This document shows, piece by piece, positions 1 through 37,134 of a stretch of 37,134 nucleotides of DNA. A program made the translations under genes and the position numbers. The notes under the pieces were generated by a model. That model worked only from the letters and a program-made list of their open reading frames with translations, did not search any database and was not told the DNA's origin. This DNA is from Guillardia theta CCMP2712. Lineage: Eukaryota > Protista > Cryptophyta. Location of the stretch: positions 48,310 through 85,443 of the forward strand of contig NW_005434652.1 in NCBI RefSeq assembly GCF_000315625.1, written 5' to 3'. How positions within the stretch are numbered: the first letter of the stretch is position 1; the number at the start of each line of letters is the position of its first letter.

Positions 1-59
1 TCGAAGATTCTGAAAGAGCTCGCGTGGCACCCGGAAGGTCTATGTTGCGAAAGGAAGCT

Positions 60-2650
60 GGATAGTTATAGAGAGTCAGGCGGACATGCGCGGCATCTAC
101 AAGAAGCAGGGAGGGGAGGTGAGCTTAGGATAAGGGAGTGATAGGGGAGTGGTCAGCAACGAGGACGGGACCTTCGGGGAAGAAGTCGACGCGCCCCATG
201 ATACCATGACGCTCAGTGAAGAGTGAAGTCGACCTTGACCCTGCCAGGACTTGAGGAGCTTTCCTGCCACTTCCCTGCCTTGCTCCCTCCAACCGTCGTA
301 CTCAGACTATCTACTGCCCCCTTCCTCCCTCTTCGTCCATCCTTTCCATCCTGGTCTAACTCCTCCACACCTGTGTCTCCTTCGTCGAACCTCCTTCTCT
401 CCAGCTGAGATGGCAAACACTTTCAGCATGGCTAGCTGGGGAGGCAGCGCAAGGATGCACCTGAAGCTGCATGACGCTGAGCAGCATGTAGGATATCGTG
501 CCAATCACCAGGCAGACCTGCTTCAGCGTCAGCCTCATCCTCACCCCTCTCCTGCTGCTCCTCCTGCGTACCTGCCATGAGATCTGGGTGTCGTCTATCC
601 CCGCCCATATCCCTCGCCATATGAACAAGCTGGAAGAGAGCACATCAGTCAGCTCAAGACCATGTACATCCAAGGAATTGCGCGATAAGATGAGGAAAGG
701 AGGCAGCAGGGGAGGAGGGAGGAGGGAGGAGGGAGGAGGGAGGAGGGAAGAAGGACACACCTGCTTACAAACACAAGGGCCGAGCTCAAGTAGATCTTTC
801 CATACTCGGCGATAGACTTAAACGACGGTTCTTTCGCGCTTGTCAAACTTCTTCTTTCTCAGCCCCATGACAACAAACCTGGCAGTCTTGAAAACAACTC
901 GAACCAATCTTCACTGTGAACGTCATGGGTGTCCAAGATGTCATCGACCTTGTACCTGCTCCCAAATCAGAGGAGAGAGGACGAAAATGATAAGGTTAAA
1001 GTCACCGAAAGATGTACATGCAGATTCCTATTCCCACCGATGTGTACCAACTCAGCCCGTTCTGATCCTGAAGGTCCCACAAGGACTTTTTCCTCTTCGT
1101 CAGATGCGTTCAATACATTGCGGGGGATTTTCATGGGCAACAAAATCACACCGACGGAAATAGCGAGGTGATTAGGGAAGAGGTAAGGAGAAAGATTGGT
1201 ACAGAAGAGAAAGCGAAACCAAAGTCCCCGAGAAATGGTGAGCGTGAGGAGGAGGAGGAGAAGGAGAAGTAAGGCAGCAACGAAGGAATAGAGACACCTT
1301 CCATCCCGCGATGGTGCTAACAAAAAGCCCGCAATTCAGAAGAGTTCTCTGAATATCAAGGACGTGATTGATCTCGGTGGATGATTCCTCCGAGCTGCTT
1401 TCCACTAACTCCCTGGGAATCGAGTGAAGATCTGATGCTTTACCTTGGCACCGTCGCAAGCATCATGCAATCACAAGAAATCAACATCATAACCATCTTC
1501 ACAATAGCTAACAGGCACTTCAATACAACTCTTACCTTGAAAACGAATTCCGGCTGGCAAGGTTGGGAGATTTTACCCATGAGCTTCCGGTGACATTCAA
1601 ATCCTTAATCGGATCAAGATTTTTCTTCCTTATTTCATTCGATGTCACTCTTCGAAAAGGCTCCCCTGTCAAATCCCAATTCTTCTGCCTCTGCCTCCTC
1701 ACGAGCTGGAATACAACTTGTCACTGACTGGCCGCAGACTTTCGAACTGCTTCACCTGAGTCCCGCTCAGGTCGGGAGTCTTCCATCCAGCAGCGACGTC
1801 AATGGCTTCCTTGATTGCAACGAGAGATTGATATGTGGTGGTGGTTGGAGCTGAAATATTCGAAAACTTCGTCCTCGAAATCTTATCCAAGGACTGCCAA
1901 AATTGTTACTACCACGGTTTGCATCGTCACTATTTCATCATCACCACCAACATCGTTTTGATCTTACAATAATACATCATCAATATCATATATTGAATAT
2001 GTAAATTTTCAACTGTCTCCATCACAAAAGACTCACCATCATCATCAATACATGGTAACTACAAAACAAAACACAATGTTTTCTGCACTGACCGTGTCGG
2101 AAACAGATCCACTGATCTTCAGCTTCCTGACTCTCCTCTCATCCCTCCTTGCCACCCCTGACCTCGAGTCCTCTTGATGAATCGCCTTCAAGCAGCGGTT
2201 CTGACGCATACTTCGCTCACGGTCTGCTTTCAAAGGCGACCTGCTTCTTATCGCCATGTACCTCTCTAGGGCATTCCTCCCTTCCATCGAGCTCTGTGAA
2301 GGCGATCGATGAACGAAGTAGCAGATCGGACTGGAGTGACTTGTCTTGCCATCCCGTACAGACCCTCCGCGATTCACAAACCCCAATGTTAAGGTGAACC
2401 CTGCTTCGTAGCCCATTCTTCTCCTCATGGCGCTTGCCGTCGCCATGTCCCTCGGATCCAGCGACAGCGCACATGCACGTTCCGCTGTGCCAAGACACCA
2501 GATGCAAAAGATGATACCATACTTGACCCACTGCCAGCCAGCACGTCCTGTCTTGCTTGCCAACAAGCTTGAAATGCGCCCTTCCCTTTTCACTCGCTCA
2601 TCGTCCTTCCGAAAGGCTGATTTTCCGATGCACATATCCGTCTTCGTCAT
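60..2650 (-). CDS. Multi-exon hypothetical membrane protein, C-terminal part possibly Fuseless-like; boundaries approximate
   Basis: Splicing short GT-AG introns gives ...EYGKIYLSSALVFVSSLFIWRGIWAGIDDTQISWQ|VCLVIGTISYMLLSVMQLQ (about 830-460). The WRGxWxxxD motif between hydrophobic helices recalls the Fuseless family. ATG-initiated ORF at 2650 has a hydrophobic stretch. Exon chain between 900 and 2100 is not resolved and could be two genes. Confidence 0.4.
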
Positions 2651-3129
2651 GTTGTCTTCAGCTCAAGTTGATCTGTCCTATCTCAGTCGATATTTATCCG
2701 GTCAATGACATGGATCGTCAAGCGTTCAGGCACAGCCCCTTGCGTCCCATGATCCCGCCAGCCCCCCGTGCGTACCAGCAACAAGTCCACCCGCTCTCTT
2801 TCAGATGCTCTTCCCAAGCTCTTGGGCTATCCTAGACTCGTTGGATATGTTCTCCTCCTCCTCCTTCTCTTCCCTTCTCTTGGTTGCTCCCGGCTACCTT
2901 GCTCCCTGCCCTTCGTCGTGCGCTCAAGCTTCAGTGCATGGTTCTTTCGAAGGTAGGGGTGGGGCTTTAGGTGTCTGGGGTAGGGGGTAACCAAAGTTAG
3001 GGATTGGGGGTAGTGTGATGGTAGAGTGATGGAAAAGTGAGGGAAAAGTGAGGGTAGTCCCTCCCACCCTGTACCTATGTAGTAAACCTTGGGGTAGGGT
3101 ACTAAGACCCCCTACCCCAGGGGTTGACT

Positions 3130-5636
3130 TGTGCTCTCTGCAACAAATTGGACGAGAGAAGCTTCTATGTCCTTGCAAGCTCATGGAAGAGCTGAGCGCC
3201 TGCGAGCAAGCACATGGCCACAAGCTTGCTGTAGGAGGGTATGCAGGCGTTCGGAGGAGGCTGCTTGAAGTGATGGGGCATGCGCTCCCAACATGAGGGG
3301 CTGCCTTTTGAGCGTAGAAGGTGAAGCTGGGAGTAGCATCGAGGATTTTCGAATCAACTCTGTCGAGGACGGCGGGGCGCTAGAGGAGTAGGGATGGGGG
3401 AAGAGGCATCAGGGGAAGCAGACAGAAGTAGCGAGCTTTGATATCTTATCTTGTGATCTCGCCGCGTCAAAGGAGGGCTAAGCAGCGGCAAGGAGGGTAG
3501 GCGAAGGTCCAACCTCGAGTGGCAGTGTGGTGCGAGGCCTGAGCTTGCAGTGATCGGACGATCGTCATGCATGTTCTACGAGTCAGGTGTGGGCTACCGT
3601 GGCCAGGCTACGGCCCTAGCGCCGCGCTGAGCGATTGGCTTGCAAAGGTAGTCCGACTGTCCGACCTAGAACGGCGATGCGACTGTGTCCAAGGACTCCG
3701 GGTCGACGAGGATCCGAGGCTTGTCGACAGTTGAACATGTGCTCCTAAGTTTCTCCAGAGCTCTAATGGTCACCTGCAGCAACAACGATGTCAACATACG
3801 GTTGGATCACGCGGCATGACGGATGTGATCGTTTGCCTTTGTTCCTCGCACATCCAAGAACTCGATCCTCCTGTTGGACAGCATTACTTGAGAGCAGCCT
3901 GAGTCAGAGCTCCGCCACACCGTTCCATAAGCGGCTTGATGATTCTATCATCGACATTTGCACAGTTTCTGCACCATAGATAAATTCATGAGCTCGCTAC
4001 TGGGTCAGTCTGACTGACCTGAGACTGAGGTGCGAGATAGCACTGACGTGATACAGAGCGTCTATCAGCCTGTGAACGGCGATCTCGTTGTTTTTGTCGG
4101 AGGAGGAGAAGTCAAGGAATCTTAACGAGTTGCTCTTGCAGAGGAGCCTGCGGGAAACAGTCACTTGCGGATGTTTCAAGGCTTCGGGAACCTCAGGCTG
4201 GATCGATGATACCTCTCATCAGGATCAAAGTGTAGAGCTGGAAGGTGATGTTTCAACGACGTGAGGTTCTTGCAAGTCCGTGCAATCGCTACGAGAGTGT
4301 TGTCGTTGCAAGAACTCTCATGATCTCTCTACATTTCCTCCTGTGTCATTTCACGAAGGTGAGAACAAGGATCGCACCTTGTCAATGTGAAGGTGCTGCA
4401 GGGAGGGGGATGATCGCAGGATGTCCTCCAAGTCATGTGTAGACATTGCAGGAAGCGACAACCCCTCATCCTGGGCGTCAGAGACAGAAGATCCCATTCT
4501 GCAAGCTCCTCACCTTGGTACTGGAGAAGCAACGGTTCGCAACCTGCCGTATTCCCCTCGAAAACACTTCCTCCCTGTCCATAACGCACAAATGATGTAG
4601 ATCCACCTCAAGTCTTCCTTGAGCTGCTGAACAACGACCCGTTTCATCCTCCTCCCACGTCCCTTCCCTCGTCCACCGCCCAGATGCCGAGGAGAAATAT
4701 GCATACTCCCATGCGTGCGGGTCGTCAGCAAACCTGGCATGTAGAATCAGCGGCAGGAGGTCCGAAAGTGGGGAAGGATGGTCAGAGAGGGGAAGGGTGG
4801 AAACATATCAGGATGGTGAACTGGCATATGCAATGAGTGATATGATCGTTAAAATCAGTAAGATAGTCATCGAAACTTAGCATCATGTTGACTTCAAGCT
4901 TGCACGCGCTGTCTTGTACCCACCTTTTCCAATCTCGACAAACACATCTGCTGCGAATCCTCGCCCATACTGATGTGATGGATAAAATTTTGATGACGAT
5001 TTCCTGAACATGACAGCATCACTCTAACGCAATTCAAAGGTCCATCTTACCTCATTGAACTTCCAACTCACGGTTCTCTTCGAGATACTGCGTTGATCAG
5101 GAACACTTGTTGCTAGCAAGAATTCAACGTGTATCGCCTGTTTCCATCAAGCCGTCATCTCAGACATCAGCTATCACGTAAAGTACACACATCCTTTGCA
5201 ACTGTCCAGGTAACAACAGATGGCATCGATTTCCAAGATGTTGTGGAAACAATGACAAAGCCCCTCCCCCCTTGCTGCCAAGTAACCACGGATGGCAAGG
5301 CAGGGATCATCTGATCGTAGAAGATTGAGAACAGGGTATGCAAGAGAGGTTGACACAACTTACTTGGTTGAAATTCCTTTGCTAAGAAAATGGGCCAGAG
5401 ACTTCAAAGTCCTCTCATAATCGTCTTTGTGTAGCCGAGCATTCGGAAGTACGATTATTGAACCTGCAACAAACGAGTGATTGATTCGAGTCTGAAACAA
5501 CCTCGGATGTTCGGATGTTTGCATCATCTCAGCTCATCGCTCACAGTCTGCATTTACTTGTGGTTTCCCTCCTCTTTCCACCATTGTCCCCTTGCTCCTT
5601 CCTTGACTCTCCTTCCCCTCTTGCCATGCAAGCCAT
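3130..5636 (-). CDS. Multi-exon F-box protein, probably with LRR-like C-terminus; ends approximate
   Basis: Removing intron 5050-5004 gives WKFNE|EIVIKILSITSVWARIRSRCVCRDWK, an F-box-like consensus (EILxxIL...L.xVCRxW). Downstream exons carry LRR-like pieces (SLRFLDFS, AISHLSLR, NCANVDDRIIKPLMERCG). Confidence 0.55.
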
Positions 5637-5990
5637 GTCCACCTTCCACGGCCGCCAGCGAAAAAGCCTCAAGAACCGGGGGGTAGTCCCCATCACCCGG
5701 TAGGTAGTACCTCATAAATCTAGGGTGAAGGATCTGTAATGCTGGGGTAGATACACAGAAAGGGGGCGGAGACGAAGGGGTGGGGGGTAGTCAACCCGTG
5801 ATGCACAGAGAACTTGAGGGACTAGCGAAGTGAAGTAGACAGAGCTAGAGGGATGGTGAGGAGAGCCAAGGGGAAGAGGAGAGGAAGGAAAGCCAGGAAC
5901 GAGGGAGAGCACATGGCAGCTGCAGCTGCTAGACGACGTGAGCTGTCGAGAGCAAGTTGAGGTTAGCAACAGGGGGGGCGCTTCTCCTAT

Positions 5991-6016
5991 AGATCTGAGA
6001 TCTGAGATCTGAGATC
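5991..6016 (+). repeat. (AGATCTG)x3.7 heptamer repeat just upstream of the SRR1 ATG
   Basis: agatctg agatctg agatctg agatc read directly. Confidence 0.9.
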
Positions 6017-6031
6017 GCATCTTCAGTCTGC

Positions 6032-7143
6032 ATGAGTGAGAAGCTGGAAGATGGTTTCACCCTTGTGACCAAGAACAGCCGACGGTCAGCAGCAAAGAGA
6101 AGGAAGAATGCCGATAAGGCTATCGGCATTCTCATGCATGGAAGGGTTGACAGTGATATGACGCAGTCACAAATCCTCACCTTGATTGACAAGTGTATGG
6201 GCGACATGAAAGGTTCAACATGGTTTCAAGAAGTGAAGATGATTGTTTGCGATCATGTCAAGAGAGTCATGGACGGTATGCAGGCTTCGGGTGGTGATAG
6301 AGAAGCAGAGAATGTTCGTCAAGGGTCGAGCATAGCAGGCAATCTAGCGCACATGGAAGGTGAAGGTGAAAGGACGAAGATTTCGAGGATGGTTTGTTAT
6401 GGCATCGGAAATTTCAGCGTCAGTGCGTCGTCCTTGCTGCAGATTTCACTTGCTCTGCTGCTGAAAGATTTTCTTCATCCCCCTTCCTCCTCGCTCTTTG
6501 ATCCGGTCATGACCGGAGCTGAGCGACAGGCCGCCGAGTCGTTGGGGTTCACAATCCCACAAGAGGATGAGGTTGGCCTGTGTACAACTGACTCAGACTC
6601 GCTGTTCTTCATGCCGCATTGCGGTCGAAGACTGTACAGCAACGTCCTAAGGGCAAACTGGGGGCCAGGGAACCTTTCGAGGCTTGTTGTGATTGGGAAC
6701 AGCTTCGGGGCTTATCGGATGAGGAATCTTTCAACAGATGTCAGAACATCATGCTGTGTGGAGAAATTAGGGGAAGAAATGGTGGTGGAGACACTGCTTC
6801 CCAAGCATGTGGAGGAGAATTCCTTCATTGACACCAGCGTTCATTCTTTCCCCCTTAAGGTAATCCCATCCTCGGAAATTTCCTTCTGCGCCTCCCCACT
6901 GGCATCCCCAGCTTTCTCCCCTCCTGCCTGCCTGTTCTCCATGTTTTTGGTCGCTTCCTCTTCCGAGTTTGCGTGTTCGGCTCTTCTTCCCCCGCCATCT
7001 TCGTCACTACTCCAAGTCAGGGCTCTGCCTCACTTTCTTCACAGAAACTCCTTCTCCGTGAGCAGCATGACAAGGAATTCTGGCGCGAGCTTGCTGCTGA
7101 TGTCGGCGGAGACGATCACAGCTGGACCCGATCGATGTCATGA
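6032..7143 (+). CDS. SRR1: SRR1-like protein (SRR1/SRRD/Ber1 family), join(6032..6859,7045..7143), 308 aa
   Basis: Motifs VCYGIGNF, FDPVMT, FFMPHCGRRLYSNVLRANW, VVIGNSF, FxDTSVHSFP. The GT-AG intron 6860-7044 gives an in-frame end KLLLREQHDKEFW...MS*; the unspliced ORF tail is intron read-through. Confidence 0.9.
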
Positions 7144-7471
7144 AACGTTTTTTACTTTCACTCCTCATACAGCCATGGTTGAGTAAAACTTAGCAGCATG
7201 TCTGCTGCAAGTTTCTAGGCAGAGAGTCAGCGTCATCAGTCCTGTCATTGTCCCCTTCCTCTTGCACTGCTGGCGTTTGAGATTGCCCTGTCGATACGCA
7301 TGATTTTCGCCTCCGATGAGGGCACTCAGACTGGGTCAATGTGCCCTAGGCTGTCATTGCTTGAGAATGCGGAGAATGCGCTGGTTGTTGAAGAGGTTGG
7401 CTCAAAAACTCACTTGTCATTTAATTTTTTTCTCCAAATCGCTCACAGTGCTACACGCTGATGTTCATGCT

Positions 7472-8209
7472 TTACAGCCGAGCAGCCATCAGGCCTGCCA
7501 AAGACGAGAGGAGGAGCAGGACAAAGGAGAAACTCAACGTCGCCGATGCTCTCGAGATGCAGTTACTGTCACTGCACATACCAGTGTTTCTTAGAGACAT
7601 CTCCATCATGCTGGAATCACCGTTGCACATGACCGATGCCTGCTTCCCCAGGTACTTGCAGCATATCGGGAGATCAGGCGTGCTTGTACTGTTGCACTGC
7701 AAATCCTCAGTGCAGCCAAGAACAGTGTGGAATTGGAAAGGACACAGATCGGAGCACTTGGAGCCTGTAGCGGACTTTGTAGAAGTCAGAGCAAGCATCG
7801 AGTTACGTCACAAGGATACCATTCCGAACCCTGCGCACTGCATGTTGATCTGAGTCTGGCAAGCAGCATCGTTTGCAGGGGGACTGCTCGACCAGTTGGA
7901 GATTCTGGCGCTCAACTGACTAGTCGCATCGGCTAGTGAGGTGCAGCTGCCATACTGGTAGGTCTGCTCTGGGCAACCTCCTGCAACATGCAGCAGCAAT
8001 TACAAAGAATAGCACTTGGAGCAAGGGAAGCAAGCGGAGCAAGAGGACTGAGTCAAGGGGTGGCATTGCGCGGCTGGTAGGATCAGCTCACCTATCGTAG
8101 CTTTTTGTGTGTAAGTGTAGCACGTGCTCGCTGCTGCCATGGTAACAGTCGCCAGCAGGAGCATCATCTTCATCTCCATCTTCATCTTCATCGTCGTCGT
8201 CATCTTCAT
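7472..8209 (-). CDS. Cys-rich secreted, probably GPI-anchored surface protein; exons 8209-8092, 7980-7820, 7774-7472 (about 193 aa)
   Basis: Three exons join in frame across GT-AG introns. N-terminal signal (MMLLLATVTMAAA-ST), many Cys, C-terminal small residues followed by a hydrophobic tail (SRASATLSFSFVLLLLSSLAGLMAARL). Confidence 0.75.
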
Positions 8210-8329
8210 CTTCTACAGCCTGCTTGATCCTTTCGACTGACCTCCTTTTATCCGAGTGGCAGTTCCGCCCCCCTACAGTAGTGTAGTACCCCGGGTCCTA
8301 GTACCCCTGCACTTGACCCTGATGAGAGT

Positions 8330-9340
8330 CAGCTGACAGTGAGAGATGATAGCCGTAGAGGTCCTCTTACGTGTACTAGTACACTAGTACAGCCTAGTCA
8401 CTAGTAGTAGTGAAGTACGGTATCATAATGGCGGTACTACGGTACGGTACTACCGCTCACCCGGATCATCGGATGGTACTAGTAAACGACACTGACAGTG
8501 ACCATCCGATGATCATGCCTGTGACAGACCCGTATCCCACCGGTGACCGGTGCCACTGTTGCCTACCGGCGTGGCACTGGCACAGTGGGTGGCCACTGAG
8601 GGCCGCCGGGCCGGCTGCGGGACTCTCCCCGGCGATCGGGCCGCCTCCGAGGCTCGCCGTTCAAGAGTCCGGCGGTCCGAGCGAGTCACTGGCCCGGCCC
8701 GGCGCGTGGTCTGATTCCGGCGACGACCGGCGTCTGTGACCACCGTGGCACCGACTCCCCGGGCGGCGCGGCGGTCGGTGACCACGCCGCCCGGGCCTTC
8801 TGGCTCGGACTCGGTCGCCGTACGCCGGGTCGGCCCGGCCCACAGTACTACCGTAATGGCGCGGCCGCGGCGGCCGGGCACCGTCGGCGTGCCTGCCCGT
8901 CGCACTGCCCGGCCACTGTCGCATGCTGCTGGGGATGAAGGCAGAGCCGGGCGGACGCGGCACAGCGGCAGTGCCGGCCCGGGCTGGCAGGCTGGGCCCT
9001 TCCGAAGGCTTGCTCTGGAGTCCGGCCGGAACTCGCCGCGCCGAGCGCCGCGCGGCCCGGGCCTTCAGTGAGGCTACCGTGACGAGGGTCACGGTGACCC
9101 TGCCTGAGGCTCCTCGGAAAACTGTGAGCAGCCGTTCAGCGGCGGCCCGTACTACCGTGTACTGGCGGCGGCGCGGAGTCAGCCCGACTATGAGATGCCG
9201 CCGGGGGGCTCCGAGTTGGCATCTTGATATGATAAGGGCCCGCCGCGGCAAGCCGCTCGGAGGTTGCAGGTGCACTGCCATCACGTGACTCAGTGACATC
9301 CAGAGGCTTCAAGTAGTGACAGTACCGTACTGCGCAATGC
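8330..9340. other. GC-rich, palindrome-dense non-coding island 1
   Basis: Abrupt compositional change; dense CCGG/GGCC/CGCG, CAGTG/CACTG, GAGTC/GACTC, GTGAC/GTCAC, AGTAC/GTACT; several perfect inverted repeats; ORFs are only low-complexity R/P/G/A. Confidence 0.75.
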
Positions 9341-9471
9341 TGAGCCGGGTGTACATGAACAAATCTAGCTCTCACTTCATAAAAAGCCTTCAGTCACACT
9401 TGACTCTTGAAGTTTACTTACGTCATGTTGTACTTACTCGTCTACAACTTTGTGCTCATCTGTTTCGAGCC

Positions 9472-10233
9472 TCATACGCTACTGTTCTTCACCAACAGAT
9501 CCCAGTCTAGCTCCCTCCCCTCTTCCCCCTCTCCATCCCAGCTGCCGCCTGACAGTTCTCCATCAGGCACCAAGTACCCTTCTTCTCGCTTTTCGGCCTC
9601 TTCCCACGCGAACATGGCCGCCGGTGGGAGGATCTCTTGCCAAGGCAAGTGTGCATGGCACGGGAGGGGCGGGAAAGTATCGCTCGAAAGCTCGTCTTCC
9701 TGTTGGACGCTGCCGACGGCTTGACGATGCAGAGCAGGGCATGACATATCAGGTAGCAGATCTTGTATGAAAGCGCTTGGCGTCGACGGTCTCTCCCGGT
9801 CTCTGTCCTCGCCCCGATGCCTCGTGTACGGCCAGCGGCTGAGCCCCAGCCGCCGGCACGCGCTCTTTAGGCTCGTCAGCGACATGCCCTGCACCACCAC
9901 CACACGTCACTGAGTCAGCACACTAGTGGGAGAGGGAGAGGGAGAGGGCGAGGGCGAGGAGGCAGGGAAATCATAAAGGGAGAGGGAGAGGGAGAGGAAG
10001 AGGGAGATGGAGAGAGAGATCGAGAGAGAGATGGAGAGTGTGCAGAGAGGGAGAAGGAGATAACGTACCAGGGAGGAAGCAGCATCCTCTTGACGCATGG
10101 CGAAGAGAGGCTGGAGGACGGGGAGGCTGAGCTGGACGAGGCGGGGGGAGTCGAAAGGGGTTGACTTGCGTACGCGAGCGTGAACGTCAACGGTCGGAGA
10201 ATGCGGGGAAGAGGAAGGTTGTGAAGCAAGCAT
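9472..10233 (-). CDS. RWP-RK domain transcription factor; exons 10233-10069 and 9888-9472
   Basis: Spliced product LSLPVLQPLFAMRQEDAASSL|GMSLTSLKSACRRLGLSRWPYTR matches the RWP-RK domain; phase-0 GT-AG intron 10068-9889 with a CT-rich tract; acidic C-terminus. Confidence 0.92.
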
Positions 10234-10859
10234 CAGGGGGATGCACAGAAGGAGATGTGCTTGGAGACTTGGTACAAGGAGCAGACTAAGAGGCAGAAGA
10301 GGAGCAGGACAAGAAGCAGGGACGAGGTCCAGTATAAGGGGGCTAGCACCGGTCTTAACAGATATGAGGCATCATTTATAACGTTATATGTATCGACTGT
10401 TTTGGCCCGAAACGTAAAGTCACACTGGATATGGATTAAAGCCTTCAACGGTGTAAGAACTCGGATAAGTTCTTGGAGACGGCGAGAAGTTCAGGGTATT
10501 GCGTCTCATTGGTGGACGAAGCCCAGCGAGATGGAAGTGGGTTTCGACATAGGTCTGGAATTAAGGAATCGACGAGCCTGAGGGTCAGGCAGTGAAGAGG
10601 GGGTTAGGAGGACACGTGTCCACTGCGCGCTGTGCATTGTACTTGGTTGCAAGGGACTGAAGGGAAGGTGACTGCTGTGAATAAAGGAAGTGTTGGCGGT
10701 GTTGTGTGGTTCTCCTGAGAGTTCTATCACCATCAGTGAAGGTGTTAGAGACTCCACAGCTGTGTATCGTTGAGGTGAATAAGGTTGGTGTAAGGATCTC
10801 AGGTGTACTGAGAGTTAGTCTTTGGTGGATCTTGGGTTAAATAGATTCTGGCCAGTGAG

Positions 10860-11780
10860 GTGGAGGTTGACGTGCCGCTTGTTGTCACTGCGCCCGGCCG
10901 GTCCGATCCGGCGGGACGGCACGTGCTGTTTGAAGGCTCGTTGTGGAACTTTGAGTAAAGACTGAAACTTGTAGACACTGCCACTGGCCCCGGACTCCGA
11001 ATCGGACTTCCCGGAGGCCATGCCAGGAGGCTCATGAAGTAATGATCCGATATTGCCAAGTTGGCCGTTTGCCCGATCGGATGTTGTTTATTTTTACTGC
11101 CCTTTACTCGAGTCCTGGCATATGATAGTTAACTGAGTTAAACATCGGCTGAGCACCGTAGGATTCGGTTGAATACTAGCCTTAGGTCCGAGGCTTTATT
11201 TACTGACTCGGTAGTGCCGGGCGGCCGTGTGATAGTCACCGTCACGCCACCCTGCCCGGTGCCCGCAGTGCGCCGGGCCCCGGGTACGCCGTGATCCGAT
11301 CATCGTCGGATCGGATTCAAGTTGCCGCCCCGGCCCGGTGATAGCCGAGAAAGTGCCCGGCCCGCGGGGCACGCCGGTCACTACTACGGACTTGAACTGC
11401 CAGTTCAACCGGTGGCGTGGGCCCGCCGGGGCCGGGCCGGGCCGGAACTTGAAAGCCAGATCGCCGGGCCGGGCGGCGGCAAAAGCCGGCCGCCGGGCCC
11501 ACTGAATCTTGAAGCGGCGGGCCGATGAATGGCCGCACCGTGACGGCGAAGCTTCCGTCGGAGGGGCCCGCCCGGCGCCGGCCGTCAGCCGCCCGCCGGC
11601 TGGCCGGCCGGCCGCCGGCCGCCGCCGGGCCAGCCTACTGAGGGAGCCGGGGCGCCGCGGCCGGGCCGCGCCGGGCGACTGCCTGGCACTGCAGTGCACT
11701 GCGGCAGACTCTCACTGGCAGGCTCGGCAGTGACTCCCGCCGCCGGACCGGCGCGGGGGGAGTGTAGGACTGGGAAACGA
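10860..11780. other. GC-rich, palindrome-dense non-coding island 2 (core 11195-11765)
   Basis: Same vocabulary as island 1 (GGCCGGCCGGCC, GCCCGG, TCCGA/TCGGA, CAGTG, GACTC, TTGAA/TTCAA) without visible colinear homology. Confidence 0.75.
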
Positions 11781-12331
11781 TCTCAAGGAACAATCAACGG
11801 CCGCTATCGGTATCCTCTCAGTGTATCTACCAAAGATGATGTTTATCAAACGTCTCGAATTGAGTTCTGGCCTCAGGTTTCGCCGCCGCCGCCGCCATTC
11901 GGAACTTCGGAAGTTTGCATTTCGTGACTCTCAACTTTCTACTGGAAGTTCTGTAATGTAAAGTTTTTAAGGTTCCAAAGTTCCCGAGATCGTACCCGAG
12001 GGATGCCATCGTGCACGTGCCTGGTAAACTTTGAGATTTTTTTCGTTGGCGTCAAAGTTTATCGGCAGAGTTTCCAGGATCCCGTACTAAAGTTTCCAAA
12101 TAGTGGAGCAAAGTTTCAGACTTGCTGGACCCCGCCATTTTTCGATAGAATAAGGAAATCTTCACTTATTTCTGTACAAATATTCACCAAGATGGCTCAA
12201 ATGTGCAAAACTATCCTCTAAATGTTGAAATACTTCATATCAGTTTCGGCCTAGCCAACTCCTTGTCCCAGAAGCAGCGCGTGCGTCTCCTGCACCTACT
12301 GCTCCTCCGTACTCTTTCCCTTCCACCCCCC

Positions 12332-12434
12332 CTCCTCCTTCTCCTCCTCCTTCTCCTCCTCCTCCTTCTCCTCCTCCTCCTCCTCCTCCTCCTCCTCCTC
12401 CTCCTCCTCCTCCTCCTCCTCCTCCTCCTCCTCC
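12332..12434 (+). repeat. (CCT)n microsatellite upstream of PINX1
   Basis: About 100 bp of CCT with a few CTT interruptions. Confidence 0.95.
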
Positions 12435-12471
12435 GCTCTTGTCTCTTCCTGCTGCCACTCAGAAGAAGAGA

Positions 12472-13945
12472 ATGCCGTCTGCTACTTCGACTGCCACCGT
12501 CAAGTCCGAGAAGTTCCATGGCATCAATCGTGAGGTAAGTTTGTTGCTCAACTGGCATTGCTTGGTTCTCATGGTGTTCTCAGGACTGGGCGTATTCTAT
12601 GGTGCAGAAGATGGGATGGAAGGAAGGAGCTGGGCTCGGAAAGAACAACGATGGGATCACGAAGCATCTGTGGACGAAGAAGAGAGAAGATCAAGTTGGC
12701 ATTGGCGCTGAAAACACCAACGACTGGGGCGCGCACTCGGTGCAGACCAACAGCTACAACGAGATTCTTTCCAAGCTCTCAGTCATTGTGAACAACAGCG
12801 ACAAGGAGTCGGACGAGAGCGAAGACGAGGTTAAGTCCTCGAAGAAGAAGGCAAAGGCGTCCAAGAAGAAGAGCAAAGAGGTCAAGAAAAAGAAGAAGTC
12901 CAAGGCCTCTTCGTCGGAGTCGGAGTCGGATAGCTCGGATTCCGAGGAGGAATCGAGGAGAGAGAAGAAGTCTTCGAAGAAGAGCGGGAAGAAGCAGGAG
13001 GAGAAGAAGAGCAAGACGAAGAAGAGCAAGACGAAAGAATCCTCGGACACCTCAGCTGTCAGTGATAGCGACGACAGCGATGATTCCGACCTCGAGCAGA
13101 AAGCCGCCAGCAGCAGTACAGATGCACATGCTGCCAGGAAAGCTGGGCGGTCGTATGCGGCAGCAGCTGTGATCCAGCAGCGATACGCGTATAAGCGAGC
13201 TTTCATGAACAAGACCAAGGATGTCAAGAGCTACTCTTCGACGGATCTCAGTCAGATTCTTGGCTACTCTGTCCCGCCGAAGCAGGAGGACGAGAAGCTG
13301 ATCAGCAAGGATGCCATCAAGAAGTACGGAAAGACGGAGGTCAAAGAAAGCAAGGAGAAGGAGGAGAAGCAAGAGAAGAAGGAGAAGAAGAAGAAGACCA
13401 AGCACGAGCGCGACCTCGAAAAGGTGCCACATTGTGATGAGGAGGATGTTATCTCCACCACTGGGGTTGTGCTCAAGCATCCTATCCTTCCTAAGCCGAG
13501 CGTGTTGAGCGGCACACTGAAGCACATGTTCGTACATGGAGGCTTCATGTCGCACGACAAGCACAAGCACAAGAAACAGGATTGGGAGTTCAACGAAGAG
13601 ACACAAGAGAAAATTGCAAATGACGCGCATGCCAACAAGGTCGAGGGAAGGAAAGGTCTCGGGTTTGACAACGACCGTCCCACCAAGTTAGGAAAGGACT
13701 TCAAGGGGGCAAAGAAAACCTTCGACTCAGATGAGGAAAGCGACGCGAGCTCGAGTAAATCAGAGAATGAGGAACAGGTACGACTTGCCAAGAAGGAGAA
13801 GAAGAAAAAGAACAAATCGGAGAAGAAGGAGAAAAAAGAAAAGGAAGGCAAGAAAAAGAAGAGATCCAGGGATTCCGATGACAGTGACTCTGACAGCGAC
13901 AAGGAGGAATCCAAGAAAAAGAAGAAGAAAAGGAGTAGCCAGTAA
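12472..13945 (+). CDS. PINX1: PinX1/Pxr1(Gno1)-like G-patch nucleolar protein, join(12472..12534,12584..13945)
   Basis: N-terminal G-patch (DWAYSMVQKMGWKEGAGLGKNNDGITKHL...GIG) followed by NDW...YNEILSKL; internal KxKDVKSYSSTDLSQILG resembles the PinX1 KDLSSRSKTDLDCIFG motif; KKE/D-rich tail; 49-nt intron GTAAGT..CAG in phase 0. Confidence 0.8.
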
Positions 13946-14321
13946 TCAGAGCGATGCCTTATTTTTTTCTTCTGTAACTTTGGCTTCTCGAAGCTTCGTT
14001 TCTCATTTTATTTTTACCTTTGGATTTTGTACTGTGATCACTGTAATAAAGCGTCTTCACTTGATATTGTGGATGTTAAAGATGTTATCTCGACGAAAAT
14101 CCTTGCTCAAGAACCGTCTAAAGACGACAGAAGTTCAGTTCCTTGACGATTCAGCATCGGAGGCCGCGCCGAACACAATCGCTGCCATGCCAAGTTGTAA
14201 TCTTGAATCCCCAGCGAGTGGAACCTACAAGGATGCCGCAGTGAAACAGGACAAGAAGCAGCGGGGATGTAAAAATCTATCAAGCTCAATCAAAGTGTGG
14301 ACTTTTCTGCTCGCGGCTCCT

Positions 14322-15215
14322 CTAGGGCTCTTTGATAGCTTCCGGTGAGCCCCATTTTCGGAACAAGCGTATCAGGCCGTGCATGAGCTTCTTCCCCCAG
14401 AAGATGTTGAGGCTGTTGACTCCTCCGAGCATCAAACTCATCGTCAAGTACACGCCACCGCTGATCTTTCCTTCTGCCCGCGCTGATGAGAGTTGAGACC
14501 AGAAGATGAAGGAGTATGGACAGCCAATGAAGATGCGGAAGATGAAGAAGAAGACCACGAGGGCAATCCCGTTCAACTTGAAGGCAAGAGTTTCCTTGTA
14601 GCCATATTCCAACATGAACCACCTCAAGTTCAAGAAGATGGTTGAGAACTCCCACAAGAATCCGATGCAGCCGAAGAAGTGAAACATGTTCCCGAGACAG
14701 ATAATTGCGACAGCGGCGAAAGCGCAGATGCCGTGGAAAGTAAACATGAAGCCGTACTCGCGGAACATGACCACACAAAGCAAGATGTCTCCAAGGAAGT
14801 ACGCCATTGACACCGAGTACCAAAAGCGAACGATAGGAGATGTGGCCCAAAGCATGTCCTGGAACATGTTGCGATGAGTGTAGAGGCCCATTGCAGCGCC
14901 GTAGCAAACAAGAGCAGCATGAATGGTGGATACGATGCGAGTAGCAAGTTCGGCCTTGAAGAATCGATGACTTTGACCGCTGGTAGGATCGTAAAAGCTG
15001 TAGGGGTCATCCGTAGCTCGATGCAACTTTTTCTCCTTGGCTATCCTCTGACTCGTCGGTCGCTTGGCAAGGGCCAACCACATGCCGGCAAACACCATGA
15101 AGCTCACCAGCATGACCATGAGTGGACCCGCCCACTCTGCTGGCACGGAGGAAAGCAGGAACTCCTCCACCGATGGCTTTGGCGCTGGAGGAGCTTTTCT
15201 CTGGGACCTGAGCAT
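14322..15215 (-). CDS. TLC (TRAM/LAG1/CLN8) domain membrane protein, TMEM56/TLCD4-like
   Basis: RIVSTIHA, AYFLGD, WEFSTIFLNLRWF, NGIALVVFFFIFRI, LNIFW motifs and several TM segments; likely start ATG 15215 (alternative 15296). Confidence 0.88.
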   Translation of the reverse strand: MLRSQRKAPPAPKPSVEEFLLSSVPAEWAGPLMVMLVSFMVFAGMWLALAKRPTSQRIAKEKKLHRATDDPYSFYDPTSGQSHRFFKAELATRIVSTIHAALVCYGAAMGLYTHRNMFQDMLWATSPIVRFWYSVSMAYFLGDILLCVVMFREYGFMFTFHGICAFAAVAIICLGNMFHFFGCIGFLWEFSTIFLNLRWFMLEYGYKETLAFKLNGIALVVFFFIFRIFIGCPYSFIFWSQLSSARAEGKISGGVYLTMSLMLGGVNSLNIFWGKKLMHGLIRLFRKWGSPEAIKEP

Positions 15216-16699
15216 AATGAAAGTAGAAAACCCTTCTCTTCCTTTTTTTCCGATCTTGTGTGGGAGATGACAGAGATGAAGTGACCTGTTCAACATCGAA
15301 CCGTTATGCGCATTCCACCCGCTCAGTAAGCTCAGAAATCCAACTTAGATTTGCAGGAATTCATGCGATTGAAACACATTCAAAACGCACCCTTCTGCCA
15401 CAACAATGATGCTATTTCATTCCATTTCAAAATATCTTCATGAGTGTCTCAAGTCTTAGGTGCATGATGCCTCTTGACACTCCTCTGCCGTCAATGCCCC
15501 ACGGTGCAACTAAATCCGCAACACACGTGCAACAATACAGCAACACCCAAGAATTCACTCTGAGGTTTGTCAGATTATCGGCTCTAGAGCACTAAAGTCT
15601 TGCAATATCACACATCGAGTAGGACACTGCCGCAAAAAAACTGCTCCATTATCCTCCCCTTTCTTGATCCCCAAAATTTCCTTCCACGTCACTTTCACAA
15701 CTCATCCTCCCCGCTACAACCTGATTTCATATCGCACATGATGCAAATACCCTCCTCCATCTCTTCTTCTTAGTCTGATTCCCTTGCTCCCTTCTTCGTA
15801 CTTCTTCATCCTCTCCCTCCCTCCCACTGCCATGTTATCCCTTCCCGCCTCTACGCCGCCATGCCACTGTTATAATCTCTCACAAAAGAATTTTATCCAA
15901 AATGATTTAGGATATAAAACTTGTTATTGTACTTATAAACTGCTTCACAAATCTGTGTAAAATTTTACAAAAAGGTTCATTCTGTACCATATATATTTAA
16001 AACTATTGTAATTGCTTGTTGCGGTAGCTATCAATTTTCAACCCCCCCAATCTAATCTGTCAAAAAATGATATAAAAAGCTTAAAACAACGAAAAATCTT
16101 TTCTATCCAAATCTTCTCAATTGATTTTAAGTAGAGGCACATTGTATTATAAAACATTATTCACAGTTTTATACACAGATTATTCCTCAACTTTAAGTAC
16201 CACAATGTTGATTCCCTACAATTTTAATTATTTAAAAGTGCTGCAACTAGAACTTGACTACCCCATCGCCCCCCTACCCACTACATCGATCAGTTAACCC
16301 CCCCTTCCAACCTTCATAGTACCCCATGCGATGATATTCAACGGGGTAGTCTTTGGCCTATTTGTGTACGGGTCCCTTTTACTGAATTTACACTTGAGCA
16401 AGTCATGGGTAGGTAGTGAAGGGTGTGAGGGGATGAGGGCTTTGTGGGGATGAGGGGGCCGAAATTGGGATCCCTATCATGGCGCAGGTACATCTAGATG
16501 AGGAGGAGCAGGAGGAGCGAAAGAAGGACGAAACACAGAAAAAATGTATGAGCAGAAGCAGAGCAAGGATATGAGCAGGGAGCAGGGAGCATGGATCAGG
16601 GATCAGGGAGCAGGGAGCAACAACGATGGAGCAAGCATCGCAAGGATCAAGGAGCTAGGAGAGCAATCGATGGATCCGGAGGAGATTCATGCGGGGCAT

Positions 16700-18488
16700 T
16701 CCAGGGGTGCCACTTTCAACATCGAGTAGGAAGGGTCACTAGCAGGAATTTTGAGCTTCAGAGAGTGAGCAAGAGAGAAAACATAGTCCCATGATAGTAC
16801 TAGGCTGTTGGCATAACATTGAAGGTTGATGTTAGGTAACTGTGGCGTTGGATTGGACACCGAACACAACACATGTAAGAGGATGCAGCAGTTTCACTCT
16901 GTCTGTGACAGCTGCCATCAACAGGCAGCTCTTCTCCTGGCTTCCAGCAAAGGCTTCTATGCTCGGGAGAGCCTCGACGTTCGATTCCTGTCTCCCTCAG
17001 GTCGACGGGTGCTTCAGAGCTTTGGTACCATCATGTCTTATGGTTCTTGTTCCCGCAGATCATGGGGCCCCTAAGACGCCGTTGGATGCGGTTGTGGCCG
17101 GAGCTGCTGAGGTTGGAATCTCCCCGTGCGATCAAGTTCTCTACGAGAGTTTGCGGGAAGACAGAGTTGTATGTCATTCATTGTCATTTGCCAGTCAGTC
17201 AGATCTTACGCCATGCCGTAGGTTTGTGTTGCCACTTTGCATGAGGTCGACATATCAGCCGTCTGTGTTGATGAAGATTCTAATTTCACAAGACCTTCCC
17301 TCTTGTCTGATGCTAGATACGCTTCTTGCGGTAAGGACCCTTACTTTTCCTCCCTCTCTCCCCTTTCGTCCATCTTCCTCCTTCCTCTTCCACTTCCCTC
17401 CTTCGCTCCTCCTTCGCTCCTCCTTTGCTTCCCGCCCCCCCGTTCCCCTCTCCTTCTGCTCTCTCACCTGCATCCTGTCATTCGAACCATTATGCCTCGC
17501 TCCTTCATCTCGTCCTGCTGCTCGCTGATGACAGCTCGTCTAGGATATCCTCTGGAAACTGCTGCAGTCTGTCTCACATGCTCGTTTATGCAAGGTTGAT
17601 GATGCGCGTTCAGGTCAACAGTATGATCAGAAACGATGGAGGAGGAGGAGGCATCATCGAAGTACGCACCATTTGCGTGGTTTGAAGAAGGCTGACGAGC
17701 CGTAGGTTTGTCCGGAGGAGAGAACAGAGACAGAGATGAATCTGCTTGATGGATCGGCTGACTGCGCGTGGATGTGAGGACTGAAGAAGACAGAGGTTAT
17801 CTCAGATGACAGGCTGTGGTAAGGTATAGGACATGGGAGGTGCTGCGAGCAAGGAGGAGGGGAAGGAAGCTAAGGGAGTTCAGGTGAGCGTTGACATGAA
17901 GCGGGGGTGTGAGGGTGAAGGGGAAAAGGGAGGATGAGAGAGGAGGAGGTAGAGGTAGGAGCGGCGAGGGGGATGGGATGGGATGGGATGGGATGGGATG
18001 GGATGAGATGGGATGGGATGGGATGAAATTAAAACAGGATGAAAGACTTTGGGGTTCCCTTTGGATACATGAATCTTGTCATCGTGAAGAGAGAACGGCT
18101 ACAAGGGGAGGAGGGAACAAAAGTGACCTCAAAGTTTCTGAAAGCTTCATCTGAAGCTGCTGATTGGATTCATGCCAATATAAACGAGGTGACGTGAAGA
18201 GGGGAGAGATGGGGAGCTGTCGACTTGTTTTGATGTGTGACTGTAACTTTTGCTGCATATCGACGATGTTACATATCATGTTGCTGGTGCTTGCCTTTTC
18301 TCACATTTGTTTGCAGGCAGCACAATCTCTATGTGATGGAAATTTTCACTCAGATCTGAGCAATGTCGACTTTAATCTCGAAAGGTGTGCGGCTCTCATC
18401 CCGTTTTCCATCGTCCTCCTTCTATCAAGACCTTCCCTTGCTAATTCATTCATATCAGTCTATCAGCCTTGCAATCTTTGTACACTGA

Positions 18489-18528
<40 letters not shown>

Positions 18529-18636
18529 AGAACATGTGTCTGGGGCCATATGGATGAGGGGAGATGGAATAGTTTCTGGGACTGGGCAATGTCAGATCCT
18601 ATCCGCGCTGTCCTCCCAGGAGCGGGAGAAGGAGCG

Positions 18637-18679
<43 letters not shown>

Positions 18680-19900
18680 TGAAGCAGCCTGACCTTCTCT
18701 ACACCAATGAACTCTTGTATCATCGGCCCGGTGCGTGCAAGTGATCTGTCATACCCTTCTCACTTGTCAACTCCATCTAGCTGTTGACGAGCTTCACGCT
18801 GAAGGTAGACAAAATATCATTGTTTATCAAATGGTGCTGACTGAATTCTTCCCCTGCCAAACTCCTCCCTCCTCCTCCTTCCTCCTCCTACCCTTCTCTC
18901 TTCCCTTCTATCCTCCAATCGCCTCCTGTCTTCCCCCTCATCACCTCCGCCTTCTGCTCGCTCGCCCTCGCTTGCCCTCTTCGTCTTCCATCTCCAGCTG
19001 CAGGCAGGCTGTCGCAGACCTCAAATTCCTCGTCCTTCTCGTTCACGAGACCAGCGACGACGCACGACCCGACGAAAGGATGCAGGCAAGACGCAGCGGG
19101 GACGAGCGGAGAAGGAGCAGGAGGAGCGGCAGAGCGAGCAGGAGCAGAGGGAGGAGGGGGGGGAGGGGGAGGAGCAGCAGCAGGGTCAGAGACTATGATG
19201 ATGGAGGTCAAGTTGGTCTTGAGAAGGGTAGAGATGGAGAGCATGAGTTCTTGCCTGAAGCTTGTCTGACAGATGCTGCTTCCCTCCTGATCAAATGTTC
19301 GAAACCGCATGGTAAGTGTAGGCGGAAGATGCTGAATGAGGTTGGAGGAAGTAGAGGGGAAGAAGATGGAGGGAGAAGGAAGGAGAATGATGGAAAGGGG
19401 TGAGTGAGGAAGGGGAGAGGAAGGAGCGGGGATGAGATTGAGGGAGAAACTGATGTTGAGATGGCAGTGAAAAGATCATTCAGCTCAACATCTCTGGAGT
19501 GTCGAAGTTGCAGGTGAACAACCTGACACGATAAAAGTGACACGAAGTCCTCTTGACTTGTCTGCCTCCTGTTCCCGATAGGCCGAGAAGTTTGTCAGAT
19601 TGTGCGGGGGAGGGATCGGCTCCATGGTCTTGTCCAAGGGGAAGCAGTAACTCTCTTCCTCCCCTGTCTCTGCTCCGCTGCCCTGCCCTGCCCTGCCCTG
19701 CCCTGCCCTGCCCTGCCCTGCCCTGCCCTGCCCTGCCCTGCCCTTATCCTGGCTCTCCTACTCGCTCCTTAGCTCTCACATTGTTGCCATTCACAAGGCC
19801 TCGTTCTCACTCTTTCCTTGTCAGAAAAACTGCCAGCAAGCTGCGCAAGGGAGCTCCTCTATCCTCTGAAGAAGTTCAATCGATGCAGACATGCGTACTA
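16700..19900 (-). CDS. Hypothetical multi-exon gene, structure unresolved
   Basis: Coding-like blocks alternate with microsatellite or purine/pyrimidine tracts bounded by minus-strand GT..AG (e.g. HLPPTLTMRFRTFDQEGSSICQTSFRQELMLSISTLLK); no recognisable domain. Confidence 0.35.
17970..18024 (+). repeat. (GGGAT)n microsatellite
   Basis: Read directly. Confidence 0.9.
18490..18679 (+). repeat. Two (GGAGCA)n tracts (about 18490-18527 and 18619-18679)
   Basis: Read directly; they flank a probable short exon. Confidence 0.9.
19679..19743 (+). repeat. (GCCCT)n microsatellite
   Basis: Read directly. Confidence 0.9.
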
Positions 19901-20399
19901 GAGGCATACGAGCCGGTTCAATGCCTTCTCCCCCCCACCTGCTCCTCACCTGACCTCTCTGCCCACCTGCTCCCCACCTGACCTACTGTCCTCCATGTTT
20001 CCCCCGTTCTTGACTTCTCCCCTCTCTCCTCCTTCCTCCTCCTCGTGTGAACACCTATAACCCCCGTTCACTCCCCTCCTTTGCCTTCCTCCCTCCTTCC
20101 CCTCGCGGCCTCCCTTGCAACTGAAACTGTCGAAGGTGCTGAAGCAGCTGTACGGCGAGGAGGCTAATGATGGTCTATGAGGCGGAGGCGCCAAATCCAA
20201 GGGCCTCTAGAGAAATCGTGAACGGCAAAGAAGACAAGCACGGGGAGCGAACAAGGGAGCATCTATGTAAGAATAGAGGAAGGGAGTGGGGGATGGAGTG
20301 AAGGAGTGAGAGAGAGAAGAGGGAGAGGGAGAGAGAGAAAGCTCAACATTGTCAAGAACTTTTTTCAGTAGAGAAGAATTCAAAAGGTTTCAAAGTGAT

Positions 20400-21256
20400 C
20401 TATGCCATGAGCAAACACACGTTAAAACCGCAGAGAACTAGTTGGTTAGTACTGATGGAGAGGACAAAGAAGCAAAAGCAAGACCACGATGCCTGCAGTC
20501 CTGTCACATTGCAAGACGAGAAGAGGGGAGGGAGAAAGCTGTGCGAGAGAGGAAAGGGAAAGAAGGAGGGAGAGCGAGAAGGGGAAGGATGGATAGGGAG
20601 GTAGGGCGACAAAGGAGAAAAGGAGGGGAGGGAGGGGAGCGAGAGCGAAAGGGGAGAGAGAAGAGAGCGAAGGGAGGGAGGGAAGGGAAGGAATGAGAAA
20701 CGAAAGGTCTTCCTATTGTTACCCATGAGCAAAATGCTAAGAGCAAGGAGCAGGCCTGAGCTCTGACTGTATATGTACATAGCAAAGACGGTTCCAAGCA
20801 TGACACTGAGTGGCAGATGTCAGTCAGGAAAAGAAGGAAGAAAGGGAAAGATGAGTGACAGAACGAAAAAGAAGGAAAATGACGAGTGAGAAGCGAAGAA
20901 GGCAAAACAAGTTTTTAGGTAAGAGAATCGAAAACAGGAGACAGTCTACGACACCTGATAAGAAAGATGTTGAACAAAAATCTCTCCCACCAGTCCAACA
21001 TGTACAGGACACTGTCACTGTTATGTCAGAAGAAGACATCATCGTCTGGTTCAACCTCGTGATGTTGTATTGTTGTTGCTTGACGCTTAACCAATCAAGA
21101 AATCCAGGTTTTCTTTCTGTTAGCCTATCATACTCCTCTTTCTCCAGCAATCTCCGCCTTGCCAAGACAGTCAAAAAGGACATAAGAAAACAGCAAAGAT
21201 CACTTCTTCTTGTATTCTTCAGGTAGAGCTGATCTTGTGTTCACCGATGGTTTCAT
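20400..21256 (-). CDS. Serine palmitoyltransferase small subunit-like (ssSPT/SPTSS family); exons 21256-21204, 21157-21056, 21011-20955, 20805 onward; 3' end uncertain
   Basis: Three phase-2 GT-AG introns join to ...GFLDWLSVKQQQYNITSVLYMLDWWERFLFNIFLISVMLGTVFAMYIY, matching the SPTSS signature QYxxxTALYMLEPWERxxFN. Not visible as a single ORF in the track. Confidence 0.8.
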
Positions 21257-21850
21257 CTGGGGGTTTCATTTTGAGCGCCACGTTTCCCACCCCCGCTCCC
21301 AAACTCCCTTCTGCCCTCAAGCTCAAAAAGAAAAGAACGATCATTCTCAAACTCTTCTTGGCAATATCATTACAAAGATTTCTGTGCCATTGCACTCCTC
21401 CTACTCTTCCTCCTCTTGTTCCCACTGCTCCTGCTCCTCCTTCTCCTTTCCCTCCTCCTACTCTTCGTCCTTGCCTCATATACTCGAGAATTCTTTCCCT
21501 ACAGCTCATTTGCTCCCAGCCATGACTACTACAAACACACATCTTTCTCTCCTTCTATCGACGGGAGACGTGTTCTATGCCTCTGATCTTCTCTTATCCG
21601 CTTATCAACGTCGCTCCCTCCTAACTATCCCCCCCCCCTCCCCTCCGTTCGCTTGCTCCTTCCCAGGCCATGGCGGGATTTATGATATGGTCCCTTTCTC
21701 AAGAAAAACCAACAAGGTGGTCCTAGCCAGGGTCCCCTAGGGGTGATAAGGGGGGCATAGTCTTCTATAGTTCGAGTCATAGGGAGGTCATAGCAAGGTA
21801 TGTATCAACTAGTATATAAACTGTATTATCATCCCTAACGGACATGTGGC

Positions 21851-21922
21851 GGGGATTTGGTCTAGCGGTATGATTCTCGCTTTGGGTGCGAGAGGTCCCG
21901 GGTTCGATCCCCGGAATCCCCC
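21851..21922 (+). tRNA. tRNA-Pro(TGG)
   Basis: 72-nt cloverleaf: acceptor GGGGATT/AATCCCC, anticodon stem CTCGC/GCGAG with loop TTTGGGT (TGG at 21883-21885), T arm CCGGG-TTCGATC-CCCGG, T5 run about 20 nt downstream. Confidence 0.97.
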
Positions 21923-22312
21923 TGAGAAGCGATCCGCCTTGCTTTTTGCTTCTGGGCAGATGCTGGAATATGATGCGTTCAGCTGTCATGATCACTCGAA
22001 ACTTGCCGTTCAGATGCTTTTTGTACTATTGGACATCTTGTCTTTACTTGTGGATGCTCATGGTTACATGCAAACTCAACAGATCCGTCGCCTTGGAGAG
22101 TTTTACCTGGTTGCAATACTGTAGGCCATCAAGTTTAAACTTTCAGCATGTCAAAAACATGGCAGTCCTCTCACTCTTATTTCCGCCATTTTACTATGCT
22201 CAGTGTCAATTCCATCGAGCATGACATTCCCACTCACGACACACCGTCGTCGTCGCCATCATCATCATCACAGCACAGCAGCATGTCGTCAGTCAACAAG
22301 GAACAAACAAGC

Positions 22313-22903
22313 TCATAACGGATGCATACACATATCTTCCTCCTTCACACCAACACAACAGGTGAGATCCACTATATGGCCAAATACATGCGGCTCGTTT
22401 GCGAGTCTTTGACTCTCCTCTGCCGTGAAAGCGATGGCGATCCAGTGATCTATCTCGCGGTTAGAGCGCTCTCCAGACCCGACCTGGCGAGCACAGGACT
22501 GGGTCTTCACGTAGCAGCCGATGGATCTCAGGTACCTTGCGTTCATCTGCTCTTGCCACTCGCGGAGATCCCGATCATACTTGAGCACACGATTCTTGCT
22601 GCGCATCCTTTGAATGCAGCACACGCCAGGAATGATGACGCAGGGAAATATGAGCATGGAAGTAGTGAACTGATAGCAGGACGTCGGCTGCTTCTTCCGT
22701 ACCTCCTCCAGCTCTTTGAGTACAGTATCCAAGTCGTTTCGCTTCATTGCGGTCTGAAAGATCTCTTCGGGTATGGGTACGACAATGCCGCTGCCTTCCT
22801 TGGAAAACCAGCTACTAGGTTCCCAGAGGAGGTTTGCTCGGACGAGCTTGCCGTCCTTGTAGATGAGCTTGGGAGGAGGCTGCTTGACTTGACTGGGATC
22901 CAT
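22313..22903 (-). CDS. 196-aa Cys-containing protein, copy 1; possibly Erf4/Golgin-A7/CHIC-like
   Basis: Intronless ORF from the first ATG (MDPSQVK) with an AT-rich TATA-like tract about 100 bp upstream. Layout PEE..helix..Cys-rich hydrophobic segment..LREWQEQMNARYLRSIG..WIAI recalls Erf4/CHIC; the family call is tentative, the gene itself is well supported. Confidence 0.7.
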   Translation of the reverse strand: MDPSQVKQPPPKLIYKDGKLVRANLLWEPSSWFSKEGSGIVVPIPEEIFQTAMKRNDLDTVLKELEEVRKKQPTSCYQFTTSMLIFPCVIIPGVCCIQRMRSKNRVLKYDRDLREWQEQMNARYLRSIGCYVKTQSCARQVGSGERSNREIDHWIAIAFTAEESQRLANEPHVFGHIVDLTCCVGVKEEDMCMHPL

Positions 22904-23164
22904 CTCGACAGGTAGAAGGAGGGACAAGGGAACAGTCTCTCCTCCTCTTCCCGCTCCTCCCTCACCTCTTCCCGCTCCTCCTCTCCTCCGATTATATAAA
23001 GATTATAAAACTCCCGGTACCAACTTATCATTTTTTTTCCCAAGTGGTGGTCAAATTCGAACTCGCTGGTCAAAAAACAACTGTTGTTCTCCTGGTGACG
23101 ATGTTTCGATCCTGCGTTGATCGAAACTTCACAAAGATGATCATCTACATGTTACCTGCTCGAG

Positions 23165-25873
23165 AACTTGTCTGAAACACCTTACAGTCCTGTCAGTCTT
23201 TACGGCTGCTCTAGGACATAATCGTCAGTCCTGTCAGTCCTTACGGCTGCTCTAGGCCCGGATATAATCGTCGTCGTCTCAGAAAGTTCCATTCTTCCAC
23301 ATTCAGAGTGACGGCTCGACGAGTGCTGGAGAGACAGAGAGAGAGAGCACCAAGCCTTCTTCTACAGGCTGCCAGTGCAGGAGTGAAAGTTGCATGATCC
23401 GTGCTTCGAAGCAGATTTATTGAGAAACTAGTTATGCAAGATTTGATGATGTGTGATGGCAACAAACTTGCACAGTGACAAACCTAGCTTGCCACATAAT
23501 CCAATGTACCTGACACACACATGCTTTTTGCACTATTGGACATGTTGTCTTTACTTGTGGATGCTCATGGTTACATGCAAACTCAACAGATCCGTCGCCT
23601 TGGAGAGTTTTACCTGAATGCAATACTGTAGGCCATCAAGTTTAAACTTTCAGCATGTCGAAAACATGGCAGTCCTCTCACTCTTATTTCCGCCATTTTA
23701 CTATGCTCAGTGTCAAATCCATCGAGCATGACATCCCCACTCACGACACACCGTCGTCGTCGTCATCATCATCATCACAGCACAGCAGCATGTCGTCAGT
23801 CAACAAAGAACAAACAAGCTCATAACGGATGCATACACATATCTTCCTCCTTCACACCAACACAACAGGTGAGATCCACTATATGGCCAAATACATGCGG
23901 CTCGTTTGCGAGTCTTTGACTCTCCTCTGCCGTGAAAGCGATGGCGATCCAGTGTTCTTTCTTGCGGTAAGAGTGCTCTCCAGACCCGACCTGGCGAGCA
24001 CAGGACTGGGTCTTCACGTAGCAGCCGATGGATCTCAGGTACCTTGCGTTCATCTGCTCTTGCCACTCGCGGAGATCCCGATCATACTTGAGCACACGAT
24101 TCTTGACGCGCATCCTTTGAATGCAGCACACGCCAGGAATGATGATGCAAGGAAAGATGAGCATGGAAGTAGTGAACTGATAGCAGGACGTCGGCTGCTT
24201 CTTCCGTACCTCCTCCAGCTCTTTGAGTACAGTATCCAAGTCGTTTCGATTCATTGCGGTCTGAAAGATCTCTTCGGGTATGGGTACGACAATGCCGCTG
24301 CCTTCCTTGGAAAACCAGCTACTAGGTTCCCAGAGGAGGTTTGCTCGGACGAGCTTGCCGTCCTTGTAGATGAGCTTGGGAGGAGGCTGCTTGACTTGAC
24401 TGGGATCCATCTCGACAGGTAGAAGGAGGGACAAGGGAACAGTCTCTCCTCCTCTTCCCGCTCCTCCCTCACCTCTTCCCGCTCCTCCTCTCCTCCGATT
24501 ATATAAAGATTATAAAACTCCCGGTACCAACTTATCATTTTTTTTCCCAAGTGGTGGTCAAATTCGAACTCGCTGGTCAAAAAACAACTGTTGTTCTCCT
24601 GGTGACGATGTTTCGATCCTGCGTTGATCGAAACTTCACAAAGATGATCATCTACATGTTACCTGCTCGAGAACTTGTCTGAAACACCTTACAGTCCTGT
24701 CAGTCTTTACGGCTGCTCTAGGACATAATCGTCAGTCCTGTCAGTCTTTACGGCTGCTCTAGGATATAATCGTCGTCGTCTCAGAAAGTTCCATTCTTCC
24801 ACATTCAGAGTGACGGCTCGACGAGTGCTAGAGAGACAGAGAGAGAGCACCAAGCCTTCTTCTACAGGCTGCCAGTGCAGGAGCGAAAGTTGCATGATCC
24901 GTGCTTCGAAGCAGATTTATCCAGAAACTAGTTATGCAAGATTTGATGAAGTGTGATGGCAACAAACTGGCACAGTGACAAACCTAGCATGCCACATAAT
25001 CGAATGTGCCGAAGTAGTCACCGTGAAACTTTAGTAAAAAGTGAGGCAAGATGAGTAAAGGAGAGAGTCAGTGTGACAAGTTCTAAGTATGAAGCATGTA
25101 ATAGTGACACAACGACAGAGAGGTTTCTGTTTCACAGAGCATCATAAATGAAGCAACCAGTCAATCAGACTTGTACATGTATGAAGATTTAGAGATTCAT
25201 CCTGGGACACGCATACAATAATGGCTATCCCGTCCCACGTGTTTGCTGTTTGGTTATCTTTAAGCAAATAAAAAATACTCGGTTTCTCTCCACCCTCCTC
25301 CTACTTCTCTCTCGCTCTTGCTCTTGCTCTTGCTCTCCCCACTCCCTCTCTCCTCTCCCTCTCCCTCATCTCTCGCTCTCGCTCTCTCCCTCGTCCCTCT
25401 CTCTCCTCTGTCTCCCTCTTAGCATTCTTCTCACTCAAGTTCCATCCACTCCCTCCTCTCCCTCATCTCCCTCCCTCCTCTCCCTCCCTCCTTCCCCTCC
25501 ACCCCTCCACCCATCCTTTTCCTCCCTCCCTCCTCTCGCTCCCTCCCTCCCTAATCTCCCTCCCTTCCCTCCCTCCATCCTTCTTCTCCATCCGTCCCTC
25601 CCTCCCTCGCTCCCCTCCCCCCTCCTTTCTCCCCTCTTCTCCCTCCCTCCATTCTCACTCTCCATGCATCGATCCCTCCTCTCGCTCCATCCATCCTTCT
25701 TCTCCCTTCTTTCTCTTCTCCCTCCATCCTCTCCTCTCCCTCCATCTCTCCATCCTCTCCCTCCCTCCCTGGCTCATCTCCATCCCCTCCTCTCCCTCCC
25801 TTTACTTTTCTGCCTTCTAATCATTTCTATTCATTTCATTGAGGCGAGCTGCTTTGCACCACTGCGCAAACTT
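23165..25873. repeat. Left copy of the ~2.6-2.7 kb direct repeat flanking the Crypton-like element
   Basis: Colinear with 29290-31854, from AACTTGTCTGAAACACC to CCACTGCGCAAACTT. Confidence 0.9.
23820..24410 (-). CDS. 196-aa protein, copy 2
   Basis: Paralogue of copy 1 with 8 amino-acid differences. Confidence 0.7.
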   Translation of the reverse strand: MDPSQVKQPPPKLIYKDGKLVRANLLWEPSSWFSKEGSGIVVPIPEEIFQTAMNRNDLDTVLKELEEVRKKQPTSCYQFTTSMLIFPCIIIPGVCCIQRMRVKNRVLKYDRDLREWQEQMNARYLRSIGCYVKTQSCARQVGSGEHSYRKKEHWIAIAFTAEESQRLANEPHVFGHIVDLTCCVGVKEEDMCMHPL

Positions 25874-26166
25874 ATTTGTATTTTAGACGGGAGGGCGCAA
25901 AAAAAAAGGGCGCGACACAAGGGTAGGGTTAATTTGTGACCAATGACCCGGTCCTTCTATACGAGTTCATGCCATGGGGTCGCACTCTACCGGGTCTGGA
26001 TGGCCATTGTAGAAGCAGAAGCGATCAGACAAGGGGAAAACTGAGCATCTTTCCTCGTCGCCATGATAATCATCAGAGTGAACAGTGCCAAGGACACAGA
26101 ATTTCACAGATTCCACCACAATCGTAAGTACCCATATCAGGGAGAACATTTGCATCCTGGCAAACA

Positions 26167-27807
26167 ATGTCGGCACCAGCTGGGCAGACATGCTGGTATG
26201 AATCCTCATGTGTTATGCGAGATCAACCTGAGGCTCAGTTGAAAGTTTGCCAGTATTGCAACAAACCCTTCCATCATCTTTGTGCTAGTACTCTGAAAGG
26301 CACAGATGATATGAACTATTGTGGGCAATGCAACCGAGGAGCCCATAACAATACCGTGACTCAAAGTAGACCTTCGAATAAACGGCGGGTCAGTGCTCGC
26401 ACTGACGAAGAATTGTTGCATGTCTTCCAGGATCGCAGGGTCATTGGTACAGGGGGACTTGATATGAACATCCAGGCATTTCGAGAATTGCAGTCAAAAG
26501 TGGTCAGTCCCAGTACGCAGAGGAACTACGCATACCGCATTCATGCTATCATAGCTTTCTTCAGGTCTCACCCACGATATCATGCAGCTCTGAATGAAAC
26601 CTTGGACGACCTCGTTTTGCCATTGCCATACGATGCATTAGTAGCATTCTTCGGTTGTTTGTCGCAAAAGGAGCGGGTCAGGGATAAGATCAAGCAATCA
26701 AAAGCGAAACGTATGAAGAAGGGCACTCACCCAAACATGCAGATCAATGGCGATCACGTGGAAGTCGATGATGAAGCCGAAGATGAAGCAGGCCCATCAC
26801 AGTCGCATGCTTCATATGAAGATGAAGATGATGATGTTGAGATGGATGATGACGTTGAAGAACAAGCAGGCACCACCAGCAATGATGTTGAATTGGTAGT
26901 GGGACCCACTGGCATTCAAGACGTGAATTTTGTAACCAGTGCAGCGGACAAACCGACAGTAGCAGTGTCTACGATACGAGGGTACAAAGGTGCGTTGAAG
27001 TACCTGTACCAATGTAGACACATGGAATTTGTAGCTAGGGACATGCCAGAAGGAGAAGCAGCAGTGTGTATAGACGAGGTGTTGGAACGTTGCATGGAGT
27101 CTTACACGAAAGTAGTTACAGAGAAGAAATCTCGAGGAGTGATGCGCATTCATGAAGGCAGAACGGGGATAAGCATGAAGGCAGAACGGAACAGCAGACT
27201 TTGCTGTACTTCCCCCCCACTTCACAACGGAAGGATTGAAGCAAATAGAAGAGATCGGCTGGGAGAGGTTCATATCAGGTTACAGCAGTTTCCCGGCAGG
27301 ATTTCAAAAGTGTATCCGCTTCTTCCTTGCAAGTATCTTACTCCAACCAATACAGAAATATTGAAAGGCGTGAAAGAGATGAGGGTTGAAGTGCGGGATG
27401 CCATCAAGGAGGAGATGAAGGTAATCGAGGAGACGATGGATGAGAAGATGAATGGAATGAAGGAAATACTGGACCAGAAGTTTGACGATCTCAAAACTGT
27501 AATGAGGGACGAACTGCGAACGAATTTAGGTTTTGTTGCTGGACGGAGGAGGGATGTACCAGGTCCCAGTGGGGGGCAAGTTGCATCTGGAAGCATGGAC
27601 TTCACAGATGCTTTCCGCATCGTCATGCAACAGATGGGTGGTCATATACGGGAGCAGGTGCAGGCCGCCGTGGGGGAAGCTATGCGACAGATGGTACTGG
27701 ATGGAGCAGGCCATGGTATGATGGCACATGGGGTGAGCAACGTGATGTCACATGCTGGCTCGAATGGAAGATTGAATGAGAGTGAATCGGAGGGGGTGCA
27801 GAAGTGA
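26167..27807 (+). CDS. Crypton-derived ORF, 546 aa: PHD-like Zn finger, integrase N-terminal (SAM-like) region, coiled coil; recombinase catalytic domain absent
   Basis: C-x5-C...CQYCNKPFHHLC...YCGQC (C4HC3); helical motifs as above; no R..HxxR..Y catalytic set visible. Confidence 0.7.
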   Translation: MSAPAGQTCWYESSCVMRDQPEAQLKVCQYCNKPFHHLCASTLKGTDDMNYCGQCNRGAHNNTVTQSRPSNKRRVSARTDEELLHVFQDRRVIGTGGLDMNIQAFRELQSKVVSPSTQRNYAYRIHAIIAFFRSHPRYHAALNETLDDLVLPLPYDALVAFFGCLSQKERVRDKIKQSKAKRMKKGTHPNMQINGDHVEVDDEAEDEAGPSQSHASYEDEDDDVEMDDDVEEQAGTTSNDVELVVGPTGIQDVNFVTSAADKPTVAVSTIRGYKGALKYLYQCRHMEFVARDMPEGEAAVCIDEVLERCMESYTKVVTEKKSRGVMRIHEGRTGISMKAERNSRLCCTSPPLHNGRIEANRRDRLGEVHIRLQQFPGRISKVYPLLPCKYLTPTNTEILKGVKEMRVEVRDAIKEEMKVIEETMDEKMNGMKEILDQKFDDLKTVMRDELRTNLGFVAGRRRDVPGPSGGQVASGSMDFTDAFRIVMQQMGGHIREQVQAAVGEAMRQMVLDGAGHGMMAHGVSNVMSHAGSNGRLNESESEGVQK

Positions 27808-28373
27808 GCAGGGAGGCGACACCGGAGAGGAACGCGGTGCTGGTTTCATCACTAGGACAGGGGGATGATGGCAACGGTGAGGTACAAGTTGGAGGGGATG
27901 ACTTCGAATGGGAAGGATGGGGGCCTGGCAGACATATGGTCCCGTTGGGTTGGCCATTTCCTTTGCGTTGCAGAGTTCGAAATATGTTCATGTGGTGGAA
28001 TTTGGGGCAAGATGTCATCGTGCAAGGACAAGTGAGGAGGATTCGGCCCTTAAAGCACCTAAGTAAGTTTCCTTTCTCCGCAGACGTGTCGAATGATGAG
28101 AACACGAGGAAGAATGTGTACAAAGCATATTATGTGATGACCATGGTGGAAGATATATGCCGAGAGCAAGGAGTACTGCAAGGAAGCGAGGTAATTATGC
28201 CTCACAACTTCTGTCAATGTTACAGAACTGGTTTCCGTACACTGGTGGAAAGGGCGTACGGAGAAGATGCATGGACGGCGATGGCACAGAGAAAGAGGTA
28301 CTCGCAATACTCATACATCACATACTACAAGCACTTGGTGGAATATCGTGCAGACATTTTCCAAAGCACGTAG
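27804..28373 (+). CDS. C-terminal Crypton domain (GCR1_C-like DNA-binding region) in a different frame; frameshift or short intron
   Basis: W-G-x-x-x-H-x-V-P-x-x-W-x-F-P ... W-W-x-x-G ... I-R-P-L-K-x-L; a 65-nt GT-AG intron at 27796-27860 would join it in frame to the upstream ORF. Confidence 0.55.
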   Translation: MSREATPERNAVLVSSLGQGDDGNGEVQVGGDDFEWEGWGPGRHMVPLGWPFPLRCRVRNMFMWWNLGQDVIVQGQVRRIRPLKHLSKFPFSADVSNDENTRKNVYKAYYVMTMVEDICREQGVLQGSEVIMPHNFCQCYRTGFRTLVERAYGEDAWTAMAQRKRYSQYSYITYYKHLVEYRADIFQST

Positions 28374-29309
28374 TGTAGAGCATGTACAGTTCGTTCCTGA
28401 ATGAAATCATTGTTGAGTTGATACATGCGTGTTAAGCCCTAATGTGGAAATGGAATGTTGGAAATGATGAGTCTCGCTACGAGGAAATAAGCGATGGCAG
28501 GTTGTGATGGTACACTCACTCAAGTTCTATGTGAGAGGATGATGAGAATGAAAGCAACAGATAATGCAGTTGATCAGGTATCATACTGCACTGCAAATCA
28601 AGGGTGTTGTGGGAATTATGACAGTAAAGGGATGCCGGATTATGCTTTGTTGGAGTTGAGGTTGTGAGATGCCGTGGTGAGTATGAGCTGCCATCTGCCA
28701 TGATGGTGATGGAGGAGATATTCGCATCAATCACTGTCTTGATGACATGCTAAACATGATCGGTGGTGTGCATATTGTCATGTACGGCATTATGGATTTT
28801 CATGCACTGGATTCATGTTATGTTCCAACAGAAACGTTGCGTGTCAACCATATTGCAAAGTATTGCATATCGTCAGGTTTGAGCAATTCTTGAAAGAGCC
28901 TTCAAGGGGTGTTACCGATTCATGATCATCAAGGCGAATGAGGTGGCTGACATGGAGGTTGAAGCTCAGGGGTTATCATGATTGGAGATATGTTACTTCT
29001 TTGGCATTGGCCACATCGTGATGCTGCATATTGATCACTGATGATAACGTTCCCACCACCATCAGTGAATTGGCTGCAAGCTGGAGTGCAAGGCTGTGAC
29101 GGATCAGTGCAAGTCCGAGACGGGATAGTCAACCCATGAGCAAAGCATGTGCGACTTGAGCACATTCGGACTTCAAAGGCAAGTCAACCTTGGATTTGAG
29201 CTGTCGTCTTGATACTTGGAGGGAAGATGGGGGAGCCTGGATTCAGAGGTCATGTGATGGGTGAGGAGGTGTTCCGACGCCCTGTCGAAAACTTGTCTGA
29301 AACACCTTA

Positions 29310-29514
29310 CAGTCCTGTCAGTCTTTACGGCTGCTCTAAGACATAATCGTCAGTCCTGTCAGTCTTTACGGCTGCTCTAGGACATAATCGTCAGTCCTGT
29401 CAGTCTTTACGGCTGCTCTAGGACATAATCGTCAGTCCTGTCAGTCATTACGGCTGCTCTAGGACATAATCGTCAGTCCTGTCAGTCATTACGGCTGCTC
29501 TAGGACATAATAGT
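29310..29514 (+). repeat. 41-bp minisatellite x5 (CAGTCCTGTCAGTCTTTACGGCTGCTCTAGGACATAATCGT)
   Basis: Units start at 29310, 29351, 29392, 29433 and 29474; about 2 units near 23185 and near 24692, 1 unit near 30904. Confidence 0.95.
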
Positions 29515-30025
29515 GGTCGTCTCAGAAAGTTCCATTCTTCCACAGAGAGAGAGCACCAAGCCTTCTTCTACAGGCTGCCAGTGCAGGAGTGAAAGTTGCA
29601 TGATCCGTGCTTCGAAGCAGATTTATTGAGAAACTAGTTATGCAAGATTTGATGATGTGTGATGGCAAAAAACTGGCACAGTGACAAACCTAGCTTGCCA
29701 CATAATCCAATGTACCTGACACACACATGCTTTTTGTACTATTGGACATGTTGTCTTTACTTGTGGATGCTCATGGTTGCATGCAAACTCAACAGATCCG
29801 TCGCCTTGGAGAGTTTTACCTGAATGCAATACTGTAGGCCATCAAGTTTAAACTTTCAGCATGTCAAAAACATGGCAGTCCTCTCACTCTTATTTCCGCC
29901 ATTTTACTATGCTCAGTGTCAAATCCATCGAGCATGACATCCCCACTCACGACACACCGTCGTCGTCGTCATCATCATCATCACAGCACAGCAGCATGTC
30001 GTCAGTCAACAAAGAACAAACAAGC

Positions 30026-30616
30026 TCATAACGGATGCATACACATATCTTCCTCCTTCACACCAACACAACAGGTGAGATCCACTATATGGCCAAATAC
30101 ATGCGGCTCGTTTGCGAGCCTTTGACTCTCCTCTGCCGTGAAAGCGATGGCGATCCAGTGTTCTTTCTTGCGGTAAGAGTGCTCTCCAGACCCGACCTGG
30201 CGAGCACAGGACTGGGTCTTCACGTAGCAGCCGATGGATCTCAGGTACCTTGCGTTCATCTGCTCTTGCCACTCGCGGAGATCCCGATCATACTTGAGCA
30301 CACGATTCTTGACGCGCATCCTTTGAATGCAGCACACGCCAGGAATGATGATGCAAGGAAAGATGAGCATGGAAGTAGTGAACTGATAGCAGGACGTCGG
30401 CTGCTTCTTCCGTACCTCCTCCAGCTCTTTGAGTACAGTATCCAAGTCGTTTCGATTCATTGCGGTCTGAAAGATCTCTTCGGGTATGGGTACGACAATG
30501 CCGCTGCCTTCCTTGGAAAACCAGCTACTAGGTTCCCAGAGGAGGTTTGCTCGGACGAGCTTGCCGTCCTTGTAGATGAGCTTGGGAGGAGGCTGCTTGA
30601 CTTGACTGGGATCCAT
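30026..30616 (-). CDS. 196-aa protein, copy 3
   Basis: Protein identical to copy 2; one synonymous change seen (AGA/AGG near 30119). Confidence 0.7.
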   Translation of the reverse strand: MDPSQVKQPPPKLIYKDGKLVRANLLWEPSSWFSKEGSGIVVPIPEEIFQTAMNRNDLDTVLKELEEVRKKQPTSCYQFTTSMLIFPCIIIPGVCCIQRMRVKNRVLKYDRDLREWQEQMNARYLRSIGCYVKTQSCARQVGSGEHSYRKKEHWIAIAFTAEESQRLANEPHVFGHIVDLTCCVGVKEEDMCMHPL

Positions 30617-31887
30617 CTCGACAGGTAGAAGGAGGGACAAGGGAACAGTCTCTCCTCCTCTTCTCTCTCCTCCCTCACCTCTTCCCGCTCCTCCCCCTCC
30701 TCTCCTCCGATTATATAAAGATTATAAAACTCCCGGTACCAACTTATCATTTTTTTTCCCAAGTGGTGGTCAAATTCGAACTCGCTGGTCAAAAAACACC
30801 TGTTGTTCTCCTGGTGACGATGTTTCGATCCTGCGTTGATCGAAACTTCACAAAGATGATCATCTACATGTTACCTGCTCGAGAACTTGTCTGAAACCCC
30901 TCACAGTCCTGTCAGTCCTTACGGCTGCTCTAGGCCCGGATATAATCGTCGTCGTCTCAGAAAGTTCCATTCTTCCACATTCAGAGTGACGGCTCGACGA
31001 GTGCTGGAGAGACAGAGAGAGAGAGCACCAAGCCTTCTTCTACAGGCTGCCAGTGCAGGAGTGAAAGTTGCATGATCCGTGCTTCGAAGCAGATTTATTG
31101 AGAAACTAGTTATGCAAGATTTGATGATGTGTGATGGCAACAAACTTGCACAGTGACAAACCTAGCTTGCCACATAATCCAATGTACCGAAGTAGTCGCC
31201 GTGAAACTTTAGTATAAAGTGAGGCAAGAGGAGTAAAGGAGAGAGTCAATGTGACAAGTTGTAAGTATGAAGCATGTAATAGTGACACAACGACAGAGAG
31301 GTTTCTGTTTCACAGAGCATCATAAATGAAGCAACCAGTCAATCAGACTTGTACATGTATGAAGATTTAGAGATCCATCCTGGAACATGCATACAACAAT
31401 GGCTATCCCGTCCCACGTGTTTGCTGTTTGGTTATCTTTAAGCAAATAAAAAATACTCGGTTTCTCTCCACCCTCCTCCTACTTCTCTCTCGCTCTTGCT
31501 CTTGCTCTCCCCACTCCCTCTCTCCTCTCCCTCTCCCTCATCTCTCGCTCTCGCTCTCTCTCCCTCTTAGCATTCTTCTCACTCAAGTTCCATCCACTCC
31601 CTCCTCTCCCTGCCTCCCTGCCTCATCTCCCTCCCTCCTCCTCTCCCTCCATCCTCTCCCTCCCTCCTCTCCCTTCCTCCTCCTCTCCCTCCTTTCTCCC
31701 CTCCCTCCCTCTCTTTGCTGAGCGTACAGCCCCCGGCGGCCCCGTTTCTTCTATCCTAAGTTTACAGATTGAATTACTATGATTACTTTTCTGCCTTCTA
31801 ATCATTTCTATTCATTTCAGTGAGGCGAGCTGCTTTGCACCACTGCGCAAACTTTTATAATCAGCAGTAATGCAGGAGTGATCGACG

Positions 31888-34800
31888 ATGGGGATGCAGG
31901 GGCGATGTGGAGGGCGGGTAGCGATCTTGCTCGTGCTCATCGAGTCCTGCGGGTCCTTCGTACAGATAGACGTCCATGGAAGCTGGATCGGCTCCTTTCT
32001 CCGCTGCAGGAGGACAGCGTTCGGACCCTCCTCTTGCACCGGCAGCCAAACTTCGCCTTATCCTGTCTCCAGTCGCTGCAACTTCCAACTACCGAGCATG
32101 CATCGGAGTCAAGATCATTCGCTCTGCTTAAAAGCTTTCCTTCCTCCTGCTGGTGTGTACTGAGCGAGAGTCTTGCTGCCTCCCGATAGAAAGTTGACAT
32201 GAACCGACACAGGTTATCAGGCGCGCCATACTACAATCCTTCGTGCAAGCAGGCTGCCCGAGCAGGAAAGCTCGAGGTCGATGTTGGCTAGTCATGCTAA
32301 CTTGTGTTGCAGGGGAGGATGCCTGCATCGTGGACTGTGACACAACACAGGAGGAGGGCGAAGGTTCGGAGGGCTGCAGCACATGTCGAGTTTGAAACCT
32401 GCATTCCCAGGCTCCAGACTTTGACAAGAACTTCTTGACATACAAGGGACAGAGGTGAATGAAACGTCTCTTGAGCACAAAGAAATAACCTGCTCACGCT
32501 CTTGCGCACCAGATGGCCGAGGGAGATGTTCTTGTTCATAGCGGAAGAGGTGGACATCTCGAATTGTTTCTAATTATCCTTCTTCTCATACAGGACGCTC
32601 CGGCAACACTTCTCACGTTCTTCCCTCCAGGTTGCAGTTCCTCGGGAGAAGCTTCAGCATGTTGCCGACATCTTCACTGAGATCATGTCGCTGAACGTGA
32701 CGTCCAACCTGCGCCCCAAGGTTCAGTTCCTCAGCAGTGAACTCAAGTGATGAAATATTGTTTGGATGATTTTTCTGAGTTTGACGATTCTTCTCAGTAT
32801 ATCAGGTGAGAGCTTGGGGTTGACGATCGGAGCCTTTCCTCAGATTCTTGGATTGAGGTTTGAAGGATGTCAAATTGATTCCAGGCATGATGCAGTGTTG
32901 TTTTTTGCAGTTTGAACCAAAATCTGAGGCCAAAGATCATGTTTTTCCGAGAAACGTTCAATGTTTCGATCAAAGATGTAAATATATCATGGCAGATTGT
33001 TTGGATTCAATCCAATGATATCAATCCTTCCAGATGAGCAGGATTTTTCAGATGTTTCCGCAGTTGTTGAGCTACAGTTTGGAAAATAACATAAAACCCA
33101 AGGTGCTTGCTGTTTCTTCTTTGGAATCCTTTTGTTCTTTGCGTTGAGTCATTTGCAGATTCTCATTTTCAAAAATTATTTTGGCATCTCAGAAGCTGAG
33201 CTCGGCAAAATGTTTGTCAGGTAGGCAACTTCGAGAGTTGTTACAGGAGAGCTGAGCTGTGGTCGATCAGATACCCGAGCATCTTTGCAAACAGCATTGA
33301 CAATCATTTGATGCCGTTGATGGACTTCCTGCTGATAGACGTAAACCATCTTGATATCATCTTGTTCATGATCTTTTGGCTGGCTAGATCGGAGTCGATG
33401 CAAGCCGACTGAAGGTTTTGTTGTCTTGTTTACCACTCTCTTTCCTTGCCATATTCTCTTCTTTTCGTTTGTGTCGATTCTTTCCTCTCCTCTCCTCTTC
33501 TTACCTCACCTACCCTCTCTACTGTCCTCCTCTTCTCCTCCTCCCCTCCGCCCCTCCTTCCTCCTTCTCTCCTCGTCTGCCACACTGCTTCCCTTCTCTG
33601 TTATTCTCTCCCGCCGTTCCCTTGGTCTTTCCCCCCATTTCAGCTTCTTCCTTCTCCTGCCGAGAAACTTCTTCACGTGTGTTTTGAACTTTACAACAGC
33701 AAATCGTGATGGCTTGCCCGATGATTTTGACGTCGAGCATTCAAAACAAGATTGAAGTACATGTTCTGCATTTCCATTCTTCACCTCATCTCTCCTGCAG
33801 CCTAACACCGCATTCTTCACCAACAACCTCAAGATTGCAAGGAGTGACTTTGCAAGGAGTAGGAGATTCTTGCCAACACGAAAGCGTTTTGACGGTCAGC
33901 TTGCAGTGATTGAGAAATGTCCCTGGATTTTGTGCATGAAGATTGAGACGATACAGAATAAGATTGAGTTGATGACTGAGGAGATCGGTTTCACCAAGGT
34001 AATCACTTGCTCTGTTCTACTCTCCACCCCCGCCTCCAACCCGCCCTACCCCTCCAACAATCCCTCCTCCTCTGCCTGCTGCTGCTACAGCAGCAGCAGC
34101 TGCTGCTGCTGCTCCTCCTCCTCCTCCTCTCTCTCTCTCTCTTCCCCCCCCGCCCCCCGCCCCCGCCCCCCTTTCCCCCTCTTCACCGTTCTTCTTATTG
34201 ATTTTCTTGCTCTGGTGATTTACTTGTGAACTCAAAGAAAGAATGCGTTGCGATGTTGAAGAAGGAACCATACCTTCTTTCAAGAAGGTGAGCAAGAATG
34301 AGAAGGAAAAGGAGCAGGCGAGGAGGAGGAAACGAAGAGGGAGGAGGAAGAGAGGAAGATTTAGCCAGTATGTCACGACTTCTGATCTTCTGTGTTCTCC
34401 TCAGTCGCTATCGTCTTTGGTCGACATACAATGGGCTCGTCGACGCAGGTTGCACGTCAGAAGATCTGCTTGGCTCCTGATCTTGTTTGCTACACAGGAA
34501 TCCCTCACAAGTCTGCGTTGAATGTGCGACCTGCTAAGTGTCTGCTGGGTTTTGATGCCCTGCTGCAGTTGTTGAAGATTTCACCACGAATCTTGTTGTT
34601 CGGCTCCAGAGAGATCGCAAGAAACAATATGGAGAGGCTAAAGGTCCTCCTCCTCCTCCTCCTCCTCCTCCTCCTCTTCCTCCTTGCTGCTCCTGTTCGT
34701 CCTGCTTCTACTCTTACTCTTGCTACTCGTGTTGAAGTATGCCTTGATACCCTCCGAACAGGCATTGGGATTTGGAGAGAACGATGTGCTGCGGTTGCTG

Positions 34801-37134
34801 AAGAAGAATCCCAACATTCTCACAACCATCGTAACTCAACTTGTTTCGAGAGTTGCAACAAGTTTGACATGTTCTCTAGAATCTCTCCGACAATGTTGTG
34901 GAGATTGACAAGCTCCTGTCGTGCTACGGTCATCAACAAAGAAAGACTGTTTGCAGAGTTAACATGTTTCATTGCAGGATTTCAAGACCAAGAAATCGTC
35001 AGAGTATTCGAAAGAGCACCTCAGGTTTCCATTTACCAGTTCTCTTCGAAGCTTCTCTTTCCAACAAGCTCTTATTCGCTTTCCTCCGTCCTGCCTGCCT
35101 CTGTATTGAAACTTTGTTTCCTCACTTGCTCTCTCAGATCATGGGCTCCAACATTACAAGAAGTATAAAGCCTTCCCTCCTCTTCCTGCGCGATGAATTG
35201 AACCTCTCAGACTCACAGGTCCTTGAAGCTTTTCACTCCCCTACCTCCTCCTCCTTGCTTCTCCCCTCCCTGCTCCTTCTCCTTCCCCTCCTCTTCCTCC
35301 CTCTGCCTCCTCCTCCTTATCTGATGCGTCGTCTAGATTCACAGACTCGTCAAGCGAGCTCCTCAGATTCTTTCGCTCTCACCCGATCGCGTCCTGCGGC
35401 CTCATACTCACTGTCTCCTTTACTCCATCGGTGATCGTCCTTCCCCCTCCTCCTCCTCCTCTTGCGTGTCCTTCGTCTTGCCCATCTTCTCCTCCTCCTC
35501 ACCTTCGACATCTTTCTCTGCCATCCTCCTTGGTCTCATTCTTGCTCCTCCTCTTGCTCCTTGCTCGCTCCCTCTCAACTTCTTCAGGCATCTCTCCTCC
35601 GCGGCTCGCAAACGTTCTCTGTCGCGCTCCCTCCCTCCTCTACCTCAGGTAAGGACATCTCAATCTTCTTGGTTTCCCCCTCCTACTCCCTCTCCCTCCT
35701 CCCTCTTCCTCCTTCCTTTCGTTTGACAGGAGCTGCAGTATCGAAGAGACTATCATCCCCAACTTTAACTTCTTCGTGCGAGAAGGCTTCTTGACAAGAC
35801 AAGAGTGAGTAGAGGAGCTGTATCAGCATCGTTTGACGTCTTGCTCAGATTCTGCGAGGTCATGCAGAAGAATCCTTCCATCCTGTGCGCTAGGTGAAGA
35901 TAATGGAGAAGCAGGAGGAGGAGGAGGAGGCGACAGGAGCAGCAGGAGGAAGAGCGAGCAATAGTTTAGAATGATGATGCAGTGTAGAAAAGGAGCTGAC
36001 GACAAGGAGCTCAGGGTAAGGGAGGTACAAGCAGAAATGAGGCGTCAGAGAAGGAGGGGCAGGGGCAGGGGCAGGAGGAGCAACGGAGGAGGTGGAGATT
36101 TTGATATGAAATGGCGTTCAGCATCATCAAGAACATCGATCGAAAGATTGAGTGGTTGAGATCTCAATTCGGCTTCTCTGAACGGAGCATCAGAAATCTT
36201 GTCGTCAAACAGCCTCAGGTGCTGCTGATCCTGATTCTTGATGATTGCTCTTGCTTTGCGTGTCATGTTCGTTACATCTCATCATAACAAACTCTTTGGG
36301 ATATGGACACTTTCATCATCGTGTTTCGCTTCCTTGAAAGTCTTTTGTCTTCCTAAATGCTTTCTGATTACTTTGAAATTCTGTTTTGATCTTGTTTCAC
36401 CACCATCTTTCTAGGTTCTCATGTCAAGTCTGGAGGAAAAGTTGATCCCGATGCTTTATTTCCTGATGGATGAACTTTTCTTGAGTCAAGACGAAGTAAT
36501 CTTGTTGAAATCCTCATTTCATCTCCTGTTTCTGCACTTCCTTCTCATCCTCCGTCTCGTCCTTCCTTCTCTCTCCTCCTCCCTCCTCCTCCCTCCTCTC
36601 CTCCTCCTCCCTCCCTCCCCTCCTCCCTCCTCCCTCCTCCCTCCTCCCTCCTCCCTCCTCCCTCCTTCCTCCCATTTTCTCCTCCCTTCTCTTTTTCCTC
36701 CTCCTCTTCTCTCGTAACATTCAACCAGGCTGTCGCAATTCTTTCGAGCAACCCCTCTCTCTTCGGCTTCAACATCTCCATCAACCTTCGTCCGAAAGTT
36801 GACTTCTACACACAGAGGGTAAAAACATTCAAAAATTGTGATGAGATGAACGGTTCTGAGATCATTCTAGCTGAATGCTTCATACGGAGATGTCGGAAGG
36901 ATGTTGTTGAGATATCCACAGTTGCTTGGCCTGTCTATCAAGGTTTTCTCCCGCTTCACTCCTCTCCTCTCCTCTCCTCTCCTCTCCTCTCCTCTCCTCT
37001 CCTCTCCTCTCCTCTCCTCTCCTCTCCTCTCCTCTCCTCTCCTCTCCTCTCCTCTCCTCTCCTCTCCTCTCCTCTCCTCTCCTCTCCTCTCCTCTCCTCT
37101 ACTCGCATCTCCACAGCTAGCACACACATTCCTG
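31888..37134 (+). CDS. mTERF-repeat protein, many exons, probably plastid-targeted; continues past the window end
   Basis: Repeated mTERF units: FPQILGL|SLNQNLRPKIMFF, FPQLLSYSLENNIKPK, YPSIFANSIDNHLMPLMDFL, RAPQ|IMGSNITRSIKPSLLFL, NPSLFGFNISINLRPKVDFY, RYPQLLGLSIK. N-terminus VAILLVLIESCGS-F followed by an S/R-rich stretch resembles a bipartite presequence. Confidence 0.9.
36961..37100 (+). repeat. (CCTCT)n microsatellite, about 28 units, intronic
   Basis: Read directly. Confidence 0.95.

What the first reader, a model, noticed from the sequence alone, without database searches (positions are those of the whole stretch)
23165..31854. Crypton-like element nested exactly between two copies of a ~2.6-2.7 kb host segment (gene-sized 'target-site duplication')
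Seen: 23165-25873 recurs at 29290-31854, and the only thing between them is the transposon-like insert, so both duplication breakpoints coincide with the element ends. The duplicated segment carries a whole gene. Known: Cryptons use a tyrosine recombinase, are thought to move via circles and do not normally make long TSDs. Inference: one event joined the element ends to two similar sites 2.7 kb apart (CGCAAACTT and CGAGAACTT), for example on sister chromatids, duplicating the host gene. That would be recombinase-driven gene amplification.
Basis: partly seen in the sequence, partly recalled or inferred. Interest (0 to 1): 0.8.

Follow-up and report, generated by a model that had tools for sequence, protein, structure and literature searches.

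The report
Dead Crypton between duplicated algal genes
In the alga Guillardia theta, a broken Crypton jumping gene sits exactly at the seam between two copies of a 2.6-2.7 kb host segment carrying a small gene, and both seams lie at look-alikes of the element's own end, which suggests but does not prove that a Crypton recombinase made the duplication.

Summary
The window is Guillardia theta CCMP2712 scaffold JH992986.1. A 3,421-bp insert (25874-29294) is the only sequence between two direct copies of a host segment (23170-25873 and 29295-31854; 97.2% identical at substitutions). Each copy carries an intact 196-aa gene. It comes from an older 1,507-bp tandem duplication that shows no sign of the element.

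The insert is a recombinase-dead deletion derivative of a Crypton family. Full-length relatives keep the R-K-HxxR-W-Y set, and this copy lacks that core.

Both junctions have paralogous empty sites in the window. The host 9-mers at the two breakpoints (CGAGAACTT, CGCAAACTT) each match the element's terminal CGAAAACTT at 8 of 9. The only other genomic copies (scaffold JH993132.1) stop resembling this one within 6-26 nt of its left end. They also carry the same terminal motif, so the ends are real to that resolution.

My best reading (0.45) is integration at one site followed by recombinase-mediated exchange of the element's right end with the look-alike site on a sister chromatid. One event cannot be shown, and rivals remain.

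The scan noted a similar Crypton-spaced tandem array elsewhere in this genome.

The parts
21851..21922 (+). tRNA-Pro(TGG) gene, 89 nt upstream of the gene array (context only)
   Evidence: ARAGORN
22011..23517 (.). Oldest 1,507-bp unit (A1+E1) of the host array. It is the first copy of an older tandem duplication.
   Evidence: 97.5-98.2% identical to the next unit
22313..22903 (-). 196-aa gene, copy 1 (protein P0004)
23161..23169 (+). Host site c1 (CGAGAACTT) at the start of the duplicated segment. It is an uninterrupted paralogous 'empty site' for the element's right junction, and it is also present at 24668 and 30880.
23170..25873 (.). Left copy of the duplicated host segment (E1-A2-E2-tail)
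23511..23517 (+). 7-nt filler (TGACACA) at the junction of the older 1.5-kb tandem duplication. It was copied to 29717-29723, so the older duplication came first.
23820..24410 (-). 196-aa gene, copy 2
25865..25873 (+). Host site c2 (CGCAAACTT) abutting the element's left end
25874..29294 (+). Non-autonomous, recombinase-dead Crypton-family element (3,421 bp). AAACTT is repeated at 25868-25873 and 29289-29294.
26167..27807 (+). 546-aa open frame: zinc-finger-like N-terminus, integrase SAM-like segment, then coiled-coil. The catalytic core is missing.
27804..28373 (+). 189-aa frame holding the conserved C-terminal domain of the family. It is cut off from the first frame by a 1-nt loss after 27794, and it lacks 87 nt at 28348 relative to the other copies.
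29283..29294 (+). Right-terminal 12-mer TGTCGAAAACTT, probably the element's own arm. It is 13/15 like host site c1.
29295..31854 (.). Right copy of the duplicated host segment (E3-A3-E4-tail)
29310..29511 (+). 41-bp minisatellite with 4.9 copies here against 2.0 in the left copy
30026..30616 (-). 196-aa gene, copy 3. The protein is identical to copy 2, with one synonymous difference.
31846..31854 (+). Second copy of c2, followed directly by unique host DNA. It is the paralogous 'empty site' for the element's left junction.

Best explanation
A Crypton-family element integrated, as a circle and by tyrosine-recombinase site-specific recombination, at host site c2 (...CGCAAACTT|), just beyond a small host gene. 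Its right end (...CGAAAACTT|) then recombined with the look-alike host site c1 (...CGAGAACTT|), 2.7 kb upstream on the sister chromatid. This happened either in the same cell cycle, before the sister carried the element, or later with loss of a second copy. That unequal exchange yields segment-element-segment, as observed, plus a reciprocal deletion that was lost. The recombinase came from an intact family member or from this copy before it decayed. The copy has since lost its catalytic core and gained a frameshift. The duplicated genes have since been partly homogenised by gene conversion.

Shown: the structure, the exact breakpoints, the similarity of the three sites, and the Crypton nature and dead state of the element.

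Inferred: the recombinase's role, the order of events and the sister-chromatid partner.
For: - Breakpoints coincide with the element's ends, and both have paralogous empty sites in the window.
- c1 and c2 each match the element's terminal 9-mer at 8/9. CGNNAACTT occurs 9 times in the window against 3.2 expected, and 6 of the 9 are in this locus.
- AAACTT flanks the element as a 6-bp direct repeat. Cryptons have 4-6-bp terminal direct repeats that are thought to be recombination substrates (PMC3212892).
- The terminal motif is probably the element's own. Among 6 fetched loci, TGTCG-N(1-4)-AACTT occurs only at this end and, in the other copies, 117 nt after the shared CCGACGCCC. By my estimate the chance of that placement is about 5e-4.
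- Similarity to the only other genomic copies begins at 25880-25900 and runs to 29282.
- Those other copies lie head to tail, separated by 266 bp that recurs after the second copy, on a contig without N. Recombination of an element end with a nearby site, or re-integration of a circle, would give that product.
- Family relatives keep R, K, HxxR, W and Y and resemble Crypton-derived and XerD-type proteins.
- A second agent reported a Crypton-spaced tandem gene array elsewhere in this genome (not tested here).
Against: - The sequence of the final product is the same under several histories, so nothing here shows recombinase action.
- The similarity of c1 to c2 alone is only AACTT plus CG, which ordinary microhomology-mediated duplication could use.
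- The locus has an older tandem duplication with a filler junction and no element, so it duplicates without Cryptons.
- Direct homology to the other copies stops at 29282, so the last 12 nt could instead be host site c1 with one substitution and one deletion.
- The terminal inverted repeat is not significant (p about 0.08).
- The family has only two loci in the assembly, so its ends and target preference rest on very few observations.
- The tails of the two copies differ by about 4% while the genes differ by 0.6%. Conversion therefore blurs the history.
Confidence: 0.45

Rival explanations
1. Duplication first, insertion later. The 2.7-kb segment was tandemly duplicated by microhomology (AACTT shared by c1 and c2) without any element. 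The hybrid junction CGCAAACTT|GTCTG, itself a good target, then received a simple Crypton insertion.
For: The same locus has an element-free tandem duplication. c1 and c2 share a 5-nt microhomology at the breakpoints. A simple insertion at the hybrid site gives exactly the observed junctions.
Against: One of only two loci of this family would have to hit the single junction site among an estimated ten thousand or more 8/9 look-alike sites in an 87-Mb genome (my estimate frequencies). It also leaves unexplained why both breakpoints match the element's terminal 9-mer beyond the microhomology.
Confidence: 0.15
2. Unequal homologous crossover between two independent insertions. One chromosome carried the element at c1 and another at c2, and crossover within the element gave segment-element-segment.
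For: Both c1 and c2 look like targets. This is the classical route for transposon-junction duplications. The product is identical to the observed one.
Against: It needs two independent insertions 2.7 kb apart from a family with only two loci in the assembly. It also needs a diploid or sexual stage to bring them together.
Confidence: 0.15
3. Capture without recombinase. Extrachromosomal Crypton DNA was taken up as filler at the junction of a tandem duplication made by end joining or template switching.
For: The older duplication in this locus has a filler junction. The element is heavily deleted. Direct homology to the other copies stops 6-26 nt and 12 nt short of the junctions.
Against: The insert is collinear with the other copies and ends at or within a few nt of the family's terminal motifs, not at random points of a circle. 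The 6-bp direct repeat AAACTT fits site-specific integration.
Confidence: 0.1
4. Assembly artefact: two alleles or a circular molecule were threaded into one scaffold.
For: The assembly is a 2012 Sanger-era draft. The related locus L003 has N gaps with 100%-identical flanks, which look like assembly doubling. The right junction was not verified in reads.
Against: There are no Ns here. The two copies differ at 68 substitutions plus indels, and each is joined to different unique flanks. Left-junction 31-mers occur in two runs ten years apart. Depth over the tail is about twice that of unique contigs.
Confidence: 0.05

Closest known systems
Crypton DNA transposons (CryptonS/CryptonF; Goodwin 2003; Kojima and Jurka 2011, PMC3212892)
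   Same: The family encodes only a tyrosine recombinase with a conserved C-terminal domain, and no reverse transcriptase. It has no long terminal repeats, has a 6-bp terminal direct repeat, and is presumed to move through a circle.
   Different: This copy lacks the catalytic core. The termini are not the TATGG reported for most CryptonS. No Crypton paper held in the library describes kilobase-long flanking direct repeats or host gene duplication.
Tandem direct duplications made by alternative (reversed-ends or sister-chromatid) transposition of maize Ac/Ds (PMC3744419)
   Same: The element sits at the junction of a tandem direct duplication of host DNA. Both breakpoints are at element ends, a sister chromatid is the partner, and a reciprocal deletion is expected.
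   Different: Ac uses a DDE transposase, two element termini and 8-bp target duplications. Here a tyrosine recombinase would exchange one element end with a look-alike host site.
Engineered recombinase-mediated tandem duplication in Drosophila (PMC10542505)
   Same: Site-specific recombination between sites at different positions on two chromatids or homologues yields a tandem duplication with the site at the seam.
   Different: That system is engineered with placed sites. Here the sites are natural pseudo-sites and a transposon end.
Aberrant excision and pseudo-att recombination of phage lambda and integrative elements (own knowledge)
   Same: A tyrosine recombinase acts on secondary sites that resemble the core, and tandem head-to-tail integrated copies form.
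   Different: That is a bacterial system with a defined att core and accessory factors. None of this is established for Cryptons.

Membership tests
Crypton (tyrosine-recombinase DNA transposon) | Encodes a tyrosine recombinase with the catalytic R-(K)-H-R-(H/W)-Y set | tested here: not met
   This copy: the 546-aa frame aligns to relatives on both sides of the core but lacks it. Reads from the other copies show extra sequence at 27187/27339. Family level: met. Four full-length relatives keep R219, K246, S335-x-R337, W362 and Y371. P0009 reaches the Pfam cut-off for the integrase SAM-like domain and weakly hits PHROG integrase. So this is a dead derivative of a Crypton family, not an autonomous Crypton.
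Crypton (tyrosine-recombinase DNA transposon) | Similarity to known Crypton or Crypton-derived proteins | tested here: met
   The Atlas neighbours of P0007 are NDC10_II/GCR1_C (0.98), DUF3435 and DUF3504/Phage_integrase clusters. Structural TM is 0.71-0.72 to XerD-type integrases. This is an embedding and predicted-structure result, so one line of evidence only.
Crypton (tyrosine-recombinase DNA transposon) | No reverse transcriptase and no long terminal or inverted repeats (separates it from DIRS/Ngaro and DDE elements) | tested here: met
   Pfam finds no RT or DDE domain. No long terminal repeats were found. The short inverted repeat at the ends is not significant.
Crypton (tyrosine-recombinase DNA transposon) | Short (4-6 bp) direct repeats at both termini | tested here: inconclusive
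   AAACTT lies at 25868-25873 and 29289-29294. However, direct homology to the other copies stops at 29282. The motif match favours an element origin for the last 12 nt.
Transposon-junction tandem duplication (alternative-transposition type) | The element lies exactly at the seam of a direct duplication, with both breakpoints at element ends | tested here: met
Transposon-junction tandem duplication (alternative-transposition type) | De novo origin in one generation, with a reciprocal deletion | not testable with these tools
   Needs pedigrees or population samples.
Long target-site duplication (staggered cuts filled in) | Duplication made by repair of staggered breaks at one insertion event | not testable with these tools
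   Tyrosine recombinases make no staggered target cuts that need fill-in (PMC12220804). I do not file it here.

The most novel reading that the evidence does not exclude
Crypton recombinases in cryptophytes recurrently catalyse unequal exchange between an element end and nearby look-alike host sites, or excise and re-insert circles that carry host DNA. Cryptons would then act as natural 'recombinase-mediated tandem duplication' devices that amplify adjacent host genes. Three arrangements would be products of one mechanism: this locus, the head-to-tail pair with a repeated 266-bp spacer on JH993132.1, and the Crypton-spaced Crinkler-type gene array noted elsewhere in the genome.
Probability: 0.3. 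Interest if true: 0.75.

Novelty: new variant of a known kind. Interest (0 to 1): 0.5.

Why it matters
Transposon-driven tandem gene duplication is well documented for DDE transposons and bacterial insertion sequences. I found no description of it for eukaryotic tyrosine-recombinase transposons, whose mechanism is still inferred rather than shown. This locus offers precise junctions, both empty sites and three look-alike 9-mers. Those give concrete substrates for testing whether a Crypton recombinase acts on pseudo-sites and can duplicate host genes. If general, it would add a route of gene-family expansion in algae. If not, it remains a neat but anecdotal coincidence of a decayed element and a duplication-prone locus.

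Tried and rejected
- Pfam on the element frames gave only sub-threshold hits.
- A profile of the family against PDB sequences found nothing relevant.
- An AlphaFold model of the recombinase region from a 4-sequence alignment was poor (pLDDT 47.6). It was not used for fold search.
- A metagenome scan with the element's right-end 20-mer gave one chance hit with no other similarity.
- More distant Crypton loci in the same genome show no DNA similarity to this element and no long flanking direct repeats (L001 and L006). They could not define ends.
- The idea of significant terminal inverted repeats was rejected (p about 0.08).
- A CGAAACTT motif lies 6 nt before the older duplication's left edge. 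It looked suggestive, but such motifs are common in this locus, so I rejected it as evidence.
- The third repeat in L003 (9969-12884, 100% identical, next to an N gap) was set aside as probable assembly doubling.
- Dating the events by divergence was abandoned, because E4 is identical to E1 and the genes are homogenised.
Full report
**Where the window comes from.** The 196-aa protein of the repeat is found letter for letter on scaffold JH992986.1 (826,832 bp) of Guillardia theta CCMP2712, GCA_000315625.1. The fetched locus L002 equals window 12313-32903 in reverse. The window has no N runs.

**The observation.** Self-BLAST and alignments give this map:
- tRNA-Pro, 21851-21922.
- Unit A1+E1, 22011-23517.
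- Unit A2+E2, 23518-25010.
- CT-rich tail, 25011-25873.
- Insert, 25874-29294.
- E3, 29295-29716, with a 41-bp minisatellite grown from 2.0 to 4.9 copies.
- A3, 29724-30878.
- E4, 30889-31188.
- Tail, 31189-31854.
- Unique DNA follows, leading to an mTERF gene.

It has 2361 matches, 68 mismatches and 435 gap columns. The insert is the only thing between the copies.

That older junction carries a 7-nt filler (23511-23517). The same filler is present at 29717-23, so the 1.5-kb duplication came first and the 2.7-kb one copied it. A2 and A3 differ at 7 of 1154 sites, while A1 differs from A2 at 21, which agrees with that order. However, E4 is identical to E1 over 285 bp, E2 is the outlier, and the tails differ by about 4%. 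Gene conversion therefore blurs any dating.

**The host gene.**
- Each copy holds an intact single-exon 196-aa gene on the minus strand (22313-22903, 23820-24410, 30026-30616), annotated in the public record.
- Its only homologue found outside the window is in the cryptophyte Hanusia phi (62% identity).
- Pfam is silent. The ESM Atlas points to Erf4/GOLGA7-like clusters (0.92), which is a lead only.
- Copies 2 and 3 encode the same protein. Copy 1 differs by 9 non-synonymous and 2 synonymous changes, five of them within seven codons.

**The insert.**
- Its 546-aa frame has a zinc-finger-like start and a weak integrase SAM-like match.
- Word search found two near relatives (P0001, P0002) and a 35% G. 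theta relative. A second search found full-length relatives of 698-800 aa.
- In their alignment R, K, S/H-x-x-R, W and the D-R-Y tyrosine are invariant.
- P0009 reaches the Pfam cut-off for the integrase SAM-like domain and weakly hits PHROG integrase.
- P0007's Atlas neighbours are the Crypton-related NDC10_II/GCR1_C, DUF3435 and DUF3504/Phage_integrase clusters. Its Atlas model matches XerD-type integrases at TM 0.71-0.72.
- The family is therefore Crypton-type.
- The window copy lacks the whole catalytic stretch.
- Reads and contigs laid on it show the other copies have extra sequence at 27187/27339, an extra A after 27794 (a frameshift here) and 87 more nt at 28348.
The copy is dead and non-autonomous.

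**Other copies and the element's ends.** Cluster look-up led to GUITHDRAFT_120108 on JH993132.1, fetched as L003.
- Similarity between the window element and L003 runs from 25900 to 29282 by BLAST. A local alignment places the L003 left end at window 25880 (p about 0.011).
- L003 holds two head-to-tail copies. A contig without N (L003 1-4472) runs from one copy's right part, through 266 bp (F1), into the next copy's left end. After the second copy F1 recurs and continues into different DNA.
- A third repeat next to an N gap is probably assembly doubling.
- Direct homology stops 12 nt before the window element's right junction. However, the terminal 12-mer TGTCGAAAACTT has a counterpart, TGTCGTGGAACTT, in L003, 117 nt after the shared CCGACGCCC.
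- The pattern occurs nowhere else in the six fetched loci. I estimate the chance of that placement at about 5e-4.
- The simplest reading is a 116-nt deletion in the window copy, so the 12-mer is the element's own end. Host origin from c1, with one substitution and one deletion, is not excluded.

**The junctions.**
- Left: host ...CGCAAACTT, then the element.
- The second tail ends with the same 9-mer and goes straight into unique DNA, giving an empty site.
- Right: element ...CGAAAACTT, then GTCTGAAAC.
- The uninterrupted units read ...CGAGAACTT then GTCTGAAAC, giving the other empty site.
- AAACTT thus flanks the element as a 6-bp direct repeat, as described for Cryptons (PMC3212892).
- Both host sites match the element's terminal 9-mer at 8/9.
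- CGNNAACTT is enriched in the window (9 against 3.2 expected), and six of the nine are in this locus.
- The terminal inverted repeat noted in s1-439884 is not significant.

**Read support.** Contigs of a 2021 run and a 2011 run both hold the exact 25844-26155 stretch across the left junction. It has 30 host letters, one short of the tool's bridging rule. Window-type contigs have depth about 140-190. The other-copy type has 240-410, which fits two or three other copies. RNA reads show a poly(A) site at 28421, mostly from the other copies.

**Mechanism.** A tyrosine recombinase joins two sites per reaction, so a literal single event joining three partners is unlikely.
- Best reading: integration at c2 on one chromatid after replication, then exchange of the new right end with c1 on the sister. 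This gives exactly the observed product without a second element.
- The same product arises in three other ways: insertion into a pre-existing microhomology duplication (0.15), homologous crossover between two insertions (0.15), or capture of element DNA at an end-joined junction (0.10).
- Artefact is unlikely (0.05).
- Taken together, a causal link between element and duplication has about 0.7.
- The head-to-tail pair in L003 and the unverified Crypton-spaced gene array in note s1-436999 hint at a recurrent process.

**Comparison and novelty.** The nearest precedents are Ac/Ds alternative transposition, which leaves the element at the seam of tandem direct duplications (PMC3744419), and engineered recombinase-mediated tandem duplication (PMC10542505). 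Searches of the paper library found no Crypton case. I class it as a new variant of a known kind, with moderate interest, because the evidence is one locus plus two suggestive ones and no functional test.

Noticed in passing
L003:1-8193 (JH993132.1, scaffold end): The only other copies of this Crypton family lie head to tail, separated by a 266-bp stretch that recurs after the second copy. The start of the DNA beyond it resembles the window element's left end (p about 0.011). It could be a tandem dimer of a longer element or a second case of flanking duplication.
   Followed up: partly
L003:6919-12884: A 2.9-kb block (element 3' part plus a DUF4215 gene) is repeated at 100% identity on either side of a 100-N gap. 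This is probably assembly doubling, but if real it is another gene duplication with element sequence at the seam.
   Followed up: partly
window 22313-22903 vs 23820-24410: Copy 1 and copy 2 of the 196-aa gene differ by 9 non-synonymous and 2 synonymous changes. Five of the amino-acid changes fall within codons 146-152, which suggests a conversion tract or diversifying selection. The protein looks Erf4/GOLGA7-like by embedding only.
   Followed up: partly
window 29310-29511, 24692-24774, 23185-23260: A 41-bp minisatellite starts 15 nt after the c1 site. It has about 2 copies in two units, 4.9 next to the element and about 1 in the fourth.
   Followed up: no
window 21851-22011: A tRNA-Pro(TGG) gene lies 89 nt before the left edge of the older tandem duplication, and a CGAAACTT motif lies 6 nt before that edge. 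Such motifs are frequent in this locus, so this may be chance.
   Followed up: partly
window 30889-31188 vs 23226-23510: The E segment before the right tail is 100% identical over 285 bp to the E segment of the first unit, not to its positional counterpart. This is clear gene conversion within the array.
   Followed up: yes
L001:1-9325 (JH993069.1): A 332-bp satellite array at about 98-100% identity lies next to another, distantly related and interrupted Crypton gene.
   Followed up: no
window 36951-37110 and 25342-25801: There is a long (CCTCT)n microsatellite and CT-rich low-complexity tracts. Depth in reads is very high there, so they are repeated genome-wide.
   Followed up: no
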